Assembly: GCA_023249845.1 (NCBI GenBank)
Contig: JAHFBW010000002.1
Coordinates: 1-50,657 of the forward strand
DNA from: Candidatus Eiseniibacteriota bacterium
Lineage (GTDB): Bacteria > Eisenbacteria > RBG-16-71-46
DNA length: 50,657 bases
Reading direction: 5' to 3'
Shown: piece after piece, positions 1-50,657 of the stretch
Position numbering within the stretch: the first letter of the stretch is position 1
Layout of the letters: each line of letters begins with the position of its first letter
Notes under the pieces: model-generated
The model's input: only the letters and a program-made list of their open reading frames with translations
The model's database searches: none
What the model was told of the DNA's origin: nothing
Program-made: the position numbers and the translations under genes

Positions 1-60
1 TGGACCGCGACGTGGCGGCGCTCGGTTAGTCGAGGGAGCAGCGCGCGGTGCGATCCCCTG

Positions 61-1899
61 TCAGCCCGGGAACCCCATCCGTTCCACGAGCGACGTGTAG
101 CGCGCGTCGCCGCGCAGCGGGTCGAAGCGCGGATTGACGCGCAGCCACACCATGGCGCGGTCACGCGTCGTGAACCCCTCCTCGAGCTTCGCGAACGCGC
201 GCTCGAGATCGCCCAGCAACGCCAGCGGGCCCGCCAGGGAATAGGGCGGCACGTGGCGTTCCTCCGCCACCGACTCCAGCAGCGCCAACTCGTTCCGGGC
301 CGCGCTCGTCTGGCCGGAGAGCGCCAGCGCGCACGCGAGCCCGGCGCGGATGCGCGGATCGTCGTCGGACTTGAGCACGGAGCGGTACTCCGCCACGGCC
401 TCCTCCGGGCGTCCGCTCTGTTCGAGGATGCGCGCGCGGTCGGCGATGCCGCCGAGCCCACTGTCGGGCGTGGTGAGCGCCACCATCCGCCGGTGATGTT
501 CGAGCGCCTCGTCATAGCGCCGCGCGTAGTAGAAGACGTTCACGAGCGTCGTGGGCATCGCGTAGGACAGCGCGTCCAGCTCCTCGGCCGCGGACGCCTG
601 TTCGAGCGCCTCGTCGAACCGCCCGAGAGCGGTGAGCAGCTCGGCGTACCACTGGTGCCCGGTGGCGTACGTGGGGTCCAGCGCGAGCGCGCGCCGGAAG
701 CCCGCCTCGGACGCCGCCCAGTTCCAGTCCGCGAACAGTTCGGCGAACGCCAGCGACGTGTGCGCCTCGGCCGAGTTCGAGTCCAGTTCGAGCGCGCGCT
801 TGGCCGCGGCGCGTGCCTTCTGGTAACCGAGCCGTGGCGGCAGCCACGCGGCGAGGATGGCGTATCTGTCGGCGAGTCCCGAGTAGGCCTGGGCGTGCTC
901 GGGATCGAGGTCGATGGCAGCCTCGAACTGCTCGATGGCCTGCATCAGGCCGGCGCGCGTGCGCTTGCTCCAGTGTCGCCGGCCGCGCAGGTACGAGCGG
1001 TGCGCCTCGGGGTCGTGCGTCCGCGAACCACTCGCGGGTCGGCGGCGCTCCACGCCGGTTCCGGCGGCGACGAGACGCAGGTCGGCGGCGAGTGCGCGCG
1101 CATTGGGGTAGCGGTCCTCGCCGCGCTTCTCGAGACAGCGCTCGACCACGACGTCGAGGCCGCGCGCGAGTCCTTCGCGGCGCTGCGCGAGCGGCACCAC
1201 GGGCTGGCGCAGGATGGCGTCGGTCACGGCCGGCAGGACCGCGCCCTGGAACGGCGGCTCGCCGGCGAGCAGTTCGTAGAGCACGGCGCCGAGCGAGAAC
1301 ACGTCGGCGCGTTCGTCCACCGGGCGGCCGAGCAGCTGCTCCGGCGACATGTACGGCACCGTGCCCTCGAGCGAGAGCGGTCGGGTGATGGCCTCGGAGA
1401 GCGATGTGTCGTCCTCGAGGCAGCAGGTGGCGAGACCGAAATCCAGCACCTTGACGCGTCCTCGCGTGGTGACCATGACGTTCGCGGGCTTCAGGTCGCG
1501 ATGGATGATGCCGCGTTCATGCGCCGCCTCGAGCGCCTCGCAGATCTGGAGCGCGATGTCCACGACCTCGGGCTCGGGCAACCGGCCGCCCGCCACGCGC
1601 TGGGCGAGCGTCTGCCCGCGCACGAGTTCCATGACCAGGAACTCGATGTCGTCGTGCTGGTCGAAGTCGTACACCGTGGCGATGCCCGGGTGATCCAGCT
1701 GCGACAACAGCCGCGCCTCCTCGCGCAGGCGGGCGCGCGCGTCCCGCCGCTGCAGGACGTTCGGCGAGAGCACCTTGAGCGCCACGTCGCGATGCAGGCG
1801 CTCGTCCCAGGCGCGATACACCGCGCCCATACCGCCACCACCCAGGCGCTCCACCACTCGATAGCGGGCGAGCGTGCGTCCGACGAGCGACGTTTCCAT
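61..1899 (-). CDS. Ser/Thr protein kinase (Hanks type) with C-terminal TPR repeats
   Basis: Kinase motifs GGGGMGAVYRA, VALKVL, HRDLKPANV, DFGLA and YMSPEQ are present, and the C-terminal half is TPR-like. The ORF runs to a GTG at 1914, but the ATG at 1899 is preceded by GGGAG. Confidence 0.9.
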   Translation of the reverse strand: METSLVGRTLARYRVVERLGGGGMGAVYRAWDERLHRDVALKVLSPNVLQRRDARARLREEARLLSQLDHPGIATVYDFDQHDDIEFLVMELVRGQTLAQRVAGGRLPEPEVVDIALQICEALEAAHERGIIHRDLKPANVMVTTRGRVKVLDFGLATCCLEDDTSLSEAITRPLSLEGTVPYMSPEQLLGRPVDERADVFSLGAVLYELLAGEPPFQGAVLPAVTDAILRQPVVPLAQRREGLARGLDVVVERCLEKRGEDRYPNARALAADLRLVAAGTGVERRRPASGSRTHDPEAHRSYLRGRRHWSKRTRAGLMQAIEQFEAAIDLDPEHAQAYSGLADRYAILAAWLPPRLGYQKARAAAKRALELDSNSAEAHTSLAFAELFADWNWAASEAGFRRALALDPTYATGHQWYAELLTALGRFDEALEQASAAEELDALSYAMPTTLVNVFYYARRYDEALEHHRRMVALTTPDSGLGGIADRARILEQSGRPEEAVAEYRSVLKSDDDPRIRAGLACALALSGQTSAARNELALLESVAEERHVPPYSLAGPLALLGDLERAFAKLEEGFTTRDRAMVWLRVNPRFDPLRGDARYTSLVERMGFPG

Positions 1900-1921
1900 G
1901 TCGGGGACTCCCACTCGCGGA

Positions 1922-2398
1922 TCAGTTCGTCACTGGCATGGCCGCGAGGCGGGCCACGTATTCGTCGGGCAGCCGGTGGTGGCGCGCGCCGATCAGGATC
2001 GCGTCCAAGTAGCGTCGCGAGGGCGGCGACGGGTTCGCCGGTCGTGCGATGAACGTCCACGGGAGCAGGCGCCGCGGGAACGAGCCATCGTCTGCGCGCA
2101 CGAGCTGCACGCTCACGGTCTCGCGGTCGTAGAGGTTGTGCTGGTCTCCAGGCCCCACGAAGTGCTCGTATCGATCGAGCGAGGCCATGTCCTCTTCGGT
2201 CACGGCGTAGACCACGCCCCATACCGTTTCGCCGTGCGCCACGCCCAGGCTGGCGACGCCCCCGCCCCAGTCGTGCGACGTGAGCGGGAACGACAGTCGG
2301 TGGTCCTTCAACTCGGCCAGTCCGACGACAGAATGGCCCGGGCAGCGCCGCCGCATCTGCTGCGGTTCGAGGTTGGAGGCATAGGCGAAATAGAGCAT
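1922..2398 (-). CDS. gamma-glutamylcyclotransferase (AIG2/GGCT-like) family protein
   Basis: The N-terminus MLYFAYASNL is typical of the GGCT fold. The product is 158 aa, and the gene lies 23 bp upstream of the kinase gene on the same strand. Confidence 0.75.
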   Translation of the reverse strand: MLYFAYASNLEPQQMRRRCPGHSVVGLAELKDHRLSFPLTSHDWGGGVASLGVAHGETVWGVVYAVTEEDMASLDRYEHFVGPGDQHNLYDRETVSVQLVRADDGSFPRRLLPWTFIARPANPSPPSRRYLDAILIGARHHRLPDEYVARLAAMPVTN

Positions 2399-2610
2399 GG
2401 AGTTCTCGAGTGACGGGGGGGAATCGCGTCCAGAGAATAGCGGATGCCGCCGGCCCGGTGGCGCCCGGCCCGTGCGGTGGCTTCAGGCCAAGCCGTCCTC
2501 GTGACGGGTCGCGGCCCGGTCGCTATAGTGCCCGGACCCGCGCTCCGCGCGGGTGCCCCCCTTGCCTCCGCCGGTGCAGCACCGGCGTACCCCCCCTTCC
2601 CGGAGAGTGC

Positions 2611-3339
2611 ATGGCCGTCGACATCCTGGCTTTCGGGCCCCACCCCGATGACGCCGAGATCGGCACGGGCGGCGTGCTGCGCAAACTCAAGGACCGTGGC
2701 CGCACCACGGGCATCATCGACATGACCTCCGGTGACATGGGCTGGGGCACGCCAGAGATCCGGGCGGATGAGGCCCGTGCCGCGGCAGCCGTCTTGAAAC
2801 TCGACGTGCGCGAGTGCCTGGACCTGGGTGATTGCCGGGTCGAGGACACGTTCGAGAACCGCTGCATAGTGGCGAACGTCATCCGCCGGCACCGGCCGCA
2901 GATCATTTTGTCCCCTTACTACGACCTTCCCATCGGGCGCGGCCTCGGCCACAACGACCACTACAAGACCGGCCAGATCGTGGCGAACGCGTACAACCTC
3001 GCGCACCTGGCCAAGGCGCCGTGCGAAGGCGAGCCCTATCAGGCGAAGGCGATCTACTTCTACTTCATCCCGCCCGGCTCGAAGCCCACGTTCATCGTGG
3101 ACATCTCGGCGTACGCCGAGGACTGGCTGAACGCGATCGACTCCCACAAGAGCCAGTTCTACCACCCCGACCGGCCGCGCCCGGCGAACTCGCCGCACCC
3201 CCGTGAGGCGTTCGAGTCGTACGCGCGCTACTGGGGCTGGCAGATCGGCGTCCGCCACGCGCAGGCGTTCCTCGCCACCTCGCCGCTCAAGGTGGACGAT
3301 CCACTGACACTCGTGGAGTCGGTGACTCCACGTCCATGA
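2611..3339 (+). CDS. PIG-L/LmbE family N-acetylglucosaminyl deacetylase (BshB1-like)
   Basis: The N-terminus is MAVDILAFGPHPDDAEIGTGG (AHPDDxE metal motif), with HNDH further in. The upstream 67 codons of the ORF look non-coding, so I start at the ATG at 2611. Confidence 0.85.
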   Translation: MAVDILAFGPHPDDAEIGTGGVLRKLKDRGRTTGIIDMTSGDMGWGTPEIRADEARAAAAVLKLDVRECLDLGDCRVEDTFENRCIVANVIRRHRPQIILSPYYDLPIGRGLGHNDHYKTGQIVANAYNLAHLAKAPCEGEPYQAKAIYFYFIPPGSKPTFIVDISAYAEDWLNAIDSHKSQFYHPDRPRPANSPHPREAFESYARYWGWQIGVRHAQAFLATSPLKVDDPLTLVESVTPRP

Positions 3340-4031
3340 ACGGGGTACCCCGCCTCGCGCGCCGACTGTTTGCGTTCGCAGGCCTCGTGGCGGGCGTCGC
3401 GGCCGCCGCGACGCCGGAGGTCTCCGCGGAGCTGGCCCGCGTAGAAGCGCGCCAGGCGCAGCTCCTGGCGCGCCACCGCCCCGACCTCGCCGAACTCTGG
3501 AACCTGGAGACGCCCGCGGGCGAGGCGTTCGTGGGCCTGTCGGAGTCGAACATCGCAGCGCACGCTCGCGCGCTCCACACCATGCTCGACCGCGCCTCGA
3601 CGCTGCCCGCCGGCGCTCGCACCGACTCGCTGCGCGCCAGGCTGGCGCTCGAACTGGCCGAGACCGAGCCGGGCGGGGCGCTCCGGCGTGACGCGCTCCT
3701 GTGGCTCGACATCGTGGCCGCCGCCGCGCGCGCGCCACTGGCCTCCGGCCCTGCGAGCGGCTGTTCGCGGACGCATCGCGTCACGCGCCAGCTGCGCGCG
3801 GTGCCCGAGGCGCTTCGCGGCGCGGCGATCCTGTTGCGCGGCGCGCCGGCGCCCGATGGGCGCATGTTCGAAGCCCGGGTCAGCAGGGTCGAATGGCTGT
3901 TTCGCCAGGACCTCCCGTCCCGGACCGAAGTTTGCAAGGAGCCGCGCCGCCTGGCGGAGTTCGCGCGTGCCGACACACTCGCTGCAACAGCTTTGGCGAG
4001 TTTCCGGCAGCGCGTCACCCCGGGGCCGTGA
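3336..4031 (+). CDS. hypothetical secreted protein
   Basis: Its start overlaps the previous stop (ATGA). It has a signal-peptide-like N-terminus (RLFAFAGLVAGVAAAA) and good GC3, but I recognise no motif with confidence. Confidence 0.5.
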   Translation: MNGVPRLARRLFAFAGLVAGVAAAATPEVSAELARVEARQAQLLARHRPDLAELWNLETPAGEAFVGLSESNIAAHARALHTMLDRASTLPAGARTDSLRARLALELAETEPGGALRRDALLWLDIVAAAARAPLASGPASGCSRTHRVTRQLRAVPEALRGAAILLRGAPAPDGRMFEARVSRVEWLFRQDLPSRTEVCKEPRRLAEFARADTLAATALASFRQRVTPGP

Positions 4032-4071
4032 GCAATCGCCATGGCAGGCATTGCGAACTGCATGCAAGGCC

Positions 4072-4101
4072 TTGACTTACCGCGAGCACAACGGCTAATC
4101 T
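4072..4101 (+). promoter_or_regulatory. candidate sigma70-type promoter for the DD-carboxypeptidase gene
   Basis: TTGACT (4072-4077), an 18-nt spacer and TAATCT (4096-4101) lie in a locally AT-richer stretch about 75 nt upstream of the ATG at 4177. Confidence 0.35.
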
Positions 4102-4176
4102 TCATAAGATATACCTGCCGATACCAAGGATGGTTCGGTGCCCGGTACTCCCTCCGGGCCTTCAAGGAGATCCTCC

Positions 4177-5106
4177 ATGCGTTTGCGCTTGCCGGGCGTG
4201 CCCCACGTCCTCGCCCTGCTGGCGAGCCTCGCCACGATGGCCGAGGCCGCCCCTGCCCCAGTCTCCGCGCCGGGTCCCGTGACGCTCGCCGTCACGAGGG
4301 GCACGACTCACTCCGCCGCGACGCGGCGGCGTCGCGCGCGCCGGCGCCGGCCGCTGCCGGCGGACGGGGTGTACGCGCGGAACGCCATCCTGCTCGATCC
4401 GGGCACGGGCGAGGTGCTGTTCGAGAAGAACTCGTCGCGCTCGGTGCCGATCGCAAGTCTCACCAAACTCATGACGGCGCTCGTGTTCCTCGAACAGAAG
4501 CCCGACCTGTCGCGCCAGGCCGAGGTGACCCTCTCCGAGATCCGCGGCGCGGGCCATACGCAGCTTCGTCGCGGAGAGATCGTGCCGCTCGGCGAGCTCC
4601 TGCGCATGAGCCTCATGAGTTCGGACAACTGCGCGACGCGAGTGGTGGCGCGCGAGTCGGGACTCCCGCCGAGCGATTTCATCGCGCGAATGAACCTGAA
4701 GGCCGTGGAACTGGGCCTCACGGGCACGCGGTTCGTGGAGTTCACCGGCCTGGACGAGCACAACGTGTCCACGGCATCGGATGTGGCGCGGCTGCTGCAC
4801 GCGGCCGCCAACGAGCCGCTCGTCGCCGAGATCTCCACGACGCGTTCGCACGAGTTCCGCTCGGATCGCCGCCGGCACATGATCGGCAACACGAACCGCC
4901 TGCTCTACGGGCGCTACGAGGTGCTGGGCGGCAAGACCGGATTCATCCAAGAGGCCGGCTACTGCTTCGCGACCTGGGTTCGCACGCAGGGCCGAGACCT
5001 GATCGCGGTGGTGCTGGGCGCGCCCACGAACGCCACGCGCTTCGCGGACACGGTCCGCTTGCTGCAGAAGGTGCAGCAACCCGCCGCCACGTCCACGCAC
5101 CTCTGA
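4177..5106 (+). CDS. D-alanyl-D-alanine carboxypeptidase/endopeptidase (peptidase S11)
   Basis: Motifs SLTK (SxxK), SSDN (SxN) and KTG are present, with a signal peptide. An AAGGAGA RBS lies 6 nt before the ATG at 4177. Confidence 0.85.
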   Translation: MRLRLPGVPHVLALLASLATMAEAAPAPVSAPGPVTLAVTRGTTHSAATRRRRARRRRPLPADGVYARNAILLDPGTGEVLFEKNSSRSVPIASLTKLMTALVFLEQKPDLSRQAEVTLSEIRGAGHTQLRRGEIVPLGELLRMSLMSSDNCATRVVARESGLPPSDFIARMNLKAVELGLTGTRFVEFTGLDEHNVSTASDVARLLHAAANEPLVAEISTTRSHEFRSDRRRHMIGNTNRLLYGRYEVLGGKTGFIQEAGYCFATWVRTQGRDLIAVVLGAPTNATRFADTVRLLQKVQQPAATSTHL

Positions 5107-5107
5107 C

Positions 5108-5899
5108 ATGAGCGCGCGCGATGTCGCGTCGCGCGCGAACTGGGCGGCCGCGCTGGCCGGGCTCGTGGTCGGCTTGGCCGGCGGACTGTTCGGGGTGGGC
5201 GGTGGCATCCTGCTGGTGCCCCTGCTCACCTCGTTCTTCTCGCTCACCCAGCATCAGGCGCACGGCACGTCCCTGGCGGCGATCGGCGCGACCGCGGTGG
5301 CGGGCCTCGTGGTCTACGGCCTCGCGGGCAACGTGGCGTGGTGGCCGGCGGCGCTGATGTCGGTGGCGAGCGTGGTCGCCGCGCGCGCGGGGGCACGGTT
5401 CGCCGCGCGCACGAGCCGCGAGCGCCTCACCCTGTCGTTCGCGGTGTTCGTACTGCTGGTGGCGGCGCGCATCCTGTGGCGAGCCCCGGTGGGTTCGGCC
5501 GATCACGCGCTCACGGGCGCGTCCGGGATGCTGGCCTCGCTCGGCGTTGGCGCCTCCGTGGGGATGCTCTCGGGGTACATGGGCGTGGGTGGCGGGGTCA
5601 TCGCGGTGCCGGCGCTCACGCTGCTGTTCGGCATGCCCCAGCAGATGGCCCAGGGGACGAGCCTCGCGCTCATCCTGGTGACGGCCCCGTTCGGGGCGCT
5701 CGAGCACCATCGGCTGGGCAACGTCGTGCCGCGGCTGCTACCCGGGCTCATGCTGGGAGCGCTCGTCGGCGCCCCGCTCGCATCGCTTGTGGCCCAGCGG
5801 CTTCCGCAGGCGGACCTGGCCCGGGGATTCGCGCTGTTCCTGGTCGCGAATGCCCTGCGCATGGGCTGGGTCGTGCTTCGCCGCCCTCGGGTCGCCTGA
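5108..5899 (+). CDS. TauE/SafE (TSUP, DUF81) family anion exporter
   Basis: It is a multi-TM protein with repeated GxGGGxxxVP motifs (GLFGVGGGILLVPLL and GYMGVGGGVIAVPAL). Confidence 0.85.
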   Translation: MSARDVASRANWAAALAGLVVGLAGGLFGVGGGILLVPLLTSFFSLTQHQAHGTSLAAIGATAVAGLVVYGLAGNVAWWPAALMSVASVVAARAGARFAARTSRERLTLSFAVFVLLVAARILWRAPVGSADHALTGASGMLASLGVGASVGMLSGYMGVGGGVIAVPALTLLFGMPQQMAQGTSLALILVTAPFGALEHHRLGNVVPRLLPGLMLGALVGAPLASLVAQRLPQADLARGFALFLVANALRMGWVVLRRPRVA

Positions 5900-6215
5900 C
5901 CTCACGGCGCGCGAACCGCCTCCCGCCCCCCGGGAGTGGGTCCGCCCGCTCGCGACTCGAGGGTGCCACCGCTGTGGATAACCGGCCTGCGTTCATACGG
6001 GTGTTCCGGAGTTTCCCGGTGTGCGTTGCGGTGGGGAGACAAGTGGGACGAAAGTGATTCTCCCCTTGCCCGGCTGGGGGAATTCGCGCATCTTTCATGG
6101 TGTCCCGACTCCACCTCAGCGATCTGACGCCTCGATTAGGCCGTGGTCGAGCCGGCATTGGTGATCCCGCAACGGGCACCCACCACGCTATCCAACAGTT
6201 GAAAGGAGTCCCCTC

Positions 6216-6992
6216 ATGAAGCGACTGGCTACCCTGCTGGGCGTCCTCGCCCTGGCCGCGGTCCTCGCTCCCCCCGCCTCCGCCATCAGCATCTTCGCCG
6301 ATGGTTTCGCCTACGCGAACGGCAACCTCGTTCCCAATGGTGGCTGGGCGAACTACAGCGGGGCCGTCACCGACGTCCAGGTCGTCGGCGGCCGCGCGAC
6401 CGGCGGCGCCATCGGCAACCCGTCGAACGACGACCACCGGCTGTTCGCGGTCCAGCCGACCACGAGCAAGACCTACGCATGCTTCATCGCGAACATCCCG
6501 ACGTTCGCGGGCATACCGAAGCCCATCTACTTCGCGGAGCTGAAGGATGCGGGCGCCGCGGCCCTGGTTTCGCGCGTGTACGTCGTGAACTTCCCGGGTG
6601 GTGGGTGGACGTTCGGCATCTCGCACTCGAGCACCGCCGCCGCGGTTGGCCTCACGCGGTGGACGGCCCCGCTCAACTTCAACCAGGACTACACGCTCGT
6701 CATCAACTACGATCCTGTGAACAAGTCCTCGACGCTGTGGGTGAACCCGGTGACCGAGTTCAGCCCGAGCGTCACGGACGTGAACGCGGCGATCGCGGCG
6801 CTCGCGGTTCAGGGATTCGGCCTGCGCCAGAGCAATGCCGCCTCCACGCTCCCGGCGGAGTTCGCGGGAGCCGCCGATTGGAACTGGATCGTGGACAACC
6901 TCGGTGTCGGCACGACATTCGACGACGCTTGCTCGCGTCCGACTCCCACGCGTTCGACCACGTGGGGCAGTGTGAAGGCCATCTACCGCTGA
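6216..6992 (+). CDS. secreted hypothetical protein ending in the TTWGSVKAIYR motif
   Basis: An AAGGAG RBS precedes the start, and the signal peptide is MKRLATLLGVLALAAVLAPPASA. The C-terminal motif is shared with the CDS at 9126-9773. Confidence 0.75.
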   Translation: MKRLATLLGVLALAAVLAPPASAISIFADGFAYANGNLVPNGGWANYSGAVTDVQVVGGRATGGAIGNPSNDDHRLFAVQPTTSKTYACFIANIPTFAGIPKPIYFAELKDAGAAALVSRVYVVNFPGGGWTFGISHSSTAAAVGLTRWTAPLNFNQDYTLVINYDPVNKSSTLWVNPVTEFSPSVTDVNAAIAALAVQGFGLRQSNAASTLPAEFAGAADWNWIVDNLGVGTTFDDACSRPTPTRSTTWGSVKAIYR

Positions 6993-7017
6993 ACGGGTAG
7001 CCTTCGCTCGCAGCGGG

Positions 7018-7056
7018 ACCCCGCGCCCTCACGGGCGCGGGGTTCTTGCTTTCTGC
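7018..7056 (+). terminator. intrinsic terminator after the 6216-6992 gene
   Basis: The stem ACCCCGCGCCC (7018-7028) pairs with GGGCGCGGGGT (7033-7043) across a TCAC loop, followed by TCTTGCTTTCTGC. Confidence 0.6.
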
Positions 7057-7340
7057 AACCGAACGTTGCGGCGCGCACGCCTCGGGCGTGCCGCCCACTC
7101 GCGCGTCACTCGCCAACCCGTGCGGTCGCATCGGCTTCACCCGCGATGCCGCGGAGATTCGCTGTCGGCACTCGCGCCGCGCCCCCGAACCCGCATGGGG
7201 GCATGCGGTTCTGCACCTGCGCCGGCGCCCCGCGAATGCCTTCGCCGAACGGCAGTGCACTTGCTTCTCCTTGACGGTGGGGCCCCGCCACCCGGGCCCG
7301 GGCATCCCCTTTCGCCTCCCCCCACCGCCACGGAGGGCCC

Positions 7341-9122
7341 ATGGCCCGGCCGTCCCGAAACCGTCCGTCGCAGGGTCGTCGCACGTTGCGCGCCACGTCC
7401 GCGCTCGAGGCGCCCTCGCTTCGCTCGGCCGACAGCACGCATCCGGGCGTGCGTCCGGCCACCACCGGCTCGCTGCCCCTCGAGGTGTCGCGCCGGGCGC
7501 AGCGAGAGATGGATCGGTTGCGCCGGCTTCCCACGGGCTCGCCCGAGGCGGCGCAGGTGCGCGCCTATCTCCAGTGGCTGTGGAGCACGCCATGGGAGGT
7601 GGTGGCAGGCGAGGACGCTGACCTGCGACACGTGCAGGCCGAGCTGGAGCAGGAGCACCTCGGACTCACGAAGGCCAAGGAGCGCATCCTCGAATACCTT
7701 GCGGTGCGGCGGCTGAAGCGCGACCTGCCGGGTCCCGCGCTGTGCGTGGTCGGCCCGCATGGAACGGGGAAGACCTCGCTCGGGAGCGAGGTGGCGCGCG
7801 CGCTCCGCCGGCCGTTCGCGCGCGTGAATGTCTCGGGCACGTCGGACGCGGTCGAGCTCGTGGGCGAGCAGCGCACCACACCGGGCGCGCAGCCGGGCAA
7901 GATCCTTCGCGCGGTGCGCGCGGCCGGCGTCCGGAACCCGGTTCTGCTGATCGACGGCGTGGACCGGCTGGTGGGCGAGGGCGGCCACGGCGTGGCCGAG
8001 GTGTTGCTCGAACTCCTGGATCCCGAGAGCGCGGCGCAGTTCACCGACCACTACCTGGGCCTGCCGGTCGACCTGTCGCACGCCGTGGTGCTCATGTGCG
8101 CGAACCAGCTCGAGCTCGTGCCCGAAGCACTTCAAGAACGCATGGAGGTGATCGAGGTTCCGGGCTACTCCGAGGACGAGAAGCTCGAGATCGCGCGCCG
8201 ATTCCTGCTGCCTCGACAGCTCACGGAGCACGGCCTCACCGGACGCGACGTGACGCTCTCGGACGAGACCGTGCGCGCGCTCGTGCGCTACTACACGCTC
8301 GAGGCCGGCGTGCGCGCGCTCGCCCGCCAGATCGCGACCATCTGCCGCAAGGTGGCGCGAGCCCGAGCCACGGGCGACCCGCGCCGTCACGCCGTGCGCC
8401 CGGACCAGCTCGAGGACTACCTCGGCCACCGCGTCTACCAGCCCGAGATGGCCGGCAAGGAGGACGAGGTGGGTGTGGCCATGGGCCTCGCCTGGACCGC
8501 CGCCGGCGGCGAGGTGCTGGTCGTCGAGGCCATCAAGATGCCGGGCGCGGGCCGCGTCGTGCTCACCGGCCAGCTCGGCGACGTCATGAAGGAGTCGGTG
8601 CAGGCGGCGCACTCGTACGTGCGCTCGCGCGCCGCGGCGCTGGACATTCCGTCCGACGCATTCGGGCGGTTCGACATCCACGTGCACTTCCCCGCCGCGG
8701 GCGTTCCCAAGGACGGCCCCTCCGCCGGCATCACCGTGGGGCTCGTCGTGGCCTCGGTGCTTTCGGATCGCGCCATCCATCACGACATCGCCATGACCGG
8801 CGAGGTGAGCCTGCGCGGCAAGGTGCTGCCCGTCGGCGGCATGCGCGAGAAGGCGCTCGCGGCTTACCGCGCGGGATTCCGGGCGCTCATGTTCCCGGCC
8901 GGCAACTTGAAGGACGTGGACGACATCCCGCTCGACGTGCGCGACAAGCTCGAACTGATCGCCGTGGAGACCATGGACGAGGTGTTCGCGTGCGCGCTGT
9001 CGCGCGTCATCCTGCCGCAGAACATGAATGGCGAGTTCGTGCTGGAGGATGTGATCGAGGACGACGAGGAATCCGACGAGGCCACGCCCAGCCCTGGCGT
9101 GGTGATGGAGGACGAGGAGTAG
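7341..9122 (+). CDS. Lon-like protease lacking the N-terminal domain, with a degenerate AAA+ module
   Basis: It aligns to LonA from the pre-ATPase helix onward. Walker A is GPHGTGKTS, Walker B is VLLIDGVD (Glu replaced by Gly), and the protease motifs PKDGPSAG and GGMREK are present. The start codon is uncertain. Confidence 0.85.
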   Translation: MARPSRNRPSQGRRTLRATSALEAPSLRSADSTHPGVRPATTGSLPLEVSRRAQREMDRLRRLPTGSPEAAQVRAYLQWLWSTPWEVVAGEDADLRHVQAELEQEHLGLTKAKERILEYLAVRRLKRDLPGPALCVVGPHGTGKTSLGSEVARALRRPFARVNVSGTSDAVELVGEQRTTPGAQPGKILRAVRAAGVRNPVLLIDGVDRLVGEGGHGVAEVLLELLDPESAAQFTDHYLGLPVDLSHAVVLMCANQLELVPEALQERMEVIEVPGYSEDEKLEIARRFLLPRQLTEHGLTGRDVTLSDETVRALVRYYTLEAGVRALARQIATICRKVARARATGDPRRHAVRPDQLEDYLGHRVYQPEMAGKEDEVGVAMGLAWTAAGGEVLVVEAIKMPGAGRVVLTGQLGDVMKESVQAAHSYVRSRAAALDIPSDAFGRFDIHVHFPAAGVPKDGPSAGITVGLVVASVLSDRAIHHDIAMTGEVSLRGKVLPVGGMREKALAAYRAGFRALMFPAGNLKDVDDIPLDVRDKLELIAVETMDEVFACALSRVILPQNMNGEFVLEDVIEDDEESDEATPSPGVVMEDEE

Positions 9123-9125
9123 GCG

Positions 9126-9773
9126 CTAACGATAGAACGCCTTCACCCTCCCCCAGGTCGTCGTGCTCGCCGGCGTCGCGGCATCGAGGCAGACCTCGAA
9201 GATGATCGAGCGGTCGCGGGAGGCCGTGAACGACCAGGTCTGGCCGTTGTCGTAGCTGTAAAAGAAGTCGTTCGCACCGCTCGCCGCCGCGTCGCACGGC
9301 GGGAAAGCTGCGAGAATGCTGATGATCTGCGGCGGGTCGTTCGCGAAGACGATCGCGTAGCGGGTGCCCGCGCCGAGGACGATGTTCTGCGGCGCGAGGT
9401 TCGCACTGTAGAACACGCCGGGCGTGTACGGCGCGCCAGCCACCGTGGCGCTTCCGAGTACCGTCGTCGTTGGCAGGCCGTTCAGCGTCGTCCGGATCTC
9501 GACGAGTGCGCCGACCGGGCCGTACGACTCGAGCCCCAGACGGAGGGAAGAGAGCACCCCCGTGAACTTCGGCGTGAAGGTCTGCCCCGCATAGAAGCCA
9601 ATGCCGGCGCCGTAGCCGGCGGCGTATTGCCCCGCGCCCCAGTAGGGCGTCACACAGCCGGCGGCGGCGCAATCCGGGGCGGTCGGCGCGGGGTTAGCGG
9701 CGCGCGCGGCGAGCGGGAGGACGCAGAGGACCGCGAGGAAGAGCCAAGACGAGCGGAGACGTCGGCGACTCAT
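9126..9773 (-). CDS. secreted hypothetical protein ending in the TTWGRVKAFYR motif
   Basis: The ATG at 9773 gives the signal peptide MSRRRLRSSWLFLAVLCVLPLAARA. The C-terminal motif is shared with 6216-6992. Confidence 0.7.
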   Translation of the reverse strand: MSRRRLRSSWLFLAVLCVLPLAARAANPAPTAPDCAAAGCVTPYWGAGQYAAGYGAGIGFYAGQTFTPKFTGVLSSLRLGLESYGPVGALVEIRTTLNGLPTTTVLGSATVAGAPYTPGVFYSANLAPQNIVLGAGTRYAIVFANDPPQIISILAAFPPCDAAASGANDFFYSYDNGQTWSFTASRDRSIIFEVCLDAATPASTTTWGRVKAFYR

Positions 9774-9861
9774 GCGGGGGCTCCCGGGCTCGAAGGTGGG
9801 CAGTGGATGCGCCTCGACGTCGCGGAGCATAGCCGCTCCGCGCGCCCCGGGCACGGGATCT

Positions 9862-10251
9862 CTACCCGCCGTTCCCCTCCTCCACGTCCTCATCGCGAAC
9901 CCGGCCTCCTCGCTCGAGCGCGGCCAGGTACTCGGCGATCAACTCACGTGCCTCGTCGGCGTCCTCGGGTCGCACGAGCAGTTCTCCCCAGGCGCTGGTG
10001 CCCCAGTCGCGGCGCACGTCGCCGTAGCCCGGGAGCGTGGCGCTCCTCAGATGCACGCGTACGCCATGGTGCTCGAGCACGCCGGCGAGCAGCGCTCCCG
10101 CCGCGGCATCGGGCACGCGGTGGACGATCACGGGCGATCCCGGCGGCGGCGGACGTGAATCCACGAGCAACGCCCGGCAGTTCGGGCACGCCACCGTGCC
10201 GGCCTCGTAGTGCTCGCCACATTCGGGGCACCAGCCCCCGGGGGTCTCCAT
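9862..10251 (-). CDS. zinc-ribbon plus DUF2007-like small protein
   Basis: It starts METPGGWCPECG...CPNC (CxxC...CxxC), then has a short alpha/beta domain and an acidic tail. The ATG at 10251 is preceded by GGAG. The upstream ORF extension lies inside a repeat element. Confidence 0.6.
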   Translation of the reverse strand: METPGGWCPECGEHYEAGTVACPNCRALLVDSRPPPPGSPVIVHRVPDAAAGALLAGVLEHHGVRVHLRSATLPGYGDVRRDWGTSAWGELLVRPEDADEARELIAEYLAALERGGRVRDEDVEEGNGG

Positions 10252-10252
10252 G

Positions 10253-10530
10253 CTAGGCTCCGTTTGAGAACGCCACGCGAGCGCGTTGGGGGCGCCGGCG
10301 GGCCATTCGCAAGGAGCACCGACGAGGCAGTGTTCCAGCACACGCCGAGGAGGTGCGACGCCGCGAATGCCCCGCCGCCGCCCCCAACCCGAAGGGCCGG
10401 GCAGGAAGGCGCCACCGGGCTGCGTCACTCGTCGTCGACAGCCGAGACAAGGCTTGTCTCCTCCTCGTTCCTTGCGCGGTGGTGCTTTCCGGCCCGGCGC
10501 GCTCGTGCGGCGTTCTCAAACGGAGCCTAG
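10253..10530. mobile_element. 278-bp non-coding element with 22-bp perfect terminal inverted repeats (MITE-like)
   Basis: CTAGGCTCCGTTTGAGAACGCC (10253-10274) is the exact reverse complement of GGCGTTCTCAAACGGAGCCTAG (10509-10530). The repeat extends to about 33 nt with 2 mismatches. It fills the entire intergenic space. Confidence 0.55.
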
Positions 10531-11732
10531 GCCCGTGCGCCGGCGCCGGCGTGCTGCGCGATGCGCTTTGCCGCCTCGGCCACGTCCTCGGCGCGCGTGG
10601 CGAGCGAGAGCCGCACCCAGTCGCCGTACTCGGGTCCGAACGCCGTGCCCGGCAGTGCCGCCACGCCGAAGCCCAGCCATTCGTCGATCATGTCCCACAG
10701 GTCGCGACCGTTGCGCGCTGCCGCGACGTTGGCGAACGCGTAGAACGCCCCCTTGGGCACCGGCGCGCGCACCGCGCTGCCGCCCGCGAGCCCGTCGAGC
10801 AACAGCCGGCGGCGCTCGTCGTAGGCCGCGCGCATGTGGTGGACGGCCTCCTGTGAGCCGGTCACGGCCTCACGCGCTGCGATCTGCGAGGCGGGGAACA
10901 CGCCGTGCGTGGTGTAGAACGCGAGCAACGGCCCGAACACGCTGCGCACCGCAGGCGGCGACACGACGTAGCCCACGCGCCAGCCGGTCATCGCGTAAGT
11001 CTTCGAGAATGTGAACACCGAGATCGTGCGCTCGGCCATGCCCGGGAGCGAGCCGAGCGAGACATGCTTCGCGCCGTCGTACGTGAGGTGCTCGTATGCC
11101 TCGTCCGAGATGACATAGAGGTCTCGCTCGATCGCCACCTCGGCGAGTGCCGCGAGATGCTCGCGGGAGAGCACCGCGCCGGTGGGGTTGTTCGGCGTGT
11201 TCAAGTAGATGCCGCGCGTCGCGGGGGTCAGCGCGGCGCGCAGGTGGGTCGCGAACTCGGCGGGCGTCCACACACCCGAGAGGAGCTCTAGGTACACGGG
11301 CAGCGTGCGGTAGCGCGCGCCTGACGCGAAGCCCACGAGCTTCGGGATGGCCATCCAGTGCGGAGACAGCACGAGCAGTTCGTCCTCGGCCGAGAGCAGG
11401 CACTGCATGGCGAGGTAGAGCCCGTGCGTGCCGCCCGCGGTGACGACGATGTCGTCCACGTGGGTGCTGAGACCGTTCTCCCGCGCGAGCTTCTGTACGA
11501 GGACTTCGCGAAGCGAGATCTCTCCGCGCTGGTCGGGGTAGTGCGTGTAGCCGTCGCGCGCCGCCTTCGCCAGCGCTTCCACGATGTGCGGCGGCGTGTC
11601 GAAGTCGGGCTCGCCGCGCTCCAGGTGCAGCACGCGCTCGCCGGCGAGTTCACGCGCGCGCGCCGCGGCCATGACGCGGCCCAATTCGGATGTCATGCGG
11701 AGCACAGGTCGATCGGCGATGAGACGAGGCAT
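10527..11732 (-). CDS. pyridoxal-phosphate-dependent aminotransferase, class I (aspartate aminotransferase-like)
   Basis: Motifs NTPNNPTG and FSKTYAMTGWRVGY (PLP lysine) are present. The ATG at 11732 has an AGGAG RBS. Confidence 0.9.
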   Translation of the reverse strand: MPRLIADRPVLRMTSELGRVMAAARARELAGERVLHLERGEPDFDTPPHIVEALAKAARDGYTHYPDQRGEISLREVLVQKLARENGLSTHVDDIVVTAGGTHGLYLAMQCLLSAEDELLVLSPHWMAIPKLVGFASGARYRTLPVYLELLSGVWTPAEFATHLRAALTPATRGIYLNTPNNPTGAVLSREHLAALAEVAIERDLYVISDEAYEHLTYDGAKHVSLGSLPGMAERTISVFTFSKTYAMTGWRVGYVVSPPAVRSVFGPLLAFYTTHGVFPASQIAAREAVTGSQEAVHHMRAAYDERRRLLLDGLAGGSAVRAPVPKGAFYAFANVAAARNGRDLWDMIDEWLGFGVAALPGTAFGPEYGDWVRLSLATRAEDVAEAAKRIAQHAGAGARA

Positions 11733-11923
11733 CACACGCTCCTGACGAGTGGAATGGAAATCGTGGGAGGCTGGCTTCGTCCACTGTAGGAGTTTTCCCA
11801 GCTGGCCGCACCGACCGGGCGACATGCGCGCACGGGGCGAATCGCACCCTCGAGCCGGGCACGAGCATTGCCTTGCCGGGGCGGACGATCCGTCGCGCGC
11901 ACCAGCAACGGGGGGAACGCATC

Positions 11924-13414
11924 ATGCCGAAGATCCATCTCAGGGACGTCTGCGATCAGCTCTCCGCGGCTGGCGATGTCGAAGGGGTCATCGACGCACT
12001 GCTGTCGTATCTCCGCGCTTATCAAGGGGATTGGCACCCGAGCCTGGCCCAGGTGGATACCCAGCGCGAGGTCGTGACGCGCGTCTGGCAGCGCGAACGC
12101 GGCCGATTGGACCGCCGTGACGTGGTGCTGCCGGTGGACCAGCTGCCCGCCCGCCTCGTGCGAAAGTTCTTCCGGCCGAGTGCATTCTTCAACGCCGCCG
12201 AGCGTCGTTCGCTCCTCTCCCGTGTCTTCCGGACCACACCTGTGTACGAGCCGGACCGGTTCGAGGCCACGCAGGTGCGTCCGCTCGTGGCTCCGGTGGC
12301 CTGGCACTCCTGCATCATCGTGCCGCTGGCCGATCAGGACGACCTGCTCGGCCTGCTCGTGCTGGTCTCGCCTCGCCGGAACGCGTTCCCGGGCCTGGCC
12401 GTGGAGACCGTGCTCGCCATGCGCACCATGGCCGCCGTGGCCATTGCAAGGCGCCTGCACTCGGAGGGTCGGATGACCCCCGAGACGCGCGTGGCCGAGG
12501 ATCAGTCACGCCGCGTGCAGGGCGCGTTCCAGGAGCGCGTGCGTCAGCTCGAGGCCGAGGCCACGACGCTGGCGCAGGACAACCGCTTGAAGTCGGAGCG
12601 CATCGAGATCCTGTCTCGCGAGCTGGACCGGCTCCAGCACACCGCACATGGTGAGCGCGCCGAGCTGGAGGTGCTCAGGCAGCAGCTTCATGCCCTGGAG
12701 GAACAGGGCGAGGCGGCCGGCCAGCATCTGCACGACGCATTCTCGCAGCTCGCCATCGTGCAGCAGCGCCTGAACGAGCAGCACGAGACCATGGAGTTCC
12801 TGCGCGAGGTGTTCGAGGTGTCCAGGGAGGAGCACGACCCCTCGCTCCTGTCACGCGCGCTGGTGCAGCGCTTCTGCGACGCGTTCGACGTGGATCGCTG
12901 CAGCCTCATGCGCGTGGACGACCAGGTGCTGCAGATCGCCGCGCATCGCGGCATGGACCCCACCGTGGCCGGAAGCGTCCGCCTGCCGCTCGGGCAGGGC
13001 GTGGCCGGCTGGGTGGCGCATCACCGGAAGCCCGTGCTCGTGCGCAAGGGCGGTGACGCCACGCCCGTGCGCCCGACCGGGGTGGATCACTACAACTCCG
13101 ACTCGTTCGTGTCGGTGCCGCTCGTGCATCGCAACCGGCTGCTTGGTGTGTTGAACCTGAGCAACAAACGGGACGGCAAGGCATTCGACGAGACGGACCT
13201 CGATCGCGCCATGATGGCGAGCGCCGTGATGTCGCTGGCCATGGGCGTGCGCGATGGCGCGCAGGACCCGGCCCCGGTGACCATGGCGCAGGCGGTGTAC
13301 ACGGACCCGCCGGTCACGCTCAGCGAACCCGTGGAGCTGGAGTCGCCGTCGGAAGCGGCGCGGCCGGTCTCCACCGAGCAACGCGAACTGAATCCCTTCG
13401 AACTGCGCGGCTAG
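11924..13414 (+). CDS. GAF, coiled-coil, GAF domain protein with no recognisable output domain
   Basis: The second GAF region reads FDVDRCSLMRV...GQGVAGWVA...VSVPL...LLGVLNL. A central heptad-rich segment separates the two GAF regions. I use the ATG at 11924 (MPKIHL). Confidence 0.75.
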   Translation: MPKIHLRDVCDQLSAAGDVEGVIDALLSYLRAYQGDWHPSLAQVDTQREVVTRVWQRERGRLDRRDVVLPVDQLPARLVRKFFRPSAFFNAAERRSLLSRVFRTTPVYEPDRFEATQVRPLVAPVAWHSCIIVPLADQDDLLGLLVLVSPRRNAFPGLAVETVLAMRTMAAVAIARRLHSEGRMTPETRVAEDQSRRVQGAFQERVRQLEAEATTLAQDNRLKSERIEILSRELDRLQHTAHGERAELEVLRQQLHALEEQGEAAGQHLHDAFSQLAIVQQRLNEQHETMEFLREVFEVSREEHDPSLLSRALVQRFCDAFDVDRCSLMRVDDQVLQIAAHRGMDPTVAGSVRLPLGQGVAGWVAHHRKPVLVRKGGDATPVRPTGVDHYNSDSFVSVPLVHRNRLLGVLNLSNKRDGKAFDETDLDRAMMASAVMSLAMGVRDGAQDPAPVTMAQAVYTDPPVTLSEPVELESPSEAARPVSTEQRELNPFELRG

Positions 13415-13594
13415 CCGGGATCATTCATGAACCGTGAATCGAGAGGGACGGATGTCCGTGAAGCGCAAGGCGAAGGCTTGGCCCGCGACGGAGTCGTGTC
13501 GGTGACACGTCGCAGGAGCGGTCCAAGCCTTCAACGCGACGATTCATGCGCAGCCGGCCCGCGCAGGCCAAGGGCTCTTGAATGATCCCGGCTA
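13412..13594 (+). mobile_element. 183-bp MITE-like palindromic element, copy A
   Basis: The terminal inverted repeats are TAGCCGGGATCATTCA and TGAATGATCCCGGCTA, and the interior is self-complementary. Homologous copies lie at 35180-35362 and 24961-25142. Confidence 0.7.
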
Positions 13595-14125
13595 AGGACT
13601 CGCTCGCCCTTGGCTCGCGTCACCGTCCAGGCGCTCACGCAGTTCGGTGAGCGCCTGACGGTGTGAAGCGAACGCGATGTCCTCTGGCAGTTGGTCGAGC
13701 GGGAACCAGGCCAGTTCGATGGCGTCGTCTCCCGCCCGCGGCTCGCCACCCGTCGTGATGCCGCTGTAGAGGATGAGCACCGCGCGCACGCGCGGATCGT
13801 CGAAGCCGGCGTAGACACCGAACAGCCCGGTGATCTGCGCGATGACGCCGGTCTCCTCCTGGAGCTCGCGCACGGCGCTCTGTTCGGGGTGCTCGCCCGC
13901 CTCCATGAAGCCCGCCGGCAGGCACCACGCGCCCGCGCGCGGATCCCAGCGGCGGCGCACGAGCAGCACGCGTCCGGTCTCGACGAGGATGACGCCAGCC
14001 GCGGGCACGGGATTCCGGTACCAGACGTAGCCGCACGTGGGGCATGTGGGCCGGATCATCCCGTGATCGTCGGCCGACGCCATCGGCGTGGCGCAGCGCG
14101 GGCAGTACGTCGGCGTGAACGGCAT
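13592..14125 (-). CDS. NUDIX hydrolase with N-terminal zinc ribbon
   Basis: The zinc ribbon is CPRC...CPTC and the Nudix box is GFMEAGEHPEQSAVRELQEETG. Confidence 0.85.
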   Translation of the reverse strand: MPFTPTYCPRCATPMASADDHGMIRPTCPTCGYVWYRNPVPAAGVILVETGRVLLVRRRWDPRAGAWCLPAGFMEAGEHPEQSAVRELQEETGVIAQITGLFGVYAGFDDPRVRAVLILYSGITTGGEPRAGDDAIELAWFPLDQLPEDIAFASHRQALTELRERLDGDASQGRASP

Positions 14126-14254
14126 GGGGCGGGGAGTGTAGTGGAGCCTCGCCGCCGCGGCACGCGCGGGACGTATCGGCCGCGGTCATCGCGGCGTCCC
14201 GTCGCAAGCTCATCACGCCTACGGTACGCTCCGACTCCCGTGGAGGGCGCGTCC

Positions 14255-14635
14255 GTGCCCGTGAACGAGACGTTCGGATGGATATGGATGCTGGCGGGAG
14301 TCGTCACCGGGCTCCTCATGGGATTGCGCTTCCACGAGGAGTCCTGGCTCGGGGGATACACGTCTCATCCCCGCCGGCTCCTGCGCCTCGGCCACATCTC
14401 GTTCATGGGCCTCGGCATCCTGAACCTGCTGTTCGCGATGAGTGCCGCGCGCTCGGGCCTTGGGCCCGGCGGGCTTGGGATCGCGTCCTGGGCCATGGTC
14501 ATCGGCGGCATCACCATGCCGGCGTGCTGCGCGCTCGTGGCCTGGCGCAAGTCGCTGCACTTCGTGTTCGCCGTGCCGGTCGCGAGCCTGTTCGTGGGTG
14601 TCGGGCTCGTCGCATGGGGCATGGTGACTCGATGA
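14255..14635 (+). CDS. small 4-TM membrane protein (hypothetical)
   Basis: A GTG at 14255 lies 7 nt after GGAGGG, with an alternative ATG at 14288. The product is hydrophobic, and its stop overlaps the next start (ATGA). Confidence 0.5.
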   Translation: MPVNETFGWIWMLAGVVTGLLMGLRFHEESWLGGYTSHPRRLLRLGHISFMGLGILNLLFAMSAARSGLGPGGLGIASWAMVIGGITMPACCALVAWRKSLHFVFAVPVASLFVGVGLVAWGMVTR

Positions 14636-15978
14636 AGATCGGCCTCATCGCGCTCTCCGGCGTGCGCGCCGCGAATCCAAAGCTCACCGAGGTCGGCCTC
14701 ACATTGCCGGGCTTCGTCGAGCGGAGCCGCGTCATCGCGTCGCTCCCGAGTCTGTCGCTGCTCACGCTCGCCGCGCTCACCCCGCTCGACGTGGAGCTCG
14801 AGTACCACGAGGTGCGTGACTTGGGCGAAGATCCGCCCGCCGACGGCTTCGACCTTGTCGCGCTGGCCTCGTACTCGGCGCAGATCCTCGAGGCGTACAG
14901 GATCGCGGATCGGTTCCGCGCACGCGGTGTTCCCGTGGTGATGGGCGGCCTGCACGTGAGCATGCTTCCCGGGGAGGCGCTCGCCCACGCGGATGCGGTG
15001 GTGGTCGGCGAGGGCGAGCGGTCATGGCCGCGCGTTGTCGAGAACTTTCGCCGCGGCGCACTGCGTCGTGAGTACCGGCCGGATCCCGGGGACTGGTACG
15101 ACCTGGCGGAGTCGCCGGTCCCGCGCTACGACCTGCTCGACCTGGCGCGCTACAACCGCCTCACGGTGCAGACCAGCCGCGGCTGCCCGCACCGCTGCGA
15201 CTTCTGCGCCAGCTCCATCCTGATCACGCCCAAGTACCGGGTGAAGCCCGTCGAGCGCGTGCTGGACGAGATCCACGCCATCCGCGACCGCTGGCCGCAC
15301 CCGTTCATCGAGTTCGCCGACGACAACAGCTTCATCGTGCGCACGCATGCCAAGGAACTGCTGCGTTCGCTGCGCGCGGAGCACGTCAAGTGGTTCACCG
15401 AGACGGATGTCTCGATCGCCGACGATCCCGAGCTGCTCGATCTCATGTGCGAGAGCGGCTGCCGGCAGGTGCTGATCGGGCTCGAGAGCCCGGAGCCGCT
15501 CGGGCTGGAGGGCATCGAGACACGGCGCAATTGGAAACGCGAGCAGCTCGAACACTACGAGCCGGCCATCCGCACCATCCAGTCGCACGGCATCACCGTG
15601 AACGGCTGCTTCGTGCTCGGGCTGGATGGGCACACGTCCGCGATCTTCGACTCGGTTTACGAGTTCGTGGAGCGCACCGGGCTCTACGAGGTCCAGATCA
15701 CGGTGATGACACCATTCCCGGGGACACCGCTCCACGCCCGGCTCCGGCGCGAGGGCCGGCTGCTCGAGGACGGAGCGTGGGACCGGTGCACGTTGTTCGA
15801 CGTGAACTTCGTTCCCACAGGCATGACGCCTGATGAACTTCAATGGGGCCTCGTCGAGCTCGGGCGGCGCCTGTACCGCACCGAGCTCATCGAAGCCCGC
15901 CGCGTGCGGTTCATTCGCGAGTTGCGCGCCAGGCGGCGATCGTCGTCCGGCGCCGGAGACCTGGAGGCCACGACATGA
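14632..15978 (+). CDS. B12-binding-domain radical SAM protein
   Basis: The N-terminus has a Rossmann-like B12-binding region (MKIGLIALSG...VVMGG). The CxxxCxxC cluster is SRGCPHRCDFCAS. The C-terminal part resembles the DUF4070-type region. Confidence 0.9.
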   Translation: MKIGLIALSGVRAANPKLTEVGLTLPGFVERSRVIASLPSLSLLTLAALTPLDVELEYHEVRDLGEDPPADGFDLVALASYSAQILEAYRIADRFRARGVPVVMGGLHVSMLPGEALAHADAVVVGEGERSWPRVVENFRRGALRREYRPDPGDWYDLAESPVPRYDLLDLARYNRLTVQTSRGCPHRCDFCASSILITPKYRVKPVERVLDEIHAIRDRWPHPFIEFADDNSFIVRTHAKELLRSLRAEHVKWFTETDVSIADDPELLDLMCESGCRQVLIGLESPEPLGLEGIETRRNWKREQLEHYEPAIRTIQSHGITVNGCFVLGLDGHTSAIFDSVYEFVERTGLYEVQITVMTPFPGTPLHARLRREGRLLEDGAWDRCTLFDVNFVPTGMTPDELQWGLVELGRRLYRTELIEARRVRFIRELRARRRSSSGAGDLEATT

Positions 15979-16370
15979 TCCCCGCCTGGATTCGCCCGCT
16001 GTTCGTGTTGGCCGCCCTGTACGACATCGTGCTCGGGGTCGTGCTCGGGCTCGCTTTCAAGCCGATCATGAATCGCTTCGGCATTGTTCTTCCCAACCAC
16101 GATGCCTACGTGCAGCTTCCCGCTGCATTCGTCGTCGTGTTCGGGATCGGCTTCGGCCTCGTCGCCGCCGCGCCGAAGGCGCGGAGAGATCTCATCCTGC
16201 TCGGGATCCTCATGAAGCTCGCCTACTCCGGCGTCGTGCTCGCGCACGCTGCGGCCGGGAACATGCCAGTCCTGTGGGTCTGGTTCGCGTACGCGGACCT
16301 GGCCTTCCTGGTGGCGTTCGTGGCCGCGTGGCGCGCGCTCGGGCCCGGCGAGGCGCCGCGGCCAGCCTGA
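15975..16370 (+). CDS. small 4-TM membrane protein (hypothetical)
   Basis: The ATG at 15975 overlaps the radical SAM gene's stop (ATGA). The 131-aa product is hydrophobic. Confidence 0.6.
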   Translation: MIPAWIRPLFVLAALYDIVLGVVLGLAFKPIMNRFGIVLPNHDAYVQLPAAFVVVFGIGFGLVAAAPKARRDLILLGILMKLAYSGVVLAHAAAGNMPVLWVWFAYADLAFLVAFVAAWRALGPGEAPRPA

Positions 16371-16400
16371 GCTCGGTCACACCGAGCGACCGAAACGCGA

Positions 16401-16435
16401 ACCGCCGGTCCGACAGCATCGATCGGACCGGCGGT
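16401..16435. terminator. 13-bp GC-rich hairpin between convergent genes (possible terminator)
   Basis: ACCGCCGGTCCGA (16401-16413) pairs with TCGGACCGGCGGT (16423-16435). There is no clear T-tract. Confidence 0.3.
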
Positions 16436-16608
16436 GCATCACCGATTCGTGGGGGCGCCGCGCTGCACCATCCGAACCCTTTCGCCCCATGCTGGCACCT
16501 GACGGTGCGGTCGGATGGAACGACGCCCCCCCGAGACGGCGGCCGGGGCGGATACCGGGGCGCGAACACCGCGCCGAGGGGACGCCGCTCGGAACGCTGC
16601 CTCTTCCG

Positions 16609-17793
16609 CTACTTCTTCTCCCCCAGCTCACGGCGCAGCTCCTGGAGCTCGCGCCGGAGTTGGCGAAGTTCCTCGCGGAGGTCTTCGTCGCTCCCCGCTT
16701 CGTCCTTCGCCTTCCATCGATACACCTGGGGGAGCTTGCCGGGTTCCGGAATTCGAATGTTGAAGCGCTTCCCGTTCGGGCTGTAGAACATGCCGTCTGA
16801 GCCCCAGGCCTTCTCCAGCTCGGCCTTGATGGTGCGGCGCACGCCCTTGCGCAGCAGCACGATGTCCACGCTGCCGTCGTGCCCGCGGAGCGCCTTCACG
16901 AGAGCGGCGGGGTCGGACACGCTTTCGCCGTCGACGCGCACGATCACGTCACCCGCGCGCACCCCGGCCTTCTGGGCCGGCGTGTTCTCGAGCACCTGCA
17001 CCACGAGCACGCCCTCGTCGCCTTCGACCCCGAGCACCTGCGCCAGGTCGTCGGTGAGCCTCTCGACGCGCACGCCGAGCCGGCCGCGACCCATCGGCGT
17101 GAACGCCCAGCCGCTCCCGTCGTCGCTGCTCCAGCCGCGCATGCCTGGAATGTCCTTGAGCTTCTTGAGACCTTCGAACTCCTTCAGGTCTTTCGGGCTC
17201 ATGAAGTGCTCGCCGTCCAACTCCTTCAAGTAGTCGTCCATCTCCTCGTCGGTGAGCTCGCGGCCGTTGACGATCATGCGGCGATGCACCGTGCCATCGT
17301 CGTCGCGCTCGCTGTCGCGGGGCGCGCGCGGCGCACGCGGGGCTCGCGGCGCGGCGGGCGGTTCAGGCGTGTCGGGCACGGGCGCCATCCGCGGCACCCG
17401 GGTGTCGAACGAGTCGTCGCCACTGTCGTTCGTGTCGCCGACCTTCACCTCGAGAGTGCGCCGGCCGCCATCACGCCACACGCTCAACGACACGGTGCGG
17501 CCGGGCGCGGTGTCGCGCACCAGCCGGCGGAGTTCCTCGGGCTCGGTCACCGAACGCGAGTTGTAGCTCAGGATGACGTCGCCATTCTCGAGCCCGGCGC
17601 GATCGGCGGGGCTGTCGGGCGACACGCTGGTGACGAGCAGCCCATCGCGCGTCAGGTCGAGTTCGCGTCGCTGGTCGGCGTCGATGGACTGCGTGGTCAC
17701 GCCCAACCAGCCCTGGCCGGCGGCAAGCGCGGAAGTGGCGGCCGCCGCGACCAGCGTCATGGCGAGCGCCAGAACGGGCATCTTGAATCGCAT
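16609..17793 (-). CDS. periplasmic protein with two PDZ domains and a C-terminal coiled coil (no protease domain)
   Basis: A GAGGAGG RBS precedes the ATG at 17793, and the signal peptide is MRFKMPVLALAMTLVAAAATSALA. The PDZ motifs are GWLGV...PADRAGL.NGDVI and LGV...PAQKAGVRAGDVI. A PRAPRAPRAPR linker is present. Confidence 0.8.
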   Translation of the reverse strand: MRFKMPVLALAMTLVAAAATSALAAGQGWLGVTTQSIDADQRRELDLTRDGLLVTSVSPDSPADRAGLENGDVILSYNSRSVTEPEELRRLVRDTAPGRTVSLSVWRDGGRRTLEVKVGDTNDSGDDSFDTRVPRMAPVPDTPEPPAAPRAPRAPRAPRDSERDDDGTVHRRMIVNGRELTDEEMDDYLKELDGEHFMSPKDLKEFEGLKKLKDIPGMRGWSSDDGSGWAFTPMGRGRLGVRVERLTDDLAQVLGVEGDEGVLVVQVLENTPAQKAGVRAGDVIVRVDGESVSDPAALVKALRGHDGSVDIVLLRKGVRRTIKAELEKAWGSDGMFYSPNGKRFNIRIPEPGKLPQVYRWKAKDEAGSDEDLREELRQLRRELQELRRELGEKK

Positions 17794-17997
17794 GGGATTC
17801 CTCCTCGGTGAGTTCCCGGCTCGTGGGGGCCGCCGGGCGGCTTGCGACTCACGAAAGGCTCGGGCTAGCGTGGAACTTCTCGTACGGGGATCATTCATGC
17901 ATCGCGGGAATAGACAGGCGGATGGGCGGAATGGTTCCGCCCGCGCCGCCAGATTCCTCCGAACGCGGGCCAGAACGCGCGGCTTCCGGGAGCACCC

Positions 17998-19395
17998 ATG
18001 AAGGTCAGGGACGTGTTAACCCTCGACGTCGCGGACGTGGCGCTGGGCGGCAAGGCGCTGGCTCGGGTCGAGGGACAGGTGGTGTTCGTGGACCGCGGGC
18101 TCCCCGGCGACCGCGTGACGGCTCTCGTCACCAAGGCCAACCGGCGTTTCGCCGAGGCCCGCTTCACCGGGCTCAAGACCGCTGCCGCCGGACGCGTCGC
18201 CGCACGCTGCGCGCACGTGGACCAGTGCGGCGGCTGCCGGTTCCAGGAGCTGCCCTACGCCGAGCAGGCAGCGTTGAAGCAGCGCCAGGTCCGCGAAGCG
18301 CTGCAGCATCTGGGAGGGTTCGCCGACCCCCCGGTGAGCGAGATCGTGCCCGCGCCCTCGCCGTGGCACTACCGGAACAAGATGGAATTCTCGTTCGCGC
18401 CGGTCCCCGGCACGTCGGCCGAGGCCGGACGCGAGTCGGCCGTGCTCGGACTGCACGAGCGCGGCACGTACGACCGCGTGTTCGCCCTGCGCGAGTGCTG
18501 GCTGCCGTCACCGCTCACGGTGGAGATCGTGCGCTTCACGCAGGAGTTCGCGCGCGCGCACGGCTGGCGCGCGTACCACCCGTCGCGCCATGACGGCGTC
18601 GCGCGATTCTTGACCATACGCCACCTGCCGCACACGGCGAGCTGCGCCGTGCACCTGGTGGCCGCGTCCGAGTCGCTCGCTGGCCTCGACGCGTGGGCGC
18701 GGGGCGTTGCGGCGCTGTCGCCCGAGGTGCGCACGATCACGCTGGGCCTGAATCGCGGCCGCGCGCACGTGGCGTTCGCCGAGGAGGAGCGCCCGCTCGT
18801 GGGCGACGGCGTGATCGTGGAGCGGCTCCTCGGCCTCGAGTTCGAAGTGGTGGGTAACGCGTTCCTGCAGACCAACAGCGCCCAAGCCGAGCAGCTCTAC
18901 GAGGGCGCGCTCGCCGCGGCCCGGCTGACGGGCGGCGAGAGCGTGCTGGACCTCTATTCCGGCGCGGGCACGCTGACGCTCGTGTTCGCGCGCGCCGCAG
19001 CGCACGTGGTGGGCGTCGAGAGCGTGGCAGACTCGGTCGAGCGCGCACGCCGGAACGCCACGCGCAACGGCCTCGCGAATGCGCGCTTCGAGTTGGGCGA
19101 ATCGCGCGCCGTGCTGCGCGAATGGGCGCGGGGCGAGCGCGCAGGCGTGTTCCGGCCGGATGTGGTCGTGGTGGATCCGCCGCGCGCCGGGCTCCACCCG
19201 CGCGTCGTGGCGCGCGTGGCCGAGCTCGAACCCTCGCGCATCGTCTATGTGTCGTGCAACCCCGCGACGCTGGCGCGCGATCTCAAGGATTTCGCGGCAC
19301 GGGGCTGGCGGCCCGCCGAGGTGAAGCCCTACGACATGTTCCCGCACACGCCGCACATCGAATGCGTCACGCGGCTCGAGCGCGCGAACACTTGA
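17998..19395 (+). CDS. rlmD: 23S rRNA (uracil-5-)-methyltransferase, RlmD/RumA family
   Basis: It has an N-terminal TRAM region, the Fe-S cysteines CAHVDQCGGCRFQ, a SAM motif LDLYSGAGT, and a catalytic VSCNPATLARD. Confidence 0.85.
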   Translation: MKVRDVLTLDVADVALGGKALARVEGQVVFVDRGLPGDRVTALVTKANRRFAEARFTGLKTAAAGRVAARCAHVDQCGGCRFQELPYAEQAALKQRQVREALQHLGGFADPPVSEIVPAPSPWHYRNKMEFSFAPVPGTSAEAGRESAVLGLHERGTYDRVFALRECWLPSPLTVEIVRFTQEFARAHGWRAYHPSRHDGVARFLTIRHLPHTASCAVHLVAASESLAGLDAWARGVAALSPEVRTITLGLNRGRAHVAFAEEERPLVGDGVIVERLLGLEFEVVGNAFLQTNSAQAEQLYEGALAAARLTGGESVLDLYSGAGTLTLVFARAAAHVVGVESVADSVERARRNATRNGLANARFELGESRAVLREWARGERAGVFRPDVVVVDPPRAGLHPRVVARVAELEPSRIVYVSCNPATLARDLKDFAARGWRPAEVKPYDMFPHTPHIECVTRLERANT

Positions 19396-19460
19396 TTCGC
19401 GGTGTATTCCTGACAAACCTCTGCGGGACGCCGCGCGCGCGCGTGATACGCTTTGCGGTC

Positions 19461-20210
19461 ATGCGTACGCCCCTGCTATTCGTCGCCGCCCTGGCGCTCG
19501 TGGCCTTCCCGGTCCACGCCCAAGAGACTGTCGCGGCCGACTCGGGCCGGTTCATCGTGTTCCAGGGCTCGGTTCCCGTGGCGCACGAGAACTTCGCGTT
19601 CCAGTGGATGGGCGACTCGCTGTTGATCACCGCGCTCTGCCAACGAACTCTCCTCGACGAGCAGGGGGGGCGCCACCCGTTCCGGAAGAGTCTCTCGATG
19701 GTGGTGGACTCCCGCGACCTGGGCCTGACGCGCTACACGTCGGTTCAGGAGTTCCAGGGCCACACGTTGACGCGCGGACTCGTGCCGGGTGATACGTCGA
19801 TCACGTATTTCGGGGAGCTGGACGGCGGCGGCAATGCGATGCGTCTCGCGCAACCCCCGGGCCGGCTCTACGTCATGGACAGCCAGTTGTTCTCGCTGTT
19901 CGAAGTGCTATGCCGGAGCCTGGCGCCCAAGACGTTCGCGATGCGGCGCGTGCAGCTCCTGGCACTCTCGGACTCCATGACCACGCCGCTCGCAACGGTC
20001 ACGCTCCGCAAGCCGGACACGCTGCGCGTGGGCAGCCGTCGCGTGCCGACCAAGCACTACACGTTCGCGGATGAGAGCGTGAGCTTCGAGCTGTGGGCGG
20101 ACGATCGCGGGCGCATGATGCGGCTCACGCACGACGAGAGCGAACTGCACGTCGAGCGCGAGCCCGACGCGCCAACGCCCGTTCGCCGACGCGCGCGCGG
20201 CGCGCGCTAA
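19461..20210 (+). CDS. secreted hypothetical protein
   Basis: The signal peptide is MRTPLLFVAALALVAFPVHA. GC3 is good, and I recognise no motif. Confidence 0.6.
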   Translation: MRTPLLFVAALALVAFPVHAQETVAADSGRFIVFQGSVPVAHENFAFQWMGDSLLITALCQRTLLDEQGGRHPFRKSLSMVVDSRDLGLTRYTSVQEFQGHTLTRGLVPGDTSITYFGELDGGGNAMRLAQPPGRLYVMDSQLFSLFEVLCRSLAPKTFAMRRVQLLALSDSMTTPLATVTLRKPDTLRVGSRRVPTKHYTFADESVSFELWADDRGRMMRLTHDESELHVEREPDAPTPVRRRARGAR

Positions 20211-21703
20211 CGCGCCGCCGTCGCCCGCCGCTCCAGCCAGCGCACGAGCAGCCGCACGCCGAACGCGTTTGGACCCCGCGAGCAATCGGGGCGATCGCCG
20301 TAGTTCCACGCCGTGCTCGCGATGTCGAGGTGCGCCCACGGCAAGGTGCCCGCGAAGTGCGCCAAGAACGCCGCCGCGGTGCACGAGGCGCCCTCGCGCC
20401 GTTCGTTCGAGTTCACCAGATCGGCGGTGTCGCTGCGCATCTCGGCCAGGAAGTCGGACCACAGCGGCATGCGCCACAGCCGCTCGCCGGTCTCCTCGCC
20501 GGCGCGGTGAAGTTCTGCGGCGAGCGTCTCGTCGCGCGTGAACAGCCCCGCCGCCTGCCGGCCGAGCGCGATCGAGATGGCGCCGGTGAGCGTGGCCAAG
20601 TCCACCACCGCGTCGGGCTTCCAGCGCCGCGCGTATACGAGCGCGTCCGCGAGTAACAGGCGGCCCTCGGCATCGGTGTTCGTGACTTCGATCGTCGTGC
20701 CGTCCATCGCCCGCACGACATCGCCGGGCTTGATCGCCCGGCCACCGGTGACGTTCTCGGCGCTCGGAATCAAGCCCACGAGCCGGAACGGCAGCTCGAG
20801 TGCGTCGAGCGAGGCGAAGAGCCCGATCACGGCCGCGGCGCCGCTCATGTCGTACTTCATCTTGCTCATGCCCTCGCGTGGCTTGAGCGAGACACCGCCG
20901 GTGTCGAACGTGACGCCCTTCCCGATCACGACCACCGTGGGCACGCGCGCCTGCTTCTTCGCCACGCTCGCCTCGCGCACGAGCTCGATGAACCGCGGCG
21001 GATGCGGGCTCCCGCGCCCGACGGCGAGCACGCAACCCATGCCGAGCCGTTCCATCGCGGCCACGTCGTATACCGTGGCCTTGGCGCGGACGCGTCTGGC
21101 GATCTCTCGCGCGCGCTCGGCAAGCGCTGCCGGCGGCAGGTCCTGGCCCGGCGTGTTCGCGAGTTCGCGCGCCAAGCCCACCGCCTCGCCACGCGTCACA
21201 CCCGCCGCGAGCGCCTCGCGCGCGGCGGCGCCCGGCGGTCGCGGGGCAAGCAGAAGAGCGCGCTTGAGTGCGGCCTTGCCGCCGTTCGAGAGGTACGCGG
21301 TGTGGCGCTGGTGACCGAGCACCAGGCCTTCTCCGATCGCCCGCCAGGAATCGTCGCTCGGAACCGGCAGCGCCAGGGCGAGTGTTCCGGCGCCCAGTTC
21401 GCGCGCACGACGCGCCGCGGTGGCCGCGGCGAGGTAGAGCGCACGGTCGTCCGCATTGTGCCCGGCACCGAGCCCGATCACGAGCACGCGTTTCGCGCGC
21501 ACGCCGTTCGGGTAGAGCAGCGCCGTCTCGCCGCTCTTCCCGGTGAAGTCGCCGGCGGCGCGCAGTGCCTTCAACGCGCCGCGCGTGGCCGCATCGAGCC
21601 GCGCGGCGGGACTGCCGCGCTGCGCTTCGCCCTCGGCGACGCCGACAGCCAGCAATCCCACGGGGCGCGTCGCGAGCGATGCGGCGCTCAGGGAACAGTT
21701 CAT
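20207..21703 (-). CDS. pepA: leucyl aminopeptidase (M17)
   Basis: Motifs VTFDTGGVSLK and NTDAEGRLLLADAL are present. The ATG at 21703 has a GGAGG RBS. Confidence 0.9.
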   Translation of the reverse strand: MNCSLSAASLATRPVGLLAVGVAEGEAQRGSPAARLDAATRGALKALRAAGDFTGKSGETALLYPNGVRAKRVLVIGLGAGHNADDRALYLAAATAARRARELGAGTLALALPVPSDDSWRAIGEGLVLGHQRHTAYLSNGGKAALKRALLLAPRPPGAAAREALAAGVTRGEAVGLARELANTPGQDLPPAALAERAREIARRVRAKATVYDVAAMERLGMGCVLAVGRGSPHPPRFIELVREASVAKKQARVPTVVVIGKGVTFDTGGVSLKPREGMSKMKYDMSGAAAVIGLFASLDALELPFRLVGLIPSAENVTGGRAIKPGDVVRAMDGTTIEVTNTDAEGRLLLADALVYARRWKPDAVVDLATLTGAISIALGRQAAGLFTRDETLAAELHRAGEETGERLWRMPLWSDFLAEMRSDTADLVNSNERREGASCTAAAFLAHFAGTLPWAHLDIASTAWNYGDRPDCSRGPNAFGVRLLVRWLERRATAAR

Positions 21704-22036
21704 TTCGGCGACCTCCACCGGAGTGCGAGTTCGTGACGAAATCATGACCGGGAACCGAGATCAATTCGCATCGCGTGGACCTGCAATGCGAACCGCCTGC
21801 GCTCGCTGGACTTCCACGCGCGGGCCGCGACGAGAGCACTATCAGACGTGTCGAGTGAGGCCAACCCAGCGGCCCGGAGTTTGCACTCGAGCGCGCCGGC
21901 GGGGTTGCGCATCATCGATTCGGCGGGCATTCTGTGCCAGCCATTCCGCAGGATTCGCGGATCGCAGCCGTGCTCCCCCCACTCCGTATCGCCCCCAGCC
22001 CCGGCATGGAAGCCGGGTCCGCATGGAGGACTTCTC

Positions 22037-22813
22037 ATGATCAGCCGTCGCGCCTCTACTTCTCTGCTTGCTCTCCTCGCTGTCGCGTTCCTCGCGGGTT
22101 GCGGCCAGAAACCAGCCGACCAGACGGCGGGGACGGCCAGCAGCGACAGCCTGCTGGCTTCGAGCCCCATCGAGCCTGCCCCGGGCCAACTGCAGCCGCA
22201 GACCGACTTCCAGCCGCAGACCACGCCGCCGGCCACCACGCCCACGCCGGCGCCCAAGACCGAGAAGCCGCCCGCGCCCAAGCCGACGCCGGCGCCCGCT
22301 CCCACCGCAACGGTCGCGGCCGGGACGGGACTCAAGGTCACCATGACGTCCGCGCTCACGTCGGAGTCCGCGTCGGTGGGACAGGAGTGGACCGGCGCGA
22401 TCGCCGAAGCCGTGGTCGTGGGCAAGATGGCGCCGTTCCCCGCCGGCAGCACCGTGCATGGCGTGGTGGAGGGCGTGAAGCCGGCGGCCAAGGGCGACCG
22501 TGCGGTGCTCGTGCTGCGCGTCACGTCCATCGAGGCGAACGGCAAGACACAGAACATCAGCGCCACGGCGGACAGCCTTATCGCCGGCTCGACCCGCGCG
22601 CGCAACGTTGGCGCGGTGGCGGGTGGCGCGGCGGCGGGCGCCTTGATCGGCCGCGCCGTCGGCGGCTCGGGCAAGGGCGCGCTGATCGGCGGCATCCTGG
22701 GCGGCGCGGCCGCCACGGGGGCGGTGGCGTCGAGCAAGGGCTATCAGGTCACCGTGAAGGAAGGGGCCGAGCTGGTGTTCACGGTGGATCGCGACACCAA
22801 GCTCAAGCTGTAA
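22037..22813 (+). CDS. lipoprotein with Pro/Thr-rich linker and C-terminal glycine-zipper
   Basis: A GGAGGA RBS precedes the start, and the lipobox is LLAVAFLAGC. The glycine-zipper region reads AVAGGAAAGALIGRAVGGSGKGALIGGILGGAAATGA. Confidence 0.7.
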   Translation: MISRRASTSLLALLAVAFLAGCGQKPADQTAGTASSDSLLASSPIEPAPGQLQPQTDFQPQTTPPATTPTPAPKTEKPPAPKPTPAPAPTATVAAGTGLKVTMTSALTSESASVGQEWTGAIAEAVVVGKMAPFPAGSTVHGVVEGVKPAAKGDRAVLVLRVTSIEANGKTQNISATADSLIAGSTRARNVGAVAGGAAAGALIGRAVGGSGKGALIGGILGGAAATGAVASSKGYQVTVKEGAELVFTVDRDTKLKL

Positions 22814-23115
22814 CCGACCCGAGAACTCGCAGCGCACACGCGGCGCGGCCCTGAACGGGGTCGCGCCGCGGCGCATTCGGCCCGGCGCCGCCAGCGATCC
22901 CGATTGTCCCCATGGGTTCCCGCGTTCTCCGGGGGATGTCCGGTGCGGTACACGCGGCGCCCGCGCGGTGCACAGCCGGTGTTGCGGCGCAACGGATTAG
23001 GCTTGTGCAAGCGATGGCACGCGTGGTGCAGTCCTGAAGCGCCGTGAGCACCCGCTCCCTGCCCTGGAGGCTCGCTCGCGGTCACTCTCGCGGCCGCATC
23101 GATGGAGGTCCCGCT

Positions 23116-24030
23116 ATGTCGCATCATCGTTGGCTCGGCATCCTTGCCCTCGGCGCGCTTGCACTCGCCGGCTGCGGCAAGACCAGTTCACTTGAGTCCC
23201 CCGCCGCCTCAGGCCCTGCGACCGGGTCCGACGAAGCAGCGGTGGCGCAAGTCGTCCAATCCAACCCCGACTTCGTGAGTGAGCCGGTATGGCAGGACCA
23301 GACGCCCACGACCGTGGAGGGCGACGCCCAGGGCTTCGCGGCCATCCGTCCGCTGCGCTTCTGGCGAGAGATCACGCAGATCGAGAGCGACATCCACACC
23401 GAGTTCGGCAACCCGGACCCGAACGGCCGCCCGACGCTCGCGCTGGTCACCGTCAGGCGCCACCTGCACGGCTCGTTCAACATCGTGGCCGGCGAAGTGC
23501 CCGTGGGGGACACGTCGCGCGTGCTCGTGCGCAAGCCGCTCGACGATCTGTGGACGCGAAAAGTGGCGCTCGTGCGCATGCCGGCCCCTGACGACACGGG
23601 GCTCACGCGCTGGCACCTTGCAGGAACCTCCGGCGTGGACGTGCGCACGCGAGCCGGCCAGACACGTGTGCTGAGTCTGCGCATCGAGGCCGCCGACATG
23701 GACACCACGATCACCGACCCGCTCGAGCTGCACCGCCTGCGTCACATCCTGAGATTCGTGCCGGCCACCGAGGTGCGGCTCACCGCCACCACGGCTGACC
23801 CCAGTGACGTGGTGTTGTTCTACGGAAATGACCTGCGCCGCCGTTTCAAGAACAATGGCGGCGGGACGCATTCGTTCGTATTCCCCGTCAGCACGTTCCC
23901 GGGCCTGCGCCACTTCGGTGTGGACGCGCTCTCGCACGACACGCTGTTCGATGACGCGTTGCCGTACGACTCGAACGCGTGGATCTTCGCCTACGCGGTG
24001 ATCCCGATCCGATTGCCCGCGGGAAACTGA
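23116..24030 (+). CDS. lipoprotein, hypothetical
   Basis: A GGAGG RBS precedes the start, and the lipobox is LALGALALAGC. Confidence 0.65.
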   Translation: MSHHRWLGILALGALALAGCGKTSSLESPAASGPATGSDEAAVAQVVQSNPDFVSEPVWQDQTPTTVEGDAQGFAAIRPLRFWREITQIESDIHTEFGNPDPNGRPTLALVTVRRHLHGSFNIVAGEVPVGDTSRVLVRKPLDDLWTRKVALVRMPAPDDTGLTRWHLAGTSGVDVRTRAGQTRVLSLRIEAADMDTTITDPLELHRLRHILRFVPATEVRLTATTADPSDVVLFYGNDLRRRFKNNGGGTHSFVFPVSTFPGLRHFGVDALSHDTLFDDALPYDSNAWIFAYAVIPIRLPAGN

Positions 24031-24039
24031 CCCAGCTCG

Positions 24040-24086
24040 ACACGACAGGCGAACGGCCCGCTCCACTCGGAGCGGGCCGTCGTGTC
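24040..24086. terminator. bidirectional hairpin between convergent genes
   Basis: ACGGCCCGCTCC (24053-24064) pairs with GGAGCGGGCCGT (24069-24080) across an ACTC loop. The stem is extended by GACACGAC/GTCGTGTC. Only a weak T-rich tail follows. Confidence 0.45.
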
Positions 24087-24127
24087 TTGCGTCCCGCGAG
24101 GATACTCGCCGCGGCGAGGCACCGGCG

Positions 24128-24796
24128 TCAGTGCACCAGCGGCTTAGCGGCGCGAGCGCCCCACAGTTCGGCGAGCCGGCGATCGCGACCGCAGCCCAGC
24201 CGATAGCTGCGATAGCGGATCGGATCCTTCTTCCAGAAGTCCTGGTGATAGCCCTCGGCGGGCCAGAACGCCCCCGCGGCAACGATCTCGGTCACGATCG
24301 GCTGCTTGAGGACGTTCGACGCCTCGATCACGCGGCGGCTCTCCTCGGCCAGGCGCTTCTGGCGCTCGTCGTGGAAGAACACCACCGACCGATACTGGCG
24401 GCCGTGGTCGCAGAACTGGCCGTCGCCCTGCGTCGGATCGATGCCGTGCCAGAACAGGTCGAGCAGCTTCTCGTACGAGGTGACGGTGGGATCGAACGTG
24501 ATCTGGATGGATTCATAGTGCCCGGTGACGCCCGCGCTCACCTGTTCGTACGTGGGGCGCTGCTCGGGGCCGCCGGTGTATCCGGAGATCACGCTCTTGA
24601 CGCCGGGCTGCTGTTCGAACTGCGTCTCGCCGCACCAGAAACAGCCCATCGCGAACGTCGCAAGCTCGGTGCGCGCGGCCGCGGCGGGACGCGCGGGCGT
24701 GGTGGGCTTGGGCGTCACTGCCGTGGCGGTCGAGAGGCTGAGCGCTAGCGCCAGCAGTGCCAGAGATGGCGACAGGGCTCGACGAGCATGCGTCAT
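24128..24796 (-). CDS. msrA: peptide-methionine (S)-S-oxide reductase with signal peptide
   Basis: The active site is GCFWCGE. The ATG at 24796 has a GGAGG RBS, and the signal peptide is MTHARRALSPSLALLALALSLSTATA. Confidence 0.9.
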   Translation of the reverse strand: MTHARRALSPSLALLALALSLSTATAVTPKPTTPARPAAAARTELATFAMGCFWCGETQFEQQPGVKSVISGYTGGPEQRPTYEQVSAGVTGHYESIQITFDPTVTSYEKLLDLFWHGIDPTQGDGQFCDHGRQYRSVVFFHDERQKRLAEESRRVIEASNVLKQPIVTEIVAAGAFWPAEGYHQDFWKKDPIRYRSYRLGCGRDRRLAELWGARAAKPLVH

Positions 24797-24818
24797 GGTG
24801 GTCCTCCGGAGAGTTCTG

Positions 24819-24877
24819 CCCCGGACCATTCATGGGCGGCCGGTTTTCGCAGGCCCTGCGCTCATGAATCGCCGGGG
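24819..24877. repeat. mini-copy (about 57 bp hairpin) related to the 183-bp element
   Basis: CCGGACCATTCATGGGCGGCCGG...GCGCTCATGAATCGCCGGG matches the TIRs plus the right-arm sub-hairpin of the full element. Confidence 0.4.
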
Positions 24878-24960
24878 GTTTGCGGGCGCGAGTGAGTTGG
24901 ACGTAGAACGCGCGAGGCTCGGTCGCGTGACTCCTGGTGCGGTCAGGCCCCTGTCAGTTC

Positions 24961-25142
24961 TAGCCCGGACTATTCGTGAGCCCGTGGCCTGCGAGGGACG
25001 GCTGCCCATGAATCGCTGCGTTGAAGGCTTGGCCCGCTTCTGCGACGTGTCGCCGACAGGACTCCGTCGCGGGCCAAGCCTTCGCCTCGCGCTTCACGAG
25101 CATCCGTCCCTCTCGGCTCACGGTTCATGAATAGCCGGGCTA
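24961..25142 (-). mobile_element. 183-bp MITE-like element, copy C (inverted, more diverged)
   Basis: Its reverse complement aligns end to end with copies A and B. The ends are TAGCCCGGAC...TGAATAGCCGGGCTA, flanked by TA on both sides. Confidence 0.65.
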
Positions 25143-25673
25143 GGGCTCGGCTTCGTCGGCAGGCGGCGAGGAGCCGCGGCGCGTGAAGATCTCGGCCCAC
25201 TCTGCGAGCTCCTTCTTAGAGAGCTGGACGGGCTTGTCGGAAGCTTCGTCGCCAGTCCCCTCGCCCGATTCGCGCCCGATGTCGCCGAGCGCCGAGGCCA
25301 GGAACAAGTCGGCCAGCGACACGTCCGCGCCCTCCGCGCGCGCGTGACGGGCCACCTCGATGTCGGCGGTGACGACGGTGAGGCGCTCGTCGCCGCCTAC
25401 CCGCTGCTCGACGATTCGGCGGATGACGTCATCGGCCTTTTCCGGGAGTTTGGACCAGCGCACCTGGACGCGGCCCGTGAGCTCGTCGCGCCCGGACCCC
25501 TCGGCGCCGTCGAACACGATGATGAAGCGCGCGTCGTTGCCGCCCATCATCCATGACAGCAGGCTCACGAGCATGGCCCGAGATTCCTCGAGCGAGCGCC
25601 CCGGCCCCGGCCGGAGCCGCGGCGAGCGCAGGATCAGGTTGTACCCATCCACGATGACGAGCCGGGATTCCAT
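25140..25673 (-). CDS. NYN-domain (YacP/Rae1-like) predicted RNase
   Basis: It contains MESRLVIVDGYNLI...IIVFDG...TVVTAD, typical of the YacP family. I use the ATG at 25673. Confidence 0.75.
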   Translation of the reverse strand: MESRLVIVDGYNLILRSPRLRPGPGRSLEESRAMLVSLLSWMMGGNDARFIIVFDGAEGSGRDELTGRVQVRWSKLPEKADDVIRRIVEQRVGGDERLTVVTADIEVARHARAEGADVSLADLFLASALGDIGRESGEGTGDEASDKPVQLSKKELAEWAEIFTRRGSSPPADEAEP

Positions 25674-25723
25674 CCCCGCATGGTCCGGCCCACGACGCCA
25701 GCCGTCAACGAGCGCGCAGCTGT

Positions 25724-25934
25724 CGAGGGCGTGGTCGCGCGGAGAGCTTGCACGAGGAGCGCCCGGTGCCAACTCGGCCGAGGGCGTGGTCGCGTGGGGA
25801 TCTCGCACAGGGGGCGCCTGGACGTGGGCGGGAGGCAGGAAGCCGGAGCCCACGGCCAGACGAGCGAGGAGCGGCCAGGGATGGCCGCGACGAGCGTTCC
25901 CCTGTGCGAGATCCCCGCGCGACCACGCCCGACG
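25724..25934. repeat. three copies of a ~38-nt repeat (two direct, one inverted)
   Basis: The consensus is GGGCGTGGTCGCG(C/T)GG(G/A)GA(T/G)CT(C/T)GCAC(A/G)(G/A)GG. Copies lie at 25724-25764, 25779-25818 and, inverted, 25894-25934. Confidence 0.6.
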
Positions 25935-25977
25935 AATCAGCAGGCGTCTGCGAACGGCCTGCAAGGGGAACCGAGGG

Positions 25978-27222
25978 CTAGATCCCGCCCTTCGCCGTAT
26001 GGATGATCCGCCCCGTCACGCCCACCGCCCAGCCGCGCAGGCCGTCCACGAACCAGACGTCGTTCAATGCCTGTGCCGTGTTCGAGATCTGCGGGCTCCA
26101 CGCCACGCCGCCGGTGAGCGTCTTGAGCACCAGCCCCGTGCCGTTCGTGCCCACCGCGTAGCCCACGTTTCCGTCCAGCATCTGGAGGCCACTCACGTGG
26201 TTCGTGGCGCCGAACGTGCCGAGCGTCCACGCGAGTGAATCCGGCGTCGCCGCGGCGACCGGGTTCACGCCCTGGAGGCCGCCCGCCCATGCCATCTCGT
26301 TCGACACGCGCCACACCGCGCGGATCGGCACGGCCGTGATCGCCGGCTGCACCAGGTACCAGCTCCGGCCGCCGTCGTGCGTGCCCGCGATGACGCCGCC
26401 TTCGCCCACCGCCCAGCCGTTCGTCGTGTCTGAGAACGACACGCTGTTGAGCTGGAACGCCGTCGGGTAGAGCTTCGTCCACGACTTGCCGCCGTCGCCC
26501 GTGCGAAGCGTCACCCCATTCGAGCCCACCGCCCAGCCGTGCGAGGTGTCCGCGAAGCACACGCCGTAGAAGTTCTCGCTCGCCGCCACGTTCGTGAGCC
26601 GCGCCCATGACCGCCCGGCGTTGCGCGTGCGCATGACGGTGCCGCCGTGGCCCACGGCGAAACCGGTCACGTCGGTCGTGAACCAGATGTCGTTCAGGTT
26701 GAACGCCGTGCTGGAGGGCTGTGCGCCCCAGGTGGCGCCCGCGTCATCCGTGTGCACGATCGTGCCCGCGTCGCCCACCGCCCAGCCGTCGCGACCGTTG
26801 GACTGGAAGAACACGCCATTCAGGTCGTTCGTCGTGCCGCTCGGCTGCGTGTACCAGCCCGGCTGCACGTACACCGCCACCGTTGCCGTGTCCGACTTGC
26901 CGCCGGCCGCGGCAATCAACAGTGCCACGCCCTCCCCCGTTGCGGTCACGTGCCCGGAGGTCGACACCGTGATTACGCGGGCGTCGCTCGAGGACCACGC
27001 GAAGCCGGCTCCCGCCACCACCACGCTGTCCGTGTCGCGCGCGACCGCCGTGAACAGCCGCTGCTGCCCCACGACGAGCGTGTCGGTGGTCGGCGTCACC
27101 GTGACCGACGAGAGTGGCGGGAGCGGCGGGCTCAGCGTGCTCGTGCCGCAGTCGCAACCGATGAAGCTCGCGATGGCGGCCAGGGCGATGACGGCGGCGA
27201 GCGACAGATGACGTCCACGCAT
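25978..27222 (-). CDS. lipoprotein with Big_2 Ig-like domain and Ycf48/BNR-like beta-propeller
   Basis: The lipobox is ASFIGC. A Big_2-like VTVTP...LVVGQ segment is followed by repeated GWAVG..G.I..T.DGG.SW blades. Confidence 0.8.
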   Translation of the reverse strand: MRGRHLSLAAVIALAAIASFIGCDCGTSTLSPPLPPLSSVTVTPTTDTLVVGQQRLFTAVARDTDSVVVAGAGFAWSSSDARVITVSTSGHVTATGEGVALLIAAAGGKSDTATVAVYVQPGWYTQPSGTTNDLNGVFFQSNGRDGWAVGDAGTIVHTDDAGATWGAQPSSTAFNLNDIWFTTDVTGFAVGHGGTVMRTRNAGRSWARLTNVAASENFYGVCFADTSHGWAVGSNGVTLRTGDGGKSWTKLYPTAFQLNSVSFSDTTNGWAVGEGGVIAGTHDGGRSWYLVQPAITAVPIRAVWRVSNEMAWAGGLQGVNPVAAATPDSLAWTLGTFGATNHVSGLQMLDGNVGYAVGTNGTGLVLKTLTGGVAWSPQISNTAQALNDVWFVDGLRGWAVGVTGRIIHTAKGGI

Positions 27223-27572
27223 GTCGGGGTCCTCGGGATCGGGGCTGCCGTTCCACGCGGGAGCGGCCCGCGTGGCTACGGGCAGCTGCGCGGTCTCTCC
27301 GGCCGTTATCGGCCGAAGCGGGTCGCCGCATGACCCTGGCGTGGGCCATCCTAGCGCTGGCCCCGGTCCGCCCCAATCGCGGCGTCCTTGCCGTTCGTCG
27401 GGGCACGCTCATCTCTCGTGGGCTGATTGCCCCCACTGGGCCACGGGGGCCTTGTCCGCGTCACGCCCGCGGCCTAATGTCCAGGCTCGCGCCTCTCGCC
27501 CGCCCGCCTCTCGGGCGCGCCGCGCGCCGCCGGCGCCCCAACGCCGGGCGAGGCCCCCGCCCCGGAGACCGC

Positions 27573-28526
27573 ATGCTTCAGGTTCGCGAAGTGAGCAAGA
27601 GCTACGACGGCCGCACCGTCGTCAACAACGTCAGCTTCGACGTGGCCGCTGGCGAGATCTTCGCCCTGCTCGGGCCCAATGGCGCCGGCAAGACCACGCT
27701 CATCCGCATGATCACGGACATCGTGCGCCCCGATTCCGGCCAGATCTCGTTCGACGGTCGCTCGGTCGCCGGGCCCAAGCGCGCGCGCACCGCGTACCTC
27801 CCGGAGGAACGCGGGCTCTACAAGAAGGTCCCGGTGTTGGACGCGCTCGCCTACTACGGCGAGTTGAAGGACATGTCGGCCGCCGACGCGCGTCGCGAGG
27901 GAATCGAGCTTCTCGAGGAGTTCGGCCTCGCGGCCTGGGCGCGCAAGCACGTCGCCACGCTGTCCAAGGGCATGCAGCAGAAGCTTCAGCTGTGCACGGC
28001 GCTCATCGGCCGGCCCGAGCTGCTCATCCTCGACGAGCCGTTCTCGGGCCTGGACCCCATCAACGTCCAGATCCTCGAGGACGTCCTGCGCCGCCGCCGC
28101 TCCGAGGGCACGACCGTGCTCCTGTCCACGCACCAGATGAACAAGGTCGAGCAGCAGTGCGACCGGGCGCTCATGATCAACCGTGGCCACATGGTGCTCT
28201 ATGGGCAGGTTGGCGAGATCCGCCGCCAGCATGCGGAGAACGAGTTCGCGCTGCACGCGGACGGCACACCACGGCGAGTGGACGGCGTGAAGTCGGTGAC
28301 CGCCGAGAACGGCCACTGGAAGGTGGCGCTCGAGCGCGGCACGCATCCAGCGACGGTGTTGAAGCTTCTGCTCGAGCAGGGCCTCGCGGTGCGCGCGTTC
28401 GTCCCCCTTGTGCCGCCGCTCGAGGACATCTTCGTGCACGTCGTCACGACGGGCGTCGGGCTTGACGCGGGCCGGAGCGGCCCTCCCACGATCGACGAGC
28501 AGGTCTCGCTCGGAGGTGAGCGATGA
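27573..28526 (+). CDS. ABC transporter ATP-binding protein (ABC-2/NatA-like)
   Basis: Walker A is GPNGAGKTT, the signature is LSKGMQQK and Walker B is LLILDEP. A GGAGA RBS precedes the start. Confidence 0.9.
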   Translation: MLQVREVSKSYDGRTVVNNVSFDVAAGEIFALLGPNGAGKTTLIRMITDIVRPDSGQISFDGRSVAGPKRARTAYLPEERGLYKKVPVLDALAYYGELKDMSAADARREGIELLEEFGLAAWARKHVATLSKGMQQKLQLCTALIGRPELLILDEPFSGLDPINVQILEDVLRRRRSEGTTVLLSTHQMNKVEQQCDRALMINRGHMVLYGQVGEIRRQHAENEFALHADGTPRRVDGVKSVTAENGHWKVALERGTHPATVLKLLLEQGLAVRAFVPLVPPLEDIFVHVVTTGVGLDAGRSGPPTIDEQVSLGGER

Positions 28527-29836
28527 GCCTGTCGCTCGGCAAGGCGCTCATCATCGCGCGTCGCGAATACCTCACGACCGTGCGTCGTAAAGCGTTCGTG
28601 TTCTCGCTGCTGCTCACCCCCGCGATCCTGTTCGTGAGCGGGTTCCTGTCCACGAAGATGGCGTCCGACGACGCGCGCAAGCGCTTCGCCGAAGCGCGGA
28701 TCGTCGCGGTGGTGGATTCCTCGGGTGCGTACAGCGACGCGGCGCTCGAGTATGACTACCAGCCGACGACCGATGCGCCGCTGAACCCGAGCCAAACGCA
28801 CCCCGCGCCGACACCGCACATCGTGCCGGTGATCCTGCGGCGCTTCGAGAGCCAGCAGGTGGCGCTCGACTCGCTCGCGAAGGGAGACGTGAAGCAGGTG
28901 CTCGTCGTGGCCGCCGACTTCGTCGAGACCGGACGGCTCAGGCTCTACGCGAACGACACGCGCGTGTTCACGAGCAGTGCAGACGACCGTCCGCTGCGCT
29001 TCTGGCTCACTCGCAGTCTGCTCGCCGGGCAGACCGACTCGACGCGCATCGAGGGCGTGCTGCGTCTCGGGCGCTCGATGGACCTCTACACGCTCGACCG
29101 CGAGGGCAAGTGGGCGGTGAAGAACGACGCGCGCGAGCTGGTTGGCTTCCTGCTGCCGTTCGCGCTCGGCTTCCTGCTGTCGATGTCCATCATCACGGGC
29201 GGGCAGTACCTGCTGCAGGGCGTGAGCGAGGAAAAGGAGTCGCGCATCCTGGAATCGCTGCTGTGCAGCGTCACGCCCGACGAACTCATGCTCGGCAAAC
29301 TGCTCGGCCTGGGCGGGGCGGGGCTGACGCTCGTGGGCGTGTGGGTCGTGGCGGGCCTCATGGCCTCGGCGGGTTTGTTGAGCGTGCTCAACGTGAGCCT
29401 GCCGCCCGCGCTGTTGCTCGCGGCATTCGCGTATTTCCTGCTCGGCTACCTGTTCTACGCCAGCATCATGACAGGCATCGGCGCCATGACGAGCAACCTG
29501 CGCGAGGCCGCGCAGCTCTCGACCGTGCTCACGCTTCTCAACTTCGTGCCGTTCTGGATGCTGGTGAAGATCCTGAATTCGCCGAACTCGGGGCTCGCCG
29601 TGGGGCTCTCCCTGTTCCCGCCCAGCGCCGCGACGACGATGATGCTGCGCATGAGTGCGGCGAGCGTCTCGGGCGCGCACATCCCGGCGTGGGAGATCGC
29701 GACGTCGCTCGGGTTGCTGGCGTTGTCCGCCATAGCCGCACTGGCCATCGGCTCGCGCATGTTCCGGCTCGGCATGCTGCTCTACGGGAAGTCGCCGAAC
29801 CTGCCCGAGATCGTGCGCATCCTGCGCCAGTCGTGA
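28523..29836 (+). CDS. ABC-2 family transporter permease (NatB-like)
   Basis: Its start overlaps the ATPase gene's stop (ATGA). It has an N-terminal TM helix, a large extracytoplasmic loop and then 5 TM helices. Confidence 0.85.
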   Translation: MSLSLGKALIIARREYLTTVRRKAFVFSLLLTPAILFVSGFLSTKMASDDARKRFAEARIVAVVDSSGAYSDAALEYDYQPTTDAPLNPSQTHPAPTPHIVPVILRRFESQQVALDSLAKGDVKQVLVVAADFVETGRLRLYANDTRVFTSSADDRPLRFWLTRSLLAGQTDSTRIEGVLRLGRSMDLYTLDREGKWAVKNDARELVGFLLPFALGFLLSMSIITGGQYLLQGVSEEKESRILESLLCSVTPDELMLGKLLGLGGAGLTLVGVWVVAGLMASAGLLSVLNVSLPPALLLAAFAYFLLGYLFYASIMTGIGAMTSNLREAAQLSTVLTLLNFVPFWMLVKILNSPNSGLAVGLSLFPPSAATTMMLRMSAASVSGAHIPAWEIATSLGLLALSAIAALAIGSRMFRLGMLLYGKSPNLPEIVRILRQS

Positions 29837-31326
29837 CGTCCTCCGGCCCCGCCGCCTCATTCGTCGAAGGCGGCGGGCCGCCGGCGGAACGTGAGCCTGC
29901 GTGGCCGCGCTGGCGCGTGTTCCCGCCCATCGCGCTCGGCGTGATCATGGCCACGCTCGACGCCAGCGTGGTGAACATCGCGCTGCCGACGCTGCAGCGG
30001 ACGCTGCACGCCGGGCTCGCCACCGTGGAGTGGGTGGCGCTCGCCTACTCGCTCGCGCTCACTGGATTCCTGCTCGCGGCCGGGCGCCTGGCCGACGCGC
30101 GAGGCCGGCGCGGTATCTACGGCGCGGGACTCCTACTGTTCGTGCTCGCGTCGCTGCTCTGCGGCCTCGCTCCCACGGTGCACACGCTCATCGCGCTCCG
30201 CGTCTTCCAAGGCGTCGCCGCGGCGCTCGTCGCCGCCAACGGCTCGGCGCTTCTCGTGCAGGCGTTCCCCGAGTCCGAGCGCGGGCGCGCGCTCGGCGCG
30301 TTCGGCGCCATGGTGGGCGTGGGACTCGCGGTGGGGCCGCCGCTCGGGGGTCTCGTCGTGGCGCATGCGTCGTGGCGCTGGATCTTCCTCGTCAACCTGC
30401 CGCTCGGGCTCCTGGCTCACGCGCTGCTCCTGCGTCGCGTGCCGCGCGACGCGCCATCCGGGCCGTCGCGAGGGGTGATCGGGCTGCCGCCGCTCCTTTG
30501 GGCCGGCGGACTCGCCGCGATGATGCTCGCGATCACGCGCGGCGCGGAGGCTGGCTGGATGAGCCCAGTCGTGATGGCACTGGCGGCCGTCGGCGCGGGG
30601 CTGCTCGCGGCGTTCGTCTCGACGCAACGCCATGCGCCGGAGCCGCTGCTGCCGTTGGACGTGGTCGCGGGCCCGCTGGGAGCCGCCGTGACGCTCACGT
30701 TCCTGGGCCAGCTGCTGAGCGTGTCAGTGGGATTCCACCTGCCGCTCGTGCTGGAGACGCTCGGCGGGTGGAGCGCCGCCCGATCCGGAGCGTGGCTCGC
30801 GGTCCTGCCCGGCGCCGCTCTGGTGTGCGCACCCATCGCGGGCCGCCTGGCCGACCGGCTGGGCCCGCGCCGGCTCACGTCCTCAGGCATGCTGCTCACG
30901 GGTGCGGGCCTGGCGCTCCTCTCGCGGCTCGACACGCGGCTCTCGGCTGCTGCACTCGCTGGGGGCATGGTGCTGGTGGGCGTGGGCCAGGGGCTCTTCG
31001 CCGTGCCCAACTCGAGCGCGCTCCTGTCGCTCGTGCCGGCCGCGCGGCTGGGCCTGGCCTCCGGGCTCCAGGGGACGACGCGGAACCTGGGCATCGCCTC
31101 GGGTGTGGCTCTGACGGGCGCGCTCGTGACCATGCGCTACCGAGCCCTGTCGGGGACGACGCTCGCGCTGGGGGGGCCCAGGCCGGTGGACCGGGAGGCG
31201 TTCCGTGCCGCAACGGAGCAGACCCTCCTGGGGTTGGCGCTGCTGGCGCTGGTTGCGGCGGGGCTCGCCTGGCGGGCGGGAGGGTCACGCCAGGCGCCTA
31301 CTGACCCCGCCCGTGATAGGATGTAA
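29833..31326 (+). CDS. MFS transporter, DHA2 (EmrB/QacA-like, 14-TMS) family
   Basis: Motifs MATLDASVVNIALP, GRLADARGRR and FQGVAAAL are present. The GTG at 29833 overlaps the permease stop (GTGA), with an alternative GTG at 29917. Confidence 0.8.
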   Translation: MTSSGPAASFVEGGGPPAEREPAWPRWRVFPPIALGVIMATLDASVVNIALPTLQRTLHAGLATVEWVALAYSLALTGFLLAAGRLADARGRRGIYGAGLLLFVLASLLCGLAPTVHTLIALRVFQGVAAALVAANGSALLVQAFPESERGRALGAFGAMVGVGLAVGPPLGGLVVAHASWRWIFLVNLPLGLLAHALLLRRVPRDAPSGPSRGVIGLPPLLWAGGLAAMMLAITRGAEAGWMSPVVMALAAVGAGLLAAFVSTQRHAPEPLLPLDVVAGPLGAAVTLTFLGQLLSVSVGFHLPLVLETLGGWSAARSGAWLAVLPGAALVCAPIAGRLADRLGPRRLTSSGMLLTGAGLALLSRLDTRLSAAALAGGMVLVGVGQGLFAVPNSSALLSLVPAARLGLASGLQGTTRNLGIASGVALTGALVTMRYRALSGTTLALGGPRPVDREAFRAATEQTLLGLALLALVAAGLAWRAGGSRQAPTDPARDRM

Positions 31327-31497
31327 CATGTTGTGCTGAAATATGATATGGAGATATTGCGTGCCGCGGGACCGATGGTCATGAAGTGGGCGGATTGCGC
31401 GGCCCGTGTCGCGTGGTTGCCCGCCCCAACCGACCCCAAGAAAACGGTTGTGCCGCGAGCGCCGTTTGTCGACAATCAGTTACACGCATAGAGCAGC

Positions 31498-31757
31498 CGG
31501 GAGACCGCAAGGAACGCTCCTTGCAATCTCCCGTGCGGAACCCGGCCGGAGAGCCGGACGTTCCTCTACGCAGCAAGAGCCCGCCTTCGGCCAGTAAAGA
31601 GTAGGACCCGAGAGGTCCCTGCCGCTGGAAGGGTCGGACACGGGAGTCGGCGACGAAGAGCTGAAGCACCCGTTCCCTCTTGCGCTCGCGGTCGGGCCCA
31701 CGGCCCCTCCGCATGACTACGGGATCGCCCGGTCCATGGCCGGGCGTTTTCGTTTGT
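31498..31757 (+). ncRNA. candidate structured RNA or leader ending in an intrinsic terminator (class unknown)
   Basis: Nested hairpins lie at 31498-31533 and 31534-31572. There is a long-range GCAAGAG/CTCTTGC pairing and a GGACC/GGTCC hairpin. The terminator is at 31726-31757. No convincing ORF is present. Confidence 0.3.
31726..31757 (+). terminator. intrinsic terminator upstream of nadE
   Basis: The hairpin CGCCCGGTC-CAT-GGCCGGGCG (31726-31746) is followed directly by TTTTCGTTTGT. Confidence 0.6.
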
Positions 31758-31887
31758 GGGCGCGGCTTTGCCGCGCCGATCGCGGTCGCGAATGATGTTA
31801 GGCGCCTGGTCGCTCCGCGGCGCGCCCTCCTCCTCCACCCCCGCCCCGCTTGCGCCCCCGCGGAGCGGCCCGCAGACTGACCGGCCC

Positions 31888-33636
31888 ATGCGCACACTCC
31901 GCATCGGCCTCGCCCAGATCAATCCCACCGTCGGGGACCTGGACGGCAACCTGGCCAGGATCCTCGAGGAGATCGAGCGCGCCCGGGCCCTGGGCGTCGA
32001 ACTGCTGGCGTTCCCCGAGATGTGCGTCCCGGGCTACCCGCCCGAGGACCTGCTCTTGAAGCCGGCTTTCATCCAGGGTTGCATCGACCGCACCCGCGAC
32101 CTCGCGGCGCACACCCGCGGCATGACCGTGATCGTGGGCACGATCGAGCGCGACGTGGACCTCTACAACTCGGCCGCCATCCTGCACGACGGCCGCTGGG
32201 TCGGAAACGCTCGCAAGCGTTACCTCCCGAACTACGGCGTGTTCGACGAGAACCGCTACTTCATGCCCGAGCGGAAGAGCGTCGTGTTCTCGCGCGCCGG
32301 CACGGTGTTCGGTGTGAACGTGTGCGAGGACATCTGGCTCGCGGGCGGGCCATCCGAGGAGCAGGTCGTGCGCGGCGGGGCCGAGGTCATCCTGAACCTG
32401 TCGGCGTCGCCCTACCATGCCGGCAAGGCCGACGAGCGCCGTCGCATGATCTCGACGCGCGCCGCGGACAACCTCGCCATCGTCTGCTACGTGAACCTGG
32501 TCGGCGGGCAGGACGAGATCGTGTTCGACGGCTCGAGCCTGATCCTGGATCAGGACGGCAACGTGATGGCCGAGGGCGCCGCGTTCGAGGAGGACCTGGT
32601 TGTGGCGGATGTGGACCTCGACGAGGTCTTCAACGCGCGGCTCCACGATCCGCGCCTGCGCAAGGAGCGCGTGCTCGACGACTCGGATCCCATGCCGCGC
32701 ATCCATCTGGACCAGTTCGCCGACACGGGGTCCGGGGGTGGCGTCGCGCTCGCGCGCCCCGCACTCGCACCGCGCGCCGAGCGCGGGCAGACCGACGACA
32801 AGGCCGAGATCTACGCCGCGCTCGTGCTGGGCGTTCGCGACTACGTGCGCAAGAACGGGTTCGAGGCCGTCGTGCTCGGGCTCTCGGGTGGTATCGACTC
32901 GGCGCTCACGGCCTGTGTCGCCGTGGACGCGCTGGGTTCGCAACACGTCGTGGGCATCGCGATGCCCTCGCCCTACACATCCGGGGCGTCACAGGCCGAC
33001 GCCGAAACACTCGCGCGTACGCTCGGGATGCGCTTCCAGACGCTCGCCATTCGCGACATCATGAACACCTACGAGCAGGTGCTCGCGCCGTCGTTCACGG
33101 GGCGCGAGCGCGACACCACCGAGGAGAATCTGCAGGCGCGCATCCGCGGCAACGCGCTGATGGCGCTGTCCAACAAGTTCGGGTGGCTGGTGCTGACGAC
33201 CGGCAACAAGAGCGAGACAAGCGTGGGTTACAGCACGCTCTACGGCGACACGGCCGGCGGGTTCGCGGTGCTGAAGGACGTCTACAAGACGCAGGTCTAC
33301 GCGCTCGCGCGCTGGCGGAACTCGCACGGGGCGGTGATTCCGGAGAACACGCTGACCCGCCCGCCTTCCGCAGAGCTCCGTCCGGGCCAGACGGACCAGG
33401 ACTCGCTGCCGCCCTACGAAACGCTGGACGCGATCCTGCGCGAATACGTCGAGGAGGACCGCTCCATCGCGGAGATCGCCCGCATGGGGCACGACGAGGC
33501 GCTGGTGCGGCGCGTGGCGCGCATGGTGGACGTGGCGGAATACAAACGGCGCCAGAGTCCGCCGGGCATCAAGATCACGCCGCGCGCGTTCGGCAAGGAC
33601 CGGAGACTGCCGATCACGAATCGCTGGCAGGGCTGA
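31888..33636 (+). CDS. nadE: glutamine-dependent NAD+ synthetase
   Basis: The N-terminal CN-hydrolase domain reads LAFPEMCVPGYPPEDL and NVCEDIW. The C-terminal PP-loop is GLSGGIDSA. Confidence 0.92.
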   Translation: MRTLRIGLAQINPTVGDLDGNLARILEEIERARALGVELLAFPEMCVPGYPPEDLLLKPAFIQGCIDRTRDLAAHTRGMTVIVGTIERDVDLYNSAAILHDGRWVGNARKRYLPNYGVFDENRYFMPERKSVVFSRAGTVFGVNVCEDIWLAGGPSEEQVVRGGAEVILNLSASPYHAGKADERRRMISTRAADNLAIVCYVNLVGGQDEIVFDGSSLILDQDGNVMAEGAAFEEDLVVADVDLDEVFNARLHDPRLRKERVLDDSDPMPRIHLDQFADTGSGGGVALARPALAPRAERGQTDDKAEIYAALVLGVRDYVRKNGFEAVVLGLSGGIDSALTACVAVDALGSQHVVGIAMPSPYTSGASQADAETLARTLGMRFQTLAIRDIMNTYEQVLAPSFTGRERDTTEENLQARIRGNALMALSNKFGWLVLTTGNKSETSVGYSTLYGDTAGGFAVLKDVYKTQVYALARWRNSHGAVIPENTLTRPPSAELRPGQTDQDSLPPYETLDAILREYVEEDRSIAEIARMGHDEALVRRVARMVDVAEYKRRQSPPGIKITPRAFGKDRRLPITNRWQG

Positions 33637-33646
33637 ATTTGTCGCC

Positions 33647-33684
33647 GGCTCCGCTCGCGATCGCGGGCTCCGCTTCGCGATCGC
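33647..33684 (+). repeat. tandem 18/19-nt direct repeat
   Basis: GGCTCCGCTCGCGATCGC (33647-33664) is followed by GGCTCCGCTTCGCGATCGC (33666-33684). Confidence 0.55.
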
Positions 33685-33688
33685 TTGC

Positions 33689-33868
33689 GCGGTCGCCACG
33701 TCAGGCGTGCGCGGCCCTTTCGCGGTCGCCACGCCAGGGGTGCGCGGCCCAGGCGAACGGTCGGCGGCGGATCCCTGCCGCCGCCTCCCTCGTCTGAAGT
33801 CGCGCCCCGCCTTCCCTGGCTCCCGCGCGACTTCAGGCGCCGCCAGGGCCGCGCACCCCTGGCGTGGC
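33689..33868. repeat. 29-nt repeat in two direct copies plus one inverted partial copy
   Basis: GCGGTCGCCACG(T/C)CAGG(C/G)GTGCGCGGCCC occurs at 33689-33717 and 33722-33750. An inverted partial copy GGGCCGCGCACCCCTGGCGTGGC lies at 33846-33868. A hairpin CTGAAGTCGCG/CGCGACTTCAG (33794-33836) sits between them. Confidence 0.55.
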
Positions 33869-33898
33869 TCCGGGTAGCGCTTGGCTTGGCGTAGCGCA

Positions 33899-33944
33899 AC
33901 GCCCCGGCGCGCTTCGTGCCGGGGCGTGTCGTTTCGGCTTCTTG
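33899..33944 (+). terminator. hairpin with T-rich tail between nadE and the convergent lipoprotein gene
   Basis: ACGCCCCGGC (33899-33908) pairs with GCCGGGGCGT (33918-33927), followed by GTCGTTTCGGCTTCTTGC. Confidence 0.45.
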
Positions 33945-34484
33945 CTACTTGGCGGCGCCTACCACGGCGATCACGGCGCCGTTCGTCACGGTGCAGTTGA
34001 ATGCGCCGTTCGCAATCACGTACAGCGCGAAATGGCCGTCGCCCTTGATCTCGTCGATCAGCGTCTGGCGCCCTTTGAACAGCCCGGACGATCCGTTCCA
34101 GTCGATGTTCCTGGTCGCGCCCGCACCCACGGACAGTGGGCCCCAGAGCTGAACGCCGTTTGCCTGCACCTGGGCCAGCGTGAGGCCCAGCAGCGTGCCG
34201 GAAGAAACGATCCACACTTCGATGTTCGCCGTGGATCCGGTGTTGTTCTTGAAGTCGCCGATCAGCGCCAGGTCCTCGACGCGCTTCAAGTCGTCCTTGT
34301 GGTCGGCGTAGTCCCCGATCGTGTTCAAGTCAACGTCCACGCCGACCAACGTGGCGCCGTTCACGACGTTGAGCGGATCCGGGAGCTGGTACGTCACCAC
34401 GAACTGCCCGGAGATGAGGAAGCACCCGGCCGCCGCCAGCGCGGACAGTACCAGGATGGGCACAGCGGTGCGAAGCGTCTTCAT
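33945..34484 (-). CDS. lipoprotein, hypothetical
   Basis: The lipobox is VLSALAAAGC. I use the ATG at 34484. An alternative GTG at 34502 would overlap the upstream stop (GTGA). Confidence 0.6.
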   Translation of the reverse strand: MKTLRTAVPILVLSALAAAGCFLISGQFVVTYQLPDPLNVVNGATLVGVDVDLNTIGDYADHKDDLKRVEDLALIGDFKNNTGSTANIEVWIVSSGTLLGLTLAQVQANGVQLWGPLSVGAGATRNIDWNGSSGLFKGRQTLIDEIKGDGHFALYVIANGAFNCTVTNGAVIAVVGAAK

Positions 34485-34498
34485 GGTCGGGGTCCCTT

Positions 34499-35038
34499 TC
34501 ACGGCAGGCTGAAGATGGAGTAGGAGGCGCCAAGCGTGATGTTCACCATCTTGCGCGCCACGTCGCCGTCGGCCGCCGCCTGCAGTTCACCGCGCAGATG
34601 CACGCCAAGTTTGGGCATGGGCGAGATCCCGAGCCCCAACCCCATGTGGTACGAGGTGAACGACTCGTCCTGGCCGGTGCGCTTGAACTTGGCGGAGCCG
34701 ATCCCGACGTAGGGGTAGAAGCTGAACGGACCCCCGAGGGTGAGCATGGCGTTCGCCCCGAACGTGGTGACATCGGAACCCTCGCGCGTCGTGCTGATGC
34801 CCGGCGCGATGTCGATGGTCTTGTCGCCGAGTCCCGACGACGAGAAGAACGGCTCCACGGTGAACAGCGGAACGAGTTTCACGGGCGCGCGGAAACCCCA
34901 CAGCGAACCCTTGTCCTGATCGTCCTGCACGATGGGCACGCTGGCGCCCGCGAAGAATCCGAGTCCGACACTGGCCGCTCGTGCGACGCCGGAGAGCAGG
35001 GCGGTCGCGGCGAGCGCGAACACGAGAACTCTCTTCAT
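34499..35038 (-). CDS. small outer-membrane beta-barrel protein (OmpW/porin-family-like)
   Basis: An AAGGAG RBS precedes the start, and the signal peptide is MKRVLVFALAATALLSGVARA. The sequence has alternating-hydrophobic beta strands and a C-terminal aromatic residue (SYSIFSLP). Confidence 0.7.
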   Translation of the reverse strand: MKRVLVFALAATALLSGVARAASVGLGFFAGASVPIVQDDQDKGSLWGFRAPVKLVPLFTVEPFFSSSGLGDKTIDIAPGISTTREGSDVTTFGANAMLTLGGPFSFYPYVGIGSAKFKRTGQDESFTSYHMGLGLGISPMPKLGVHLRGELQAAADGDVARKMVNITLGASYSIFSLP

Positions 35039-35179
35039 GGTTTGCTCCTTACTCGAGTGCATTCCAGTTAGAGGACCTGATCGGGGAGGCGAAGAGCCGG
35101 AGCCTCGCTGACCGAGAGCTCGGAATCAAGTGCGCAAACGTGGGCCCCGAGATCCAGTGGTCGGGCGCGCGGAGAACCC

Positions 35180-35362
35180 TGGCCGGGATTATTCATGAAC
35201 CGTGAATCGAGAGGGACGGATGTCCGTGAAGCGCAAGGCGAAGGCTTGGCCCGCGACGGAGTAGTGTCGGTGACACGTCGCAGGAGCGGGCCACGCCTTC
35301 AACGCAGCGATTCATGGGCAGCCGGCCCGCGCCGGCCACGGGCTCATGAATGATCCCGGCTA
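35180..35362 (+). mobile_element. 183-bp MITE-like element, copy B
   Basis: It aligns end to end with copy A, with about a dozen mismatches counted by eye. The right end CCCGGCTA overlaps the stop codon of 35360-36046. Confidence 0.7.
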
Positions 35363-36046
35363 GTGTCGCGTCTGCACGAGGTGCACGGTGGCGCCGCAGT
35401 GGCGCGCGAGCAGGTCGGCGACGCGCGCGAGCATGAGCGACAGGTGCTGGCTCGGCCGCTCCGCCGGGCAGTAGATGACCGCGAGCAGTGCGCGCGTGCC
35501 GTCGCTGACCTGCGTGCGTGCCGAGTCCGCCGTGGGCGCGCCGAATGCGCCCTCGTCGTCGGCGAGCAGCGGCCGACCGGCGAGGTTCACGCGGCCCTTG
35601 CGGATGCCTTCGTATCCTTCGCCGGGGCGACCGACGCGCGCGTAGATGGCGCCCTTCACGTTCGCGCGGTCGTAGAGCCCGAGCGGGAGCTGGTGCTCGA
35701 GCGACGCCAGGTTGCACGCGTCCACCGCGGGCTGGATGCGCGGCAGTCCCTTGCCCTGCAGCACGCGGCGCAGCAATGCCTCGCTCGCGGGCCGCGATTT
35801 CGTCGGGTCCACGCCCAGCCGATGGAACATGCCGCGAGTCTCGGCCACGCCCGGGATGTCGGCGGCAGCGCGCCCTTCGAATCGGCGCATCAGGCCGCGG
35901 ATGGACTCGTCGCGTTCGGTGTCGAACGCCTCGCCGAGCGGTTCACCGTGGAGCCCGTCGGCCTCGAGCCACCCCAGGGCGACCACGCCTCGGAGCGCTT
36001 CATCCATCTCGAGCGCGAGTCCACCTGCGCGAGCCTGCAGTGTCAT
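35360..36046 (-). CDS. B3/B4 tRNA-binding-domain protein (PheT B3_4-like)
   Basis: The 228-aa product contains the B3/4-like pattern ...FHRLGVDPTKSRPASEALLRRVL.G..LPRI...VD.CN..SLE..LPLGLYD. Confidence 0.75.
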   Translation of the reverse strand: MTLQARAGGLALEMDEALRGVVALGWLEADGLHGEPLGEAFDTERDESIRGLMRRFEGRAAADIPGVAETRGMFHRLGVDPTKSRPASEALLRRVLQGKGLPRIQPAVDACNLASLEHQLPLGLYDRANVKGAIYARVGRPGEGYEGIRKGRVNLAGRPLLADDEGAFGAPTADSARTQVSDGTRALLAVIYCPAERPSQHLSLMLARVADLLARHCGATVHLVQTRH

Positions 36047-36540
36047 CGCGATCTCCTGCGTCGCTCATCGTCCGCGCGGACCGCTGCGCGAAGGATGAGG
36101 AGCGGGCGGCGTGGAAATCCCTTTCCGACCGAACGCACGAGAAGGCACGAAGGCCCTCGAGTGCGCGCACGGCCTAAACTCTTGTCATCGCCGCCCGCCG
36201 GCCCCTGAGTCCTCAAGAGGCGCGCGCGGAGGTTCGCGCGCAGCCCGACCGGCGCCTCTGCCGCGCGCGAAACTCGTGGTGGTTGCGCGACAGGCGGTGT
36301 GAATCGTGGGCGCACCATAGCGTGCGCGCCACGCGGTGCCAACCGATTTTCGACTCGCACGCGAGATTTTTTTCGATCGCCTGACCGCGCGATTCGCATG
36401 CCGGATCCGCGAGTGCTCCGGAGATTTGTTCCGGCGGCGAGCGCTCGCGCACGAGCGCAGGTGCGTGTTGCTACGAACGCATCGCGAGCGCGTGGCGAGC
36501 GCGTGGTGTGATACGACCGTCGCTGGAAGCACGCGTGCCA

Positions 36541-36575
36541 CGGCGAAACGACTGTCGGGGCGCGCGCTGCGCGCC
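36541..36575 (-). terminator. possible terminator of the Gre-fusion gene
   Basis: On the minus strand, the stem GGCGCGC pairs with GCGCGCC across an AGC loop (36559-36575), followed by CCCGACAGTCGTTTCGCC. Confidence 0.35.
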
Positions 36576-36580
36576 GCGCT

Positions 36581-39322
36581 TCAGGACGCGCTGGAAGGCG
36601 CTTCCGCGGGCGGCAGCCGCCGCGTGACGGAGCTCAGTCGCCACGTGCGCCGCTGGTCGCCGTCGCCCAGTTCGAGCGTGTCCCCGACGCTGCGGCCGAG
36701 GATCGCCTTGGCGATCGGCGTCTGGTGCGAGATGACGTGCGCGCCCAAGTGGTGCTCGCCGGCGCCCAGGATCCAGTACGACGACTTCTCCCCGGCGCTC
36801 TCCAGTACGACCTCGGTACCCAGACCGGCGACCCCCTCGTGGAACTCCGCGTCCTCCACGAAGCGGGCGCGGGAGATCCGCTTCTGCAGCGAGCCGGCGC
36901 GTGTCTGCGCGTTTCGCTGCTTGAGCTTGGCGGAGTGGTACTCCGCGTTCTCCTTCAGGTCGCCCAGCTCGCGTGCCTTCTGGATGGTCTGCGGGATGGT
37001 CGTGCGCAGCTCGCGCTCGAGCTCCTCGAGTTCGCGCTGGAGAAGCACCCAGGTCGCGCGCGTCATCACCGGCGTGTCGAACTCCTCCGCCTGCTCGCCC
37101 ACCTGGCTGAACAGCGCGTCGGTCTTCTTCTGGCGGTGGTCCAGCACCCACTGGCGCTCGTCCGCCATGCCGACGCGCGCGACGGCCTCGAGCGCCGGGA
37201 ACAGGTAGCGGTCGCTCGAACGCCACTGGCGGAGCAGCACGCGCAGCTTCAACCGCGCCTCGTTGGGGGGCGTGACGCCCTTGAGCATGCGGGGCAACGC
37301 GCCGCCCTCGTCGATCCAGCGCAGCACCTTCTCGCCCGTCGAGGGCTTGGGCTTCTCCTCGATGAGCTGCAGCGCCGCGATGAACAACCGCCACGCGTCG
37401 GCCGGCGGCGTGGCTGCGGCGATCTCGTCCTCGATCAGCCGCAGCATCGCAGCCGGGAAGTGCACTGCGCGGTCCACGAGCGCGCGCCGGAGCTGCGCCT
37501 TGCCCTGTTCGTCCAGCAGCGCGAGGTCCTTCTCGGCCGCGTCGCGCACCGCGGCGAACCGCGAGTCGAGCGCCGACAGGATGGCCTCGGCGGCCACGCC
37601 GGCCGTGCGCGAGTCGGCGAGGAACGCGAGCTGCTCGTCCTCGAACGTGAGGTCGCTGATGCCGATCCCCAGGCCCCACAGCGCGCGCACCACGCCGAGC
37701 CACACCTCGCGCTGCTCGGGATACCAGCGCGCGAAGCACAGGCCGGCCCGCGCCCGGTCGGCCTTGTCGCTCTCGTGGTCCAGCGTCAGGCGCTGGACGA
37801 ATCGTCCGAAGCGCGCACGGAGCGGCTCTTCGAGCGTGGGGTGCTGCGCCAGGAACTTGCGGATGGTGCCGAGATTCGTCCGGGCGGGCTTCCGCACCTC
37901 GAGCGCGGGCAGCGGCGCAGTATCGTGAGCGCTGTCGGCGCCGGCCTTGAAGCCGGACGTGCCGGCCGCGGGCCGCTCGGGCACAAGCTTGTAGAACTGC
38001 TCGAACGCGCGTGCGTGATCGATGCGCGGGTCCTTCTCACAGGCGGGTTTCGCCTTGCGCCAGAACACCGTCCAGTCCTTGGCCGAGACCAGGTCCGTGC
38101 TGATCAGGAACAGCTTGAGTCGATTCGCGTCGGCGGCGCCGCCCAGGCACTTGAGCGCGCTCACGATCATGCCGGCCTGGTCCTCGGTACGCAGGCGCGC
38201 CACTTCGGCCGGGTTCGTGAAGCGCACGAGCCGAATGTCGTCCTCGGCCACCGGCGTGAGCGTCCGCCGCGCGGCCACGTACGGCATCTTGTGGCCCCTG
38301 GATTTCATGAAGTCCACGACGATGGTGACGGTGTCGTTGGAGACGATGCGGCCCGGACCGAAGCCGTCGTGCAGCACGCCGCGGCCCGGCGCGAGCGACG
38401 CGATGGTGTCGAACGACTCGATGGCCTTGGGTAAGGGCGTGTCGGCGTCGGCGAGCCCGCTCTGCGTGATGGCCTCGTCGAGCGCCGGTACCTGCCGGCC
38501 GGGGCCCTGCCGCAGCGCCTCTACGACCGCGTCGCGGAACGGCTCCGCCGCCGCCTCGCCCTTCGCTCCCACCGCGAGCGAGACCACCTTGCGAAGCGGC
38601 TCCAGCGCCTCGCCGGCGCGGCCGCTCTTCGCCAGCCCCTTCACCGCGACGGCCGCCACGGCGCGGCACTCCTTGAGCGCGCCCTTGGCCGCCAGTATCG
38701 GCAACGCGGCCGCCACGTGGAGCAGCCCCTCCCAGTCGTCGTGCTCGGCCAGTTCCTCCGCGGCCTCTTCCAGGTCGTCGAAGCGGTCGGCATCGGCGAA
38801 GCGCGGTGCCAGGTCCGAGAGGAGTGCGCGGCGGTCGTCGCCGCGATCGGCGTCACCCAGCCGTTTCGCCAGCTTCTGCGCGAGCTCCAGGTCGTCGGGC
38901 ATGATCGCCCATGCACGCGACAGCGCGTCCAGCCGCTCGGGATCCTTGCCGAGACCCTCGTGCGCCTCCACCAGAAGTCGTGCCGCGGCCTGCGTCTGCA
39001 TGAGCGAGAGCGAGCGTTCGGCCAGCGCCGCCAGCGGCTCCCACTTCTTCTTGGCCAGCACCTTCTCGCCGAGCGCCAGCAGCGTCTGCTGCGCGCGCTC
39101 CACCTCGCCGTTCAGCGCGCACGCCGCCGAGAGCAGGTAGTAGACGCCCCACGACGGATCGGATTGCTTGAGTCGGCCGCCCAGCTCGTCCCGCATCCAG
39201 GTCAGCCGCTTCTCCTGCTGGGCTTCGTGGGCGAGCGATTCGAGTTCCGTGCGTGCGGCCGCCGAGAGATCGGCTCCGACTTCACCACGGAGCACAGCGG
39301 GCAGGGCGTCGCGGACGGGCAT
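36581..39322 (-). CDS. 913-aa protein with a C-terminal GreA/GreB module, a central CarD-like segment and a long helical N-terminal region
   Basis: The C-terminus aligns over the full length of GreA (ARELGDLKENAEYHSAK..., ISHQTPIAKAILGRSVGD). I use the ATG at 39322 (MPVRD), because the longer ORF overlaps the divergent OMP gene's upstream region. Confidence 0.8.
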   Translation of the reverse strand: MPVRDALPAVLRGEVGADLSAAARTELESLAHEAQQEKRLTWMRDELGGRLKQSDPSWGVYYLLSAACALNGEVERAQQTLLALGEKVLAKKKWEPLAALAERSLSLMQTQAAARLLVEAHEGLGKDPERLDALSRAWAIMPDDLELAQKLAKRLGDADRGDDRRALLSDLAPRFADADRFDDLEEAAEELAEHDDWEGLLHVAAALPILAAKGALKECRAVAAVAVKGLAKSGRAGEALEPLRKVVSLAVGAKGEAAAEPFRDAVVEALRQGPGRQVPALDEAITQSGLADADTPLPKAIESFDTIASLAPGRGVLHDGFGPGRIVSNDTVTIVVDFMKSRGHKMPYVAARRTLTPVAEDDIRLVRFTNPAEVARLRTEDQAGMIVSALKCLGGAADANRLKLFLISTDLVSAKDWTVFWRKAKPACEKDPRIDHARAFEQFYKLVPERPAAGTSGFKAGADSAHDTAPLPALEVRKPARTNLGTIRKFLAQHPTLEEPLRARFGRFVQRLTLDHESDKADRARAGLCFARWYPEQREVWLGVVRALWGLGIGISDLTFEDEQLAFLADSRTAGVAAEAILSALDSRFAAVRDAAEKDLALLDEQGKAQLRRALVDRAVHFPAAMLRLIEDEIAAATPPADAWRLFIAALQLIEEKPKPSTGEKVLRWIDEGGALPRMLKGVTPPNEARLKLRVLLRQWRSSDRYLFPALEAVARVGMADERQWVLDHRQKKTDALFSQVGEQAEEFDTPVMTRATWVLLQRELEELERELRTTIPQTIQKARELGDLKENAEYHSAKLKQRNAQTRAGSLQKRISRARFVEDAEFHEGVAGLGTEVVLESAGEKSSYWILGAGEHHLGAHVISHQTPIAKAILGRSVGDTLELGDGDQRRTWRLSSVTRRLPPAEAPSSAS

Positions 39323-39583
39323 GGCCTCGCTAGGAATGGGGGTCGCCGACTCGGCGAAAGGGCAGGGGAATATGGCGCAGCGCGCCGCCGCGCGCAAGCG
39401 GGCGGGCCGCGACGGCGAGGCGCCGCGTGCGTCTTGCACGACGCTCGCGGGGCCGACGCTCGGCGCGGAACCAGCCCCTCCAGACGCCGGCGGAAGCCGC
39501 CGAAAACTCCGGGCGTGGTCGCAGCCGGGCGAGTGGATCCTCCACACGATCGCTCGGTTCCGCGTCACGAAGGGGAGGGCAAC

Positions 39584-40144
39584 ATGAAGCGATTCGTTCT
39601 GTTCCTCGCCGTCTTGCTGTGCGCGTTCGTCGCGCCGACCGCGAGGGCCCAGTCCGACCTGGGACTCAAGAACCTGGGCGTGGCGATCGGCTACGTCAGT
39701 CCCGAAAACCTGGACGGCACGTTCAGCTTCGGTGGCTTCGCCGACTGGGGCAAGATGGCCCCGAATATCGGCCTGGAGACGCGTCTCGACTATTGGTCGT
39801 GGTCGGAGTCGGCGTTCGGCGCCGAGACCAGCGTGCATGACCTCACGGTCGGCGCGCGTGGCAAGTACTACTTCGCGACGTCGAATCCGCGGGTGCGCCC
39901 GTTCGCCGGCACCGGGCTCGCGATCCACTTCATCGGGTCGGAAGTCACGATCCCCGCGTCGCCGGGCTTCCCGGCGATGTCGGCGAAGGACAGCCAGAAC
40001 AAGCTCGGCTTGGACCTGGGCGGCGGCATCGCCACCCCGATCAACGAGCGCACGGACTTCCTCGGCGAAGCCTGGTTCGGCATCGTCTCAGACGTGAGCC
40101 AGTTCTCGCTGCGCGCCGGCCTGTCCTACAAGCTCGGCCGGTAA
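39584..40144 (+). CDS. small outer-membrane beta-barrel protein
   Basis: An AGGGGAGGG RBS precedes the start, and the signal peptide is MKRFVLFLAVLLCAFVAPTARA. The beta-strand periodicity is clear, and the C-terminus reads LSYKLGR. Confidence 0.7.
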   Translation: MKRFVLFLAVLLCAFVAPTARAQSDLGLKNLGVAIGYVSPENLDGTFSFGGFADWGKMAPNIGLETRLDYWSWSESAFGAETSVHDLTVGARGKYYFATSNPRVRPFAGTGLAIHFIGSEVTIPASPGFPAMSAKDSQNKLGLDLGGGIATPINERTDFLGEAWFGIVSDVSQFSLRAGLSYKLGR

Positions 40145-40226
40145 CTTCTGTGGCGGGTCGGCGACATTCGCCGGCCCGCTCTTTCCTTGCAGCTGAAGCG
40201 CCTCCGCCCGGCGCACGCCGCGCGCC

Positions 40227-41645
40227 TCATTGGACGGGCAGCGCCGCCTCCGCGTGCGCGACGAAGCCGCCGCCCTGGTCCAGGACGTCGGTGAACCCCG
40301 CGCGCCGCAGCACGGTCATGCCGATGCGCGAGCGCGTCCCGCTCCAGCAGAACAGCGCCACGGGGCGGTCGCGCGGCAGCTCCGAGGCGCGCGCCGGCAG
40401 GTCCCCGAGCGGGATGTGCACCGCGCCGGGAACGCGCCCCGAATCCAGCTCGGCCAGGCCGCGCACGTCGAGCAGCGTGATCTCGCCGCGCTGCGCGCGT
40501 TCGTACGCCTCGCCGGCGCCGATCATGGGCGTCACCGCGAGCGGCCCGCGCGCGCGCGCCCACACCGGGAACGCGCCGGAGCCGTACCAGCCGGCCACGT
40601 CGTCCAGGCCGATCATGGCAAGCTGGCGCACGGTCGCCAGGACACGTGGCAGGTCGTTCGCGATGAGCGAGATGGAACGGTCGTAAGGCAGGAATGAGCC
40701 GGCCCACGTCGGGAACGAAGCGCCGGTCGGGATCCCGAGCACGCCGGGAATGGCGCCTGCCAAGACATCGCGCGTCGGACGCACGTCCACGATCGCGTCA
40801 CCGCGGTCGACGGCGGCGACGATGCCGTCGTCGGGTAGCCGGGGCGGCTCGCGGTAACCGCCGAGGATCGCGGGCCCGTGCTGGTTCATGCGTTTCATGT
40901 GTTTGAAATACGCTGGCGGCTCGGGCTGCCCCGCCAGCACCTCGCGAACGAACGCGTCCTCGTTGTCGTTCCGGAGGCCCCAGTTCGTGCGCATCTCGTA
41001 GGCGAGCGTCGTGACCGGAAGGCCGCCCAGCGCCTTGCCGCACGCCGAGCCCGGCCCGTGCCCTGGCCACAACATCACGTGCTCCGGGTAGCGCTCGCGG
41101 AACCGCTTGAGCGCCGCGTGCAGCACACGCGCGCCCTTCTCCATGGTGCCGGCCATGTTCGCCGCGCGCTCGAGCAGGTCGGGCCGCCCGACGTCGCCCA
41201 CGAACACGAAGTCCCCCGTGAACACTCCGAGCGGGTCCGGGCTCGCGGCTTCGTCGGTGAGCACGAAGCTCACGTGCTCGGGCGTGTGCCCGGGCGTGTA
41301 GAGCACGTCGAGGCGGACGCGGCCGGCGCGAATGGAATCGCCGTCTCGTAAGCCCACCACGTTCGGCTCGCCGAGCCACGCGTATCTCCAGTCGGGGCCG
41401 CCCTCGTTGGAGAGGCAGGCCCTGGCGTTCGCGCGCCTCGCCAGCTCGCGTGTGCCCGAGAGGAAGTCGGCGTGGATGTGCGTCTCCGTCACCGCGACGA
41501 TCTTCAAGCTCTCGGCGGCGGCGGCACGCAGGTAGGCCTCCACGTCGCGGTTCGGGTCCACGACGATCGCGTCGTGCGTCTCCATGTCACCAAGCAGGAA
41601 GCTCGCCTGGGCGAGCGGGTCGTCGTAGAAGCGTTTGAGCAACAT
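40227..41645 (-). CDS. MBL-fold hydrolase fused to two rhodanese-like domains (persulfide dioxygenase/sulfurtransferase-like)
   Basis: The metal motif is THIHADFLSG, followed by TPGHTPEH. The C-terminal rhodanese domain has the active-site loop CWSGTRS. Confidence 0.85.
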   Translation of the reverse strand: MLLKRFYDDPLAQASFLLGDMETHDAIVVDPNRDVEAYLRAAAAESLKIVAVTETHIHADFLSGTRELARRANARACLSNEGGPDWRYAWLGEPNVVGLRDGDSIRAGRVRLDVLYTPGHTPEHVSFVLTDEAASPDPLGVFTGDFVFVGDVGRPDLLERAANMAGTMEKGARVLHAALKRFRERYPEHVMLWPGHGPGSACGKALGGLPVTTLAYEMRTNWGLRNDNEDAFVREVLAGQPEPPAYFKHMKRMNQHGPAILGGYREPPRLPDDGIVAAVDRGDAIVDVRPTRDVLAGAIPGVLGIPTGASFPTWAGSFLPYDRSISLIANDLPRVLATVRQLAMIGLDDVAGWYGSGAFPVWARARGPLAVTPMIGAGEAYERAQRGEITLLDVRGLAELDSGRVPGAVHIPLGDLPARASELPRDRPVALFCWSGTRSRIGMTVLRRAGFTDVLDQGGGFVAHAEAALPVQ

Positions 41646-41801
41646 GGCGCGGCCTCCGCGTGAGTCCTCAAACCTCCCGCACATCGAGGGTCCGGGCAAC
41701 TGGGCGTTGCCCGCGCCGTCGTGACGGCAGCGCGCGGCTGCGCTCTCGAGCGGCTGGCCGGCGTGTGACGCCCGCGAGACACCCGGCTACACTCGCGGGT
41801 C

Positions 41802-42356
41802 ATGAAGATCTACACGCGCACGGGCGACGACGGCACCACCGGGCTTCTCGGCAAGGCCCGCGTGCCGAAGCACCACCTGCGCGTCGAGGCCTACGGCAGC
41901 GTGGATGAGTTGAACGCCGTGCTCGGCGTGGTGCACGCGCAGGATTCCGCCAAGGCGTTCGGCGACCTGGTGCCCGCGCTCCAAGCCGCGCTGTTCGACG
42001 TGGGCGCGGAGCTGGCCACGACCGATGCGGCCATGCTCGAGAAGCTCGTGCACGTCCAGGGCGCGCAGGTGGAGCGGCTCGAACGCGAGATCGATCGCCT
42101 CGAGGCCGGCCTTTCGCCGCTCACGAACTTCGTGCTGCCCGGCGGCACGCCGCTGGCGGCGGCGCTTCACCATGCGCGCACCGTGTGCCGCCGTGCGGAG
42201 CGGCGCGTCACGGCGCTCGCGGCGGCGGAGTCCGTGCGTCCCGACCTCGTGCGCTGGCTCAATCGGCTCGCGGACCTGTTGTTCGTGATGGCGCGCTCGG
42301 CCAACGCGCGTGCCGGCGTGGCGGACCAGGCCTGGACGCCCCGAAGCAAAGCGTGA
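41802..42356 (+). CDS. ATP:cob(I)alamin adenosyltransferase, PduO type
   Basis: The N-terminus MKIYTRTGDDGTTGL and the motifs VEAYGSVDELNAVLG and FVLPGG are present. Confidence 0.9.
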   Translation: MKIYTRTGDDGTTGLLGKARVPKHHLRVEAYGSVDELNAVLGVVHAQDSAKAFGDLVPALQAALFDVGAELATTDAAMLEKLVHVQGAQVERLEREIDRLEAGLSPLTNFVLPGGTPLAAALHHARTVCRRAERRVTALAAAESVRPDLVRWLNRLADLLFVMARSANARAGVADQAWTPRSKA

Positions 42357-42426
42357 GCGCGCGGCCGGGACCGCTCCGTCCCACGACTGGGCGCTCGATC
42401 GCAACCTCGAGACAGGAGAACGTGTC

Positions 42427-44562
42427 GTGACACTGGCGGGCACCAAGGTCTCGCACTATCAGCTCAAGGAAGTGCTGGGACGCGGCGCCATGGGCGAGGT
42501 TTGGCTCGCGGACGACCTACACCTCCCGAGGCAGGTGGCGGTGAAGTTGCTCCCACCGCACCAATCCGGCCAGCGCGACGCGATCGACCGCCTGCTGCGC
42601 GAAGCGCGCGCCGCGGCGAGCGTGGACCATCCCGCTGTGGTCACCGTGTACGAAGCAGGCATCGCCGACGACCGACCCTACGTCGTGATGCAGCGCGTGG
42701 AGGGCGAGACACTTGAAGCCCTGCTCAAGACGGGCCCACTCCCGGTGTCGACCGCGATCGCGATCGCGACTCAGATCGCCGACGCGCTCGCCGAGGTGCA
42801 CGCGTTGGGGATCGTGCACCGCGACTTGAAGCCCTCGAACGTCATCTGGACGTCCCGTGGCGCGAAACTCCTCGACTTCGGACTCGCCTCCATCAAGTCC
42901 GCGATGGACCAGACGCGTACGGTCGGTTCTGTGGGCACGCCGCTCTACATGAGTCCCGAGCAGGCGCGCGGCCAGCTCGCCGACAACCGCTCCGACCTGT
43001 GGTCGCTGGGCTGCGTGCTGCACGAGACGCTCACCGGCACGCGCGCATTCGCGTCCGACACGCTGGCGGGCACGGCGAACCGCATCCTCACGCACGAGCC
43101 GGCGTCTCCGTCCTCGCTCCGCCCCGAACTGCCACGCGAGCTCGACTACATCGTGGCGAAGCTCTTGCGCAAGGACCCCGCGCTCCGTTACCAGCGCGCC
43201 GAGGACCTGCTCGCCGACTTGAAGAGCCTCGGCTCCGGCTCCGGCCATCCACCGCTGCCCGCGAAGCGGTCGCTCCCTTCGGTGGTTGTGCTGCCGTTCG
43301 AGGTCATGAGTCCGGATTCCGCTGATGGCTATCTCGCGTCCGGACTCGCGGAGGACCTCATCGTGGACCTCGCCCGCGTGAAGGGCCTGCGCGTCGCGCC
43401 GCGCGATGAGGCGGCGGCCTACCGCGATCGCGCCGTTCCCGCGCGCACGCTGGCGAGGGAGCTGGGCGTGGATTACGTGCTGAGCGGCAGCGTCCGCCGC
43501 GCCGGCCAGCGCGCGCGCATCAGCGCGCAGCTCGTGCGAGCGAGCGACGGGCACACGCTGTGGGCCGAACGCTTCGACCGCACGCTCGATGATCTGTTCG
43601 AGGTGCAGGCCGAGGTTGCGAAGCAGATCGTCACGGCGCTCCAGGTGGCAGTCTCACCGAAGGAGCAGGCGCTCCTCGAGAAGGTGCCGACGAAGAGCCG
43701 CGAGGCGTACGAGCTGTTCCTGCAGGCCCGTGCGCTCATGAACTCGATGTACAAGGAGGCGAACACGCAGGCCGGCCAGCTACTGCGCGCCGCGGTCGAC
43801 CTGGACCCGCAGTTCACACAGGCGATCGCCGCGCTTGCGGAGTGCCATGCGCATCGCGTGCTCGCTTGGTGGGGATCCACGGACGATGTGTCGATGGCCC
43901 GCGAGCTCGCGGAGCGCGCGCTCGCGCTCGAGCCCGACCTCGTCGAGGCCCGCTTCGCGCTCGCCACCGCCTATCGCTACGCCGGCGACCATGCACGTGA
44001 ACTCCCCGAGCTCGAGCGCATCCTCGCACTCGAACCCGAACACCAGACCGCGAACGAGTTCGTGGGCTGGAGCTACATGGCACGCGGCGAGCCCGGGAAG
44101 GGATTGCCCGTCCTCGAGCGCATCACCGCCCTACCCACGGCCCGCTACAACGCCTGGAGCTTTCTCGCGATGTGCTACGAGATGCTTCACCGCGACGCGG
44201 AATCGAAGCGCGCGGAGGAGCGCTTGTTCGAAGAGCTGCTCGAGGAGCTGCGCAAACGTCCCGACAACGTGCACGCCCGCTCACTGCTCGGCCAGCGCCT
44301 GATCCACCGCGGGGACCGCGCCGGCGGGATCGCCCAGGTCGAGATGTGCCTGCGTATCGCGCCCGACGACAACCGCGTGCTCTACAACGGAGCGTGCACG
44401 ATGGCGGTGGCAGGAGAACGGCAACGCGCGATGGAGCTCCTGCACGAGGCCGCGCGGCGGGTGCCCGGTTACATGCGCGACTGGCCTCGGCAGGACCCCG
44501 ATCTCGTCTCACTTCGCGATGATCCCGAGTTCATCGCGATGTTCTCGCCCGACAAGGCCTGA
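42427..44562 (+). CDS. Ser/Thr protein kinase with TolB-N-like module and TPR repeats
   Basis: The GTG at 42427 lies 7 nt after AGGAGAA. Kinase motifs are GRGAMGEVWLA, VAVKLL, HRDLKPSNV, DFGLA and YMSPEQ. The VVVLPFEVMS...YLASGLAEDLI module follows, then TPR repeats. Confidence 0.85.
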   Translation: MTLAGTKVSHYQLKEVLGRGAMGEVWLADDLHLPRQVAVKLLPPHQSGQRDAIDRLLREARAAASVDHPAVVTVYEAGIADDRPYVVMQRVEGETLEALLKTGPLPVSTAIAIATQIADALAEVHALGIVHRDLKPSNVIWTSRGAKLLDFGLASIKSAMDQTRTVGSVGTPLYMSPEQARGQLADNRSDLWSLGCVLHETLTGTRAFASDTLAGTANRILTHEPASPSSLRPELPRELDYIVAKLLRKDPALRYQRAEDLLADLKSLGSGSGHPPLPAKRSLPSVVVLPFEVMSPDSADGYLASGLAEDLIVDLARVKGLRVAPRDEAAAYRDRAVPARTLARELGVDYVLSGSVRRAGQRARISAQLVRASDGHTLWAERFDRTLDDLFEVQAEVAKQIVTALQVAVSPKEQALLEKVPTKSREAYELFLQARALMNSMYKEANTQAGQLLRAAVDLDPQFTQAIAALAECHAHRVLAWWGSTDDVSMARELAERALALEPDLVEARFALATAYRYAGDHARELPELERILALEPEHQTANEFVGWSYMARGEPGKGLPVLERITALPTARYNAWSFLAMCYEMLHRDAESKRAEERLFEELLEELRKRPDNVHARSLLGQRLIHRGDRAGGIAQVEMCLRIAPDDNRVLYNGACTMAVAGERQRAMELLHEAARRVPGYMRDWPRQDPDLVSLRDDPEFIAMFSPDKA

Positions 44563-44595
44563 CACGGCGTTCTCGGCCACCGCAAAAACACCCAC

Positions 44596-44624
44596 TTGAT
44601 TTCCGGCGGGAACCCGCCGATACT
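44596..44624 (+). promoter_or_regulatory. candidate sigma70-type promoter of rho (alternatively a weak terminator of the kinase gene)
   Basis: TTGATT (44596-44601), a 17-nt spacer and GATACT (44619-44624) are present. The spacer is itself a hairpin, CGGCGGG-AA-CCCGCCG, and CTTTTTG follows 6 nt later. Confidence 0.35.
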
Positions 44625-45084
44625 CTTTTTGTCACCTTCTGCTCGGTGGAGCCGCGGCAATGCAGTCGCCGCGACCTTGATTCGCTCCGCCGCGACCGGC
44701 TCGATCCGCGAACCGCGCCCAGTTCATTTCGATTGGCGCGACGGTGGACGAGCGTGTAGGTTCCGCGCCTGTAGCCTGTGGCCGTGGAACAGAAGGCCGA
44801 GGCCCATGGCGTCAGTCGCCGCTCGACACGGACCTGAACGCCGAACGAATCCCCACCGAGTTGCCGAACGGGCACCGGTGACGCCGGGGCGAGCCGAAGA
44901 GCCGCCCATCGGCACCTAGCAGGTCGAGCGCGCAGCGTCCGCGCGTGCGGTGCACCGTGAGCGACTCACGGCCATCGCCCCGGAGGCGCTCACCCGGTTC
45001 CACCGCGCAGCGCATGGCGCACTCACGCCACACTGCGCACAGGTCCACCCCGGCGCACGACGAGTGCGCGCCGGAAGGAAACTC

Positions 45085-46428
45085 ATGAGACCACGTCGTC
45101 GCCGCCCCCGCGGCATGCGCCCACAGGAGCCGCCGCAGTCGGGCGCCGCCCCCGAAGGAACACCGTACGACCCCCCCGCCAGCCCTTACGAGGCTGGCCC
45201 TCCCGCCGACTACTCGGCGCCGCCCGGAGGCGGTCCCCCGATGGGTGACCCCTCGATACCTCCGGCCGCGCCCGCAGGCGGCTACTCCGGACCCAATGGC
45301 ACACCGGGTCCCGGCTACGACCGCGGTTACGGACGACAGGGTGGCGGACGCCGCCGCCGTCGCCGGCCGCGCAACGGCCGTCAGCAAGGTGGTGAAATGC
45401 AGCAACAGCAAGGCAGTGGTTACCAGCAGCCCTTCAACCAGGGCGGAGGCCGGCGCGGACGCCGGCGAAGAGACGGTGGTGGAGGCGGCGGCGATCATCG
45501 CGGCCGGCCGCAGCGCCCCGGGCTCGAGTTGCTCAAGGAGCTTCAGAACGCCGGCGCCGCGCTGGATCCCACCGAGCGGCTCATCATGGAGCTGCCGGCG
45601 GGCCAGGGCGATCCGCCATACGGCGATCGCATCACCGGGCGCGCGATCGACCTGATCGCCCCCATCGGCCGCGGCCAGCGCGTGTTGCTGGTGGCGCCGC
45701 CGAAGGCCGGCAAGACACGAATCCTGCAGGCCATCGCCGCGTCCGTCGCGCACAATCACCCCGACGTCAAGGTGTACGCGCTGCTCGTGGACGAGCGTCC
45801 CGAGGAGGTCACCGACTTCAAGCGCAACACGCCGGCCGAGGTCATCGCCGCCTCGAGCGACATGAGCGTGGACGAGCACATCGAGACCGCCGAGATCGCC
45901 ATGCAGAAGGTGGCGGCCGAGGTGCTCGCGGGCAAGGACGTCGTGCTGCTGCTCGACTCCATCACGCGTCTCGCGCGGGCCTACAACGCGGCTGCCGGCA
46001 ACGGCGGACGCACGATGTCGGGCGGCCTCGACTCGAACGCCATGCAGTCCCCGCGCCAGATCTTCGGTGCGGCCCGAAAGATCGAGAACGGCGGCTCGCT
46101 CACGATCATCGGGACCGCGCTCGTGGACACCGGCTCGCGCATGGACCAGATCATCTTCGAGGAGTTCAAGGGCACCGGAAACTCCGAGCTGTTCCTGTCG
46201 CGCGAGCTGGCGGAACGCCGCATCTACCCCGCGATCGACATCCCGAAGAGCGGCACGCGCAAGGAGGAGAAGCTGATCGCGCCGAACCAGCTCTCCACGT
46301 TCCAGGCGCTGCGCCGCATCCTGGTGCAGATGCCGCCGCAGGAGGCCATGCTGAAGCTGGTGGATCGCCTGGGCCGCACCAAGACGAACGAGGAGTTCTT
46401 CAACCTCGTGCGCGTGGGCGACAGCTAG
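45085..46428 (+). CDS. rho: transcription termination factor Rho with a non-canonical low-complexity N-terminus
   Basis: A GGAAGGAAA RBS precedes the start. Canonical motifs are PIGRGQRVLLVAPPKAGKT, LLVDERPEEV, DSITRLARAYN and YPAIDIPKSGTRKEE. The first ~155-160 aa are P/G/R/Q-rich. Confidence 0.9.
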   Translation: MRPRRRRPRGMRPQEPPQSGAAPEGTPYDPPASPYEAGPPADYSAPPGGGPPMGDPSIPPAAPAGGYSGPNGTPGPGYDRGYGRQGGGRRRRRRPRNGRQQGGEMQQQQGSGYQQPFNQGGGRRGRRRRDGGGGGGDHRGRPQRPGLELLKELQNAGAALDPTERLIMELPAGQGDPPYGDRITGRAIDLIAPIGRGQRVLLVAPPKAGKTRILQAIAASVAHNHPDVKVYALLVDERPEEVTDFKRNTPAEVIAASSDMSVDEHIETAEIAMQKVAAEVLAGKDVVLLLDSITRLARAYNAAAGNGGRTMSGGLDSNAMQSPRQIFGAARKIENGGSLTIIGTALVDTGSRMDQIIFEEFKGTGNSELFLSRELAERRIYPAIDIPKSGTRKEEKLIAPNQLSTFQALRRILVQMPPQEAMLKLVDRLGRTKTNEEFFNLVRVGDS

Positions 46429-46433
46429 CGGCT

Positions 46434-47399
46434 TCAGCCGCGCGGCTTCGCCTCCACGTGGAAGCGCGCGAGCGCCGCGGTGACGTTGTCGTGCGCCCCG
46501 CGCTCGAGTGCGAGCGCGAGCATCGCGTCGCACACGTCCTGGCTTGCGGCGTCGCGGCCGAGGAACCCGGCGATCTCGTCGTCGCGAATCTCGTTCGTGA
46601 GCCCGTCCGTGCAGAGCAGCACGCGATCGCCGTCCGCCACGCGGAGCGCGTGCAGGCTGGCCTGCAACTCGTCCTGCGGCCCTCCCACCGCCTGCGTGAG
46701 CACGTGGCGGTAGCGCCGCGCCGCGGGATCATCCTCCTGCAGCATGCCGAGGTCTACATAGTGCTGCGCGAGCGTCTGGTCGCGGGTGATGCGCTGGAGC
46801 TCGCCGTCGCTCCACAGGTAGGCACGCGAGTCACCGACGTGGATGAGGAAGAGATCGCAGCCGACCGTGAACGCGGCCGTGAATGTCGTCCCCATGCCCG
46901 CGAGCTCCGGCTCGGCCTCCGCCCGCTGCTTCACCGCCGCGTGGATGCCCGCGAGATAACCGCGTCCGCGCTCCCACATCTGCTCGATCTCGCGCTCGCG
47001 CGTGGCTGGATCGTCGAGACGCAGCGCCCAGCGCGGCGCCGCGAGGATCTGCTGGATCGCCGACGTGAGCGCGGTGGAGCTCGCCACCTCACCGCCAGCC
47101 TCGCCGCCCATCCCGTCGGCCACCATGAGGATGTGGCCCGCCTCCTCGCTGCGCGCCGCGAGCGCCTGCTCGGGAAGGTTCGAGAGAAGCCGATCGAGGG
47201 TGCGCCCCAGGCGGCAGACCATGTACCCGTCCTGGTTCGAGGGCCGCACGCGGCCGCGGTCGCTCATCGCGCCCAGGTCGAGGCGGACCCTCGCAGGGAT
47301 CGGCGACGCGGGCCCGACACCGGGCGGCGAGCGGAAGCCCGAGGCTCCGGCCTGCGTGGGGGCGTCGGCCGACGGGTTCTGCGTGTGAGAGCGAGTCAT
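46434..47399 (-). CDS. PP2C-family Ser/Thr protein phosphatase
   Basis: Motifs SDRGRVRPSNQD, VADGMGG, HVGDSR, LLCTDGL and DNVT are present. Confidence 0.85.
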   Translation of the reverse strand: MTRSHTQNPSADAPTQAGASGFRSPPGVGPASPIPARVRLDLGAMSDRGRVRPSNQDGYMVCRLGRTLDRLLSNLPEQALAARSEEAGHILMVADGMGGEAGGEVASSTALTSAIQQILAAPRWALRLDDPATREREIEQMWERGRGYLAGIHAAVKQRAEAEPELAGMGTTFTAAFTVGCDLFLIHVGDSRAYLWSDGELQRITRDQTLAQHYVDLGMLQEDDPAARRYRHVLTQAVGGPQDELQASLHALRVADGDRVLLCTDGLTNEIRDDEIAGFLGRDAASQDVCDAMLALALERGAHDNVTAALARFHVEAKPRG

Positions 47400-47651
47400 G
47401 GCACCGGCACCTCCGGCGAGCTGCGACCAGCGCCCCGCTCACGCTAGCTCGGCCGCGTCCCGAACGCGACAGGAAAAGGCCGCGAGCGTCCAGGATGGGA
47501 ACCGCGCGGGACTGCATGTTCGCCGCCGCTTCGGTGGCCTCCTCGCTGCGCGCCCGGGTCGCCGCGCCCGGCGCTGCGCCCCGACGATCCGGCCCGAGAG
47601 GCCTGCAACGGGATCGTGGACATGGCGTCCTGTGCGGGAGCAGAATCGACC

Positions 47652-47672
47652 CGTCCGGCGCGGCGCCGGACG
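47652..47672. promoter_or_regulatory. perfect 10-1-10 palindrome upstream of 47702 gene
   Basis: CGTCCGGCGC-G-GCGCCGGACG lies about 30 nt upstream of the start codon. It could be an operator or an RNA hairpin. Confidence 0.25.
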
Positions 47673-47701
47673 ACCGCGACCGGGTGCCGAGGAGGTTCTG
47701 C

Positions 47702-48604
47702 ATGGTTCGGATCCGGTTGCTGTTCGCTTGGGCCCTGGGGTTCGCCCTGGGCGCACTTCTTCTCGCTGTCGCGTCCCGGGACGCGAGCTTCGCCGGCCGC
47801 GAGTCCGCGCGCCTGCACGCACACTTCGCGCGCGTGCTCCACCAGCTCGAGGCACGTGACGTGTCGGGCTGGAGCGCGACGCTTCAGGCGAACCGCCGTC
47901 ACCTGATCGCGCTGCTCCAAGACTACGACCGGGCCGGGCGTTTCCCGCGCAACGAAGGCCAGCTCGCGCGGTTCACGCCGATCTTCGTGGATCGGCACGA
48001 GACGCGCTGTGCGATGGCGCACCTCATCGAGCGTTCGGGTGGTGGCGCGCTCGTCGCGAGGATCGCGGCGACGCGCAACCTCGCCACCGTCCGCGAGCTC
48101 GCGGGTGACGCCGAGCTCCAGCGCTGGCTCGCGACCTCCGGGCTCGATGTCGCGGAGGCGGCGCTCATCCAGCCGCAATACGATCCGCTGGTGCCTCCCG
48201 AGAAGCCGCGTGACGACGGGACGCCAGAGGACGGCGTCATGACGACCGGCGTGCTGCTGTCGTTGGGACTCGCGTTGCCGGCGATCTACATGAACCTGCA
48301 CACGCGCGGACCCCTGGCGGAGCAGCGCCAGGTGCGGACGTTCGGCGTTCTCGCCGCGACGCCGCCGCTCGCCCTGGGGCTCGCGGACATCTTCCACGAT
48401 GGCCACTTGCGTGACACCGGGCTCGCGCAGCTCGCGATCGGCGCCACGTCCATGACGCTTGCGTTGCTGCATCACATCAGCGCTTCGACGCCGCCCTCGG
48501 GCGCGGTCCCTGCGGAGCCCTCGACCCCGCGGGCGAGGACGGCGCCGATCTTCCGCGCCGGGACGGAAGGTGAGCCACAGTTCGGCGTGACGGTGGCGTT
48601 CTAG
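47702..48604 (+). CDS. membrane protein, hypothetical
   Basis: A GGAGG RBS lies 6 nt before the ATG. It has an N-terminal TM helix (LLFAWALGFALGALLLAV) and later TM segments. Confidence 0.55.
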   Translation: MVRIRLLFAWALGFALGALLLAVASRDASFAGRESARLHAHFARVLHQLEARDVSGWSATLQANRRHLIALLQDYDRAGRFPRNEGQLARFTPIFVDRHETRCAMAHLIERSGGGALVARIAATRNLATVRELAGDAELQRWLATSGLDVAEAALIQPQYDPLVPPEKPRDDGTPEDGVMTTGVLLSLGLALPAIYMNLHTRGPLAEQRQVRTFGVLAATPPLALGLADIFHDGHLRDTGLAQLAIGATSMTLALLHHISASTPPSGAVPAEPSTPRARTAPIFRAGTEGEPQFGVTVAF

Positions 48605-48657
48605 CCAGTCTCCCTTCCGCGGTTGTGGCGGGCGCACGGATGCGCCACGCTCGCGGG

Positions 48658-50076
48658 ATGAAGCGCAGGCTCCTCTTCGCGGCCGTCGCCCTGACGTGCA
48701 TCGTGGGCTGTCGCAGCGTGCGCGCGGCGGAGCGTGATCCCGTCGGCCATTGGCAGGGCTCGCTCCAGGGCATGGTGCGGCTCGTGCTCCATGTCGAGCG
48801 CAGGGACGACGGCTCGCTCGCGGGCACGCTCGACAGTCCCGACCAGGGCGCGATGGGCCTGCGGCTCGACTCGCTCGCGTTCGCGGGCGACTCGCTCCGA
48901 TGTTCGCTTCACGCAGCCGGCGGAGGCTACGCGGCGCGCATGAACGCCACCGGCGACACGCTGCATGGCACCTGGAGCCAGCTCGGCCAGTCCATGCCCC
49001 TGGTCCTCGCCCGCACCAGCGCGCCCGCGGAGCCCGTGCGTACGCAGCGCATCGTGCCACCCTATCCCTACGACACGCTCGCGGTCGCGTTCGAGAACCC
49101 GCGCGCTCCCGGCGTGACGCTCGCCGGCACGCTCACCGTGCCGCGCGGCAAGGGGCCCTTCCCTGCCGCGATCCTCATCACCGGATCGGGCGGCCAAGAC
49201 CGCGACGAGACCGTGTTCGCGCATCGCCCGTTCCGCGTGCTGGCGGATCACCTGACGCGCAATGGCATCGCAGTGTTGCGGCTCGACGATCGCGGGGTCG
49301 GCGGATCGACGGGCAAGCAGGCCGGCGCCGCGAGCGGGGACTTCGCAGGCGATATCGTCGCCGGCGTGGACTGGCTCGCGAAGCGCCCCGACATCGCCGC
49401 CAAGCGCATCGGGCTCGTCGGCCACAGCGAGGGCGGGCTGATCGCGCCACTCGTCACAACACAGCGAAAAGCCATCGCGTTCGTCGTGCTGCTCGCCGGG
49501 CCCGGGCTTCGCGGCGACTCGCTCATGATCCTCCAGAACATGGCGGTCCGGCGACCGTACGTGAGCGGCGAGGATGCGCTCGCGCGCGAGATCGCCGAGG
49601 TGCGTGCAGCCTACGCAGCCGTGCGCTCCGGCGACAGCACGGCCGTCCTTGCCGCGGTGCGTCGACTCGTGGACGCGCAGCTCGGATCGATGGGCGGCGC
49701 CGCGGCGGGAGTCGATCGCGAGGGACTCGTGACCTCCGCGTTCCGCCAGATCTGGTCGCCGTGGTTTCGCTACTTCCTAGTCCACGACCCCGCGCCCGAT
49801 CTCCAGCGCATCCGTTGTCCCGTGCTCGCGATCAATGGCGACAAGGACATCCAGGTCGTGGCGAAGGAGAACCTCGCCGGCCTCGAGAAGGCGCTGCGCG
49901 CGGGCGGGAACAAGGACATCACGCTCCTCACCCTCCCCGGGCTCAACCACCTGTTCCAGACGTGCCGCACGTGCACGATGGGCGAGTACGGCCAGATCGA
50001 GGAGACGCTCGCGCCCGCCGCGCTGGAACTGATCTCGACCTGGATCCGGAAGCGAACGGGACTCGAGAAGCGGTGA
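48658..50076 (+). CDS. alpha/beta hydrolase (secreted or lipoprotein)
   Basis: The signal/lipobox-like sequence is LTCIVGC. The nucleophile elbow is GHSEGG, and the late DKD...H pattern is consistent with a Ser-Asp-His triad. Confidence 0.8.
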   Translation: MKRRLLFAAVALTCIVGCRSVRAAERDPVGHWQGSLQGMVRLVLHVERRDDGSLAGTLDSPDQGAMGLRLDSLAFAGDSLRCSLHAAGGGYAARMNATGDTLHGTWSQLGQSMPLVLARTSAPAEPVRTQRIVPPYPYDTLAVAFENPRAPGVTLAGTLTVPRGKGPFPAAILITGSGGQDRDETVFAHRPFRVLADHLTRNGIAVLRLDDRGVGGSTGKQAGAASGDFAGDIVAGVDWLAKRPDIAAKRIGLVGHSEGGLIAPLVTTQRKAIAFVVLLAGPGLRGDSLMILQNMAVRRPYVSGEDALAREIAEVRAAYAAVRSGDSTAVLAAVRRLVDAQLGSMGGAAAGVDREGLVTSAFRQIWSPWFRYFLVHDPAPDLQRIRCPVLAINGDKDIQVVAKENLAGLEKALRAGGNKDITLLTLPGLNHLFQTCRTCTMGEYGQIEETLAPAALELISTWIRKRTGLEKR

Positions 50077-50118
50077 GGCGAAGCGCCTCGACGGGCTCAC
50101 GGCTCGACGCGCGCGGTA

Positions 50119-50640
50119 CTACTCCCTCGCCTCCTCGTCCGTGCAGGTGGGCTCGAGATCCTGATCGAGATACCAGTACTCGTGCCAAGTGCGGCGATTA
50201 CCTCTCCACGTCGAGAGGTGGATCCCTTCATTGCTCGAACAGGTCCGGAATGACAAGGGGGTTGTCGCGCCCTTCGTGTTCATCACGAACTCCCCGTCGG
50301 CATAGACGGCTTGGGCGCTCGGGTCGAGAACCGCGATACCGAGCTCGTTCTCCTGGCCGATCGAGTGGCGCAGGGTCACTTCGTAGCCGATTCCGGGCTG
50401 CTCGATGTTCGGATTGCAGGATCCCTCGTTGCGTTCCTTCACGACGCCGTCGACGACCCGTGGTGGCGCGAACAGAACGATCAGCAGGCGCTCGCCGACG
50501 CGCACTTCCTGTCGGAAAGTGACGCAGGCCGATGTCTCGGGCCGGATGCGAGTCACGCCCATAAGCGGAGCGCTTCGAGCGGCGCCATGGAAGATGCAGA
50601 ACCCGACGACGGCGACCCATGCCAACCTTGCTCGACTCAT
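50119..50640 (-). CDS. secreted hypothetical protein
   Basis: It has a signal-like N-terminus (MSRARLAWVAVVGFCIFHGAARSA) and locally lower GC. I recognise no motif. Confidence 0.5.
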   Translation of the reverse strand: MSRARLAWVAVVGFCIFHGAARSAPLMGVTRIRPETSACVTFRQEVRVGERLLIVLFAPPRVVDGVVKERNEGSCNPNIEQPGIGYEVTLRHSIGQENELGIAVLDPSAQAVYADGEFVMNTKGATTPLSFRTCSSNEGIHLSTWRGNRRTWHEYWYLDQDLEPTCTDEEARE

Positions 50641-50657
50641 CCAGCGGCCCTCCCGAG

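Follow-up and report, generated by a model that had tools for sequence, protein, structure and literature searches.

An IS1380-type non-autonomous MITE, probably inserted at YTAR targets and often placed on stop codons, in a GC-rich Eisenbacteria genome

Insertion sequences of the IS1380 family (IS1380, IS1247, ISEcp1, ISPme1) carry CC..GG tips and short TIRs and duplicate 4–5 bp of their target, with 5-bp duplications described for ISEcp1 and IS1247 (for the latter, PMC3281130 Table 2). Their eukaryotic relative piggyBac inserts at TTAA with a 4-bp duplication and CC..GG tips (PMC10045372, PMC5718144), and the two groups share both 4-bp target-site duplications and 5'-CC..GG-3' termini (PMC10045372). 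The element described here resembles IS1380 members in tips, TIRs and duplication length but is only 177 bp long and non-coding, and the clade to which its termini belong differs from other IS1380 members in a strong preference for palindromic YTAR/CTAG targets. With piggyBac it has in common a palindromic tetranucleotide target with a central TA, the 4-bp duplication and the CC..GG tips, although piggyBac belongs to another domain of life, has a distant transposase and prefers TTAA where this clade prefers CTAG. IS630 targets CTAG and duplicates TA, and in IS870 the CTAG target completes the stop codon of the element's own ORF. IS630/IS870 and the Tc1/mariner Stowaway-type MITEs thus offer a likeness in CTAG preference, in interplay with TAG stops and in small palindromic MITEs, but they duplicate TA only and use unrelated transposases, whereas here the termini are those of IS1380 and 4 bp are duplicated. 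Finally, Correia/NEMIS, ERIC and RUP elements are likewise non-coding repeats of 100–200 bp with TIRs, long hairpins, positions at gene ends and possible co-transcription; their documented functions include promoters, IHF sites and RNase III processing. They differ from the present element in sequence, transposase family and target, and the Correia/NEMIS likeness drawn in a preliminary description of this DNA does not extend to any sequence relation. In the literature searched, we found no report of a CTAG/YTAR preference in an IS1380 clade, no description of IS1380-derived MITEs and no paper containing the TIR string.

We analyzed a 50.6-kb stretch of DNA (50,657 nucleotides, hereafter the window) from a host genome with 70% GC. 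It contains three copies (A, B and C) of a ~177-bp palindromic element, 88–94% identical to each other, with similarity ending exactly at flanking CTAG, CTGG or CTAA tetranucleotides. The preliminary description had centered on copy A as a 183-bp feature, whose coordinates and sequence match ours, including the perfect 16-nt inverted repeat at its ends, TAGCCGGGATCATTCA (13412–13427) and TGAATGATCCCGGCTA (13579–13594). The features at this site are as follows.

11873–13414, + strand: GAF-domain protein gene (Pfam E 5e-23; start uncertain)
13411–13414: left flank CTAG of copy A, one copy of the duplicated target; the GAF gene stops at the TAG within it (13412–13414)
13415–13591, + strand: core of MITE copy A, 177 bp with CC..GG tips; left TIR CCGGGATCATTCATGA, right TIR TTGAATGATCCCGG
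13592–13595: right flank CTAA of copy A; 13592–13594, read in reverse complement, give the TAG that ends the Nudix gene
13592–14125, − strand: NUDIX hydrolase gene (E 6.5e-25), convergent with the GAF gene

Both stop-codon assignments therefore agree with those first proposed, as does the view that the gap between the two genes is entirely element, with zero non-element DNA. The fourth base of the right flank, A and not G, falls on the third position of the final Pro codon of the Nudix gene, where the change is synonymous, and GAF orthologues end at the same position (...MRG-TAG). The gene caller's version of the GAF gene is 496 aa long. The MITE core (176–177 bp) has no coding capacity, and ORFs that cross it, e.g., 13531–13818 and 24525–25130, are spurious.

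The other two copies announced earlier, B in the same orientation (94%) and C inverted (88–90%), proved real (nhmmer E 1e-61 to 1e-65), and two lesser sequences accompany them.

17887–17928, + strand: possible solo-TIR remnant (GGGATCATTCATG...), a weak match (nhmmer E 0.28)
24820–24877: 58-bp decayed member of the family, either a fragment or an internal-deletion derivative (CCCGGACCATTCATGGGC...GCTCATGAATCGCCGGGG), upstream of msrA
24960–25143, − strand: MITE copy C, inverted; CTAG 24960–24963, core 24964–25139, CTAG 25140–25143
25140–25142, − strand: TAG stop of the NYN_YacP gene, carried by the right CTAG of copy C
34499–35062, − strand: OMP beta-barrel gene, its 5' side facing the left end of copy B
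35179–35363, + strand: MITE copy B; CTGG 35179–35182, core 35183–35359, CTAG 35360–35363
35360–36046, − strand: B3_4 gene, its TAG stop carried by the right CTAG of copy B

The tips read CCGGG...CCCGG in A and B and CCCGG...CCGGG in C, and the termini are conserved in every copy. As for the placement of termini on stops, the TAG of a Pfam-supported gene (GAF, Nudix, B3_4 and NYN_YacP) falls on four of the six ends. The flanks of copy C are identical (CTAG/CTAG), while those of A (CTAG/CTAA) and B (CTGG/CTAG) agree at three of four positions, i.e., they are imperfect 4-bp repeats, which counts against an IS1380-type origin. The 58-bp fragment (nhmmer E 5e-5, model positions 130–176) lacks intact CTAG flanks, and the corresponding site upstream of msrA in a related assembly (L002) holds a 95-bp spacer alone.

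That the feature is a non-autonomous mobile MITE, as first suggested, is borne out by the repeat copies, the TIRs and the state of orthologous loci. The sites of A, B and C are each vacant in relatives, and the element is therefore mobile. Copy A is absent from the GAF–Nudix junction of three relatives (L002, L003 and L004): in L002 the two genes overlap at ggTTAGct, in L003 they are separated by a 12-nt spacer, and alignment of the junction with these two leaves a clean 181-nt gap. L002 likewise lacks copy C, and there the gene extends two codons further and ends at TGA. Copy B has no counterpart at its site in L169, L170 or L171, the first two belonging to Candidatus Eisenbacteria nzgw208, with a 95% identical B3_4 protein. 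Copies expected beyond the window were also found in other assemblies, at L134 and at L034, the latter in the related MAG nzgw208 and 96.9% identical to copy B. The generic hallmarks of MITEs are thus all present: size, TIRs, dispersed copies with unrelated flanks, insertion polymorphism and termini shared with an insertion sequence (IS).

The family assignment came from these termini. The 16–20 bp at the MITE ends (CCGGGATTATTCATGA; 5'-CCGGGAT(T/C)ATTCATGA...) match the ends of ~1.7-kb elements encoding IS1380 transposases. A partner TIR lies ~1.7 kb away, enclosing an ORF of 457–500 aa, in 6 of 120 TIR-holding metagenome loci, and the ORFs submitted to profile searches (three to Pfam, two to NCBIfam) are IS1380-family transposases: PF13701 matched all three at E 5e-128 to 7e-67, and NF033539 matched at E 2e-115 and 1e-92 with scores of 386 and 311 (cut-off, 180 bits). 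Transposase relatives with 82–89% identity are named from Nitrospira, Anaerolineae and Gemmatimonadales (the Gemmatimonadales-labelled homologue, P0232, at 82%), and the clade using these TIRs counts at least 8000 close transposase homologues. The same termini bound many unrelated 120–250-bp MITEs in at least six phyla. Unrelated MITE families that carry them number at least 20, with sizes from 66 to 314 bp and hosts including Planctomycetota, Verrucomicrobiota, Binatia, Acidobacteriota and Eisenbacteria. Taken together, we regard the 183-bp feature as very probably an IS1380-type non-autonomous MITE that inserts at YTAR, often on the CTAG of a stop codon.

Within the window, tblastn found no IS1380 transposase gene; a cognate transposase is presumably encoded elsewhere in this host. 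The window MITE overlaps the full-length ISs found over the terminal ~20 nt only, and it did not arise from any of them by a simple deletion. A scan of the genome collection returned no full-length IS, with about half of its 33 matches attributable to chance, and blastn of the TIR against a plasmid collection and a search of viral contigs gave one chance-level match each. Some candidate partners were rejected: an apparent 3.5-kb TIR "pair" in L031 encloses rhamnose-biosynthesis genes, and the ORFs next to the TIR in L017 and L037 encode a CTP synthase and a ROK kinase.

The length of the target duplication separates this reading from the one originally offered, i.e., an IS630/Tc1-mariner-type (or IS5-type) MITE that duplicates only TA and whose terminal G rebuilds TAG. 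One closed Nitrospira genome (4.41-Mb contig) carries ten IS copies that are 100% identical over 1703 bp, flanked by CTAG/CTAG (seven copies), TTAA/TTAA (L159, the single use of TTAA), CTAA/CTAA and CTAA/CTAG. Flanking 4-mers are thus identical at nine of ten copies, the exception (L167) being also 100% identical and counting against a 4-bp duplication; another copy (L162) lies precisely at the stop codon of a P450 gene. From this set of flanks the duplication is 4 bp (YTAR) and the tips are CC..GG. Since the inner base changes together with the target in TTAA/TTAA and CTAA/CTAA, a fixed G..C borne by the element is incompatible with these identical copies, and the whole tetranucleotide is therefore target-derived. 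It follows that the element does not "supply" the two stops at site A, which are copies of the duplicated target.

The TA-only model nevertheless finds some agreement among older MITE insertions. There, mismatches between the two ends affect the outer base more often than the inner one, and of 14 pairs with an outer flank base other than C, 12 have G as the partner's inner base, as this model predicts; the count takes in orthologous duplicates and decayed copies, and several of the 12 are one orthologous locus sampled repeatedly. For these older pairs, the choice between 2 and 4 bp is ambiguous. Metagenome IS contigs also frequently read CTAG, IS, CTAA, but left and right flanks recombine between the short-read contigs with young IS copies (L172–L187), which are thus chimeric assemblies and unusable for flank pairing. 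An interim reading of a TA-only duplication, based on the flank asymmetry of MITE pairs, was dropped after the closed Nitrospira genome and the repeated orthologous loci were considered. Moreover, every tested full-length element with these TIRs encodes an IS1380 transposase, never one of IS630 or IS5, the best matches being those quoted above. Membership in IS630 or IS5 is accordingly largely refuted, and we consider the corresponding explanation improbable.

The coincidence with stop codons can be understood from base composition. An earlier argument, that TA is rare outside stop codons, was overstated: the window holds 444 TA dinucleotides, and the rare sequence is CTAG, present at 17 sites where base composition predicts 139, an eight-fold depletion. 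Gene stops make up 6 of these 17 sites, about a third. Across all loci, with orthologous loci counted without de-duplication and a stop scored by ORF length (in frame with an ORF of 150 codons or more, no gene finder), CTAG is in frame at 43 of 104 element-adjacent ends compared to 111 of 1081 other ends (odds ratio 6.2, p = 2e-14). Among loci with at least 62% GC, the corresponding figures for CTAG ends are 34 of 47 and 65 of 232. The proposal that insertion on a stop codon is silent for the gene holds as well, the gene-side CTAG staying intact. The rarity of CTAG, the location of about a third of its occurrences at gene ends and the harmlessness of insertion there together explain the coincidence; the element is of an ordinary kind, with an explainable habit of landing on TAG stops.

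Alternatively, the feature could be a functional RNA or DNA hairpin (a bidirectional terminator, 3' stabiliser or RNase III site) selected at gene ends, its repetition being secondary. MITEs such as Correia and ERIC do affect mRNA processing, and the strong self-complementarity noted at the outset translates into a 71-pair hairpin with folding energies of −96.6 kcal/mol (+ strand) and −98.5 kcal/mol (− strand). It is far more stable than dinucleotide shuffles (z = −6.0 and −7.6; 0 of 200 shuffles equally stable) and lies directly 3' of stop codons at all three sites. However, it is missing from the same junctions in relatives whose proteins are 81–95% identical, and it is found in either orientation with respect to the upstream gene. 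Nor did we find an intrinsic terminator between 13200 and 13800 (0 terminator-like sites; the hairpin is followed by CTAAGGACTC, with no U tract) or an Rfam match, either at the gathering threshold across the window or at E ≤ 1 for 13380–13630. Compensatory pairs among the three sequences available number two, both confined to the TIRs, which makes covariation uninformative here. Moreover, unrelated interiors lie between the same termini in other phyla, so that the conserved part is the transposase-binding end and not the fold. We thus hold selection for a hairpin to be highly improbable as the origin of the element, although the hairpin may affect mRNA 3' ends. A REP/REPIN element moved by RAYT (an IS200-like Y1 transposase), or an IS200/IS605-derived palindrome, deserves next to no credence: a palindromic extragenic repeat at gene 3' ends, often between convergent genes, is REPIN-like, but the true 16–20 bp TIRs are identical to the ends of DDE (IS1380) elements, duplicated 4-mers flank the element, the conserved GTAG head is lacking and no RAYT was noticed in the window or loci.

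Under the favored IS1380-type reading, the TIRs would serve as recognition ends for DDE transposases of an IS1380-family clade, with the enzyme provided in trans by a complete IS of ~1.7 kb at another site in the genome or in the population. The transposase would integrate the element at palindromic YTAR (~75% CTAG) and duplicate 4 bp. Of the few CTAG sites left in this depleted genome, about a third consist of C plus a TAG stop, where the intact copy of CTAG left on the gene side keeps the protein unchanged; CTAG insertions within genes would be removed by selection. At site A, the convergent genes may have shared or overlapped one CTAG/CTAA, each retaining its own copy after duplication, which is why the element seems to provide both stops and no other intergenic DNA is left. 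The long hairpin would simply reflect the palindromic architecture of the MITE.

A more far-reaching and rather doubtful idea is that this CTAG-specific clade is a bacterial functional analogue of piggyBac, with a palindromic target, carry-over of donor flanks and perhaps seamless excision, and that its MITEs, through their landing on stop codons, have perhaps been recruited in GC-rich bacteria, where their hairpins would separate convergent genes that overlap or help to define the 3' ends of mRNAs. Donor-flank carry-over, if true, would account for the mismatched flanks (CTAA/CTAG) of one 100%-identical IS copy as well as for the numerous MITE pairs of the form xTAG/CTAG.

The MITE family is of a known kind but was not described before, and the findings do not overturn current understanding. 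For annotation, elements lying flush with stop codons in GC-rich uncultured bacteria create spurious ORFs, and they are often found at contig ends, where they are the probable cause of broken assemblies; with the TIR and its CTAG context known, they can be masked. More broadly, they point to a widespread IS1380 clade with a strong palindromic tetranucleotide target, parallel to the TTAA of piggyBac, and to a large and apparently undescribed set of MITEs, in which target specificity and base composition steer the element to harmless stop codons with no dedicated mechanism.

The sequence, the ORF calls and an nhmmer search all agree with the preliminary description of an element that fills the gap between convergent GAF and Nudix genes, has both of their TAG stops at its ends and recurs twice in the window. 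The features concerned are as follows.

13411-13595, + strand: copy A with flanks, CTAG-CCGGGATCATTCATGAA...TTGAATGATCCCGG-CTAA
11873-13414, + strand: GAF-domain ORF (Pfam E 5e-23), stop TAG at 13412-14
13592-14125, - strand: NUDIX ORF (E 6.5e-25), stop TAG the reverse complement of 13592-94
35179-35363, same orientation as A: copy B, flanks CTGG/CTAG
24960-25143, inverted relative to A: copy C, flanks CTAG/CTAG
24820-24877: decayed derivative, 58 bp
17887-17928: possible solo remnant of a terminal inverted repeat (TIR)

Copies B and C are 88-94% identical to A (E 1e-61 to 1e-65 by nhmmer within the window), and when the three are aligned the likeness breaks off precisely at the bordering tetranucleotides (CTAG/CTAA in A, CTGG/CTAG in B, CTAG/CTAG in C). 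On their right sides, B ends on the stop of a B3_4-domain gene and C on that of a NYN_YacP gene; overall, four of the six element ends coincide with stops of Pfam-supported genes (GAF, Nudix, B3_4 and NYN_YacP).

Next, we located orthologous loci through homologues of the proteins encoded beside each copy. At site A, the GAF and Nudix genes of one relative (L002, GAF protein 81% identical) overlap on ggTTAGct without an element, those of a second (L003, 84% identical) are separated by 12 nt, and the three-way alignment shows a single clean 181-nt gap, i.e., the core plus one tetranucleotide. No element was found at this site in a third relative (L004, 82% identical), where the spacer is an unrelated 118 nt (L004:2353-2470) and appears to include a degenerate duplicate of the Nudix gene 3' end (ccagcccgcatccactcaggcgcccgcgcag...gcgcctgacgatg), not the MITE. 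At site C, L002 keeps the msrA-NYN synteny but has neither copy C nor the 58-bp mini-element, and its NYN gene continues two codons beyond the position of the window's stop and ends at TGA. Site B is empty in Candidatus Eisenbacteria isolate nzgw208 (L169/L170, B3_4 protein 95% identical), where the B3_4 gene ends CAC-TGA vs CAC-TAG followed by the element in the window; this isolate carries the family at another place, at a contig end (L034, 96.9% identical to copy B). Going by the names of its closest relatives, the host of the window probably falls near Candidatus Eisenbacteria or Gemmatimonadales. With all three orthologous sites empty, copies A, B and C are insertions that postdate the split from close relatives. 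The core of the earlier proposal, a mobile MITE that lands silently on stop codons, is borne out.

To identify the mobilizing family, the terminal motif was scanned against one genome per species. About a dozen real matches emerged in Planctomycetota, Verrucomicrobiota, Binatia, Acidobacteriota, Armatimonadota and Eisenbacteria, every one reading ctag|CCGGGATTATTCATGA and most having a partner end at 120-230 bp around an interior unrelated to that of the window element. A metagenome scan with the same motif returned at least 120 loci, again mostly short elements, with at least 20 interior families. Among the metagenome loci listed, 6 have their partner end ~1.7 kb away and enclose an ORF of 457-500 aa, and the enclosed ORFs tested (three against Pfam, two against NCBIfam) are IS1380-family transposases (NF033539 at 386 and 311 bits, cut-off 180; PF13701 E 5e-128). 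At E <= 1e-30 the protein database has 8000 or more homologues of this transposase, and those 82-89% identical bear names from Nitrospira, Anaerolineae and Gemmatimonadales. These full-length partners speak against the IS630/Tc1-like or IS5-like affiliation considered previously: on every point open to testing the window element looks like an IS1380-family derivative, and an IS630/Tc1-type identity was rejected on both of the features expected of one. It behaves as bacterial MITEs in general do (Correia, ERIC, RUP) but is unrelated to these. We found no description of IS1380-derived MITEs, or of a CTAG-specific IS1380 clade, in the open-access literature. The 50.6-kb window contains no IS1380 transposase gene, and since the MITE and the full-length ISs have only their terminal ~20 nt in common, its direct parent is not among the ISs recovered; these ~20 nt should suffice for mobilization in trans.

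A notable share of the TIR matches lie at contig ends, no more than ~150 nt away (among them L034:1-158, L056, L057, L067, L090, L099, L113, L134, L144, L148 and L156), which suggests that short-read assembly of soil and sediment MAGs breaks at such MITEs and ISs. Elsewhere, two elements flank a single shared 4-mer (CTTG; L058:561-911), and a 173-bp element sits within a 247-bp span holding a third TIR (L082:242-488 and L131:3119-3365), arrangements consistent with re-insertion into a CTAG made by an earlier copy.

The length of the target-site duplication (TSD) was read from ten IS copies in a single 4.41-Mb Nitrospira contig, which are 100% identical over 1703 bp and flanked by CTAG/CTAG (seven copies), TTAA/TTAA, CTAA/CTAA and CTAA/CTAG. 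With zero substitutions within the copies, the changes in the flanks come from the target; therefore four bases (YTAR) are duplicated and the element tips are CC..GG. The TTAA/TTAA and CTAA/CTAA flanks contradict the TA duplication put forward initially, in which the element would begin with G. A TA-only duplication had at first been favored by old MITE pairs with a non-C outer base, in which the inner base of the partner is still G in 12/14; clustering showed several of the 14 to be one orthologous locus resampled and the copies to be decayed, and this reading was dropped on those grounds and on the Nitrospira flanks. The same 4-bp TSD and 5'-CC..GG-3' termini are reported for IS1380 and for piggyBac, its relative in eukaryotes (PMC10045372; the pairing is also given in PMC5718144), and a 5-bp duplication for IS1247 (PMC3281130, Table 2).

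One Nitrospira copy alone has unequal flanks, CTAA vs CTAG (L167, contig Ga0494333_301, 2188442-2193815). The mismatch could stem from a repaired heteroduplex, and one idea, by analogy with piggyBac, is that donor flank bases were carried over; mutation after insertion is unlikely because the 1703 bp hold no substitution. Short-read metagenome contigs of two other IS variants (L172-L187) pair the same left flanks with differing right flanks, e.g., tccatcttat with either tggcttcagg or gacccaccat, and one pair of flanks consists of both parts of a split sigma-54 activator gene. These assemblies are chimeric across IS copies, and their shuffled flanks are therefore unusable for TSD pairing.

Folded, the element forms a hairpin of some 71 pairs, far more stable than shuffles of its sequence (z = -6.0 and -7.6), for which a 3' function had been suggested. 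Nothing supports a dedicated RNA role: neither window nor element matches Rfam, no hairpin-plus-U terminator was found at the element, copies occur in both orientations, relatives have empty sites, and the part shared across phyla is the 16-20 nt end rather than the fold. A transcript of either adjoining gene would nonetheless bear a very stable 3' hairpin, which makes an incidental effect on mRNA ends plausible.

The window holds other repeats. Another MITE-like element, unrelated to the first, lies at 10253-10530; it is 278 bp long including flanks, has 38-nt TIRs (89% complementary) and reads CTAG|GCTCCGTTTGAGAACGCC...GGCGTTCTCAAACGGAGC|CTAG. On the right, its CTAG provides the TAG stop of an aminotransferase gene (10527-11825, - strand), and on the left it adjoins the ATG of the neighboring gene; L002 lacks the element and has the two genes overlapping (ATGA). 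L001, which spans the genomic region of the window, also has it, and the other 167 loci lack it; it may duplicate 2 bp in CTAG, as IS5/IS427-type elements do. A separate cluster upstream of the NYN gene (25724-25930), immediately ahead of the next gene's CTAG stop (25978), contains two direct repeats of 43 nt (25724-25766 and 25779-25821; 81% identical) plus an inverted repeat of 32 nt (25782-25813/25899-25930, 97% complementary). This stretch is probably intergenic, since the NYN gene has 183 aa in L002 vs a 274-aa ORF here. The ~120-bp periodic direct repeats at 26359-26789 (families D1, D3 and D8), within a long ORF (25978-27222, - strand), are probably protein-level repeats because the L002 orthologue matches PSII_BNR.

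Given a YTAR target, a 4-bp duplication of C-TAG would keep the original stop on the gene side, leaving the protein unchanged. Before insertion at site A (GGCTA[G/A]GGACTC), both convergent genes would have ended on one palindromic CTAG/CTAA, and the duplication would have given each gene one copy of the shared tetranucleotide; in L002 the two genes still share one site, as TTAG. Such targets are scarce in the window: CTAG occurs at 17 sites vs 139 expected from base composition (TTAA 1, CTAA 6 and TTAG 8, against GATC 321 and TCGA 368), an extreme bias. Its 44 coding-like ORFs stop at TGA (27), TAG (15) or TAA (2). Four of the 17 CTAG sites are element flanks, 3 of the other 13 are stops of coding-like ORFs, and 6 of the 17 are stops overall. 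The ends themselves also carry stops: read inward (CT-AGC-CGG-GAT-TAT-TCA-TGA, e.g., 13411-13430), the end CTAG|CCGGGATTATTCATGA closes two of three frames within 20 nt, one by the flank TAG and the second by TCA-TGA at +18-20. The right ends of the Nitrospira ISs (L159-L168) have TAA in place of this TGA, and the annotated genes at L163, L164 and L167 end at the IS-internal TAA, 16 nt inside the IS.

Across all fetched loci, with repeated orthologous loci included and genes taken by ORF length, 43/104 CTAG ends next to an element lie in the frame of an ORF of 150 codons or more, vs 111/1081 for the remaining CTAG ends (odds ratio 6.2, p = 2e-14), and two control frames give 14/104 and 8/104; among loci with 62% GC or higher, the counts are 34/47 and 65/232. 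A true preference for stops would look alike; survivorship predicts such an excess over background CTAG sites, because insertions at intragenic CTAG are lost, and coincidence with stop codons is, across the fetched loci, a general habit of these elements.
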